A stretch of 64,000 bases of DNA, taken from contig CBFFRP010000092.1 of NCBI GenBank assembly GCA_965644295.1, positions 47,572-111,571 on the forward strand. The letters are read 5' to 3'. Positions 1 to 64,000 of the stretch are shown here, one piece after another. Origin of the DNA: Paraphysomonas bandaiensis (lineage: Eukaryota > Protista > Chrysophyceae). Made by a program: the position numbers and the translations under genes. The first letter of the stretch is position 1. Each line of letters opens with the position of its first letter. The notes beneath the pieces were generated by a model. It made no database searches. It was not told the DNA's origin and saw only the letters and a program-made list of their open reading frames with translations.

Positions 1-133
1 CAGCAATACACTCCTGCTATATGTACTGTGTACACTGTACCGCACTTAGTCCGTCCTGTACTTATCATGTTGAGGAAAACCAGGAAAAGTTCAAAAACTA
101 AATGACACTAAAAATCTAAAAAACCCTTATTTA

Positions 134-201
134 GGCCGTTCCTTACGGTGGGTAAAAAATAAAAAATTCATTTTTTTTTTACCCAACCGTAAGGAACGGC
201 C
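134..201. mobile_element. 68-bp PIF/Harbinger-type micro-MITE
   Basis: TIRs GGCCGTTCCTTACGGT(T)GGGTAAAAAA (one indel) around a short A/T spacer, flanked by TTA at 131-133 and 202-204. A 3-bp TWA TSD with GGCC ends is typical of PIF/Harbinger. Confidence 0.75.
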
Positions 202-1477
202 TTATAGTGTAAAAGTACACAGGACATCCAGTACGCACTCAACGAAGACGAGGATATGGCTGAGACTCACCATAATGAAGCTATCAAATAGACTATGAAG
301 GCTTCCCATTGACACAACTGCAGATAAGTTTCTCATTATCACTCTTTCAACTAATGAAGACCTTCCCTTTCTAAATATATATAAATAAGAGGAAACAATG
401 TAACATTATCATGATGGAAAGGTGAACTTGAGGCAACCAACAGTAATCATGTTAAAGTGTACAGCCGGTATGATATATATGATATGAATGGAGGGAAGGC
501 ATCATTGGAATTGGCATGAATTTGTAACATGAATCAGTGTGATTTTTTTACCTGTGGCTCTGTGTGAGGACCCGGTACTAGAACTATTTCCTCTCCACTC
601 CAGACTACCTGCTTCTGTGAACACAACGTTGGAGGGCCATAAAGTCCTGCCGCGTATACAGGAGACATATTTCGAAGACGCGGTTCACAAGTTGTTTATA
701 TTAGGACAAGAAGATTGGGTAGGCACGTATCGTCCGACGTAAACACGGATTCACCGGATACCCACCCAGCTATCTAATCGTGTTGTATAGTTTAGCACTT
801 GTCAGTTGCAGAAACGTACAAGCTTGTGATTTTAACGATAAGACGTTATTATATTGCGCTATTTGCGCAATTAACACATTTCTTAGAAAGGACTGACTTC
901 TTCTCTCCTCATCCTCCTTCTTATTTTTACCAGTATTTGTACAACCAAACTCTTCAATTTTTATATATAATAGTTAACAAAAATACAATGAACACTTTAA
1001 TGAAGTATATCGTTTCTGAGCAGTGTTTCATGAATTTTTGTGTCTCAACTCAATAAGTGGCTCGCTCACGGATTTGTTCCGTTAATTTCCATCAAAGCAA
1101 CCCTTATGATCCCATATTATTTGTTGTTTCTTGTGTGCTTTATGAATTTTTTTGAATATCCTTAGCGGATTATTACATCGCCCTACTTCCCACTTTATAC
1201 GAAATCAATATCCACTGAAGGTTCTTGCAGTGTAAGTCCACTGTTCATTTACTCTTATACTCAACATTTCTTGCATTGAACCATGAAATATTCATTTCTT
1301 TATGTTCTTCTTCTCTCCTCAACAAATAATATCAGCTTCATTTCTGCTCATTCTATCTTATATTATTACTTAGTTAGTTATTACTCGTGATAAATACAGC
1401 ATGTAATAGGAAGAGCTGATATACTTCTATTACTTAACTATATTAATATTAGCTACGTACTTCAGTTTCTCGGGATC

Positions 1478-1885
1478 TATTATTCAACCTAGTCACACCA
1501 AAATTGGTGTATAAACCTAGTCCAGTAGTTGAAAAACCTAGTCATTTAATAATTCAGTTTTCAATGGCTAGGTTGACTAGGTTGACTAGGTGTTTTAGGG
1601 TATTCACCTATAGTCAAAAATAAAAATGTTCACCCAAACATGGGAGCATACTCTAGCTATCAATTAATGAAAATGCAACCATTGAACACATGCAATACAT
1701 TGATGCTCTGTGAGCCACTAATACGTTAGACAGTCACAGTGTGTAATCAATACATATAAGAACAAAAGAACGACTAGGTTGAATACCAAAATTGACTGGT
1801 TGAGTCATTTATTACTTTGACTAGGGTATTCCACCAAAAATAGTGTGACTAGGTAATTCAACCAATTTGACTAAGTTGAATAATA
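1478..1885. mobile_element. MITE-like element with subterminal CTAGTC/GACTAG repeats
   Basis: 18-bp TIR TATTATTCAAC(C/T)TAGTCA with one mismatch; many CCTAGTC and GACTAGG motifs in both orientations inside; non-coding. Confidence 0.6.
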
Positions 1886-2323
1886 TTTATATAGTAGGTA
1901 TCATTACATTCTCTTAAAGTATCAGTCGACATGTTGTCTAAACCATGGTCACTTTTAAGTTAAGAAATTAAATTTTGAGGTTTCGAATGATAACCGTCAC
2001 TAAAATAATAGGGAATTTAATGATGCTCTGTGAGATAGTATGGACAACCTGTCTAACTATGATCAGATAATAGTGATAATCAAGATTTATTGCTAGTCGT
2101 AATATTCCATTAGAAGGTAAATTACATGTGAATACGCAATACATCATTGGAGCATAATGATTAAAACCAATCACATAGCAAGGCATCTTGTACAGTCACG
2201 TATCTTCTATTTAGTTGAATAATAATTATAAGTCAATTACTATTTTCGTATCTTGTTGTATTCACGGGCACATTTTTCGTTAATGTCGGGAATTGTTTCC
2301 CGTTAAAGGGTCATTATATTTAT

Positions 2324-2443
2324 ATTTAACCACGGGCAATAAGGAGGCTAGATCGTCCCGCGCTCAAAATTTTGAAACGAGGGCGAAAAGCCCGAGTTTT
2401 AAAATTTAGACAAGGGACGATACTCCTTATCCCTAGGTTAAAT
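2324..2443. repeat. 120-bp imperfect palindrome (long hairpin/cruciform)
   Basis: Nested complementary blocks ATTTAACC/GGTTAAAT, ATAAGGAG/CTCCTTAT, ATCGTCCC/GGGACGAT and AAATTTTGAAAC/GTTTTAAAATTT, with apex GGGC-GAAAA-GCCC. Confidence 0.8.
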
Positions 2444-3610
2444 TGTAGCTTATCCTCATGACGTTGAAAAGTTGATATTACATTGTATAGCTATTTGTAG
2501 CATGCTTGCTGTATTAAGATAGATGTTCCTTGATTAACATTAATAACACAAATGAGAACTCATATATAGTTTCTAATCAATGATATGTATACTGTAAGTG
2601 TGATGATAAATGTAAACAGTTGAAGGTGAGAGAGAGGCTTCTTATTGCCTTAATTAGCATCATCATCACATTTATATACAGCAGGCTTTACCTCTGCAAG
2701 TGCACCTGATCGAAAGATGTGTGTATGATATGAGACACACAATATCCTGAGAAGCACGATACGGCTCCAACCCTGAAACAACTGGGTGCCACTGCTCCTA
2801 ACCACCTATATAGCATCAGATATGGTACTTAAACTCTCCTGTAATATTCTTGAAGTTGTTTCGAAGTCCTGGATATGAAGACAGATCACTTGCACTGACC
2901 TCATTATGAACAGCAGTAGAAGAATGGAATATAACTTGGAGTTAGATGATCTGCTCTTGATATTAGGCTTATGATTGTGGTTTCTCTATAATTGCGTACT
3001 ATAATGAAATCACGTACATATGACTGTTATTATCATAATGAAGATAGAAGTGAGCTTCTGTTCAACTGAATATTGAAGTTGAATGTCTATATTTGCCCGG
3101 TGCTGATATGAGCGCCCTGTTGAGTCAAAATCAGGTCAAAAAAAGCTTTTTTTGAGACAAAATGGGGATAATGGTTAATAATAGCTGCCTATTGAAGTCA
3201 AGCATCAGGGCTATTTCACCTCATGGACAGAGAGCGAAAGTAATTGCACCTTAGTGCTTGAGGTGATTGTGCATCTTTCGTTGCGCAAAATAGTACAAAT
3301 GTTTGTATTAAGCTAAACTAATAAAATATGATAAAAGTCATGTTTTTTTAACTTTACCGAATGAAAACACATGCCCTGCAATGTAAGGCTGAACTATACG
3401 TAGGAACAGTTTAAAACTGTGACACGCATAGAGTGTATAGTAAACATATATTCTAGTGACATGTTCACTACATACGTGAAAATTACAGGACAGAAGAGTC
3501 AATACACACATATAGACAGACCACATATAGACAGACATTTCTATCTTGAGAAGCATTAAAACTCCAGCAAAGACGAGTCCAGGAATACATCATCGCTTGT
3601 TAAGCAATAC

Positions 3611-3866
3611 AACACACGAAGAGAAAACTGTTGACGGAGATAGCAAAAATGTCTCAATCTTCAGGCTGTGAAGGAGAAAAAACACACATATAGGAGAAAA
3701 CTTTGTTGGCGGAGATAGCACAAATATGTTGCCATCCTTTGGTTGTGGAGGCTACAAAACAATAAAACACACATTCACATTGCAAAACACACATATAGGA
3801 GAAAAACTACAGGCCACGCTTTGTTGGCGGAGATAACACAAATATGTTGGCATATAGTTGTGGAGG
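3611..3866. repeat. degenerate tandem repeat, about 3 copies
   Basis: Recurring blocks AACACAC..GAGAAAA, TGTTG(A/G)CGGAGATA and G(C/T)TGTG. Confidence 0.65.
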
Positions 3867-3918
3867 TAACGCCTGTTGAGAAGTGTGCACCACTATCCAC
3901 ATCTTGCACTTGAGTACA

Positions 3919-4482
3919 CTACGGAGAGTCCGGGGAGTCCATGAGTGTGTCCATGTCATTTGCCAGTGACATTTCATTTTCATCTTTCTCGTATTTCTTC
4001 GGATAGACCTTCACGCGACAGATTTTCTTCACCCCTCCCGTGTTTTCATCTCCCACATTGGACTGACGGGAGAAAAGCAACGAAAACAAACTTTTTTTGC
4101 GGTTATTGCATCCTTTATCTATTCCCCCTCGTCTGGTCTTATCTCTATTCTCTTGTGATTTGAAATAAGAAATATTCGAATTAGTGTCCTCTGATTGGCT
4201 GTTAGCTTTAAATAAACGAGACACCGCTTTGATTGGCATAATAAACACTTGACTCATACGACGAACACGGGACACATCTAATGCTTTCATGAGTTCCTCT
4301 TGAGTGATACCTTCATCTTCTCCTTTTCCTGTAGCATGAATAAGTCTGATAGTGTCCTCATCGGTAAGTAATATACGAGCAGCAGTTAAACGAGGCAATA
4401 GGACTTTAAGAGGTACACGATGGGAACCATCACCTAGTACCCGAAACCATCCTGATACCAGAGAAGCTGTCTCCGGACTCAT
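3919..4482 (-). CDS. hypothetical protein with degenerate EF-hand-like pair
   Basis: 187-aa ORF from the first ATG. WFRVLGDGSHRVPLKVL...LTDEDTIRLIHATGKGEDEGITQEEL has calmodulin-lobe spacing but lacks most Ca ligands. Confidence 0.55.
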   Translation of the reverse strand: MSPETASLVSGWFRVLGDGSHRVPLKVLLPRLTAARILLTDEDTIRLIHATGKGEDEGITQEELMKALDVSRVRRMSQVFIMPIKAVSRLFKANSQSEDTNSNISYFKSQENRDKTRRGGIDKGCNNRKKSLFSLLFSRQSNVGDENTGGVKKICRVKVYPKKYEKDENEMSLANDMDTLMDSPDSP

Positions 4483-5053
4483 GTTGAATAACACCCTCTA
4501 CTGATAGTATAGTGTATATATTATATATTACATATTGCTTCCTGATACATATATATACGTATATCATGCATATAGAATAGCATGTATGTACGTACAGCGT
4601 TCAGATATGTACCAACACAGTATATGAGATAGTAATACATCATAGAATACAGAACTAAAATACGTCTTGGTGATGTATGAATAGGAATTCCATAAATCAG
4701 TATTCTAGAAATTTAGAATACATCACAAAAACACTGCATAAATCCACCAAGACTACATACTGTATATATACAGTATATTCTGCACCAGTACCATATACTA
4801 CAATACACAGTACAACTGTACTACAGTACCTCTCTCAATCTGACCATATATATATATGACCGAAGTCGAAGTGTGGTGAGAGAAAGAAAGTGAAGAGTGG
4901 ACATGCATGTCATTCTCTATACTATCATGCATGCACTTGAACTCTCTCTATATAATCCCCATCTCCACAGCATGTATATATATATCACTGGAGTGACCTT
5001 ACATTAATCTACCATATATTAGCATTCTATTCATTAATTCATTATAAAGAACA

Positions 5054-7704
5054 ATGAAATTTGGCAAACAATTAGAACTAGGAATGTATCCTCCATGGAA
5101 AGATCATGTAATACTATACACTACTGTATATCTATCAGTTTATCTAACTATCACTATATTATGATGTAGTATATTGCATATGGACGATTAAAACGGAAAG
5201 TAATGAGACGAAAGTTTGTTTTGGATAAAATGGCAGCTAAAGCAGATGCATTGACAAAGATATCAGCCATAGAATCTAAACAAAGTTCACCAAATGCAAC
5301 TGAATTAACACCATTGAAAAGTGGAACATCATCTCGAGATGCTTCTATGGAAAGTTCAATAGATGATGGGGATAATCAAGATTTTGCACATGCTTTAACG
5401 GATGAGATTGCAAAGATTAATAAGTTTTTCAAAGCAAAAGTTAATGGTATAGTTATTGTCACAGTGTATCAACAGCTTAGTCTATTCTATAGAGTTACGT
5501 GTGGAGATTGAAGATATTTCTGAAAAGATCAATGAAGTTCACCAGTCACATCATGTTAATTTGTCAACTGAAAATGTGAGCAAACTGCGGGATGTATTCA
5601 TTCAACTACTCGCTCTGCGAGATTATTGTTCTCTTAACCGCACCGGTACTGATATGATTAGAACAGTTTTATTTTTGCTGTATACTTAGCATTCTTTGCA
5701 GGTGTCTATAAAATTGTTAAAAAGCATGATAAGGTTCTCGGTGAGAAGACACTGGACAAGTGGCTGACTGCTGTGGACCAAGAAGAGTTCGTCACATCGA
5801 ATGAGATAGAAGCTCTCATCGATGTTGTTACTGGCTATGTCAGCAAGAATAAATTAATGGGTATGATCATATTCAATATTGTTGTTAAGGGATTTTATAT
5901 CTGGTAGTGTACTGCGTTTACAGTAGTAACATGTGCAGTACTGTACTCCTGTCCTGCATACTGATTCATTGGAATTTCTAGAGTGGCAACAAGCGGATTT
6001 ATTAGCGAAAGAGAGTGAACGTGAGCGTCTAATTCCAGCCGTGAAGCCCCAGCGGTTGGCTATATGTCTGCTATTATTTATCATTTCCCTCCAATTGCCC
6101 ACTTTGGAAGAACATAATCCCCACGCTAATCGTTGTCTTTCACTGGTGATTGTCTCGGTGTCTCTGTGGCTTACTGTCGCCATCCCTTATTTTGCCACTG
6201 CCCTTGTAATACCAGTTATGATCACCGCCATGGGTGTGCTTCGGGACGAGAATGAAAAGGCCATGACGCCTGAAGCATCTGCAAAGTATGTGTTAAATAA
6301 CTTCTTTAATCACACAACGGTGAGGAGTCAACACGTATTAGTGTCTGAGTTAATATATATTCGTTTACATCTCTTCAGATGCTGCTGCTCGGAGGCTATA
6401 CCATATCTTGTGCCTTTTCGCGCTGTCAGTTTGAACTACGCGCTGCTGCATGGATGCAAAAGCGCCTGGGTGCTTCTCCTCGTCTATTCCTGCTAGCTGT
6501 CATGTTTCTTGGCCTCTTTCTTTCTACATGGATTAGTAATCACACAGCTCCTATACTCTGTGCATCCATCCTGCTTCCGCTTGTGAGAGACCTTCCGAAT
6601 GATTCCAGGTAGTATAGACGCTTCGTGTTGTCCAACAATATTTAGTTTTACATATTATAGGTATTCAAAGGCACTTCTTCTTGGGTTGGCTTACGCATGT
6701 AATTTTGGTGGTATGATGACTCCTATATCAAGTCTGCAGAATGCTCTTGCTGTATCTAGTCTTGAAAAAGTTGGTATTGTCGTCTCTTTCTCTGAGTGGC
6801 TGTTAGTATCGATTCCATTCGCAAGTTTGTGCACTGTGTTGGCATGGGTGGTGCTGTGCGTGATAGTGAAGCCTGACGATGTGGATAGTATTCCGATTGT
6901 CATCTACAAAAGAGATAACAAGCTTAGTAAGAGAAATATAGCCGTTCTGGTCATGTCATTTTTGGCTATAATGATGTTTGCATTTTTTGAATACATGAAG
7001 CATATTCTCGGCGATATTGCAATGGTTTCTATGATATATGTCGCAATAATGTTTGGAACTGGAATGCTATCTGAGGTAACATTTCATATAAGACGATATG
7101 CATATGTAATGTTTGTTTCTAGTTGGACTTCAACTCTCTTTCGTGGCATACATTATTCTTGCTGGGTGGTGGTAATGTGCTTGGTAAAGCTGTGCAGTCT
7201 TCAGGTCTTCTTGACCATTTAGCTAATGCGTTCATGAGAGGTACTTGGTTGCTAATTACATTTCTTACAATAGATAATGTAATTCCATGCAGTGATACCA
7301 ACTCACAGTCCATGGATGGCATTGGTAGTTGTGTTTCTGTTTGCTATGGTGGTGGCATCTTTTGTATCGCATACAGTGGCCTCTATGATACTTATGCCTT
7401 TGATTGCTCAAGTTGGTGTCGATTTTGGTCTGCCGAAGGTGATGGTTGTAGGAACAGCTTTCGTAGGTAATGTCTTATGGAGTTTAGAGGTGTAACTTAA
7501 TGCTGCCATGTATGTATAGTTTCCGGAGCAATGGCACTACCATTTTCATCTTTTCCTAATGTGAACTCTGTTCTAATTGTGGACGACTTCCAGAGGCCGT
7601 ACTTGAGCACTAAAGATTTTGTGTCGACAGGACTATTGTTGTCTGTAGTTAGCGTTTTTTTAATGTCGACGCTAGGATATTTCCTCATTGGTGTGATTAT
7701 GTGA
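5054..7704 (+). CDS. SPX domain + SLC13/CitMHS-type phosphate transporter (Pho87/Pho90/Pho91-like), multi-exon
   Basis: SPX motifs MKFGKQL, YIAYGRLKRK and LNRTGVYKIVKKHDK. SLC13 motifs WISNHTAPILC, ACNFGGMMTPISSLQN, FVSHTVAS and GAMALPFSSFPN. The ORF fragments are joined by GT-AG introns; stop TGA at 7702-7704. Confidence 0.92.
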
Positions 7705-8513
7705 CGCGGCTTCCGTGGTTGGTTCCATAATAATTATATAATACCGCTTGAGGTATCCTTGCAATTCTACTATTTGTCTTGCCATCCTTAAAGCATTCCT
7801 CGGCGCAACGTCGTATTCTTGGCACCCTAATTATATATTAGTCAAACACTAATTTGGAGTCCAGTTGTTTACGATCCACTCCAAGGGTGTACCCTATAGC
7901 AGCGTCTGTTTTGTTTGGCATTGTTACTGTGATGCTGTAGTACAACGTAGCTATTAGCAAGCAAAATTAGTGATTAGTTTCGTACTAAAATCTACCTAGT
8001 TTGAATCATTTATAAGTTTTACGAGACGAAATCCCGTAATTCGTCATATAGTTATGTTTAACATTATATATAATATACATCTATTTAATAGCTGTAATCT
8101 TTCACCAGTTTACATATAGATTACAATAGTCTACATGTGCTATTCATGTCGATCAATAAGCCTTGAATATGTGTATTGTTGAGTCCTGCTATATGAGAGC
8201 AATTGAAAGCTGTAGTTATAAGCAGGGTGTTTAAATTACAGTAGTATACAGTTGTACTCTTATTAATCGTACTGTGAAAATGAATGACGATAACTATATA
8301 GTAGTAAAAAGGAATATAGTGACGATGCAAGTTGTAGTGACAACGTAAGATCGTACGAGATATGAGTGGTGGTAGAGACAACATGAAATTGGTGAATGAT
8401 AAAGATAATATATATATTGATTATAATTTTATATTTCTCAGTTGTTACCTTCATTTGTTCAGTTAGTACTTCTTATATAATGTCAACCTGTGATATGCAT
8501 ATGTGTATACACG

Positions 8514-9212
8514 CCCAACCACCCCCCAGGTTGAGCGCTACTGGACCGGCCACATTACTGCCACACAAATGGCCGACGCATTCGGACGCCACCTATCCAG
8601 CTCACTGCTCGAACATCAATTCCACGCCCTAGAAAAATTCATCGCCTCTATCCTACTCCCCCTATATGATGGAGGGCTCCGCATGCTTAGCAATAGGGGA
8701 CACGGATACCACAACGTAGACACGGCACCGGCGACACCGGTCCCGACACACGCAAAGCAACGCCAGCCCCAGGATACCCACCCGACACCAAAAGTACTCC
8801 AGCTACTCCAGGCGACATCCACCCCACGAACTACACTCTCTGCAAGAGCCCAGACCCGACAGAGGCAAGCGCAACCACTCCGGAAACAACTCCTCCTTAC
8901 GTGTGGCCGAAACCCCACCTCAACAACCAGCACCATCTCCACCACCGACTTGCACTCTCATATACATCTCGCCTCACCCACCCCCCACATAATCCATGGT
9001 ACAGGCCCGCCAGACACATTGCCCAAAGGTAGAGCCCCCGACTAACCTCACTACAAGGGACGGTAGCACCATGGTGCTCGCAGCGATGCGCAAGCAGTCC
9101 CGAGACGGTTGCCCGCCACTAGTAGTATATAGCAAATCTAGTTATTAGCTAGTCTATAGACATAAACTAGTTTCTGTACGCAACCGTACGCATGTAATAA
9201 TCAGACTTTCAT
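8514..9212 (+). mobile_element. 5'-truncated non-LTR retrotransposon (ORF C-terminus + 3' UTR)
   Basis: GC/C-rich island flanked by the 15-bp direct repeat ATATGTGTATACACG (8499-8513 and 9213-9227). Open frame ends GTGPPDTLPKGRAPD*; 3' end AATAATCAGACTTTC. Confidence 0.8.
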
Positions 9213-9399
9213 ATATGTGTATACACGTATATGATGTTAATACATATAATAGATTACTATCCCCCCTTTTCTACAGAGAATATAAGTAGTCATGTATGTA
9301 TAGAGTATAGAGACATTATTTCATTTCAAGTGATATACACTGCAGATCTGCGGAGTGGTGTTACTCTGTGTCACTGCGTACAAGTGGTAACTGGATTCT

Positions 9400-10160
9400 T
9401 CCTTGAAATCTAACCATAAATCCTGGGCTATTGATATGTGTTTTTGCTTAATATACAAATATCTTAATATTCCAATTTTAGCAATAACTACGTGCTTACG
9501 GGCTAACACTATGAGCTTTGGAAAAATAAAATTTCACGATCTTCCAGTCCTATTCACTACAGCTTCTACCTATACCCGTGCTTTTGAAGCTTACGTTTAT
9601 AGTGTTTCAGATCATTCGAATTGTATATGTTTTTAGCTCACATACAAAACCACCGCTAAAACTGTGATATACCACTTAAAATATTTAAAAGTTACAACGA
9701 TCAATATTAAAAGTTTTTCTACGTGTATGAAACTTATACCAATGCTTGGAAGTGATTATTTTTAAATACATTGGTTAATATGACATGGTGCAGAAGTTGC
9801 TGGAATCTTTAACCATATCAATGGACTATTAATACCTATTCCTACTACATACAAAATAATAGAAATAGTGGCAGGTTAACATACTATATATTATTATATC
9901 CACTAAACTAAAAATTTTGAGGTAACTTATTTTCTTTCGAGTTGCATATCTACCAAACCACCACTGTATATCAGGCAGGCCAACTGATTTCCCTTCCGCA
10001 TTTATTTGCAAAAAACCAATAGAGCAGTGTTTGATCTATTGGATCATACAGCCCTTTCGGAACCGATTAAAGCAATTCGTTCAGACCTTTCCGCTTTAGC
10101 ATCATATGACTTGTTGGAATTATCTTTCCCTTTAAATAGGCCGAAATTTTCCAAATCAAA
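9400..10160 (-). pseudogene. degenerate pogo/Tigger-like transposase relic
   Basis: Frameshifted KGLYDPIDQTLLYWF/QINAEGKSVGLPDIQ..WFGRY resembles the CENP-B/Tc5 HTH. Many stops; boundaries approximate. Confidence 0.45.
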
Positions 10161-10915
10161 TATAGTTTTGAAGTGCTAATGTTTAAGTATTGTCTAGTTA
10201 GCTCCATGACCACAGTGATACCACTCACTGCTGTTGCTGTAGTCATGTCATATACACCAAATTAATCGCAGCTCTGTCGCAATAAATTAGGCTGAAAGGA
10301 GTGCTCCAGGCAATAGGACAAGGAAGCCCAATTGATGGATCGGACTTTGGTGATGCATATGATGCCTTTGAAGTGTATTAACGATATGGTATCTGAGGCA
10401 TCAATTAGACTCTCAATCTCATAAGCCAAGTGCATGACACTCTCTTAGCATGACTTATCAAGCCTGATAGTCTGCGGTGCCTACTAGTTTGACATACAGG
10501 GTCTAGGATATCATATTGAATATGAGTGTCGCTGGTGTTAATAAAGGACTCATACAACATATTAATTCGTTGCACCTGTCATGAACCACATCTGGCATTG
10601 ACCACACCGAGAAGAGTTAGGCTAATGCCAACCACCCTGCTGCTGTCTGGATACATACTTCTTTGCATGTATATATAGAGCATAATGGCAGTTGAATATC
10701 CATGCTGGATACAGTGTACATGGTATACCGGGTATACAGCTCTATATGGACCCAGTCTACATGAATGTACCTCCCGGTAAACGGATTACTTACATCCCGT
10801 GTACGGATAGTGAGCTAGTTAATAATCATCATGTAGAGCTATGCGCTATGCATAGTTTACGACCTTCCATTAACTGCCCTTACACACATACAAGTCATTC
10901 TACCACTTATATCTT

Positions 10916-11571
10916 ATGGAAACTTCACCTATAGAACAATCTTCTTCATCAGATATCTCATGGATAAGTCCAAGAGGATCTGAATATCTTTCTCTTACAT
11001 ATCAAACAATAAATATTGCATCAGTTGTTACTATGGTACAAGACAACTCGGCAGGTGCAATTTCAACATTTTTAGGTACTACAAGAAATAATTTTGAAGG
11101 TATTATATATACATTTAATTCTTGTATTTGATGTATTACTCTGGTAGGTAAAGAAGTAGTCTCACTTGAGTATGAAGCGTATAGTGAAATGGCCATATCA
11201 GAACTTAAAACATTATGCGATAAGGTGAGATGATTATATTGTATGAATATATAGTGTAGAGAAATATTGATTTATTGATAGGTTAGAGCCGAGTGGGAAG
11301 TTTGTAAAATAGCTATTGTTCATAAGTTAGGAAATTGCCCTGTCGGAGACTGTAGTGTCGCCATTGCCATATCGTCAGCTCATAGAAAGGAATCACTACA
11401 GGCTGTCGAATTTACTATTAATGAACTTAAGCGTACCGTACCAATATGGAAAAAGGTATGTCTATTTCTTCTTTTAGTTCTATGTGATAACATAGGTCTT
11501 TATATTAGGAGAAGTACAGCGACCATGGCTCGTCTTGGAAGCGAAATGCGGAAGCTGAGATTCGCAATTGA
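10916..11571 (+). CDS. MOCS2: molybdopterin synthase catalytic subunit (MoaE/MOCS2B), 4 exons
   Basis: After removing three GT-AG introns: [65 protein letters not shown]. Confidence 0.93.
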
Positions 11572-11921
11572 CATTTGATTTTAATTAGTATATTGTAATT
11601 ACTGGTATTAGAGAATTTAAGACTGAACTTCATTTTTTAAGACTGCTTTTTCTATGAAGTACATATAATTAGAAAATGGAATTCAGAATTCAGTATATGT
11701 TTATGTCATTCTACTCAGTACATTGCAGTCGTGTACTCAATCTTGAATACACGCAACAATAATATGCTACCTCACAAGCCTTGATCATCGAACATTATTA
11801 TATAAAGAACCCGTTTTCTTTTAAATATCAAGTTTAGTTACAAGACAATAATTGCATATCATTCACAATTAGAAGCAATCAGAGCAGGGTGCACTACAGA
11901 TGAAGCACTATACTACCTGTT

Positions 11922-13226
11922 CTACGTTCTTTTCAATAAACTTTTTATATGACACAACATTTCTCTGAAATGAATTGTTTCAAAGTAATAAGAATCTCGA
12001 CATTGAAGAAATGGTAGCTTCTTTTCGGCATTGTTATAGAGACCTTCAATGGAATGGATGCCGCAATCTAATATTGAATCATATAAATGTCCCAAAGAAA
12101 AAGAAAATACAACTTCACGTAAAACGGCTTCCTCTCTCGCTTTTAAAATTTCTCTTTCCGTACCACACTTCCACTTCAATCTCATTGTGGAATTCAAATC
12201 TCGATAAATCTTAAATTTATCTCCAGATATAATGCGTACCGAGCGTGGTGGCATGACACCCATTGGGTTGACAGTAGAGTGATCTGCGAACCACGCTGTT
12301 ACCTCACCTGCGACAAGACGAAAATACTGCCGATGAACTCCACTAGGAACGGGTAATGATTCGTGGGGTGTTCTATCCGTCATCCACACCAGCTCTCCGG
12401 CACGCAGAGTCCGCGTCGGTTGACCTAAGATATTTCGACAGCGTTCGATATCACCATGACTTCCAATAATGCTTCCACAACGATCATACACTTTGGCATT
12501 CCATACGGCACATGTATCTCCCACATTAGATGCCATGAATATTCCTCCTGCAATTGTCTCATTTCTAATAATTCCATTGCCCCAATGATGTAGTGCCGCT
12601 GGAGTGTACTCCCTGGACGACACAGACCCTTTAATAGTTTTACTGGCGGACTTTGGTTTACCGAGCAGTGGAAGAACTCCAGGAGATTCCACATGTAGTC
12701 CCGGTCTGCGTTGAGGTGTATTTTCTATAGTACGCCTTTCATCTATTGTTAAATAGGCAACTCCATAGTGCTCATGTAATCCCATTGCACGAATACAGGA
12801 AGATATAAGTGGCCAATACTGCTGACAATACGACGGCAAAGAATCCTTCTCTAGTAACATGAATGGCATCATATTAACATACAATTCTTGAGATTGTGGA
12901 TTATCAGTTTCATATTTAGACATATTAACAGGTGGTGGGAACTCCACACCCTCATCTATCGTCATCAGAGGACATCCTCCACAATGTTGACGATCACCAG
13001 CATCTGGATATTCATAACTGTCCATATTACTGATATCCATTACTGGTATATCATTATGCATGATGTTATCTAGATCATGTATATGAAGAGCCCACCATTC
13101 TTCACATGCTAATGTCCATATATATCGTAAGATATCAGAGTGACCTCGTAATAATGATAATGGTGATTGGGAATCTAATGTACCAAGTAAAAATATTTCT
13201 AATTGTGATGGTGAATTCATATTCAT
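11922..13226 (-). CDS. intronless putative 2OG-Fe(II) oxygenase-fold protein with C-terminal SAM-like segment
   Basis: 434-aa ORF. RRPGLHVE...TPHES...RQYFRL fits HxD/E...H...R; the C-terminal LREVVFSFSLGHLYDSILDCGIHSIEGL resembles SAM helices. Confidence 0.7.
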   Translation of the reverse strand: MNMNSPSQLEIFLLGTLDSQSPLSLLRGHSDILRYIWTLACEEWWALHIHDLDNIMHNDIPVMDISNMDSYEYPDAGDRQHCGGCPLMTIDEGVEFPPPVNMSKYETDNPQSQELYVNMMPFMLLEKDSLPSYCQQYWPLISSCIRAMGLHEHYGVAYLTIDERRTIENTPQRRPGLHVESPGVLPLLGKPKSASKTIKGSVSSREYTPAALHHWGNGIIRNETIAGGIFMASNVGDTCAVWNAKVYDRCGSIIGSHGDIERCRNILGQPTRTLRAGELVWMTDRTPHESLPVPSGVHRQYFRLVAGEVTAWFADHSTVNPMGVMPPRSVRIISGDKFKIYRDLNSTMRLKWKCGTEREILKAREEAVLREVVFSFSLGHLYDSILDCGIHSIEGLYNNAEKKLPFLQCRDSYYFETIHFREMLCHIKSLLKRT

Positions 13227-13326
13227 TATTAGTTTATAGTGTTGTTTAATCTGCTTATGTAGGTATGTGATGGTGATATGATGCAACTAAGCAACAAGGA
13301 TATACACGCACTATATCTATGCATAC

Positions 13327-13550
13327 ATGTGTATGTATGTATGTATGTATGTATGTATGTATGTATGTATGTATGTATGTATGCATACATGTGTATGTAT
13401 GTATGTATGTATGTATGTATGTATGTATGTATGTATGTATGTATGTATGTATGTATGTATGTATGTATGTATGTATGTATGTATGTATGTATGTATGTAT
13501 GTATGTATGTATGTATGTATGTATGTATGTATGTATGTATGTATGTATGT
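13327..13550. repeat. (TATG)n microsatellite
   Basis: About 55 TATG units with one interruption. Confidence 0.98.
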
Positions 13551-13832
13551 ACTCTGATAGGAATATGTACATGTATGTATGTGTTACGACCCGTGAGAAA
13601 AATGTGCCAGTCGATGAACTGGCAGTGCCAGTTCATCGACTGGCAGTTTTTGACTATCACTCAAAAACCCACCAAGAAAGTGAACCCGTCAGTGAAGTGG
13701 GTTATCCAGCCGTGTTTTTTTTCATTCCACCCACATACCATCGTAAGATATCGTAGTTGATGATTATCGCTCAATGCAACAGCATGATAGTAATATAAGT
13801 GTAACATATATCATTGTATCAAACAAGAAGGA

Positions 13833-14982
13833 ATGACATCGGTGGTTAAAACTGTCTCATCAGGGAGCACTGTACGACCAGAAGTTGCATCGTCAGTAGA
13901 CGACAACACAAGATCTATCACTGATTCCATTAAAATTGAAGAACACAAACGGCTGTTCTATCTGAATGCACAAAACGCTTTCGCAAATTCAATTAAAATT
14001 TTTTCTCAGTCGAAATACCTTGAGATCGTCGAGTCGATGAAATCATTTGACTCCAAGCCTCATAGGAACCGCTCCTGTCTAGACTACCGATGGCAGAGGT
14101 CGTATATTCTGCTGCTGATTCCTGATGATAAAGGTAAAAAAGCAATTTCACAGCGATGAAACTCAAGTGAAGGGAATGAGACGACTTGCTTATATTGACA
14201 CTATTCGGTATTGCCATGTTGAAGAGGGAGGTCATCCTGGACCTAGGGGAACCCACGAGGCTGTTTGGACAACATTCTAGAAGAGGTTTTAGTCACCTAC
14301 CATTCTCAGAAACGTTTCTAGCCAAAATCCAAACAGAAGAGGATCTAGAAGAGCTTGTAGCTATGAATAATGTTATCGAGGGCCATGAACCAGAGAAATG
14401 TACAGTTGTGGCTTCAGCGAATGAGTCTGTTGCAGTATTGGTAAATGAGGACGGTGATACTCCATCAAGAGGGGCGAAAAGTAAAGCAGTGAGTGCCTCA
14501 CTAGCTGAACAAGGCGAAAGGATGAAAAGATTTTCCACGTCTGGCACTCCAACCGATGAGGCGGAACTCCTACAGGTGGGTAGTGTTGTTTTAGTCAAAC
14601 CACATCAGGTGGACCGAGGACAAGTTGATGAAATCAGGTTTCCAGCTGTTGTTGTTGAGGTTACCCCCAATGAATTACTTCGTCTGTACGCTCCCGGGGG
14701 GGGGTTTAAACTCGTGTTATAACCGATCAGATCTGATTCACGAGCCGAATAAGACCCCTGCTTCATACCAACGTCATCTTGGAAACTATGAGAACTGGAG
14801 AAATTCGAAGACTATATCAGAGAGAGAAGCTGCAACTATGCTTTCTCCATCCCTTGGACAGGGGTTTAGTAATTGTAGTTGCAAGGGTAAGTGCAACAGT
14901 AGTAAATGTGTGTGCAAGAAGAATGGATTTCTCTGTAACTAGATGCCACAAAAGCAATTTGCTTGCGTATTGTAACAAGTAG
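13833..14982 (+). pseudogene. disrupted Ginger2/KRBA2-like integrase, catalytic core apparently missing
   Basis: N-terminal His motif IRYCHVEEGGHPGPRGT and C-terminal GQGFSNCSCKGKCNSSKCVCKKNGFLCN. Stops and frameshifts present; no DDE core recognisable between the two motifs. Confidence 0.75.
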
Positions 14983-15629
14983 TTGGTGCCATAGTAAACC
15001 ACAGACTACTACTTAATTGAGTAGAAAAACAACCTTAACAAGTAACATGAATCTTATTTGGTACTGGTTGCATGAATCTTATTAGCAACTAGTGATATAT
15101 AAATCGCTATTTATTAACATCATCAGTACATCAGCTCTAAGTATTTTAGTAGCTATTTACCTTAATATTGTGTCCACTGTCTGCAGATGATGATGATATA
15201 CTGTCTGCAGATGATATATGTAATGAATAGAGTGTAGAAAGCCTATCACATAATAGTCATATTATTGAGTAGATCTTGATTCATATAGAGTCGATATTCA
15301 TAATAATTGTACATATTCAAACATGGAATATGTACAAGCGAAAGCATATACAATAGAGAGTTCATAGTATAAAATAACCCGATAGCTGGTTACTACAAGT
15401 AACATGAATATTATTTGCTACTAGTGATATAAACTAACATCACTAGTACATCAGTTATAACTAATGTAATCAGTAGTTATCGTACAGCCTATAAGGAGTA
15501 TCCGCTGTCATCATATATGTAATGAATATAGAGTATCATCTGTACAATAGTACTACATTAATTAAAAACATCAGTATATCAGTTATAAGTAATTTAGTCA
15601 CTATTTACCTTGTTATCGTGTCCACTGTA

Positions 15630-16170
15630 TGGGGAAGTGGACCAACTAATGTCCCCCAGGGACACAGCACTCTGCAGTTGATGTAACGCACATACTGGAA
15701 GAATTCCTCACCACGGGTTAATGGCACCGTCGAAGATCCGATGCGAACTTACTCACAGACATTGGTCCAAAGCTAGGAGATATTACAGACCCCAACCACC
15801 AATGGGACCTACATCAATACATCCTCAGGCGAGACAGCACGTACGCTACACAAACGCAGCGAGACCCGCAGTATTGGACCCGCAGTGGAACGAGGCTCCC
15901 ACACAAACTCCATCCAATCCGCACCCATGACTCCCCTAACACTACATCTCTTTCCCAGACCGCATACGCGAAACGGTATACGTCTGGAACAAATCCTATG
16001 CAATGGGAAGAAATCGAGTCAAAAGCAAAACCGGGAATGACCAGACAACAGCTGCCGCATGCATAGACTGTAGAATCACCAACCAGAGAATATGACAAAC
16101 CAAGTTAGTAAGACTATAGATATATACATAGCTTCTAGTCACAACCGTTCCCATGTAAAAATAAGATATT
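15630..16170 (+). mobile_element. degenerate non-LTR retrotransposon 3' fragment nested in the Ginger element
   Basis: C-rich island with a broken ORF. The 3' end CAACCGTTCCCATGTAAAAATAAGATATTC parallels CAACCGTACGCATGTAATAATCAGACTTTC of the 8514-9212 element. No TSD found. Confidence 0.6.
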
Positions 16171-17722
16171 CTTATGTCTTATCCATGCTCTCATGAAGAA
16201 GGAAGTAGCACTGAAGAGGGATACAGATATCTATCTTGATACTGAAGGCTGGTAGGCTGGAAGAGCATCTTGTGGGCTAATAATCAGGAGCTCTTATGAT
16301 TCTAGTTATGAGATGCTGTCTGATGATATCATACGCTGGGAATCCGAGTGGACCTCCTGTATACTTGACTGTATTTCCCGTATATCGTTTCCTTTCAACA
16401 TCATCAAACCAGTCGATGAACTGGCAGGTGCCAGTTCATCGACTGGTTTATTTTTCTCACGGGTCGTAACATATGGATAGAACACGACATACTACGAAGT
16501 GAAGGCCGTGCACACTTCGGCTAAATTTTTTTGTTCCAGAGCATTCAGGAACGGCCTCACCAGTTGGCCGAAAATACAGCCGGTTGTACACTGCTGTAGG
16601 ATGTTCTAGGCTACCCACCAATATTCAGTACAGTATAAATATATACGGTGTACTACAGCTATCATAATACAGGACATGGTATGTACGATGCTGTATATGA
16701 GGACTATTCGTCTCGATGTCCTCCGACCAAACAATTACTTTACAATATGCTGGCGATTTATAGAAATAGCAAATATAATCTAATATAAATATTCCAAGAA
16801 CTTAACTTCTGACTTCATCATGATCAGCCCAATTTGTTGCCAATGAATTCACAATGTTCTTAAAATAGCGATGTTGTGTTAGATTACGACACAGATGGTT
16901 TGCATTTAGCCGGTGACGAGAGTGTAATAGCATTTGAAGAGCGCAAAAACGATCTGACGCTTTGTACACCAAATACCGTTAACCTTAGGCGTCTAGGAAT
17001 TTTGCCGCGATTGGGGAAAACGAGAAATTCAGTGTGGAATATAATGCGAGACCGCTGTGTAAACCATACAGGAATTTTATACAGAGAAGAGGAATGTTGG
17101 ATATATCCTATTATTTCTAAGATTTAGATTCTGATTTATCTGAAATTTCCGACTTTTGATATTCCTACACAGATTATATACAGCACAATATCATATGTAA
17201 GTATGCACTGTATATATATTGACTAGATGTTCCGGATCAGAGGGTCATATCAAGGTGTAGTATGGATAGAAATATTGTTTCAAGGGTTGTGCCTAGAACT
17301 AAATGCGCTGTCTAACTGCTTATCTTATCCATTAGCTATCACCCGCAGTCAATATGGCAATACGAAGCACCCAAGGTCGTTCGGAAATTCACGCAAGATT
17401 TGTGAATATATGTAGCGTCTCAGATGTCTGTATATTGCCTACACTATTTTAATTCATCAATTGCCTCTCATATGTATGTATAGTTCCTGCAATATTACGA
17501 ATTTTTACCGTATTCCAATGCGGACTAGATTGTTCGAGTACCAATGCGTGAATTGCCGTGGTTCTACCCGATAAGAGTGTCTCTACTTGTCAGTGATCGT
17601 TAACGGTGTCATTTTTAAACCTATTAAACTTTCCATTTGTTTCTACTAACCTTAAAATGGCAGTTGAGCCGTATTGAAATCAATAAAATTAACTGATTAG
17701 GAATGCCTGAGAAATTAGAACG

Positions 17723-18018
17723 CTCAGCTGCCATTAGGCCCACCTGATGGGCATCCGGGACAGGCCCCACCTCAAGGGTAACCGGGGTATTGGTCTGCCT
17801 GCTGAAGTCAACCATCCGGGATGTTCACCTTAAGAACTCAGAGCGGAAGTGGTTGCACCTTGGTGCGACACACAAGCAGCTTCTGTAGCGTTAAATAGTA
17901 GGATTACAGCGTCTGTTCTGATTAGTTAGAGGTAGAGGTCTAACTAGGTTGACTAGCATTCATCTAGCAACTAAGTTGGTGCAGATTCTTAACGCCTATT
18001 GCCAAATAAAGACATTCA
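17723..18018 (+). mobile_element. non-LTR retrotransposon 3' fragment
   Basis: Frame ends GPPDGHPGQAPPQG* at 17781; 17844-18018 aligns with 28492-28674; ends AAATAAAGACATTC. 5' boundary approximate. Confidence 0.7.
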
Positions 18019-18529
18019 ATATATACTAAGTCATGCATGGCCACCAGAAGCTCTGCGTACTCTTTGGTAGATAATAAAGGGAAGGTACACGTGGTTCTAC
18101 TAGAATCTGCGCGGATCGCATATATAAAAGTCATGCATAGTTATGAGAAATCCCGCGTAGTAATATCACCAAATATGAACACGGGTGGGGCGGTAACAGA
18201 ATCTGCGCGTGATCTATGCGGTCAGCTACGTTGGTACACGGGTGGTAGAATCAGTGCTATAACTTGGTGTTATAGGTAGTGTACAACCAGCCTACACTAT
18301 GGCCACGCCCTCGGTATGGAGAAGTTTACAATACTAAAACAAAAACGTAGAGTACTTACTTCACTGTATGTTGTATTATTAGTTGTGATTCTTAATATTA
18401 CTTGTGTCAGATATATATATTGGCTACATTGTTTTAGAGTGAATATTACAGTCAGCAAGCGCGATTATATGTCTGTACTTGCGAATAAATTGTACCTGTG
18501 AAATGACGGAGAGCTGTACTGTACCAAAA

Positions 18530-20993
18530 TTAACACTCACCAAACTTCATGATTATACGCCTTCTTGACGGGGTCACTATTCGTCCCGGTTGGGTATTCT
18601 GTCCACTCGAATGTGTACTAGACGAGTCGTCATCTTGTACCTGAAAACACGACAACATAATCATACTTTCTAACAGGTTATATATACACACCGTCTGTGG
18701 CGAGTTCACTCTTCTGCGCTTTGGCAGCGGCGTTTCCGTAGACGTGAAGACCGTAGACGTAGAAGACAACGCCTGTCCGGAAGAAATACTTTCAACTAAA
18801 ACTCTTTCGCTTGTGAGCAAGGGACTACCAAGAATATCATTTTCATAATTCAGTTCCCGGGGTAGTCTGGAACCCCATTCCACATCACGAGTAGGGATGG
18901 GCCCATGCAGCACTGGGAAGAATAACGAAAATAACTTCTCCTTTGCTGACGGATATTTATTAAGAAGCTCTCTCAAACACACCGTGTATCCCGGAATAAC
19001 TTGACGGATGGATAACTTTTTCCGTATCATGGCATCAAGGAAAGCCATTTTCGCTCTCGAGAAGCCTTCGCCTTCAATCATAGGAAGAATTCTGTTCTCC
19101 AGGTACGTCAGTACGGTGTCTTGCCTTCCTCCATGCCAGATTCTATTGGGAAGGAGTGTAGTCGTCCTCTCATCCTCACTTGAACTTGTCAATGTAGTAA
19201 TGTCAATTACGTCGCTACTACTTGAAGATTCTACGTACGACTTCATCTCATCATTGTTCACTTCTCTCTCAGAAACCATTAGTGTCGTAGCGGTCGCAGT
19301 GGGCATCTCAGCAACCAACTTAATCAGTTCTTCTATGATAGGAAGATTCATGCCCGACTCCATCATTCCGACAGTGATTCGAGCTGCAGTCACTCTATCT
19401 TCCAATAATGTACCAGTCCATACCAGATTTATAATACGTAAAATGCTCTCATTGCGCATTTCTTCCCAATCCTCTGCACTGAATAAGTTTTCGGTGTCGC
19501 TATGTTTGTGTCTAACAAACTCTGCCATTGGGTCTGATGCACCTGTTATATTTCCAGGAGACGAGCATACCGCAACAACATACCCATTCCGACTACCTCT
19601 GTAGCGCTCCTGGCACAACTGGCTTATTGATTTGCGATAGGCAATGTATATCATATCACTGGGATCATGGCTGAGTACTAAGGCATACTGGTTGTATATC
19701 TCCAGGGAAAAGCACATCCGCTGAAGCCACTGATTACTCGACAATTCTGTGTTGCGTGGAGGGGTTTGCGTTACAGTCGCTAACGTTCCCAAACGAGTAG
19801 GAGAGAGTATATTACGAGCTGGTGAATAAGCCAAACTGGAGGAGCGGTTGGGCGAAACAGAATGTTTGTCGAAAAGATCTAGGTGTAAGGAAACCTGTTT
19901 CTCCAACTTTCGAGACATACATCGCTGCAATAAAGACAACAATAAAATACTTCAGTATGGCAGCTAAAACATGTACCTCCGCGAAAACTAATTCATCGAA
20001 CTTTGCCATTAACCGATCTACACCACAGTGAAGTTTCCAACGTTGATTGCCTGTCTCTGATAATGCGCGCCCTCTGACAGCTTCTTCTAACTCGGGATAT
20101 TTACTGTGGTCCCGTGCCAGCGCCTTTCCTTCTGCCCCCAGTTCCATTCCGCATAGCCTCGACACATCCCTGGTATCAAATCTCTCAAAGGTTCCTGTCA
20201 AAGCGAAAGTTCTGCAATGCGACAATTATTGATAGTGACAGAATATAAGGAAATAATACCGGTACAGATAAGTATCGAGAGCTGACATGAAAACGAATCC
20301 AACCGACTGGTCAGGATGCTCACTGCATCGCACAGTTTCTAATACAAACTGCTCGAATAGTTCAATCCGCTCCAGAACTTCAGAATCGTCACAGTCATCC
20401 ACCTGTGTCAAAAGGTTAGTCAAATCCAGCTGGCGTAATATGGATTTTACTTTATTCACTATAATAATAAGAGGAAGAGTAAACCCACTGCTTCTATAGT
20501 ACTTAGCAAGGTCACGTAGGGTGGAACTTAGCAACTGCTGGCTGATTTTATCACAATTGAGTTTATCTTTGTCGATAACAAGGATCACACCATTACATAG
20601 CTTCGTGTTGAGTTCAAACCTGCAAAGACATGCAGTCTAACACCAGAGAGAAGAGAGGAGTGCCCATTCTCACCATGTAGAAGTAGCTGAAGTAGTATCA
20701 ATGAATATATACTCCACCTTGTGATTAACAGCGAACAGCCCCTCTAGTATACTATGACCCACCCTTATATTCCGATATTCAGACTTCACAGGCGATTGCG
20801 CAGTGTTGTCATTACACACTGTGACTACTTGTGGCTCCTCAACCCCATCTGGTCTCCTAATAAAGTTACGACAGAAGAGAGCATTCATGAGGGTTGATTT
20901 CCCCGCATGCTTATCCCCCTTAATGAAGAACACTAAATGAGGAGTGCTACGGGGTTCAGATAGATCTCTTCCGATAGATTTTATTGCTGTCAT
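18530..20993 (-). CDS. multi-exon protein with N-terminal P-loop GTPase-like (dynamin_N-like) domain
   Basis: Walker A GDKHAGKSTLMNAL, then FIDT, IIIVNKV and FMSAL. The ORFs at 20670, 20226, 19812 and 18530 can be joined by GT-AG introns of about 50 nt. C-terminus is Ser/Thr-rich. Confidence 0.65.
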
Positions 20994-22116
20994 TATAATG
21001 ATCACGATGAGTTCGAGGTACTCAAGTGAGATACACAAGCATGTCTTCCAGTTCTACAATCCTCGTATGTACAGGCACCCGGCCCCGTACATGAAGTCTA
21101 GGAGTTCCAACTTCACTATAAAATCAACGACTATATCTTCGAGTATCTTGTGAAATCAGGGGTTTTTGAGGAGGGATAATCTTACAAAAGTATACTTTTA
21201 TAGCAGCATACAGCAATATACTGCCTGTTTTTTTCATGTGCAATAATACTCCTGCCTGTTCATCATGATTGCAGAGTATGCTTATAAGCAGAGACGACAG
21301 CCAACTTAAACTAGATTCGCATTGAATAGAGTACTGAACATCTTATGATGAACACTAATCACAATACCAATGCAAATGACACAGTCGATGAAATGATTTC
21401 CTAGAATGAATTACATAATGTAATCGGCGAATAAACCAAACCAAAGCAAAGCAATGAAGATTACTGAGGATACAGGAAGAAATACAGCAAAAATTGTTGC
21501 AAATGAATGTGTGTATGGTGAATAATTACCCAGGTGCAGTTGAATAAAATGTTGGTAGAAATTACCGTATTTTAGTGTTCAGTGGACGAAGTTGATTCTA
21601 AACGACAAAGGTATCAACGCTCACTGTCATATTACTGATATTCCGTACGTTATATGATCATATCTTATGTGTTCTCTATACTTGACACAAGATAACAGTT
21701 CCTTCATAAAATATAGGAAACTTCCGGGTAAAATATGGAATAGTCCGGGTAAAATAATGTTTACTTCAAATGGTACTGATTGTAATTCCATCTTGAGTTA
21801 AAGTTTTATTGAAGTTTCATTGATTTGTTATCGTGCTTATTATACCTATTATAATCTTCTATGATCTTAACTTGTTTAATGAGTAATTATACGTTCCGTT
21901 AACTTAGTAAATCATCCAATTGTGTCATTGCCCCATTCTGAGCGCGTACTTAGGTAGCTAGAGCCAGGTGGGTACCCAACTAATACTTGATTAAGTCCTA
22001 TACGTTATTTGCTAGCTACCTACCCAACTAGTTACACCATTATCACACGGTATTCAGCACTGAATATGCAGTGAGAAGCCGGGTGGGGAACCGCTGAACT
22101 AAGCAATCATGTCTAC

Positions 22117-22656
22117 CAGGGCTGCGAAACAATTAAATTTCAATTATTAGCTATAGGTTGCGCAATTATAATTGCAATTTAATTGTGCCAATTATTGTCT
22201 AATTAACTTAGTTACTCGTTACAAGCACGTATAGCATCTTCAACGTACTTGCATTCCACAGAAATCTATTAAACCGCAAGAACATAAGGACCTCTAATCG
22301 ATGAGATGCCATAGATTTGCGCAGATCACTCATGTTAATTTTAGCTCTACTGAAAAGCCTTTCTACACAATTAGTAGTAGAGTAAATATGCTTCAAGCAG
22401 CGGTACTTAGTTGGTTTAGTAGTGCGTAGTCGCTTTTGTTCTTGGTGCGCTTGGAGTCTTCTCGCCAGTGAGTCGAGAATTCTAACTTCTAATTCTAATA
22501 TTATGTCCTAATACATATAGTAAATAATTGCCAATTAATTGCAATTTAATTGCAACCTTCCAGCGAGCAATTATAATTGCAATTATTAGGTATGTTCCAT
22601 GTAATTGAATTGCAATTACAATTAATTGCAATTCAATTAATTGTTACGCAGCCCTG
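22117..22656 (-). mobile_element. non-autonomous hAT element (deletion derivative)
   Basis: TIR CAGGGCTGCG(A/T)AACAATTAA; perfect 8-bp TSD ATGTCTAC; retains hAT dimerisation-domain codons (STTNCVERLFSRAK); AATTGC subterminal repeats. Confidence 0.92.
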
Positions 22657-22958
22657 ATGTCTACATAGATAGAAGTGCGCGGTCGCAACACTTAGTAGCA
22701 CCCACTAGAGGGCCGCACGCAGTGATTAGTTACGCTGTCAATATGGGACAGTCCTTGTATTTTATAACACTTCGTATTATTTACAAGATAGAGATTGATT
22801 ATATAAACTCCACATGAAGAGTAAATCCAAATAGTATAATAGCAAGACGTGGTTGAATAGAGCATTAGAGCCACACATGTTTGCAAAACTCGTACAGTCA
22901 AGATTCGCATATCTTCCAGCTGTGTCGAGCTCTCCTTTGGTACTGACAACTGTGTGTG

Positions 22959-23345
22959 CTAGAAATCGTCAATATCATTACGTGACGGACCAGTGACAGC
23001 TATCCCAAGAGCTTGTGTCTTACGTAGAAACCCGCTTTCAGTGTTGAGTGTGTGAACAAACCGTGCGCCTTCTGTTTTGACATAGCTTATTAACCCACCT
23101 CCATCAGAAAAATGACACACATATACAGCATCTTTAACAGTCTCTGGCTGGTACAGAGTAACTGGATCCGATACATTGATTTGAGCTAATAACACATCAG
23201 GAGGAGTATTTTCTGCATCACGATTCCGTCTAGTTACGTATCTACCTGGACAATTCTTTATTTCAGTCCAATGCCAAAGTTCCCATAGATTTTGTAACAA
23301 AACTCCTCCATCTCCCACATATTTTCCTTCCCCTATAAAACTCAT
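22959..23345 (-). CDS. small uncharacterised protein (128 aa)
   Basis: Single-exon ORF with globular composition and conserved-looking motifs WTEIKNCPGRY, DGGGLISY and HTLNTESGF. Confidence 0.75.
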   Translation of the reverse strand: MSFIGEGKYVGDGGVLLQNLWELWHWTEIKNCPGRYVTRRNRDAENTPPDVLLAQINVSDPVTLYQPETVKDAVYVCHFSDGGGLISYVKTEGARFVHTLNTESGFLRKTQALGIAVTGPSRNDIDDF

Positions 23346-23716
23346 ATTAAATTCCGATTCTGAACATCTAGAAAGGTAAGAGATAGCCTAAAAATTTCTC
23401 TATTATTCTACAACAGAATCAAATTGATTTCAGAAACTTTCCACACATGATCATGCATCCATGCAGAGCGTTGTGGGTTGTGGTATCTACTGCTGTCTGT
23501 AATGAATGTATGGAGCTTGCTACTATAATGACTGGATGTATGTACTACTGTATGTAGGTAGTGTACGTAGGTACAGATGTACACGTAGGTATCAGTATAT
23601 GTACAGCGGTACAGCTATATACATGCTGCGTGGAAGGCAAGAAGACGAATATGTTCACAATGCACTAACCACTCTACTATACACTCCCACCCACAGGAGT
23701 AACATACTCAGGAGAC

Positions 23717-24385
23717 ATGGAAGTCTCTAAGAAACTATCAAATAAATGTAAAATATGTCAAGGTGTTGCCTGTATATCACTCACTGGTAACGACTACTGT
23801 TTACTACACTATCATACACATATACCCATATCCATATCAACTAACAATACCCCAAATATAATCAATCAAGATCAATTAGATATACAATCACAACATGTAT
23901 CAGAGATGTGGGAACAAGCAATAGGAGATGTTGTCTTAAGGATGATGGAATATCAGCATATGGAACAAGAAGAAATAAGAAAAGATCCACTCTCTGTATT
24001 AGCTCTGAATGCTCCAAGAGTTAGTCTTGCATCAAGTCAACGAAAACGACAGTCTCAAGTGGATAGTGATCAACCTTCGGCGAAATCAAAGAAGCCTAAT
24101 CTGTGGAACGTGCGATCAGCAGATCTGAAGCGTAAATTTGAAGAGAATAAAACCAACAACGGAGAGAGTAATGTTGACGAAGATTTCCTTCGTTTTGGTG
24201 GAAATCCGTGTAGAGAGTGCAAATCAACCCGTACAGTTTTAAAATATAGCGGCGGTGTTGAGAGTGGTGCCGGTGGAACTCGCAGTGAGACATGGGGATT
24301 TAAGGATCGTCCGTCTACAGATACCGGGTCATCTGTGACAACAACTTGTAAAGATTGTGGATATAGTTGGACTGAAAATACTTAG
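23717..24385 (+). CDS. protein with N-terminal CxxC..CxxH and C-terminal TFIIS-like zinc ribbon
   Basis: 222-aa ORF with CKIC...YCLLH and CREC...CKDCGYSW. Confidence 0.75.
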   Translation: MEVSKKLSNKCKICQGVACISLTGNDYCLLHYHTHIPISISTNNTPNIINQDQLDIQSQHVSEMWEQAIGDVVLRMMEYQHMEQEEIRKDPLSVLALNAPRVSLASSQRKRQSQVDSDQPSAKSKKPNLWNVRSADLKRKFEENKTNNGESNVDEDFLRFGGNPCRECKSTRTVLKYSGGVESGAGGTRSETWGFKDRPSTDTGSSVTTTCKDCGYSWTENT

Positions 24386-25057
24386 CCGGTCATATGGCTG
24401 CGTGTGTTGATAGGTTTTGTTGTTAGTAGTTCTTGGATTTGCGACTTTTCGTGCCATTATAAATAAGATTAGAGTATTATTCCTGTAAGATATATGCTCT
24501 TTACTTCGTAACTTTTGAAACCTCGTATGCGGAAATGAAACCATGAAACATCACCTATTAGTAGAAATCAGATTAAACTGGATTTCTATATACATTATGT
24601 TCACTTGCGATTTTATATCCTATATCCAGACTCTCTTCAAATGGATCCTACGTATTTCGCATGAAGTAGGTAGATGATTATGTGAGGTGGTTTTTTTCTC
24701 GCAATTCGATTAGGAATTAGGAATATGTATTCCTAGTGAATAAGATTTTTATTATTAGAGTCAGATAGCAATGATCCCTCACAAGTGTAATATATGTGCC
24801 CTATTTTACGACTATCATAAAAAGACATATCTGGGGTCAATGTTGTCTGCTTTACAGGCTTATAATTTATGACAGATGTGTTTTTCTAATCGTATTAAAC
24901 AAGCTGCATATATTCATTGCGACATGATGTTCTACAAGAACACGGTAGACAGACCCTGATATATTTCACTATAGTTGTTTATTAATACTACAGTACTATC
25001 TAATTTCACTGCATACGCGTACTAGCCACACCTCTCACTCATGCACAATAAGTACAC

Positions 25058-27387
25058 TTATAACGACCGAGGGGAATCATTTCTAAACAGCGGCATATCT
25101 GGTTTTGGGAGACTCTGAATATCGCGTTGCTTCCAATCCCCGGCAACCCGGGCACCCTCTCGCTGCTCAAACTCCACCGCCATATGCGCCCTTTCCATCA
25201 TCAGGAATTCCTGACTGTAAAGCAACAACAATAAGAACATATATAATGCGAACAGATATTATTTGAAGTGTATATTCTATATATAAAGAATATATATTGT
25301 GTTGGGGCAGCGTTTTACAAAATATGAACTTACCGAGTGTGGTAAACAGCTTGAAATTCCGCTTCAGTCACACAGTAGTCGTAAGACGTACGGGTAGCCT
25401 TCTGCAAGTACTCCTCCCGAAGTTGTTCAAGCCTATTCTTTTCTGTTGGGCTATACTTCTCGACCATCACTTGACGCTCCTCCGCTGTGGAGAAACGGCC
25501 AAGGATGCTGACTTCTTTGAGTGTCTTATGGAGTTTCACAAGCTTATTTCCAGAGAGTTTATTAATCTGGAAAGGGAACTCAGATTCAACATCTTGAACC
25601 TCAACTTTTGGCTGCCCTAATACAGAGTATACGGCCTCCTTTTGAACTGCTTTGCTCATAAATTTTAACAATTCTCTGCACTCTTCACGAAGCTCATCTT
25701 CTTCCGACACTAAGCCGATTTCAACCTTGTCAAGCATTGATTTAAGGTCAGGATTATCACTGTGACTCAAGAGTTCCTTCCGTTGTTTCTTTGTTAGTCT
25801 AATAATAGGTGGAGCTGGGCTTCCAGCTACTTCAAGGGAGGCGTCTTCTTCGATGGCGGACACTTCATCCACTTCTTTGGCAGGCGTATCCTGCTCCGAG
25901 TCTTCGTCTTTTAGAATATCTTCTACCATAGAAGACTCCTTCCCGTCTTTTCCGCCTTGGCTTGCAGAAAGGAAATCATCATCGTCACTGGTGTCGTCAT
26001 CTCGCAAAAGATCGTCGATAGAAATTTTCTGAACACCTAACCCACCGCGCAGCTTGGGTTCTAGCTCCTTGCGAATTTCCTCCACAGACTTGCTTTTCTT
26101 CATCATTTCAGTAGTAAAGTAGTCGTATGTCTCTTCACTGTGATGTATATACTTGTCAGTAATATTGAAGAATAGTTGTATTGTGCACATCAAATAATAG
26201 GAATGTGGAAGCAAACACACAAACAAGTACATGCAAACTTACTGTTGATACATCCTCACGGGCTCAGCAGTGGTTTCAGGGAACAGTAGTGCCGGGAGTC
26301 TATAGAACCTTCTCACGTACACCTTATCGTTCTGTCTTCTGTAGCCGACGTCATTTTTATAGAGAACGGCCTTGATACCGTTAATATCAGGTAAAGTGAA
26401 CTCCTCTGCACGCTCAGGATATTTTACCATAGGGAAGAACTTGTTTCTGATATCTTCAAGATAGGCTTGTACGCGTGATGAGCTGCTACTCTTCAGTATG
26501 TCCCGTATCGCCAAAGTGTTCACTATCCAGCGAAAGAACAATGACCTCTCCTCCTCATCCCAATTATTAAGAAGGGGTTCACTCTTCAATTTGTTAAAAT
26601 AAAAGACATAGTCTTCCAAGAAAAAAGGAGCACCGGGGGAGAGCTGTGTTTCGTTCACTTGGTACTTGCGAAACAACTCGACTTTGAAATTATGCCTCTG
26701 TCTGGCGAGCTGCTCTTCTCGCTTAAGCCTATTCTCCGTATTAATTTCAGGAAAGATAGCTGCGCGTATCTCCTGAAACTGCTTATAGAAAATCGGGTCT
26801 TTCATTCGTCGTTCGCGTTCACCTTGTTGCCATTTGAGTACACGAGTCTGTACCAAGTAGTCCAGCTCGCCTTGCTCTTCTAGACTCATTTTGGAAAATC
26901 GAGTATCAGCAAGGCGTTCTCGCCACATACCAACATCCCTAATCAAAGCTTCGTCCGCGGCAAATACAACAGACACTCCTTTTTCCTTCATCATTTCCAA
27001 TATCTTCTCCGACTCTTCATAAGCAGCACTTTCAAGTCCCTCAACATATCTAAGTGCCCTTACATAAGCCGTTTCCTCATCCACCCCTTGTTGCATTAAT
27101 TGATACTGTTTTTTTGCAAGTTTTAATGCTTGAGGTTCTTGATGCCAATATGCCGGATACACACGTTCATCTGAATACACTGCATCTCTTTCAATCGCTT
27201 TATTATATAATTTAATAAACGGTAGATGAGTTGTTTTCATTTTTTCTACAGGTGGTTTAGTACTACGAATAGCAGGTGGATATCTTTGTAGAAATAAATA
27301 TGCTTCAGGTGGTTGTCGAATATATCCTGATTTTAATTGTAAACGAATGGTTCGTGCAATATTTAAATTCTTTGCAACTTTTGCCAT
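25058..27387 (-). CDS. mitochondrial ribosomal protein mS23-like with long C-terminal extension, 3 exons
   Basis: N-terminal LKSGYIRQPPEAYLFLQRYPP...AKKQYQLMQQGVDEETAY resembles mS23/Rsm25. ORFs 26239-27387, 25330-26232 and 25058-25240 join in phase via GTAAGT...CAG introns. Confidence 0.7.
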
Positions 27388-28002
27388 ACTAATGTATCTA
27401 TGAACTAGTACACTAGTTAATTAATTATAAGAAATTATGAATGAAATTCAAGTGTCAACTAATATGGAGTTGATATACTTGATATGTGGTGAGTGGTTAA
27501 GTATGTTGGTATATGGTGTAATGTATGTATGTATGATGTATGTATGTATGTGTGTGTGTGTGTATGTATGGTAGATGGGGTTATGGTATACATGCATCAC
27601 TGGAGTGTGTGTGTATGGGTGTACTCTGTGTACTGCTGTATGTATGTCCTGTATATGTTGTGTAGGATGTGTAGGTTGTGTTATCCATCCAGTTCTTCTA
27701 TCCGTTGTGCTGCTGGTGATTTCTGTAGTGGTGCAAATGCTGTGTGTAAACCGCTACTTTTAAGACATACCGGACTGTATTCCCCCTTGGCTTCAATGTA
27801 CACAACGACAGTACAGCAGTACATACAGGAGTGTATCCTGCTGTATATACGGATTACTATAAGTTTTGCGTAAAATCCCCGATTTATTTATAAACCTATA
27901 GTTTTAAACGAAAATCCCTATTTTGGTTGATGTGAACACATCTAGACATTCATGATTACATATACTTACATTCCTTCATCTGTTCGTCTGCTGTATGTTG
28001 AG

Positions 28003-28730
28003 ATGTCAGATGAATGCAGCATCGGTACCATGCGCAAGTTATCGTTGAGTAGTTTCTCGGATATGGAGAAATGTAATTTTGTGAAAGAATATAAAGAGGG
28101 TCATTTCAAATCCCATCAATCAATTCGTTGCGTACAAGAAGAACATATTCAGCACTAAATAATTGGATTAAAGCCTGGAATGATGGGACACTGAAGGTTA
28201 AAAATTGCACACGCCGCAAGAAGCAAAGGAAGGGTTCATTTCCTGAAGTGGAGAGAAAACTTGTTGAGTACATTCATTTTCGCCAGGAGCACTACAAAGT
28301 AGATAAATGCCGGTTGAGCTGACTCTTTCTGCAGCAGAAGGCTAAGGACTATGCAAAGGTTAGTAATACTAAGAAGCAAGTATAATGCTCATGCTTAACA
28401 TTTTTGTACTGTATATATAGTCTATGCGGATGATGTAGACACGCTGAGTTCTTTTCGAGCTTCATCTGGTTGGCTACGTCTTGTGTTAGAACGGAAGTGG
28501 TTGCACCTTGGTGCTTGCGGCGACGCACAAGCAGCTTTCGTAGCGTTAAATAGTAGGATAAAAGAGTTTGTATTGATTAGTTACGGGTAGTGGTCTAACT
28601 AGTATGACTAGCATTCTTCTAGCCACTAATTGATGCAAGGTCTCAACGCCTATTGCTAAATAATCAGACATTCACTACGTCTTGTGTTGAAAAGTCGGAA
28701 CAATTATGTTCATGTGCATCTTCATGTTGT
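28003..28730 (+). pseudogene. pogo/Tigger-like transposase N-terminal relic, interrupted by a retro-insert
   Basis: RKGSFPEVERKLVEYI..LQQKAK..FRASSGWLR is a CENP-B/Tc5 HTH signature; contains a stop, a frameshift and an apparent intron. Confidence 0.75.
28488..28674 (+). mobile_element. 187-bp SINE-like or extremely 5'-truncated non-LTR insertion
   Basis: 14-bp TSD CTACGTCTTGTGTT (28474-28487 and 28675-28688); homologous to 17844-18018; ends AAATAATCAGACATTCA. Confidence 0.85.
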
Positions 28731-29218
28731 AATGAAAGAATTTATGAAATCTAACAATGTCACAATTTGACAGCTCCAATTTAATAAGGGAACGAATTTC
28801 AGAATTTCTTGCACCGAACAAAGGGTACCGTGGGATGCCCTCTTATTATGATTTAGAATTGTAGTGATTCATCAATCCATATCAAAAAATGTCCCATTCT
28901 AGAAGATACATGCAGGTATAATGTTAGCACGGAGATGACTGGAGTAAAATTCTGCTCTGTAAATACAAATTATTTAAAGACCCACATTTCACTGTCCGTT
29001 GTAACATCTCATAAATCAGTGGTGTACACCAAAGGTATAACTAATGATATTGATCATATTATTTGTTTGAAATGTTAGAAGTTTATTAAATATAAAAACA
29101 TAGAGCTGATATGAGTGCGCTAATAAAATGTATGCACATACAAAAACGTAGTCACAAGTGACGTCAACGCCGCACACCAGTAATTTCTAATAAATAGATT
29201 GATCATTTTCAAAAACTC

Positions 29219-30519
29219 TCAATATATACTATGAGTAGGATTTGTCACAGGGCTTGAGGAATCAATTACGTACGAATCTTCTGAGTTTCTCTAAGTAATA
29301 ATAAATGTATAAGACCGTGATGACTACAAATATTTGGGACTCACATATTCCACCAGCAGAGTGTCGATACCCTCCAATTCTGAGAGCAATTGGAGATCTG
29401 AATCGTGGGAAGAGGAACTCATCATTCTCCGCGGAGCAGGGACAGGGGGCACGTAAGTTGGTAAAGAGTTTCCCTTCACTGCTCCTGGGGTAGAGGGATC
29501 CGCCCTGCTCCAGGGCTGTCGGGGAGCCTCTTTCACCCGCATGATCACTAACAATGTGGCCCCCTAAGTACAGAATCATAATTAATACATACTATCAAGA
29601 GATATTCACACACCGGCACTAGCGTTGGGATCCAACTAGAGAAGGCGAACCATCCGAATATTCCAAAGAAGGTGGTCGATTGGTGTGTCATCTTCCCATA
29701 GCTGAGAGATCCAAGTGCAAAAAGCCGCAAAAAGAAACACACATTACATATGATCAAGACTGCGTTAATCCTAACTATGATAGCCATCTTTCTTTGCTGT
29801 TCTGCCTTGTCGGTAATGCTACCACTATTTAACTTTTGTTGTAAGCGAATGCCATACCAGAGCATACCACATGTCAAAAGTAGCATAGATACCGAAAAAA
29901 CCACAATCAATATCAATGTAATAACGGTGTGATTATCATCGTAGTCATTGAAGTCTTCTGATATGCCTGTATGTATGTTAGATATGCAACAATCAAAATG
30001 ACTACAAGCTTACAAAGGTAACATATGGCAAGAATCGATGCCAAAAGATTCATAAGTAGTACAAAGACACCCGCCCTTCTCGCGTAATCATGCCGTTTAC
30101 CGATAGTTTGTCCCCACAAATATATCACCTGGATAAAATAACATTGACATATTAATAAATACAGAACGACTAGTGTGGGTCATAGACAATACCGTTGAAT
30201 AGGACACCACAAAGAAGTACAGAGCCAGAACATGAAAAGCATACCCCCACAAAGTATAGCTATTAATAATTAAGTTATTTTTGTTAGATTCATTTTGCAG
30301 ATGTTCTTACTCGTTATATACCAGTATGGAAATTGAGTACACAAGCTCGAATAGTGCAAACACATTCATCGAGATATGAAATATAATCTTCAGATGATAC
30401 ACATCTTTCAATATAGTCCATGCACACCAACAACGATAAAAACAAGCAAGAGAGAATAGAGAGAATGATATAGTGCCTATAAGCCCAATTATTTCAAACT
30501 TTTCCAATTCCTCCCCCAT
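29219..30519 (-). CDS. THH1/TOM1/GPR137-like multi-pass membrane protein, multi-exon
   Basis: About seven hydrophobic segments over exons joined by GT-AG introns; motifs YGIRLQQKL and RINAVLIICNVCFFLR; Ser-rich tail. Confidence 0.7.
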
Positions 30520-31071
30520 TAGACTGTTGCAATAGATATTCTGACTACTTATACAATATATCGTGTACTAGACATCGTAGTAGAAGTGTGTACTGTTATG
30601 ATATGGAATAGTTTCCTTTAGATAAGGATAGTATGATGTAATTATGTTGGACAGAGGAATGAAATCCGATCTTGTGTATGTCTATATATATATATATATA
30701 TATAGCCAAGTGTAGCTAGGCATGCCATGGCATGGTAATGTGAGGTGTACATACATACTGCAGCTGTGTGTAGGTTGTGTATGTGTATAGCTGGTATAGC
30801 AGTAGAGAATACAGCGGAATACAATCTATGTATGGTATGAGCAATATGTATGGCCCTCTATACATACATATGGCTTTATGATATGGACATGCTGTGTGTA
30901 TGGTATGGACTCTCTTGTACAGTGTATGCTGTATGTATATATATATATGTGTGGTACAGAGTATGGATCAGATGCTCTCACTCCCATCATATCACTATAT
31001 GACAACTAGAACACATACTCCTGCATTATCATCTCATAGAAACCATACACTTACATGATTATATAAATAAA

Positions 31072-33921
31072 ATGCTTCATATCTCTTACATGTATACAAA
31101 TAGAACATGTCGATATATATCTATGCGTTCATTTGCCTCTAACGTTATAGGGATCAACAGAGCTGTCTTACAGGGACTTAATAAGCCCCCTAAACTACGT
31201 AATCGACGTGATATAGCCAAAGAAGGACATAGACTATTAACTAAACAACCAGTAGATATATCTGAATTACGTTTACATATAAGAAAGTATGCATTATCTA
31301 TGCATCACAATGATGTGATTAATATACTGTATAACTCTACACGTAAAGGGGTTGTATTGGATGATGAGGTTATTAAACTCATCACAAAAGCCTTGCGCAA
31401 GGTCACATTATGTCTATCGAGCAGACAAATGACCTATGCATTATATAGTCTTCATAAGTTGAATGTTGCTAATGAACCAGTTCTCGGTTTAGTGACGGAG
31501 TTATCTGAACGCATTTCAAATTCGTATGGTACCTTCAACGGACAGGCAATCGGTAACTGCTTGTATGGTCTACATAATTTACCTGGAAATTTACCAGTTA
31601 CTTCGAAAATTATTGAAGATTTGTTGGTAAAATTTCAGGAATCTGATTGCTCGTTGAGCCCCCAAGAGTGTAGCAATGCCCTCTATGGATTGCAGAATAT
31701 GAAGTGCTACACCCCTGGTGTCCCAGCGCTACTGTCACTGCTTGCAAAAAAAATAGATGCTATAACAGAAGAGTTCACTCCTCAAGCCGTGAGCAACTCT
31801 CTGTACGGCCTGAAAGAGATGAGCTCCAAGACACCGGAAGTTCGGCAAGTGCTACGCGCTCTTACTCCCCACATACATCGATGCAGTGGACCATTCACAC
31901 ATAAAAGCGTTGGTATATCTATGTATGGATTGAACAATATGAGGTCCTCAGTGGAAGAAGTACGGGGTGTAATAAACGCACTTGTGGAAAAGTTTGAAAC
32001 TTACGATGGATATGTTCCCAGCCCCGCTGTGGCTCTGATGCTGTACGGCATGAAAAGTATGCGATCAAATGAGCAATCAGTGCGTCGACTGGCTGAAGTG
32101 TTCGCGCGAATTATATCAATTCCCCCTCCAAGCCCTGATACAAAAGACCGCGTACGAGCACAGGAGATTGGGATGATGTTTTATGGTCTACAACAGTTGT
32201 CGTTTACTATCTCTGAGCCGGCAGCTCTTCTTTCTGCAATAACAGCCAGGTATCTGGACACTGACGCTGCTAGTCCCCACGGAGTGTATCCATATACCCT
32301 CAATTCTCATTCAGTGACAAACATTTGTTATGGATTTAAAAATAGTGGTAATGCAGTGACATTGTTTAGCCAGTGGAGTGGTCGCGTGTTAGCATCCTCC
32401 GCGGAAATGGCACGAGCATTATCCTGTATTTCAGATAAAATAGTGTCCAGTAACTCCGTTGAGCCCCTTTCTCTGACTGCCGCTCAGCTGTGCAAATGTG
32501 TGTACTCTTTTAAGTACATGCGTCTTCCACCTCCAGAAAAATACACTAATCCACTTGGGCAACATGTGGAACTCAGAAAATTCTTGTCCACTATTTGTTA
32601 CATTTATGAGTCAGCTGTTCACAGCAGTAACAATTCCTCTAATGATAGACTGAGTTATGGAGAGCTTACATCATCAGCTTCTGTTAGTAAGGAGGAATTG
32701 ATGTACACAACGTCAAATATTGAGATGCGCCATGTCACTGCTGCATTATGGGGACTTCGCGGAATGAGTACCGAGTATCCCGAGGTTAGGCGCTTGATGT
32801 ATTGCCTATGGAAGTTACAGCAGACCGCCAGTAACAACTTTCTCGCTCCTTCCGATTTTTTTTCATCATGGTCTGATAACAGTAAGGTTAATAGAGTGAT
32901 TGAGACTGAAGAGCTTGTTAATAGCAATCCTGCCGAAGAAATTAGCAAGATACTTTGTTCCTTGCATGATAAATCACTCTCGCACCAGGTTGTGTATGAA
33001 ATTTTCGAAGGTGTTTTGGCTGGTTTCGAAAAGAATGATATTAATATTTCCCCGCGTCAGTATCGCATGTGTTTATCCGGATTAAACCGAATGTCCCTCA
33101 ATGATGAGGCGGTGGCTGTACTTCTTGAGCATCTAAACCACAGTCTCAATTTTTCCAGCCATGATACTGATAATTGGGGCTTCCCCATTTCCACAGTCCT
33201 GAGTGGCCTAATTAATATGAGCAATGAGCATGCTGTCGTCCGAAAATCTATAGGAAATATTGCTCGAATCCTTGAAGATTCAATGACAAAGCATCCTAAC
33301 AGTGAAACGCACGACTACATGCACATCAGTAGCTGCTTTTATTCTTTGCGGAACATGAGTTCTGCGTATGCCATGGATGAAGTCGAACATCTAATTTCAC
33401 TTCTTAATACTTTACTAGGCAACTTTATCAAAAGCCGAGGAAAAATTCACCCTCACGAGGTTGGCGGAATTTTACATGGGCTGCAGCACATTGATATCGA
33501 CCGTTATCGTGTCGCACAGGAGACTCTAGCTTTACTTGTTGACTCTCTTCGTGATCATACTTCTCAGTCGGAGTTTAAACATATTAGTCACATGTTGCTA
33601 GGGTTGAGCTCGTCGAATGGAAATAGCAACACCGTTCGAGTAATCTTGCAAGAAATAGTACATAGAATGGGGCCGAATAATTCAAGTGACTTAATGGGCT
33701 TTGCTGTTGTCCGAATGGTACGTGGGCTGCAGACAATGAACACTGACTATGGAGTAGTATTGGACGCGTGGGAGTGTTTGTTAGATGCAATAAAGAGAAA
33801 GAATGTAGATATGTCTTTGACTGAATATACGGATGCGTTAAATAGTTTGAAATCAGTTTCATATCCTCATTCTATTCACCAAGAAATACGAAATCGACTA
33901 GCTCTCTGCCTAAAAAAGTGA
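31072..33921 (+). CDS. helical-repeat protein (OPR-like, 40-aa repeats), probably organelle-targeted
   Basis: 949-aa intronless ORF with tandem 40-aa units such as LSPQECSNALYGLQNM and FTPQAVSNSLYGLKEM; Arg/Ser-rich, acid-free N-terminus. Confidence 0.8.
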   Translation: MLHISYMYTNRTCRYISMRSFASNVIGINRAVLQGLNKPPKLRNRRDIAKEGHRLLTKQPVDISELRLHIRKYALSMHHNDVINILYNSTRKGVVLDDEVIKLITKALRKVTLCLSSRQMTYALYSLHKLNVANEPVLGLVTELSERISNSYGTFNGQAIGNCLYGLHNLPGNLPVTSKIIEDLLVKFQESDCSLSPQECSNALYGLQNMKCYTPGVPALLSLLAKKIDAITEEFTPQAVSNSLYGLKEMSSKTPEVRQVLRALTPHIHRCSGPFTHKSVGISMYGLNNMRSSVEEVRGVINALVEKFETYDGYVPSPAVALMLYGMKSMRSNEQSVRRLAEVFARIISIPPPSPDTKDRVRAQEIGMMFYGLQQLSFTISEPAALLSAITARYLDTDAASPHGVYPYTLNSHSVTNICYGFKNSGNAVTLFSQWSGRVLASSAEMARALSCISDKIVSSNSVEPLSLTAAQLCKCVYSFKYMRLPPPEKYTNPLGQHVELRKFLSTICYIYESAVHSSNNSSNDRLSYGELTSSASVSKEELMYTTSNIEMRHVTAALWGLRGMSTEYPEVRRLMYCLWKLQQTASNNFLAPSDFFSSWSDNSKVNRVIETEELVNSNPAEEISKILCSLHDKSLSHQVVYEIFEGVLAGFEKNDINISPRQYRMCLSGLNRMSLNDEAVAVLLEHLNHSLNFSSHDTDNWGFPISTVLSGLINMSNEHAVVRKSIGNIARILEDSMTKHPNSETHDYMHISSCFYSLRNMSSAYAMDEVEHLISLLNTLLGNFIKSRGKIHPHEVGGILHGLQHIDIDRYRVAQETLALLVDSLRDHTSQSEFKHISHMLLGLSSSNGNSNTVRVILQEIVHRMGPNNSSDLMGFAVVRMVRGLQTMNTDYGVVLDAWECLLDAIKRKNVDMSLTEYTDALNSLKSVSYPHSIHQEIRNRLALCLKK

Positions 33922-34234
33922 AAAAATATACGTGGTTAGTGTAATAATATTATATTTAACTTCTATACTCTCCGATATATATGTATATTGTTTTCCTTGT
34001 GGTAGTATATCTACCGATGGTAGATTCTTCTCATCTCGACTAGCACATCAGGATCTACTTGTAGGGCTTCCTTGAAGGAGGGCATAAGCATCCCACAACA
34101 TGTAATTGGCTCGTAGGTATAGCAACGATTCTAGACGATATGGATTCATGTTTCTACGCTCAGGTGTCATAATATCTACGATATGGTGCCCAGCCCTTCA
34201 GGGTCATGCTTTTTAGGATTATATGTATCATATC

Positions 34235-34554
34235 TATTGACAAATGACCATTTTCAGATGATTAAGATCGTTGTAAGAGAAGTTTAAGTTAGTCAAACTA
34301 GATAGATTACTTTATTATGATTGTATACACAATTGTATGTGTTGTCATATAACACATGTCAACAACATGATAAATTATTTCGTTCATGTCAACCACTGCT
34401 CAACTTTCGTATCTTGAATCGTCATGATATAATACTTCAGTTTCACAGTTATAGCTATATAGCACCTTTGACTATTGACTACGTATTACTGTTTTTCACA
34501 TTGTATTTAACGTATTCTACAGTACTATCTTAGAGAACCATACGTATTCCAACA
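34235..34554 (-). repeat. 3' LTR
   Basis: Direct repeat of 39440-39759; preceded on the minus strand by the purine tract GAGGAGGAG (34555-34563). Confidence 0.96.
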
Positions 34555-34721
34555 CTCCTCCTCAATGTAGAAACGAGTAATCGTCATTATACTGCAGCTA
34601 TATATATCATCTAGTCATCTTAGGATAAAAACGGATGTGAAAATCTTCATAAAGATACTGTGGACATCACACTTCGCTGTAACACAGTTATGTGGGATTC
34701 TTACCCACTAAAAACACACCC

Positions 34722-37700
34722 TTAACCTTTCTTGAACCGCTTCTTCTGATTCTTCTCAACTTCATTTGAAATGCTCCTCTTTTCCCCTGTGATAGTTTCT
34801 TCATGGAGTTTAAAGAGCTTTGTAGATAACGCTTTTGTAAATATGTCGGCCGCCATATCCTTAGTCGATACATGAATCAATCTGGCTGTAGGAAACCTTC
34901 CACTTACGTGTTCCCGAACCCAGTGGTACTTTATCTGAATATGTTTTGATCTTTTGTGATAGACTGGATTTTCTGACAGATCTTTTGCACTCTTGCTGTC
35001 CATGAAGAATGGGGTTGGCTTCGTCAATGCGAGTCCTAGCTCTCGTAACACCCCCCGTAGCCACACCAGTTCTTGCATGGCCGCATATTCAGCCATATAC
35101 TCGGACTCCATACTGGAAGTTGCAACTGTAGTCTGCAGTTTGGACTGCCAAGCGATTGCTCCAGCACATAAGAATACAATATAACCGGTAGTTGAACGTC
35201 TCGTTAGTATATCACCTGCCCAGTCCGCATCACTAAATACATGTAAATCAAACTTACTCCCACTGAATTTGATTCCTTTGCTGGTGGTGCCTCTCAAATA
35301 TTTCAGTAAATGAATAGCTAAACGACACGATGCGTATGTAGGATTACTGCTGTATCTCGATAGTAGTCCGATTGCATAGGCGAGATCTGGTCTTGTGTGG
35401 AGTGCGAGATACAGGATTGCTCCAATAATACTACGATACGGAAATTTTGAGACCCAGTCCTCCTGTTCTGATGTAAGTTCCAGTTCTGCAGCTAGTAGTT
35501 CTTGTGCATTTGATGGCAACAACGGAGCTTCCTTATTCTTTCTACTGTTCCCCATGACATGGTTGAATTTCTGAATCACTTTCTCCGCATACTTTGATTG
35601 ATCTAGTTTGAACCAGTCTTCGCCTCTCGTGATTCGAATATTTAGGAAACTTTGGCACTCTCCCATGTCCCTCATTTCAAACTTTTGGCAGAACTTGTTC
35701 TTGACAAAAACAAGGAATTCAAAATCCACAGATGCGATTATGATGTCATCTACATACAGGAGTAATAACGTAAGTCTGCCTTGGTGCCAACGATAATATA
35801 AGCAGGTATCTAACACGCATGATCTAAACTGCATTGACTTTTTATGAATTTATCGATGTGGCGATTCCACTGACGCGGTGAGGCTCGTAAACCATATAGT
35901 GCTTTGATGAGTTTAAAACACCATCCATTGCTGAGCTCCTCATCTGGAGGTGGGTACATGTAGACATCTTCATCTAAATTTGCATAACAAAATGCAGAAC
36001 TGACATCAAGCTGGTGTACATGCATATTGAACATAAAGGCAATTGCAATCACGAGCCTGATAGTTATCCCTTTGACAACCGGTGCAAACGTAGATGGCTC
36101 CTCCTCAGTTTTCTCCTGAAGATTTCCTAGTGCGACGAGTCGAGCTTTATACTTCTGTATGTTGCCTAGTATGTCACGCTTGAGTTTGTGAACATACTTA
36201 CATCTGATTAATTTGACCCCAGATGGTCGACGTACTATCTTCAAAACGCCTCGTCGTAAAAGAGCTTTCTTCTCTATTCGTCTGGCTGTTCTCCATTTGT
36301 CCGCTTGAGGGGACCTCTCCGCCTCTAGAAAACTGTTCGGTTCATGGACGTGTTCATTCTCAGTACTCTCCTCTGAATCCATGACATTTACATCGGCATC
36401 CATTACCTCTATCATGTTAATTTCTCCTAACACTGAGGCATTAGCTAGCCTCCTCCGTAAACGCTTACGTTTATCTGCATCCCTTTTAGATACTCTCTGT
36501 AGGGTATTAGTACTGTTAGAATTTATAGTATCAGTATATTCAGGTACTCCCTGTTTTACTGCTCGATCAGGTTCTCCCTGAGCTGCATCTTCATCAAGTA
36601 CTCCTTGAGTCATATCTTCATCAGGTGCTCCCTGAATAATACCATGGTTAACTAGCTGCTCCTGATGGCTCTCAGGTGCTGGGATAGTGGACGTACTCCG
36701 TCCATCAGTGGTACTAGAAGCGTCCCTCGTTCCCGTATATCCCGTGTATCCAGGCGTATTCCTTGTCATTACCTGAACATCTTCTATATGTATGGGTACC
36801 TTCTGCTCAATGTGGGTTCTCCCCGCAGTTACAAGTGACCGATAACCAACAATGACACCCTTTCTTTCTACCACTCTGGTGGTCTTGTACAACAGCCCGT
36901 CTTCATCGTCTATGTGAAAAGTCTTCACGAGATGCTGATAATCATTCACCGTCTTTGGTCTAGGTGCTGTTCGTACTCGGAGAGCGTCGATTTCTGCGTA
37001 ATATTCTTCGGTGCGGGAAGGTATACTCTCATCTGTGAGTATGTGTACACACGTAATTACCTTATCGGTTGCTGGGAGATACACCTGGTATCCAACTTTA
37101 TCTTCCGAATATCCCACTAGGTATCCAATCTTTGATTTATCGTCCCAGTCCTTTCGCCTGTCCGCCTTAGGTGTCAATATATAAGTTTTGCACCCCCATA
37201 CTCTAAAAAATATTTCAAAAACTGGGTGGCTGACCCGTGACATACTCATATGGGGACATGTATCCTCTGTCCGTCCTTGTAGGGAGTCTGATCAGTGTAT
37301 AGCGAGCAGCATGATACGCGTCTAACCAGAATGGAACCGGTAGACCTGACTGCAACAACATCGCCAACGCCATCTCTGATGCAGTCCTGAATTTTCGCTC
37401 CTCTACTGCATTCATTTCCGGACTATCTGTTGAAGACCAAGTATGTTTGTAGCAGCCTTGTGATCTCAAATAGCTCCTAAGTTCTTGATTTATGAGTTCT
37501 CCAGCTCCATCAGCGTGGTAGTGGTCCACTCTCAGCTTATATTGCCTAATCTCTCCTTCGAACACCTCTCTAAAAAACCGAATCACTTCTTCTTTAGTAC
37601 GCTGGTTTACGCCTTTTACCCAGAACATCCTACTCGGGTGATGAGTTAGTTTGATCACGTAGCGCTCATCACCTCGAGCGGGAGTATTCAGAAATACTTG

Positions 37701-39456
37701 CACATCAGCCGATATGTCTGGCTTGACATCCGTATCCTCCTTTGTGTGAAACGAAACTCTCGTAATCTTTGATCTGGCACATATGCTACAGAGACAAGAT
37801 TTTTTTAATGCAGTCTTCGATAGGTGCTTCCTCTGCAGATTTGAGCCAGTGAACAACATCCTTCTATGTGCCTCCGTTAGAGCCCCTTTGTTGAAATGGC
37901 CCATTCTCCTATGCAGCAGATCCAACTCATCTTCTCCATACTGATCAGTCAAATTTGCTTCTGGTGCACCCCTACTACAGCTGGATACATCTGGCAGACT
38001 CAGTAAGGTTTTCGTAGGGACCGCAGTCATACCATTTAGCATGGGTCCCTCCAATACTGTCACTCCAGTGTTGTGATTCACGATTCGAATTCCATTCCAA
38101 ACGATGAACTCATAACCCATATCGTTCAAGCGTTTCCCCGAACACAGAAATCTGTTGATGTCTTCGGAGTATTCGACACCCTTCCAGTCGTTTACCCTTC
38201 CTGTTGCCGTTACATTGATCACTGTTCCTTTCTTGGAGCCTCTGATAACTCTATCTGATGGAGTTGATTCATCGAATACTTGCTGATCATTTATCAAAAA
38301 CATAGACGATGAACAGCATGTATCTATGTATGTATAGTGTTCAGCAGTACCAATCATACAACATGTGTCACTTTTATCATATATATCAACAGCGCAGTCA
38401 TAAAGCATATTCGCCTCGGACTCCGAGTCAGACTCGGTTCCTCCTCTGCGGATATTCTCGAATGTGAAAAACCTTCCCAGATTTCTGGGGTTTCTTGGTC
38501 TTTCCAGTCGAATTTCGGGGACATTCGTTCGCGCGATGGTTTTTGGATTTGCATACTCTGCATCCTGTATATTCCTTACTGCCCGGTCTTTGTCCCTTCG
38601 TTTCCCCCTTTTTCTTCCTACATTGTTCTGTATTATGATTGTGTATTATACCTTTCTTCGAGCAATAAGTGCACTTCCTCTTTGTAGATACTCTCTCTTT
38701 CTTTCGAGGCTTTTCAATATGATTCAGCTCCTCCGTGCTCTTGCGCTTCTTCTCTATGATTTTCCTCCCATACTTGGTGTCGTCGAACTGTTCGATACGT
38801 TTGGATAACAATTCATATGGTACATCATCGGGCATTAAATACAGGGCATAATTCAAACCGTCATATTCATCACTGATAATTCCCTCCTTCAGCCTACTAA
38901 TTTTTGATTCTTCCGTTACCGTTTGGTTATGCGCCTGAAGTTCACGAAGAAGCAGCTCATAACGCAGTACATACTCTTTCGCGGTCTCCCCTGGCTTCAT
39001 CTCGAATGATCCAAACTGAGCAAGCAGAGCACTAATCTTGTTTTGTGTTCCTCCTTCAAAACACGATTTAAGAGTGCTAACCATCTCTCTGGCGCTGAAC
39101 TTATTAACTCTTCCTTCAGCTGCCTTGAACTCCTTGTGCTTCAGATGAAACTTCTGCAGCGCCTTCGGAGATCGCTTCACCGCCTCTCTGCAGTATGAGT
39201 AGGCAATTGCATTCGCCTTCCAATACTTGTCCACCGCTTCTTTGTAGGACTTAGTCTCAAGACTATTCAGGGGTTGAATTCCGAAATCCTCTTCCTCTGG
39301 TGGTCTTTCTAGAGCCACCTCACTCTGCTCCTTTCTCATAAGGAACGTCTCAAAGTCTTCGATCCATTGTTCAACGTTGCTCTCGTCGAACCATGGAACA
39401 TCAGCTCTATCCTCCTTCTCTCCTCCGCATTCGCTACCATATTGACAAATGACCAT
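34722..39456 (-). CDS. Copia gag-pol polyprotein, three apparent frameshifts at homopolymers
   Basis: Gag CCHC knuckle CRVCKSKNHRANEC; protease YIDTCCS; integrase HHCC, HADGAGE, NAVEER and RVWGC; RT YKARLVA, LDVSSAF and YVDD; RNase H FSDADWAG and KHIQIKYHWVRE. Confidence 0.9.
39428..39439 (-). promoter_or_regulatory. primer-binding site TGGTAGCGAATG, probably for initiator tRNA-Met
   Basis: Abuts the 5' LTR; complementary to a tRNA 3' end ...CGCUACCA, similar to the yeast Ty1 PBS TGGTAGCG. Confidence 0.75.
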
Positions 39457-39759
39457 TTTCAGATGATTAAGATCGTTGTAAGAGAAGTTTAAGTTAGTCA
39501 AACTAGATAGATTACTTTATTATGATTGTATACACAATTGTATATGTTGTCATATAACACATGTCAACAACATGATAAATTATTTCGTTCATGTCAACCA
39601 CTGCTCAACTTTCGTATCTTGAATCGTCATGATATAATACTTCAGTTTCACAGTTATAGCTATATAGCACCTTTGACTATTGACTACGTATTACTGTTTT
39701 TCACATTGTATTTAACGTATTCTACAGTACTATCTTAGAGAACCATACGTATTCCAACA
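39440..39759 (-). repeat. 5' LTR
   Basis: Reads TGTTGG...TCAATA on the minus strand; direct repeat of 34235-34554. Confidence 0.96.
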
Positions 39760-41102
39760 ATATCGAGTCATTTGCGCTAACAGATGTTGATCGTATTGTA
39801 CATAAATGTTGAAGTGATACCTATGACAACTAGAGACTTATGCGACTGCAGTTTTCCACATTCATTATCACACTTATGTACGAATTTCAATACATCGAAG
39901 TTGCTATTTCCTCAGTATTCGTCTGCGGTAGCAGTAAATATGTAATAGAATTGACACATGTTGCTTGAATGGACTCATCGCTAAATATGATTTTCGCGTA
40001 GAAGTATATTACAGGCTTCGTACTAAACTCACAATCAGTTGTTTGGTATTCTTCGTAGCTAGTTATAAAACTGAAATATTAGAAAACGGCATCTACAACA
40101 AATACACCAAGAGAGTTTCTTAAAATACAGCACTTTTTTGCGTAGACGCAACGCACACTTGTGTTACAATGAAAACAAGCAGGCACGTATCGAGCCTTAA
40201 GTGATTAACTCAAAAGTTTTCACTAATTAACACTAGCCCTCTCTCTATAATGACTCATGAATCTTCTCTCAAGATAAGTTTGATATGAATATACACATCT
40301 TTGATATGCATATCCACTCTATTACTGTTGTCGCTTGTGATATATATATATATGTATATGGTTTGCTGATGAAACAGTATACTGAATCGAACAAAGTGTT
40401 ATCAGTGATATGAATATGATCATGTATTGATTACAGTCAAACTCATGTAAGTAATATGTATGTACATATATATAAGCCTCTACACTATATGTATGTATAT
40501 ATCAGTTGTTAAGAGTCTCTAATAATCACTATCAACTCTATCCACTGGATGTTATGTTGATAGACTGTGTTATAGTTAATACATCCAGTCAGGTATAGTA
40601 AGCTAAGTTGCTTCATGTGACCAAAGGGCGGATAGATACGACTGCTGTATGTCTATATAGGCATCTACTGCTGTATGAATATAAATATGGACAGTAGTTT
40701 ACCACAAAAAAAACGACTTATTTTGGTTTTTCTCCACTAAAATATTAAGAAAATGTAGAAAATACTGATATTTTTATAAATATTGAGATATTATATACTG
40801 TCCAGTAGTACAGTGTTGTGTCCTCCATGTGGTACAACGAATACACGCTGATACAACTGTGCAGTAGTTTTCAGTCGATCTACAGTACATACACATGACT
40901 GTGTGTACGATGATATGAAAATACCTCAATTGCTTTTTGAATTATAGAGATACACATATCTGAACACTATCAATCAAAGCATATACATATTAACGTGCTT
41001 GAATTGGAATACTCTCGAAGTGAATATATAGAAGTCGAAGTGAGGAATCAAGTGATTCTATTGGTTTAAAAGTATCATTGAATTTCTACTATATTCATAC
41101 AT

Positions 41103-41916
41103 ATGCTCACTGAATTAGACTTACGATCCCTATGGAAGGAGTTAGATGCCTATGAAACAGAGGTATAGTACTATATATGGTACATATACGTGTATAGTAT
41201 ACATATATATATATATGTACACTGTGTATTATACCATACATATATACATATACACACTATGAACTATACATACATACACATATATATATATACATACCAT
41301 AACATATAGATTATAATATAGTTAGAAGAAGAATCAAAGAGTTTACAAGATATATGGGTCAGAATAGGTAATCTTAAGAAAATAAATGAATCAGATATCT
41401 CCAGGTAACTCCCTCCCTCCCTACATATATATGTATGTGTATGTGTATGTATGCATCTGTTAACTGTCTCTTATTGTATGTGTATGTATGTATGTATGTG
41501 TATATGTAGTAGCTGATGTATGTATGTATGTATGCAGTGTGGTTACTACGAAGGAACTGTCATTTGTGGATCTCAATACTGTCATATATCTCAACATCGG
41601 AGGACAGTTATTCGAATCCACAGCAGAAGTACTCACACGTGATCCATTTTCTATACTTGCAGCACTCTGTCGCAAAGAGTGTCCCATGCCATGTGAGGAA
41701 GATCAGAGAACTTTCTTTTTTGACAGAGATTGGTGGATATTTCGACATATATTATCTTATTTACGGTCAAGTGTCTTACCTACAGACTTGGACACATTGA
41801 AAGAGCTGTACACTGAGGCGTCATATTATCGTATTGAACTTCTACAAAAGGCCATCGAAGAAATACCTCTTGATCGAATTCGAGATTACAACGGCTCAGT
41901 CATGACGTATACTTGA
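41103..41916 (+). CDS. BTB/POZ (KCTD/T1-type) domain protein, 3 exons
   Basis: IYLNIGGQLFESTAEVL...FFFDRDWWIFRHILSYLR...LYTEASYYRI; two upstream exons bounded by GT-AG introns. Confidence 0.85.
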
Positions 41917-42213
41917 TGTTCATGTGACGCCCTGTTTTAATATCTAATATTTTACAATGTCGCTCCAGAATGCATTTAGATATATGTTGCTCGTAATAAT
42001 ACTCTGTATTAACCGTACCAGTATGTCCTTCCAAGGTGTAAAATCGGCCACTTATCGGGATAAGTGAATTCGTATCTCTACGAATACTGTTTTGTTCCTA
42101 ATCAGATATCTATCATTGCCATTTGAAGACAGTATTTAGCCGAGTAGGTCATATATATCTTTAGTTGTTGCGTCATCCCTAGAATAAATTGTAGGCATCG
42201 GTGGGCCATATTA

Positions 42214-42510
42214 GGTACCTATAGGTACTTCGAACTACCTATAGATACTTCATGCATACCTATTAGGGACCTACCAGTAGGTATTCCTAGCGACCCTACC
42301 TATAGGTACCATAAAATCATACCTATAGGTGCCTCGACCGTAGGTATTACTTATAGGTATGTTGTCATCTACCTATAGGTATTAGTGCACGTTAACTATA
42401 GGGACCAGCACATCATACCTATAGCCTATAGATACCTCGACCGTAGGTATTACTTATAGGTCAATTGTCATCTACCTATCGGTGCTAGCCCACATAACAT
42501 ATAGCCTATA
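42214..42510. repeat. array of palindromic ACCTATAGGT-like motifs
   Basis: About ten CCTATAG(G/A)T variants, plus an internal duplication CCTCGACCGTAGGTATTACTTATAGGT. Confidence 0.75.
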
Positions 42511-43439
42511 TTTCGAGAGTATTGAATTCCTCTCTGGAGACAAATTAATACCCATATGAATCCAAAGTTAGCCAGACTTACTGGTCTGAAGATTGACGAC
42601 ATTGTGCCTTTGATAGGATGCGCTTCGCACAAACTGAACTTAGCTGTGCTTCTATATTGTGAAGATCATTATCCTGGGATGGTAGAAAGCATTACCAAAT
42701 TGTGTCAACACCTCCGCACTCTGAAAAATGCAGGCAAATTAAGGAAACATGACTTGTCATGTGCTCTTGATTGACATCGGAGTTAAGAGAATTCGAAAAA
42801 GTGTCTATGATTCTCAAGAAAGATGGCGCCGAACAGGCCGATCTTAGTGATGTGCGTTTTTTATTCAATACCTTAATTCAGAAACTCCATAATACTAGCC
42901 ATCACCTTGGTGTGGATGCGGACATAGTTATGAATCAGACTTTCGAAAATGCTGTTGTGAAAGTCCAAAGCGGATTGGAGGACACTCTCACTCGACCTGA
43001 GAAGGCGCAGCTCAAACGTTTTCTGTTGGACAGAACTGATGAAGAAGAGGAAAAAGAAGATGATGGTGTCGACTCACTGGCGAGAAGACACCAAGCGCAC
43101 CAAGAACAAAAGTGACTACGCACTACCAAACCAACTAAGTACCGCTGCTTGAAGCATATTTACTCTACTACTAATTGTGTAGAAAGTCTTTTCAGTAGAG
43201 CTAAAATTAACATGAGTGATCTGCGCAAATCTATGGCACCTCATCGATTAGAGGCCCTTATGTTCTTGCGCTTTAATAGATTTCTGTGGAATGCAAGTAC
43301 GGTTGAAGATGCTATACGTGCTTGTAACGAGTAACTAAGTTAATTAGACAATAATTGGCACAATTAAATTGCAACCTATAGCTAATAATTGCAATAAAAC
43401 ATTTGCAATTTTATTGCTATTAATTGTTACTCAGCCCTG
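42511..43439 (+). mobile_element. 5'-truncated hAT transposon fragment
   Basis: IGCASHKLNLAV (CxxH) and STTNCVESLFSRAK; right TIR TTGTTACTCAGCCCTG; its 3' part is nearly identical to 22117-22476 in reverse orientation. Left boundary approximate. Confidence 0.88.
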
Positions 43440-43788
43440 CATATAGGTGTCTCAGCCCTAGCATGTACAACTAAAACGGCTTCACCAGACCCACTAAACA
43501 AATACAGGTCATCTTTTCATGTATATTTTAGAATTGTTTCTTTAAAGAAAAGAACCAAAAGTATGTTTTTCGAAGGATAGCATATTAGTTTTTACATAAA
43601 GCTTCGTATAACAAAAATGTTAATCTTATCGCCAATAAAAATTATTCCACATCAACAAGAAAACATGTGTCTGTCACGATTTCAACACAAATTTTTTGAT
43701 ACTGCACGCACACGACAAACCACTTAAGATATGCTAAAAACTTAAAAACACAAAATGCTGCTGTACCAGTATCAGAAAACGAACTATA

Positions 43789-46700
43789 TTATGCCGTCCA
43801 TCGCATTATCTGTCCAATTTTAGATGCACTGGCAACACAGTATTTATTAGATGCGATATCAGTGCAACTTTGAGCAGAGCAATTCAAATCCTTAGGTACC
43901 CATGTCTTGACTCCTTCCCTTGCCTCAGAAACTGCTTCAGAATCAGTACTCATGGTGTAATCCCATATACTCAGATTTCCGGAAGCAGAGCCTGTCACTA
44001 TAGACTGGTGAAACCATGCAACCTTTACAATGCTGTGCGCGGTAAATTCCGAGGTACACTTGAGCCTCCTACTGTCCCACACTTTCACAACGCCGTCAGC
44101 ACCGGAAGATATCATCCCTGGAACCCCACCCACTGCAGGTTCTATTGAGTTTTCATATGACTGTACCTCACTCAGACAATTCACTGAATTTCTGTGCGCA
44201 CCATGAGATGCAAGACAGTCTCCCTCCGCACTCCACATGTTTATGATTCCGTCTCGAGCGGCAGACATGAACGCCGGGCTTCCCCGGGTGGCGCTGTGTC
44301 CGCCCCCTGAGTGAGCAGGAATTGCTTTTATTATATTCACAGACCCAAAATGCTTATCGAGCGAAACACGCAATCGTCCGGACCTGATGTCCCACAGCTT
44401 CACAGTTCGGTCCTTACTCGCGCTAACCACTACTTTGCCCCCATCCACCCACTTCATTGAGAGAATGCTATCGGAGTGGCCTCGGAAGATGCAGACTTGG
44501 GATCGTTTCGCCCTCAGATCCCAGACGCGAACTGTCTTGTCAACAGATCCTGTCGCAGTGATATGAGGAGAACCCATTGCAGATGCAACCGTCTCTGCAC
44601 CCTCAATGCACGTCACTAACTCGTCATGGCCCTTCATAAGACGCACCGGCTTACCCTCAGAACCACTCCATACTCGCACACAGCCGTCCGAACACCCAGC
44701 CCAGATCGACTCACATACTTCATCTGTCCACATTCCCGTCACACGCAGGGGCTTCTGAGTGGACGGTACGCTCGACACCTTGGGCCCAACCTTCTTTCCA
44801 CTGCTAACGCGTTGTGTGCTGGCACCCTTTGGCGCAAAAGAAGCAGTATCCAAGACAGCCCTAGAAGAATTTCCTGACTCTGAGCTCCACACACGTACTG
44901 TGCCATCAAGGGAAGCACTAAGTAGCAAACTCTTGCTCGTTACAAGGCGGAGCTTGGAAACACTTGCAGTGTGCTCGTCGAGCAAAACTCCTGAGGGGTT
45001 GAGGGAAGGGGTCACTAGTCCATCCCCGGAGTCATAGTCATCATCCGATCCGCGGATGCCATATTCATCCGCCAGAAGAGATGCATCTTCATTGCTACCT
45101 ACCACTCCAACATCCTTGTTCCGGGTAGAGGGGTTGGCTGTGTTCATACCGCTCATACGAAGATCGATTGAGTCACCGGAAACCTCCAAATTGTGCCTCC
45201 TAAACGCAGACCCAGAATGTAAGGTTCCCACACCACTAGTCCCACCTCGACTCATAAGCTGCTTAGCACTGCTATTCTTTGACATTCGTGCGCCTTGTTT
45301 AGACTGGCTTAGCCTTGCATCCGGTTTGGGGGCATTTAGGGAAGTAGAACCGTGAAGTGAATGACCTACAAGAGCATAGCCCTGTAGCTGACCTTCTGAA
45401 GGAGACATCCCAAGAGCACGAGAAGAAGTCAACTGCTCTCGCTTGGCCTTACGACTCTTGCTCGCTGCCCACCGGGAATCAGTCATTTTTTCCAGTGACG
45501 AATCGTCATCGGAATCCTTGCGATGGCGATTACGCCGAACACTGTGAGCGTATCCAGTCTCATCATATCCATTTCGTACCCAATCATAGCCCTCATCTTT
45601 GGCTTCAAAGCTATCATCCGGAGCAAAATCAATAACATCATCTTCACTCATGGGACCACTCTCCGCCTCCTCGCAGTCTTCTGATAACTCAGCTGCAGAT
45701 ATATCATCGTCATCTTGTACGCACAAATCTTCGTACACTTCAGTCTCGTCGTGAATGTCATCCGACCTCATAGAGTGTGAAAAAAGAGGCTCACGACGAG
45801 CCTCTACTTCATCTTCTACCATCGACGAACTCTTGTCCGACTTCCAAGACTGCGCCATCGGGTCTTGAGGCATTGATGGTGGGGCCTTGACGGGGGTTGG
45901 CCTCTGCTTCGCAGTTGTGTCTCGGTCATTCCCAGGTCTATTCGAAAATTCATAAGGCTTCTTACGTAGCGTGCAGGTAGGAGAAAAAGTAGACTCTTTT
46001 CCTGCATCAGCCCGCAATTCCTTTCGGGGCGTTTCTCGCGGAGATCCAGCGTATTTAGAGCTCATAGCTACCTTCCGTATATGAGTTTTGGGGGAGCTAG
46101 TAGCAGGTAAAGTAGTGGCCCGTCTAGAAGGGGATGGTGGCTGGGATGTATCACTTCGAATTGACGGGGAATCGCGACCACGGGTAGACTTTGCGCCCTC
46201 AGACCTGCCGCCAAGTCTCCCTTTAACACCTCGGGAAACTTTTCCGCGGTTACTGACACTGGTAGTATTCTTCTTAGCAGTTTCCTTCTCAGTCATGCGG
46301 CTGATGCTTTTCCCCTCAGCTTTGTTCATATTCTCACCGTCATCCTTCCCCTCAGAGATGGATATCTGTTTAACCTCATCTGTAGGGGTGGACACTACAG
46401 AGTCAATTGTGAACAACTTTTCATCTTTGGCCGAAAGTAGGAGCATGGAATCAGGGACATTTGTTGCAGTGGTATTTTCCGGCGGCTCCTGATCTCGCTT
46501 CGCTGGTGTTGGACTCGCAACGTAGCTGTCCTCGGAACAGGCAGGGGATGCTATAGTAACTGGTGTGTGAGATGGCGCTGTAAGTCCAGCATCCACAGCC
46601 ATAAAGTGTTCAGTTGCAGCTTTAACCTTGCGTCTAGGGAGAGGATCGAGATTATCCTGTCGGTGTCGAGAGTTTCTAAACGGTCGTGCGTCAACATGTT

Positions 46701-48665
46701 CCGGACTTGGAAGTGGCTCCAATGTAATTCTTCCAGATTCAAGCGTGTTCGTACTATCTTCAAGATCTGAATTCTCCAAGGACAGGTTGTCAAGTGAGTT
46801 ACCTAGCGAGATATTATCACAAACAAGGCTTTTTTCGTCCTTTGTATCTTGGTGGTCATGCTGTCTGGACCGTATCGCACCCATAGCGCTAGCTAGCATT
46901 GTACGTGGCTGTGTTGCCTCCATGTCGAGGTCTAAAGACCCGCTCGCAGCGTCTCCATTTAGCGGTAGACAGGTAGTAACCTCAGGAGGATTTCCTTCCC
47001 GTTCCTGATGTAACAACTGATGCTGATTGGTCCCCGAGGAAATAGGAGGCGGAGAGTGCAGATGGGAATCCACGTCATCCTGTCTACTTGCACCTATGGT
47101 GTTCATGAGGCTTCGTGATGCAGTTGTAGATAACTTCCACTGAGGTGTGCCTTCCCATTCAGCAGCTGTTGTTGACACAGTCGATGGGCGGTTTCCCCAC
47201 GCACCGCTACCAGGCCCGGCAGACCATGAAGCTAGATGGCTTGCGTGCGCCACAAACGGGTGCAGGAGCAAAGAAGTGATATCCGGACGGTTCATGGCAT
47301 CCCGCTGCAGACAAGCATTCAAGAAAGTCAGTAGCTCAACTGAGGGACTCTCGGGATACTCCGGGAGTGTGTCAGCACAAGCAATGTGGTACAATACAGT
47401 GACAGGATTGCTGAACTGTGCCCACGGCGTCTTCCCAGTGGTCATTTCAATAGTAGTACATCCAAGTGACCATACATCCGCCTTTTTCCAGTTGAGGTGC
47501 TTCTCATCATTTCGTACTACCTCAGGCGCCATAAAAGATGGTGTCCCACGGACATCGTTAGAACCTGTGCTTCGGTTGCTAACTTCGTCTTTCTGCCCTT
47601 GCGGAACATGGACAGCGGGTGTTTCTACAGGTGGCCTCCAGTGCTTACTCGCTCCAAAATCTGCTAGCTTTATTGCACCATCGTTTCCAACTAAGCAGTT
47701 CGCTCCCTTGACGTCTCTATGGGCAATTCCATTTCTGTGTAAGTACTCAAGCCCAAGCAAGAGCTGTCGGGTGTACGACCGCGCTACGGACTCCTCCAGC
47801 TTGCCGAATTTGTCAATGAGACTCTTCAGTGATCCGCCTGGAACATACTCTAGGAAAACTGAAAGGGTTGTCGGCGTCAGCTCTGTACCAATATATCGTA
47901 CGATATTCGGGTGCTTCAGAGATCTCAGAGTGTTGATCTCGTTATCCAATTGGGCAAGTTCTTTTTTCGATATGTCGTCCATGGTCATTTGTTTCACTGC
48001 CATCAGTTCACCGGTCTCTACGTTGAGACCCAGGCACACAACTCCGAAAGCCCCCTTCCCAAGTATTTCCCCCTTTTTCCACTTCCAGGGCTTCTCGACT
48101 ACACGCGGGGAAGAAGTTTCAATCTGCGGGAATCTGTGCATCGTCTTACTATGCGCTGAGCGCAGCGGGGCGACGACGGTTGGAGATGGTGCTAGTCCTG
48201 GACTTGGACTCGCACTAGAATGGGGCATCTTAGCCCAATCCGACGATGCCAATGAGCCCCCCGCAGACCATAGAGATGACGTTCTCGCAGTTCGTTTGCC
48301 ATGAACATCAGGAAGCATATTCTCTGAAACCGTGACATTGACAGTATCCATATCTTCCAGAAATAGGTCGTCCAGGTCATTCTGAGACGCCAGTGTAATT
48401 AAGTCGCCATCAACATCTTCATATTTCAATGTCACATCGAAACCATAATCCATTGATAGTCGCTTCCATAATCTGTTTCACAATGAATAAGTAAATATAT
48501 TCGTACGGTAACAATACTTACTGAGGAAAACTATAATCCTGAGATATGATAACAACTCGTATTTCATTCTCATATCTACATTTCAGACGAATCCGCTGTA
48601 AGAAACAAGTCATATATATATCATAATACATGATCTTATATGAGTACCTTCTTCTGATTGTCCAT
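43789..48665 (-). CDS. MAP kinase kinase kinase (STE11/MEKK-like) with N-terminal PB1 and C-terminal WD40 repeats
   Basis: Two short upstream exons supply MDNQKK/RIRLKCRYENEIR. PB1 motif LKYEDVDGDLITL; kinase motifs GKGAFG, MAVKQ, HRDVKGAN, DFG and GTPSFMAPE; several GH...WD repeats. Confidence 0.92.
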
Positions 48666-49070
48666 ATGAATAATCGCCAAAATATTACAATCTATTTAAT
48701 ACCAACTACTACAGAATATACATACACTGTATACTGTAAGATTATATAAATTCATATATAAATCAATGTGTTTAGTTTAGTTTATTGATATGAATTCATT
48801 CACTTGATAGTTTTACTTGTATGTATGAATTAAATATAGAATGAATGGTGTGTTTTCATGAATTGATATGATGAGAATGAATAGAAGATATATATGGTGA
48901 AATAGTTGGATTGATATAGTGGAATATGAGATGAAATGAACTCTTATGTATGTATGTGTATGTTATGCTATCTGAGATTGTATATATATGTAGAGCTATG
49001 CATCTATAGTATATAGAGGGATAAACGTATATGAAGTGTGTGTTATACTGCTGCTGTACATATGCATACA

Positions 49071-52000
49071 CCACTCGCTCCGTTTTCCGGTGCCGCTGTT
49101 TTTTGAGGTGCCATTCTTTGGTGTGTTTTTTATCATCAGAATTGCAATCGGATCTTCATATAGATATACATGTATGTATATTCCTTTAAAATCATCATAT
49201 TTGTACACTCCTGTCATAATAAATACACCAATACATAAGAATGGATAGTTCCTGTGGTTAGTCACATCAACACTGATATCTGGTTGAAATATCAGATGAT
49301 GGGGAGTGAGAGGGATGTATTCCTGGTCCTCTGAACCTGGTGATGTACTCAGCGTTGTTGCCGCTTCCTGTAAGCTCATTGTTTGTATTTTTAGGGGAGA
49401 TAATCATTCAGCTGCTATGTAGACAATAGGGAGTCTTCCATGCGCAGACCTCACTTCATTATTAGTCTCATTTGTAGTGTATTTGCGGATATATATCGGA
49501 TCTATGCGATATATGGCTTCATTGTGTTTGTGTCATCTGCATTGAAGTGTAGGTATTTGAGTGGAAGAGTATATAAGTGTGTTATATTGTCTCTTGTTGC
49601 ATTCTGCTGCTTGTTTACATGATTATAGATGCTAGTGCTACACATAACCTCGTTATTATTACGTATTCTCGTTACAATATTTTAAGACTGTGTTTTCACG
49701 AATATTGAAGTCGTCATCTTATGGCATATCAGCATAGATTACCTATTCACCAGCTATACATGTATGTACTCAGTGTGTTCATGTTCATGCAACAGTTCAA
49801 GATCTAGATATGTGGTATATGTTCTGTGTCTTCGCTCTGTGTGCTTCATACAACATATATAGACCATGTATGTGGCATATGTTCTCTGTATGTGCTTCAT
49901 ACAACACATTGAGACCATATATGTGGTATATGATCTGTATGTTCGCTGTGCTGTGCTGTAAGTACACAGCACACAGAGACTGTGTATGTGAAATGTGCTC
50001 TGTATATTCACTCTGCGTGCTTCATACAACACGCAAGAACTATATATGTGGTATATGATCTGTATGTTCGCTGTGCTGTGCTGTAAGTACACAGCACACA
50101 GAGACTATCTGTATATTCACTCTGCGTGCTTCATACAACACGCAAGAACTATATATGTGGAATATGATGTGAATATATTACTCTGTGCTCTTCATGCAAC
50201 ATACAGGGACTATGTATGTGTTATATGGTGCGTAGTATCACACTTTGCCCCTCATACAACACGCAAAGACTATATATGTGGTATATGGTATATGCGTTCA
50301 CTCTGTGCGCACCATGCGACACGCAGGGACTATATAAGTATTGTATGATGTATGTATTATGTATTCACTATGTGCTCTTCATGCAATACACAAGGGCTAT
50401 TTGAGTGCTATATGATGTGTATTTTTGCACTCTGTGCTACATATAACACAGAGAGACTATTGAAGTGTTTTTTTAGTGATCTGTATGTTTACTATGTGCT
50501 CTTCGTACAGTACACAAGCACTCAATGTATGGTATATGACGTGTAGTTTCGCTCTCTATGCTTCGTATAGTAGCCGGGGATTATATCAGTGTTATATGAT
50601 GTATGTGTTTACTCTCTATGCTTCGTATATCGTGTATAGTATATAGCACATAGGGACTATGTAGGTAGTAGGCGCAGCACTTTGCAGTTGTATATAGCAC
50701 TGGGTTTATATGTTTACTCTGTAAACTCCGTCGAGTAGAATTTTAATAACAGTGGAAAATGACATTAAATTGTCATATTTTATTGTGTAGTATTAGTACT
50801 TAGAGTGCTACTGCCAACTGTACACGATGGGATAGGAAGCCAGATTAGTACAATAGTAAAGTACTTATGTAAATAGTAAACCCTTAAAGCAAAAAATACG
50901 TTATCTATTAAAAACTAAAAACAAGCGTGCACTGTGGATTACAGTGTTCAAATTAAAAAATCAGCAACATCAAACTTAACCATACGCTATGCTAGCTACA
51001 ACCATATGCTACGCTACTTCCATCGCCCCATTGTCATCAAGTGTTCTTAGGGCCTCGATTGCTTTATCAAGTCTGTACTGACGCTTCTCGGCGATGGACA
51101 TTCCTCGTAACAATACTTTTTCTTCGTCTCTCTTTTCTTTGGCCTCAGCCTTGGCTGTCAGCCTATCCAAGCTATATCCCTATGTACTATATACTATACA
51201 CGATATACGAAGCATAGAGAGTAAACACATACATCATATAACACTGATATAATCCCCGGCTACTATACGAAGCATAGAGAGCGAAACTACACGTCATATA
51301 CCATACATTGAGTGCTTGTGTACTGTACGAAGAGCACATAGTAAACATACAGATCACTAAAAAAACACTTCAATAGTCTCTCTGTGTTATATGTAGCACA
51401 GAGTGCAAAAATACACATCATATAGCACTCAAATAGCCCTTGTGTATTGCATGAAGAGCACATAGTGAATACATAATACATACATCATACAATACTTATA
51501 TAGTCCCTGCGTGTCGCATGGTGCGCACAGAGTGAACGCATATACCATATACCACATATATAGTCTTTGCGTGTTGTATGAGGGGCAAAGTGTGATACTA
51601 CGCACCATATAACACATACATAGTCCCTGTATGTTGCATGAAGAGCACAGAGTAATATATTCACATCATATTCCACATATATAGTTCTTGCGTGTTGTAT
51701 GAAGCACGCAGAGTGAATATACAGATAGTCTCTGTGTGCTGTGTACTTACAGCACAGCACAGCGAACATACAGATCATATACCACATATATAGTTCTTGC
51801 GTGTTGTATGAAGCACGCAGAGTGAATATACAGAGCACATTTCACATACACAGTCTCTGTGTGCTGTGTACTTACAGCACAGCACAGCGAACATACAGAT
51901 CATATACCACATATATGGTCTCAATGTGTTGTATGAAGCACATACAGAGAACATATGCCACATACATGGTCTATATATGTTGTATGAAGCACACAGAGCG

Positions 52001-52762
52001 AAGACACAGAACATATACCACATATCTAGATCTTGAACTGTTGCATGAACATGAACACACTGAGTACATACATGTATAGCTGGTGAATAGGTAATCTATG
52101 CTGATATGCCATAAGATGACGACTTCAATATTCGTGAAAACACAGTCTTAAAATATTGTAACGAGAATACGTAATAATAACGAGGTTATGTGTAGCACTA
52201 GCATCTATAATCATGTAAACAAGCAGCAGAATGCAACAAGAGACAATATAACACACTTATATACTCTTCCACTCAAATACCTACACTTCAATGCAGATGA
52301 CACAAACACAATGAAGCCATATATCGCATAGATCCGATATATATCCGCAAATACACTACAAATGAGACTAATAATGAAGTGAGGTCTGCGCATGGAAGAC
52401 TCCCTATTGTCTACATAGCAGCTGAATGATTATCTCCCCTAAAAATACAAACAATGAGCTTACAGGAAGCGGCAACAACGCTGAGTACATCACCAGGTTC
52501 AGAGGACCAGGAATACATCCCTCTCACTCCCCATCATCTGATATTTCAACCAGATATCAGTGTTGATGTGACTAACCACAGGAACTATCCATTCTTATGT
52601 ATTGGTGTATTTATTATGACAGGAGTGTACAAATATGATGATTTTAAAGGAATATACATACATGTATATCTATATGAAGATCCGATTGCAATTCTGATGA
52701 TAAAAAACACACCAAAGAATGGCACCTCAAAAAACAGCGGCACCGGAAAACGGAGCGAGTGG
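49071..52762. mobile_element. foldback-type element with 1586-bp terminal inverted repeats
   Basis: 49071-50656 is the reverse complement of 51177-52762 (mirror ORFs; one mismatch seen near the inner end). 520-bp spacer; CC...GG ends; flanking TACA at 49067-49070 and 52763-52766. Confidence 0.9.
49805..50656. repeat. ~60-bp minisatellite within the foldback arm (mirrored at 51177-52028)
   Basis: About 14 degenerate units of the form ATATGTGGTATATG...TTCRCTCTGYGTGCTTCATACAACAC...GACT. Confidence 0.85.
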
Positions 52763-53044
52763 TACAGCTGTTGATGTCTCTGTATGTATACCATATGCAG
52801 ATATGACAGAAAATTTTCAAGAAGAAGGAAGGAAGGAAGTTGTTCTTTCTGTGAAATACAGAGCGTATATTGAGATATACAGTCCGAAGTAGAATACATC
52901 ATGTATTACAGCATAGTATATATGTACAGATGTACGCGTACAGCAGTATAGTATATATGTACACTACTACGAGTATATGGAAGATACTGTAGCTACGATG
53001 TGTTGGAGCGACTCTAGATCTCTATATACTGATCATTCATGTCC

Positions 53045-53154
53045 CAGGTCTTGACTTACTTGTGCGCAGGTCTTGACTTACTTGTACGCAGGTCTTCACT
53101 TACTTGTACACAGGTCTTCACTTACTTGTACGCCGGTCTTCACTTACTTGTACA
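53045..53154. repeat. 22-bp tandem repeat x5
   Basis: Unit CAGGTCTT(G/C)ACTTACTTGT(G/A)C(G/A), followed by the hairpin GGGTCTT-AA-AAGACCC. Confidence 0.95.
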
Positions 53155-53306
53155 CTAAGGGTCTTAAAAGACCCCTTCCATATAGATAACTCTATACATA
53201 ATATACCAAAGTAGACATAGGATTGTTTATCTATTATCATCATTACTAATGAAACATAAGACTGATAGAGATAATCACAGTATATATGATTATATACATA
53301 TAAGCA

Positions 53307-55563
53307 ATGAGTGGACACACCTCATATGAACAAAAACAACTTCATTCTATTTATAATATTAAGAAATTACCAAAAAAACAACAGAATAATACCTCCGAAA
53401 GGCTTTATTTAGAGAATATTCATAATAAGCGGCGCAATCGGGATGTCACTCGCTCTACACAGAAGTATCATACATACAAGAAAAGGGATACATCAACTGT
53501 CCCTCATGTGATTCATACGAATAAATCAACTTTAACTACACCAAACTTGTTGACAAATCGATTGTGTAGTGAAAGTAGCAGTTCTTCAGCGGGCAGGAAG
53601 TGTGTACGTCGTCAGACCAGCAAGGATGACATTGGTATTGGCCGTAGAAGCAAAGATGTCGACGAAACAGCTAGACTCACTCTTCCGCCGGTACAACATT
53701 ACTTGCAGGAGAATGATTCAATGGAGCCGAAGGAGTCGCCTAAAGGAATTGAGGAAGGGCCTTTCTCTTGGAGTGCTGTCGGAAGACCCTTATCATGCCA
53801 TCCTGTTTCTTCTGGTAAAACTGCAGCGAAACTACGGGAGACGTATCATGAGCTTGAGACATCGGAGATCCAGAGGAAAGAGGTGTGCTTAAAAGATATT
53901 GAATGGATAGATACATCATGTACTGAACATGGCGATGCTCAGAGTGACGGCTTGTCTAAATGCGAATCAGGGTCTCATGGTCCAGCGTGTTGTGAAGATG
54001 AGTCTATAGATCACCACCTTAGGGTGCACGGCTGCCGTAGTAGCACTGACAGTTCAGAATATGCTACTGTAGGCCGTACTCATTCTCGACTTCTTGAAGC
54101 TCGTCAGGAAGCAATGCAGCATCGACTACTCAGACGAGAGTACAGCAGGGACGACACTAGTGTGCACTACTCATCGATGGCACGTTGTGATGCTAACTCT
54201 CCAGCCTTGTCTTCTACAGAAGATATACAAGCTACTTTGAACTGTGATAGATCAATGCTGAAACCCTGCACCGGTGAAAGCTCCGGAAAAAATTATGAAA
54301 TCGATTGCAAGTTATCGCGTAAAGGACCATGTGCTGATCAGATTATAGGTAGCAGCTCTACTGCTTCGAAAAATAACGATGTATACCATAGTTTTGTTGG
54401 AAAAAGAGATTCGATGCTTAGCCGAAGTGCGAGTTTTAATTACAATACTGAGAGTAAGAATTGTGGTGAAGAACATATCACTCCGTCACCCACTACTTCC
54501 AACCAGCTCGATTCAACAAAGAGTACTCCATTTTATTGTTCCACCTCATCTACCTTTTCATCCCATCACGTACTTAGTGAAGACAGAGTTTTTCATCGGG
54601 GGTATATAGCAGCCCATCTTGAGATATTTTATAGTCCCAAGTGTGACTGCTTCGAAGTTATATGCTATGATGTTGAAAGACAGGAAGAGCTGCCAAGGCT
54701 TTACGTTTCTGTCTCAGTTGTCCATACTATCAATGAGCAGGGATTGGTATCTCTACCTATGGATCTCAGAATGATACGAAAAGAGCGTCTTGAAAGCGGA
54801 AAATTAAAAAAAGCCGCGGAGTACGTCTTCCAACACTTGGGCTCGGAAGTGGATAAGAGAATAAATAGCAGATACCTTGTTTTTCGTCGTTACAGTTGCG
54901 TCACAGGCACGTCTGTGCGCCTTGATATTTCTCGACCACAAGACATGGAGCCTGCTCACATTGATCCTGCTACTCTGTGAGTACCACAGGATGATTTTTG
55001 TATTACTGATGGTTTTTGTTTTTCATACATATAGGAAACGACTGCAATTCCGCTCAGGTATGGCACTTCCAATGTGCGAAGAGATCGAAGATGCGCTGAC
55101 TGCGGCCAAGTCATTCACCAACAGTGCTAGTGCATCAGTTCGAGAGTCGGATATTGTTATCGATAAGTTTTCGCGGGCTCGCTGGAGATGGATATGGGCA
55201 GTAAATCGCATTGTCACTTCAAGTCGTATGGCTGGAATGAAAGCTGGAATAATGCGAGGATTCGTTGTCAACAAAGTGTCAGCACAGCGCGGGAGACTTA
55301 GTGTTGTGGCAATGGATCTTGATGCCATAAAAAGTTTGGTTTCTAGAAACAGCAGACCTAGAAGCATTGAGCCTCTCAAGAAGCGTCATGAATTCAGGCG
55401 ATATGCATGTGAGAACAATGTGTTTCTAGTACCGAATTCGACATATATCCGGGCTAAAGAATTTATTTGTAACATGAAGACTGATACCTCTTGGACAGGT
55501 AGATCTAGTGAAAATCGGGGCGTCACCGAAGGGGTACCTGCAAGGACTAGATTTGACTGCTGA
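53307..55563 (+). CDS. hypothetical protein, 2 exons
   Basis: 557-aa ORF joined through a GTGAGT...ATAG intron (about 54977-55033) to the 54877-55563 frame. Low-complexity N-terminal half, globular-looking C-terminal half. Confidence 0.75.
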
Positions 55564-55817
55564 CTAACCGTGTATGGTGACAAAATCAGAACAAATATGT
55601 CTACCTTATTATTATTAGTATGAATGTTTTCGTTGTTTTGTTTACTACTGTTGAATATGCACCACAGCATATACGTGTCATCACAGTCGATGTTTCACCA
55701 CACCACAAGATAATGTAAAAGCTCTAACCAAAGAGGACCCACTGTCGTCTTGTGCGTACGTTTTCAGAATGAGAGTGCATTCAGTATCGAATGTATCATT
55801 ATGTTTATGCCACACAT

Positions 55818-56186
55818 CAGGGCCTGGTAACCATTAATGGTAATGGCATTAATGGGCCATTAATGGTAATGCCATTATAATTGCCGGGGCATTTTTAATT
55901 AATGCCATTACATGTTGTGGGATGTCTATACCCTCCATGAAGCCCTGTAAGAAGATCCTGATGTGCCAGTAGAGAGCGAGAAGTAGTTAAAATTTGTAGT
56001 CTGATATTTAACTAAAAATTAGTAATTTAGGGAGCACAACACTATCTATTATATGAGTGGTGCTATCTACTTTAAGTTAGTAGGTATTAATGGCCATTAT
56101 AATTGCCGGGACATTTTTCATTAATGCCATTATAATTGCCGGGAACTGGGCAACCATAATGGGCCATTCATGGTTATCGGGCCCTA
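55818..56186. mobile_element. hAT-type MITE
   Basis: TIR (C/T)AGGGCCYGRTAACCATKAATGG; 8-bp flanks CCACACAT and ACACACAT (7/8 match); three internal GCCATTATAATTGCCGGG repeats. Confidence 0.75.
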
Positions 56187-56302
56187 ACACACATAGATCA
56201 AACTATAATATATGAATACGCAAACATGCATCACACTTGTAATATCACAACCATTTAACACCGCATACTACAAGTATATTCCCACCACACCATACAAAAC
56301 AA

Positions 56303-57742
56303 TTAAGAAGCCACTATCACTTCCAAATCTTCCTCATTAAACACTGAAACTAAGCTACTGCACGAAGAATTATTAACTTGTCCCTGGTATTCGCCTACTT
56401 TCCATTCACCCTTCAGTTTCACGCCGTCATCATTAAGCACCTTGCCTTGGCCATGTTGTTTGTTCTTCCGCCAACCCCCAATATATACAGTGCCATCTGC
56501 ATAGATATGCGTTAATAATTAATACACCAGAAATACTCCATATCACCAGAAAATTTGTAAACACCAGAGCCATGTCTTTTGCTGTACAGGAATTCCCCTT
56601 CATATTCTTCTCCTGAGGAATAGACGTATCGACCGCGTCCACTTTTCTCTCCATCTCGCCAAGTACCTTCGTATGCACCACCTCCAGCCAGAATGTGCTT
56701 CCCCTTGCCATGCATCTTGTCATCCTTCCACTCCCCTTCGTAAACATCCCCCAGTCCACACACAAACTTCCCTTCCCCGTGTCTCAATCCTTCTAACATC
56801 TCTCCATCATAAACTCCTCCCGAAAGACCGTATGAGTACCTTCCAGTGCCAGTTATTTGCCCATCAGTCACAGTTCCCTCGTATACATCGCCGGAAGAGG
56901 CAAATGATATTCTACAGCCTTCCCCGTGCAACACCCCCTCTACCCAGGTCCCATCATATACGTCACCTGAAGAACAACGCAACACACCATTTCCGTGGTA
57001 CTTTCCACATTTAAACTCGCCCTCGTAAACGTCGCCACCACATCTCCGCAGTCTTCCCTTTCCCCACATCATTCCTCTTTGACATCCTCCCTCATATAGA
57101 GACCCATCAGCAAAAGAAATCGTACAATATTCACCATTCAGTTCGCCATCCCGCCAGATACCCTCTCTAACTTCCCCACCCACAGACAATAGCTGGCCAG
57201 GGCCAAACATTTTCCCTTCAACCCATCCACCCGTATATTGAGTACCATCCGCAAAAGTCATTATTCCAAACCCATGTTTCTCTCCTTCTCTAAAATCCCC
57301 TTCATATACACTACCATCAGTACATACATATCTTCCACGACCATGTATAAGCCCATCAGCATATTCCCCATGATAATAATCACCCTATGAAACCACTGTT
57401 CATTCATCATATAATCTAGTGTATAACATATCACCTGTGATGATATATATTCACCTTCTCCATACTCTTTATCATATTTATAATACCCTTCATATATATC
57501 GCCATGAGCATATACTAAACGCCCTGTTTATACATCAAAATCATGTCTATCATCCAGATATCAATACCTTTTCCATGTCGTAACCCACGTGACCATTTTC
57601 CAGTATATTGATCACCATTAGGATATATATAAGTCCCATGACCATTCTTTTCACCTACTATGTTTCTATATCCTTTATATTGCCTATATTTAGGTGATGG
57701 AAATGATATACTCAATATATGTATGGATATTTTCTGTCCCAT
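56303..57742 (-). CDS. MORN-repeat protein, multi-exon
   Basis: Many YEGEWKDDKMHGKG-type repeats; short GT-AG introns; last exon ends EDLEVIVAS*. Confidence 0.9.
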
Positions 57743-59418
57743 TAATATACGAAGAATTTCTATTGTTACAAATGAGCCAATAATAAAGTTATTAACATAT
57801 TTGATTCGTTAGAATTTATAGGAAGTATGTAATAATGAAAGATGAAGTGTGTTGGATTTGGTTGATTAAAGTGCAATGAAGTCAAACAGTTTCTATACTA
57901 GACATGTCCATACTTCTATATAACGACACAACCCATAGGACTGTGTTTCAATATGGCCTAAACTCTTTTTGTAAGACAGAAAAATGCCGAATTTTAGGGT
58001 TTAAAACCCGAAAAACATGTTTTTTCTACTCTACATCTTGGGGTTTGTACATTCACATCCTCGTCTATTCTTTGATCTGTATATAGATAGATACGTACAT
58101 TCATGGCTGATACTTCTTTAAATAGGGATGACTGCCACTCATATACCATATACTGTATATAGTTGATGAAGATAGTTATAGTAGTCTAAGATATCTAAAG
58201 AATGAATGAATGATATTTACAAAGATAGTCAACGAGAATGAGACTCATAGAGGGAGAAAACTAACTGGGAGACAAGTGCAGAAGATAAGCAGCCCTGTAT
58301 ATATACATATGTATGTATACATCCGTTGTTGCACGAATCAGTATGCTTAGGGTTAGCCAGTCAAACAGTTTTTTGTGCTATTGTTCGTTCAAACTTAAAT
58401 ATATTGCAAGCATTACACTTGCTACCTAAAAATGAATATATTTAAACATAAAGTATAATAAATATAAATAGTCCCTTGTGCTCGCTAGAAACTGTTGCTG
58501 CCATATAATTTTGACGAATAATTCTAACATACAAAGGTTTAAGTATGTGTAATTAACAGAAACAAATTTCATATCATTGCGGTGGTCTACAACAGTCATA
58601 CTACATTACACTTGTTACATGATGCAGTATATATGTATAGAAAAGTATAATATACAATATACATCATTACGCACAGTTATAGTTTACTTTATAATATTTC
58701 ATGCAAATGTGGCATACGTAGCGATGATTTCATTATGTAATATAGTAATCAAAAAGTAATATCATCGAGGCGTTCTACAGCATACACCACATTAATTATA
58801 TTATGCTATACACACACAATAGCAACTTCGTCTTACAACTTACTACAAGGGAAAGAAGCTACGTATGTTCGCTTCAAATTCTTTCTGCTATAGCGTAATT
58901 ATATACATACAATGCCACCTATCTTGTGCTCTTATCGCCCAGTGTGTTTGCAAATTTCTCTTTGAATATCTTTGCATATATCATAGTTCTCTTGGACTGC
59001 TGCAGAAGAACTTCATATGATTGTCATGAACATTTTTGTATGATTGTATCCCAACTTTTGTCAATATATTTGAATACTGAATTATTATACTTGTGGTAGC
59101 ACAGTATTGACTGAATTACGTTTAGAGAGATATAGTGAAATAATTATCATGTTGTAGCACTGTGATTGAGCAACTACGTCAATCACCAACAATCTGTTCT
59201 ATGAATCGTAATCTTTAACAGCTGCTATATTTCAGTTTCTTTGTATACCCATGAGTTAATCAGCAAATTTTATTCACGAAATACAAAGTTATACAAAATA
59301 CATAGTTATTAATATAGTACTACTTCTATAGCTGCCAATGTATATTCTGTACTACTGAAAACTGCAACTATGTTAACAAACTAAATAAATTAGAATTCGC
59401 TATTATGTTTAAAAAAGT

Positions 59419-62149
59419 CTACAAGTTCTCCGATTCATTAGAATCGAGATCCAACGCTAATATGATAAGGTGTGTACTTGCTGACCACTTGATACGCTTG
59501 CTTTTATCGACAGGATTGATAACCACATTCTCTCGAATCTGCGCAAGTAATTAGTTTTTTTGCAACCGCGTCACAGAAGTCATAAGGTACCTTGTAACCA
59601 ACAGTCAAGTGATTAACTGACTTTGCTAAAGCAATTAATTCATAGAACGAAGCCTCTGTTTGCTTCTTCAAATATGTGCTCAGTGGTACGAGGTATCTGC
59701 CAATCAAATTGTTACCCAAATTCCTGACAAAAAGATATGTATTACATCTCGTTTCCATCGCTTGAGAGCAACTCCTTGAGTATATGGTTCACTTCACGCT
59801 GCTCTGACACCATCGCGATAGCCATACTCAACTAAGACAACGTAAATTACGATATAACAGTACACACATACTTACAAGCTCATTGGAAGTAACGTAGTCA
59901 GTAACAGAGGCCACTGATATGAGCGGCTTGGTCCTGACATCAAGTATCTCGCTGATAACAGCCGCAGTACTACCACTTTCAAATTCATCTTCTTCCTCGC
60001 TGTCGCTCTCCTCTGCCGTTTCAGGGCTGTCATGCGATCTGCGCATATCTTCAACGAGAGGAGATAGAGAGCGTATCGTGTTTTTCTGCTCTGTCGCGAA
60101 GTTATCATCAAATATCGATAACCTTCCCTTCACACGCGTGTTGACGTTGCGCTTCTGTTGAATGTCGCGAATGAGAAGAAGAGAAGTCAGTGACCGCGTA
60201 TCGGCGTACATCATGTCGTGGCTAACATCCCCCTCGAAGTCTTCGTCGGCCAGAATTAGAATAGAGTCATACTCCTCCAACGGCAAAGCCTCAAGATCTT
60301 GACGGTAAGTCGGGTTTCCACATATGTGTATCAGGTTTAGATTCTCCTGTACATTCCGCCGTCCCCCCTTGACAAGACGCTCTTGTCTAGTAGCGAGATC
60401 CAGCTGGTTGAAAAGAGTCAGCTCAGACCCTTTGCAAACATACGAATCGAGTTCTGAAATCATATCTTCGATATCCCGGCGCCATCCAACGAAGAGCATC
60501 CTCTCGGGACGGTATACCCGACTCTTGTAGGGTACCTGCATTTTGCTCAGTTCATGTTCCCAGTCCTCGACGAACAAAGGTTCTTCCACAGGAGCATAAG
60601 TGTCATCATCCTCCGCAATAACCACAATGCGATCCCCCTCCTGGATCACCTCACTTACAGGCGGATTGAGTAATGTATCTGCTTTTCCCCCAGTTGAGCT
60701 GCCTCTAATGATACCTACAACAATTGCATCCGTGAAGCGGTACATGATATCTCCAAAAGTTCGTCCTGCCATTTCAGGCCATTCTTGAATATAAAACTCG
60801 CACCCATCAAACCCAAGTAGCTGCTCAAGAACCTGTGCTAGACCACGTTCTCTTGCACACTGAATCATCAGTCGACCAATTACATCATGGCTGACAAATG
60901 TCTCAAGTGACTCTTTTCCAACTATCCTCACCAAGTTTTCATTATCCACATCGAGCACCTCCGCAACTATATGCCCTTCAGCGGGAGCGCCCATACCCCT
61001 AAGACTGAGAACTGTACGAACAGTATTTATGTCCGTCATATCCGGTGTCGTGCATGAGTTCTTATCTGCAAGCACCACCACGGCGCGAGCCGTCATGGCG
61101 CTCACTTTTCTCAAGTCGCTCTGCAAGTGCGGAACGCCGGTTCGTACTATGACATCTGGTATACAATGAGTGAGATACAATATTCGAAATGCTATCACAC
61201 AATGAAGACAACAAGATGGCGACCGACTGAATATGATAACCTCACCTGATCCTCGTAGGTTCAATTCAGCTGCATGTATGGCTTCTTCCAGTTCAAGCTT
61301 CGGACATTGTGTAAGAACAACAATCGCTCCCCCACCAGCGCTCTCGTTAGCCAGGGCAAGCTGCTGAATGATCGGAATCAACATATCACCCTGCCTCACG
61401 ACATCAAAACCCATGCTTTAAAAAAGAAAAACACCACGTACCTGCCCCAATATAAGTGTATGCTTTGATACTATCACTCTACTCCTTCCCTTTCTCAAGT
61501 TATCCACAAAGCTTGAAATGTCCTCTGTTATCATTCCGATAACCATTGCAAAGATAACCATACCACCAAGCGTCATCATCAGACTTACTATCCTCTGCAG
61601 CATCCCGTCGTTTTCCGCATGTGTGCCCGGATCAGCTACAAACGTCCACACCGCCCAGAACGATTCAAATAAGGAATCATCCGTCACAATCCACCATAGT
61701 ACTCCGCCAACAAATATTAGAAACAACGTTGCAGTCAACAGTGCTACTGGTTTGAACTTATCGTTATGAGAGTATAAGTAATCTAGCCGGGAGAAGAAGT
61801 ATTCCGAAACATTTACTTCGTCTGTGAACTCTTTGCTTTTCTTGGTTTCATGATACATGCGAAGCTCCTTGGTCCAAAATGCCGATGTTTTCACAGAAAT
61901 AAATCCAAACAATAAAACAAAGAAAAGACGAAATACTAAAGTTACAATAAAACTGCTTTGAGATGAGGGAACCTCCTCAGATACCACACAATTTTGAGAT
62001 CTATTTGATGGGGTCCCAAATACAACAAAAAAGAGAATAACAGATAAAAGAACTGAAAGGGCTTTATATCTTTCTTCTTTATTGTCTGGATTTTTGAGTT
62101 TAGTAACTGTTAAAGACATAAGTTCGAGGACCTCATCGATATTAACCAT
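59419..62149 (-). CDS. CASTOR/POLLUX/DMI1-like cation channel, multi-exon
   Basis: TM segments with pore WTFVADPGTH, then LRKGRSRVIVSKHTLILG and tandem RCK-like domains (DLRKVSAMTARAVVVLA, GRLMIQCARERGLAQV, LLGFDGCEFY, GWRRDIEDMI, SLTSLLLIRDIQ, DYVTSNELVSM). Confidence 0.9.
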
Positions 62150-63606
62150 ACTCTATATAAGCTATAAGATATGTGGTTATAACTCTATATGAATGAACGA
62201 GAAAGAAGAACACTCGTTCTTAATAATAATATACAACAATTTTGCTACGAAATAATCGTAGCTACAAAATGAGATCGAGAGAAGATAGTTGAGTGGATAA
62301 TATAAGCATTAGAGGTGTGTGTATATAACAACTAGAGAAATCCTTCAACAATATTCATATACACAAAAATTACAGCACCACTTACTTCCATACATACAAA
62401 TACATATATTGATATATATATGTATATACTTGTACAATAGGAATTCCTACACATCTGATTTACCACTCATACAGAAGTACATACACATACGTATATACTG
62501 TAGGTACATACATATACTAACGTATTCTCTGTATACATAGGTATACGTGTGCGTATATGGGAGTATATCTGTGGGTGACTTCGAAGTGAATGTGATGATG
62601 GAGATATGCATGTATGAGTACATGATTCAGAGGCTCTGCTGCTGCCTCTACTCACAGACACGAGTGAGGACTATCAACAGTGTGTGGGCATAGTGGTGTA
62701 TAGTGGTGTGTGCTCCTCATGAGGAGAGAGACTCGTATGATCATATGAATAATACCGCAGCAGATACACACACATACATACAGAACCCCCACACACACAT
62801 ACATGCATAGACCGCATGGAGCACCCTGAATAGTCATATAACTGCACTAGAAGTGTTCACCACTAATGCGCTCCTGAGTATGTTATTTTATATGGTGTAT
62901 CTGCATTAATGGTGCTGTGGAAGCATATGCATCCGTTAGAAGACTGTGACGCTGTTGTTAATGCAGCTGGTGGTGATCATCCATATGAGGACTTTGAAAT
63001 GAGTCTATACTACATCATCTCGTAATGATCTGGTGTGTACTGTATATTCGACAGATGTTGCATGCATGTATAAGATGTAGGCGCTGTGTAGACAAGAGAT
63101 GAGTGTAAGTATATCGTATATCACATACTGTTATAGCGTATCTACTTATGTACTACAAGTCACTGGTTACGTAATATACAGATTACGTTCTGCGAACTAC
63201 TGTACGACACTGTCCATCTGGAAACAGGCCATTATCATTGACTGTAATGCAGTAATGTTGGCACATCACTGTGCAAATTTCGATTATGGATTAATTTCTT
63301 ACTGCCTCTAAATATGTTTAGTTGGAGCTGAATTTTTCTCCTGAATTGATTTCATGTAATGTTTGAATATTATTTGTTGAAATTTCTTAAACTTGTGTTT
63401 ATACCATATCTGTGGTTCACTATTTAGTGCAATTATTAAGCCCTAAGAACCAGTAATGTTTCGCATATGCAGTCCAAATATATTCCATACAAGGCCTGGA
63501 TATATTTATATGGTCGTGAGTCTAAGATATTGGTTAATGTATATCCATTCAACGTAACAAAGTAGCGATGAAAGATCAACAGTTGCCGTATATATAACTA
63601 ACAATT

Positions 63607-63775
63607 TGTTGGAATACGTATGGTTCTCTAAGATAGTACTGTAGAATACGTTAAATACAATGTGAAAAACAGTAATACGTAGTCAATAGTCAAAGGTGCT
63701 ATATAGCTATAACTGTGAAACTGAAGTATTATATCATGACGATTCAAGATACGGAAGTTGAGCAGTGGTTGACAT
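63607..63775 (+). mobile_element. third copy of the Copia LTR (5' part), interrupted
   Basis: Matches the first 169 bp of the 39759->39440 LTR with one mismatch seen; opposite orientation to the full element. Confidence 0.95.
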
Positions 63776-64000
63776 ATTGAACTACAACCAACTCCTACGT
63801 GCTGTTCTCAGCCTCAGGGAATGGGGAACGGAATTGGGCCTTACCCTTCAGCAACCTGAGCCCCCCGAACCACAGGATGAACACATGCTGACCAATCTAA
63901 AACAAGAACTCGGCCTTAATAGCGTCCAACCAGATACTTTCAAGGCAATCTTCACAGATGGATCATACACAGCCAGTGCGCTCTCCACGCGTCGCCTCAC
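63776..64000 (+). mobile_element. 5'-truncated non-LTR retrotransposon beginning just before its RNase H domain
   Basis: Abrupt switch to GC-rich sequence; open frame LSLREWGTELGLTL...FKAIFTDGSY (RNase H first-Asp motif); runs off the window. Confidence 0.7.

Follow-up and report, generated by a model that had tools for sequence, protein, structure and literature searches.

We find that the 3' untranslated region (UTR) of young LINEs in the marine protist Paraphysomonas bandaiensis, elements that encode an endonuclease and a reverse transcriptase (RT), opens with a conserved Y-shaped RNA fold. The fold is a real three-way junction and forms the first module of the UTR. The position of this motif, its copy number, the preservation of its fold through compensatory changes and its sharing with non-coding elements are established. 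The motif had been noticed in a preliminary description of the window, that is, of the whole stretch of 64,000 nt analysed here, and this description is in part confirmed. As for its function, we think that the fold is probably a handle that lets the ORF2 protein, the LINE reverse transcriptase, recognise its template RNA. In what follows, P1 denotes the closing helix of the junction, and P2 and P3 denote its first and second hairpin.

Results

Copies of the fold in the window

By sequence reading and folding we identified one three-way junction of type A and one of type T in the window (Table 1). The sequences of these two sites were found as given in the preliminary description, and both do fold as a three-way junction. 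A third copy at 17844 had been said to lack 7 nt of the second hairpin. Exactly these 7 nt are missing, and there is also one substitution. A 12-mer core occurs seven times in the window, compared with 0.35 expected occurrences. The sequence from 8650 to 9211 shows 97.7% identity to L103, which is the 3' end of a LINE from the subfamily with 46% protein identity described below. We also looked for an HDV-like ribozyme in the head of the 5'-truncated SINE-like copy (17739-17843), using Rfam at E 10, and obtained no match there.

Table 1. Features of the window that are related to the fold
Feature	Position	Strand	Remarks
Fourth copy of the fold, degenerate	3234..3281	+	inside an old SINE-like copy
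C-terminal remnant of a type-A LINE ORF2	8503..9045	+	from the ORF list; ends ...GRAPD, stop TAA 9043-9045
11-nt spacer between stop codon and first pair of the fold	9046..9056	+	
Type-A three-way junction	9057..9101	+	rare form with C-G outer pair in hairpin P3
Remainder of the type-A 3' tail	9102..9214	+	end = ...AATAATCAGACTTTCATAT, no poly-A; same tail with target-site duplications in L005, L022
SINE-like retroposon, 5'-truncated	17739..18022	+	type-T tail; 85% identity to L004
Broken fold	17844..17885	+	P3 minus 7 nt, one substitution
Target-site duplication, left copy	28474..28487	+	14 nt
Tail-only type-T retroposon	28488..28677	+	~190 nt, begins 3-4 nt 5' of the fold; similar tail-only copies: L023, L008, L030
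Type-T three-way junction	28491..28541	+	P1 12 positions including one G.A mismatch; P2 GCAC/GUGC, loop CUUG; P3 UGCG/CGCA, loop GCGA
Target-site duplication, right copy	28675..28688	+	

Several other features lie in the same window. On the reverse strand, at 34235-39739, there is a Copia-type LTR retrotransposon that includes ORFs for gag, for an integrase-related protein and for RVT_2. The insertion is very recent, since its LTRs, both of 300 bp, show 100% identity. A long (TGTA)n-type microsatellite and two arrays of degenerate tandem repeats with units of ~60-125 bp are found at 13306-13604 and 49791-52042. An intron-free ORF of 1,554 aa, with an N-terminal protein kinase domain and C-terminal WD40 repeats, occupies 43789-48453 on the reverse strand; the surrounding stretch is richer in GC (~51% vs ~39%).

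Copy number and sequence types in the genome

The 62.5-Mb genome contains at least 1,100 copies of the fold, which belong to three sequence types, T, A and K. Type T, the form at 28491-28541, is by far the most numerous with about 930 copies, while type K, which has the loops CAAG and GCAA, was found in 68. A 31-nt motif pattern occurs 1,040 times in the genome; the reversed control pattern does not occur at all.

The preliminary description had claimed two compensatory base-pair swaps in the GNRA-capped stem. One of them, the change from G-C to A-U at the pair that closes the loop, does separate families. The other one is a rare point variant: in 107 of the about 109 copies of type A, the outermost position of the GNRA hairpin is a C.A mismatch, which is the usual state of this family, and only two copies have C-G there, the form at 9057-9101.

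Architecture of the fold

The closing helix P1 consists of 8-12 pairs, which in this genome include those between GGT(W) and (A)GC, with one G.A mismatch. The strands GGTW and CAAGCA had been described as conserved strands of the junction. They are indeed conserved within this genome, but they are replaced in relatives; and because the P1 positions corresponding to GGTW/AAGCA form Watson-Crick pairs in other lineages, where they lengthen the closing helix, these strands are mostly helix with a G.A mismatch rather than single-stranded.

Hairpin P2 has four pairs. The C-G pair that closes its loop is invariant, and the loop itself can be CUUG, CAUG, CAAG, UUUG, ACCU, CCUG or CCUU. Hairpin P3 has three to four pairs of the form GCR/YGC, with U-A, U.G, C-G or C.A as the outer pair. 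The GNRA loop that had been seen on P3 is present in this genome, but it is not a general property of the fold: in other lineages the loop is GACC, CCCC, GCUC or AGCA. Across lineages, the only letters conserved outside the helices are the last U of the linker between P2 and P3 and the CA at the start of the linker that follows P3.

For most copies, the folding energy is no better than that of shuffled sequences, with Z-scores of about -1.7 to +0.2. Note that the support for the fold comes from covariation and from the recurring architecture, and not from thermodynamic stability.

Comparison between lineages and covariation

A protein search returned metagenomic relatives at 31-41% identity, the contigs of which extend into the 3' UTR. 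In the LINE relatives that were compared, with 28-45% identity between ORF2 proteins, we find the Y at the same place with a different sequence. For example, L036/L038, L037, L041, L039 and L042 have a Y-shaped fold right after the ORF, spelled in other letters each time. The Tara Oceans contig L040 carries the K form letter for letter and, for this reason, is not an independent case. When each sequence is folded alone, the minimum-energy fold is the Y in six of the eight lineages, compared with less than 1% of dinucleotide shuffles.

We then compiled a structure-guided table of 13 rows and 16 pair columns. Standard pairs make up 93.7% of the table, double-sided changes occur in 15 of the 16 columns, and none of 2,000 partner shuffles reached the observed values; these counts lean towards structure, and the shuffle counts are not probabilities, because the table was aligned by hand along the predicted folds and its rows are related. 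The double-sided changes bear out the original suggestion of a covarying structured RNA.

The table was made by hand since none of the alignments produced by programs was in the correct register. One covariance model (R1), derived from a MAFFT alignment, had the wrong register for L037, L041 and L039, found only its own seeds among 63 loci and was rejected. A second model (R2), built only from the copies in this genome, detected only the L035/L038 relatives, and these weakly (E 0.007-0.4); even with the filters off, it missed L037, L039, L041 and L042. Since this model misses them, the homology of the distant folds has to be judged by their position and architecture. With a strict descriptor of the Y we obtained six matches in 657 kb of related loci, two of which are true sites; folds with a mismatch or a bulge in P1 escaped it.

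Among 55 more distant metagenome loci (25-34% identity) there was no match to the covariance models. By eye, a Y at the same place was seen among the more distant relatives only in L043 and L139, and the folds of these two differ by two compensatory pairs. Genome contigs, searched for further relatives, yielded a single contaminant contig whose sequence stops short of the UTR, and viral contigs yielded none.

The elements that carry the fold

The motif had been assigned to the 3' UTRs of retroelements, and this assignment holds: upstream of the fold there is an ORF that encodes a non-LTR reverse transcriptase, and the fold follows its stop codon. The open frame in L032 is 1,144 aa long, contains an RVT_1 domain, ends 46 nt before the fold and matches human L1 ORF2p and R2 proteins. 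A profile of this ORF and its relatives gives E values of 1e-24 to 1e-26 against R2 and L1 ORF2p. The relatives carry an APE endonuclease, and so does the K family of this genome. Pfam gave no confirmation of an RNase H domain downstream of the RT, and an FTDGS-like motif was seen by eye only. These LINEs are very young: over 1 kb, dozens of copies share 98-100% identity. When the genome was searched at the DNA level with a LINE 3' end, only full-length, near-identical copies came back, which yields no distribution of truncation points.

In the LINE of the K family (L140 = G000:C644:1000-10999, with L099), a single open frame spans 3,731 aa. It includes, ahead of the APE endonuclease and the RT, a SET/PR domain (PF00856, E 1e-8) and a further SET match that is weak. 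SET-domain genes also adjoin the RT gene in two metagenomic relatives (L035:1-2727; L138:6204-7707). A search of the literature returned no report of a LINE that carries a domain resembling histone methyltransferases.

According to an alignment of 30 genomic copies, the motif begins a tail of ~190 nt that ends in ...AATAATCAGACWTTCA... and has no poly-A; many copies are surrounded by target-site duplications. The fold itself is located 140-190 nt upstream of the 3' end of the tail. At least three unrelated bodies are joined to the tail on its upstream side, one of them coding and the others non-coding and SINE-like, and in addition there are tail-only copies. Every non-autonomous family retains the tail from the 5' edge of P1 through the 3' end, and no unit shorter than this has been amplified as a family. 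In one SINE-like family the middle hairpins of the tail are lost, while the Y and the terminal block are kept. In L001, telomere-type repeats (CCCTAA/CCCTAAA) begin within ~60 nt after a type-T LINE tail, at a contig end.

Conservation in the genome and in public sequence runs

LINE subfamilies with C-terminal protein sequences that are 73%, 62% and 45-46% identical to L032 all have a nearly unchanged fold of type T, A or K. In tails picked out with a 15-mer located close to the 3' end, the fraction of non-consensus letters is 0.057 in the fold, 0.11 in the next 52 nt and 0.17 in the rest, measured with a filter that slightly favours intact motifs. The fold is the least variable part of the tail, and almost all of its variation is in the outer pairs of P1.

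The sequence of the motif is also present in marine metagenomes and metatranscriptomes. We examined four public runs, one of which is a poly-A marine metatranscriptome, as Logan contigs. Across the four runs, no variant exceeds 10% at positions 1485-1535 of L025 (the fold minus its last four letters), while both flanks are polymorphic. The only variants listed inside the fold affect the two outer P1 letters (L025 1536-1537) and swap G.U positions. In the contigs of these runs, different upstream sequences join at L025 1485-1488, which is the 5' edge of P1.

Distance between the stop codon and the fold

In seven lineages (K, A, L036, L037, L041, L043 and L139), exactly 11 nt separate the ORF2 stop codon from the first pair of P1. 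The sequences of these spacers are unrelated among the lineages, and indels are common elsewhere in the UTR. K, A, L036, L037 and L041 have the C-terminus PPD-stop in common, while L043 (DADGPF-stop) and L139 (DADRPF-stop) are a more distant pair with 28-29% identity. The spacer of L042 has 10 nt. In type T the former stop is now a sense codon (PPDQKRR-stop) and the spacer has 46 nt; since T is the most successful family, the 11-nt rule is not needed for activity.

The footprint of a ribosome is 28-30 nt with a P-site offset of 12-13, which means that ~10-12 nt past a stop codon in the A site lie inside the ribosome. Because 11 nt is about the length of mRNA covered past such a stop codon, we infer that the Y would lie flush against the terminating ribosome.

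Discussion

Function of the fold

Three functions had been offered for the motif, namely an RT-recognition element, a stability element or an undescribed ribozyme. Recognition by the RT fits best, whereas nothing supports the ribozyme: Rfam has no matching ribozyme, and only U and CA are conserved among the unpaired letters. The strongest argument for a handle is that what every non-autonomous family keeps runs from the first pair of P1 to the 3' end. The ORF2 protein would bind the Y, and this binding would determine the choice of template for target-primed reverse transcription, with the conserved 3' terminal block (...AATAATCAGACWTTCA...) as the likely start of copying. With the Y placed 11 nt past the stop codon, a newly made ORF2 protein could seize the very RNA that encodes it.

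This idea can be taken further. The Y may abut the leading edge of the ribosome that terminates at the ORF2 stop codon, so that the finished ORF2 protein would be handed directly to its encoding RNA; this would be a physical basis of LINE cis-preference that can be read from the sequence. The bound complex might also block 5'-to-3' decay and in this way give rise to tail-only RNAs that seed new SINEs. We put this forward tentatively, as a rather doubtful extension of the handle.

Potentially, the fold could have a role in RNA processing. The Y would then set the 5' end of a tail RNA, either by cutting itself as a ribozyme or by halting a 5'-to-3' exonuclease, alone or via a bound protein, as xrRNAs do, and the tail-only RNAs would be copied and seed SINE-like elements. 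The 5' ends of the copies are compatible with this: tail-only copies with target-site duplications start at most about 4 nt from the first pair of P1 (window 28488, L023, L008, L030, L022, L005), and all composite families join the tail at the same edge. In a small sample of 30 copies drawn by their 3' ends, ~3 start within the ~12 nt at the edge of P1 and ~6 in the 140 nt downstream, but there are also 5' ends inside the fold (L117, L132, L005) and elsewhere. Moreover, the edge would also form a boundary if it just delimits the minimal unit needed by the enzyme. No ribozyme or xrRNA model of Rfam matches the fold even at E 10, and with the U and the CA as the only conserved letters outside the helices and loops that vary freely, little is left for a catalytic core. 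All in all, we consider a processing element unlikely.

On the other hand, the target of the Y might be the ribosome that has reached the ORF2 stop codon rather than the reverse transcriptase, with an effect on termination, recycling or readthrough, or as a 3' translation enhancer. In viruses, readthrough is stimulated by extended helices whose start lies about 8-11 nt past the stop codon, and a helix that starts after 11 nt fits this range. The constant length of a spacer with free sequence, in a UTR where indels are common, and the conserved C-termini of the two groups of lineages point in the same direction. However, the in-frame stops that come 2-7 codons after the ORF2 stop leave no coding extension in frame and hence no readthrough product, the spacer of the abundant T family has 46 nt, and the fold stays intact, as the best-conserved part of the tail, in SINE-like and tail-only elements, which are non-coding. 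A link to translation therefore seems improbable to us as the main role of the Y, although it could operate alongside the handle, and so could processing. Finally, the likeness between copies might mean nothing more than the recent common descent of young repeats, with a fold that arose by chance. The near-identity of most genome copies (98-100%) and folding energies that do not surpass those of shuffles would agree with this. It is strongly disfavoured, and we regard it as very improbable, given that the same architecture recurs at the same place in lineages with diverged proteins and unrelated UTR sequence, that nearly all pair columns have double-sided changes and that shuffled sequences hardly ever adopt this fold. 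A handle for the reverse transcriptase is the reading that we prefer.

Relation to known systems

In stringent-type LINEs, the ORF2 protein recognises a stem-loop of the 3' tail of its own element, and partner SINEs carry the same tail (PMC4176376, PMC1636434). The elements described here resemble eel UnaL2/UnaSINE1 and zebrafish ZfL2 (PMC1636434, PMC4176376) in that a conserved RNA structure is located in the LINE 3' UTR and the whole tail is found on non-autonomous retroposons; furthermore, they have no poly-A requirement, a conserved 3' terminal block and abundant partners with target-site duplications. Several features of a stringent-type LINE/SINE tail element are present: an autonomous non-LTR element has the fold in its 3' UTR, the tail is shared with non-autonomous elements, and the structure is kept by compensatory changes. 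In UnaL2 and ZfL2, however, the recognised structure is a single stem-loop adjoining the 3' end, whereas the candidate recognition element here, known from sequence, is a three-way junction at the 5' edge of the UTR that does not adjoin the 3' end. It is also mostly phased to the stop codon, and it has no sequence or model similarity to those tails.

The R2 protein binds determinants in the R2 3' UTR, and this UTR alone suffices as template for target-primed reverse transcription (PMC11194090). Like the elements studied here, R2 has a multi-helix 3' UTR that starts right after the ORF, and the ORF2 profile matches the reverse transcriptases of both R2 and L1. R2 differs in its restriction-like endonuclease and its specific rDNA target, while the elements studied here combine an APE endonuclease with insertions at dispersed sites.

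A compact three-way junction and an association with retroelements are also known from the hammerhead, twister-sister and hatchet ribozymes, but here there is no model match and no conserved core beyond U and CA, and loops and helices vary freely. Generally, neither a model match nor conserved core letters were found for any of the known ribozymes (hammerhead, twister, twister-sister, hatchet, pistol, HDV-like). A search of Rfam 15, the check that had been proposed for novelty, gave no match at gathering thresholds for the whole window, and none at E 10 for 8900-9300 and 28440-28700; no known ribozyme or Rfam family was therefore found for the motif. In the literature, we found no description of this LINE group or of its tail. 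While it is fair to speak of a candidate new structured RNA as far as the RNA family is concerned, the functional class, a 3' tail common to a LINE and its SINEs, is well known. What appears to be new is that the fold has a three-way architecture, opens the UTR at its 5' edge and is phased to the stop codon.

Significance

How a LINE reverse transcriptase chooses its own RNA, and how SINEs exploit this choice, is known in molecular detail for only a few animal elements. Here, covariation supports a compact fold of ~50 nt, present in more than 1,100 copies, that belongs to a LINE/SINE system which is very young and active and has clear relatives in ocean and lake metagenomes. The fold is a candidate for a new Rfam family and a marker for the annotation of these repeats. 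The fixed distance of 11 nt makes a simple, testable prediction that links the termination of translation to the capture of the template; if this link is true, it would bear on the question of cis-preference.
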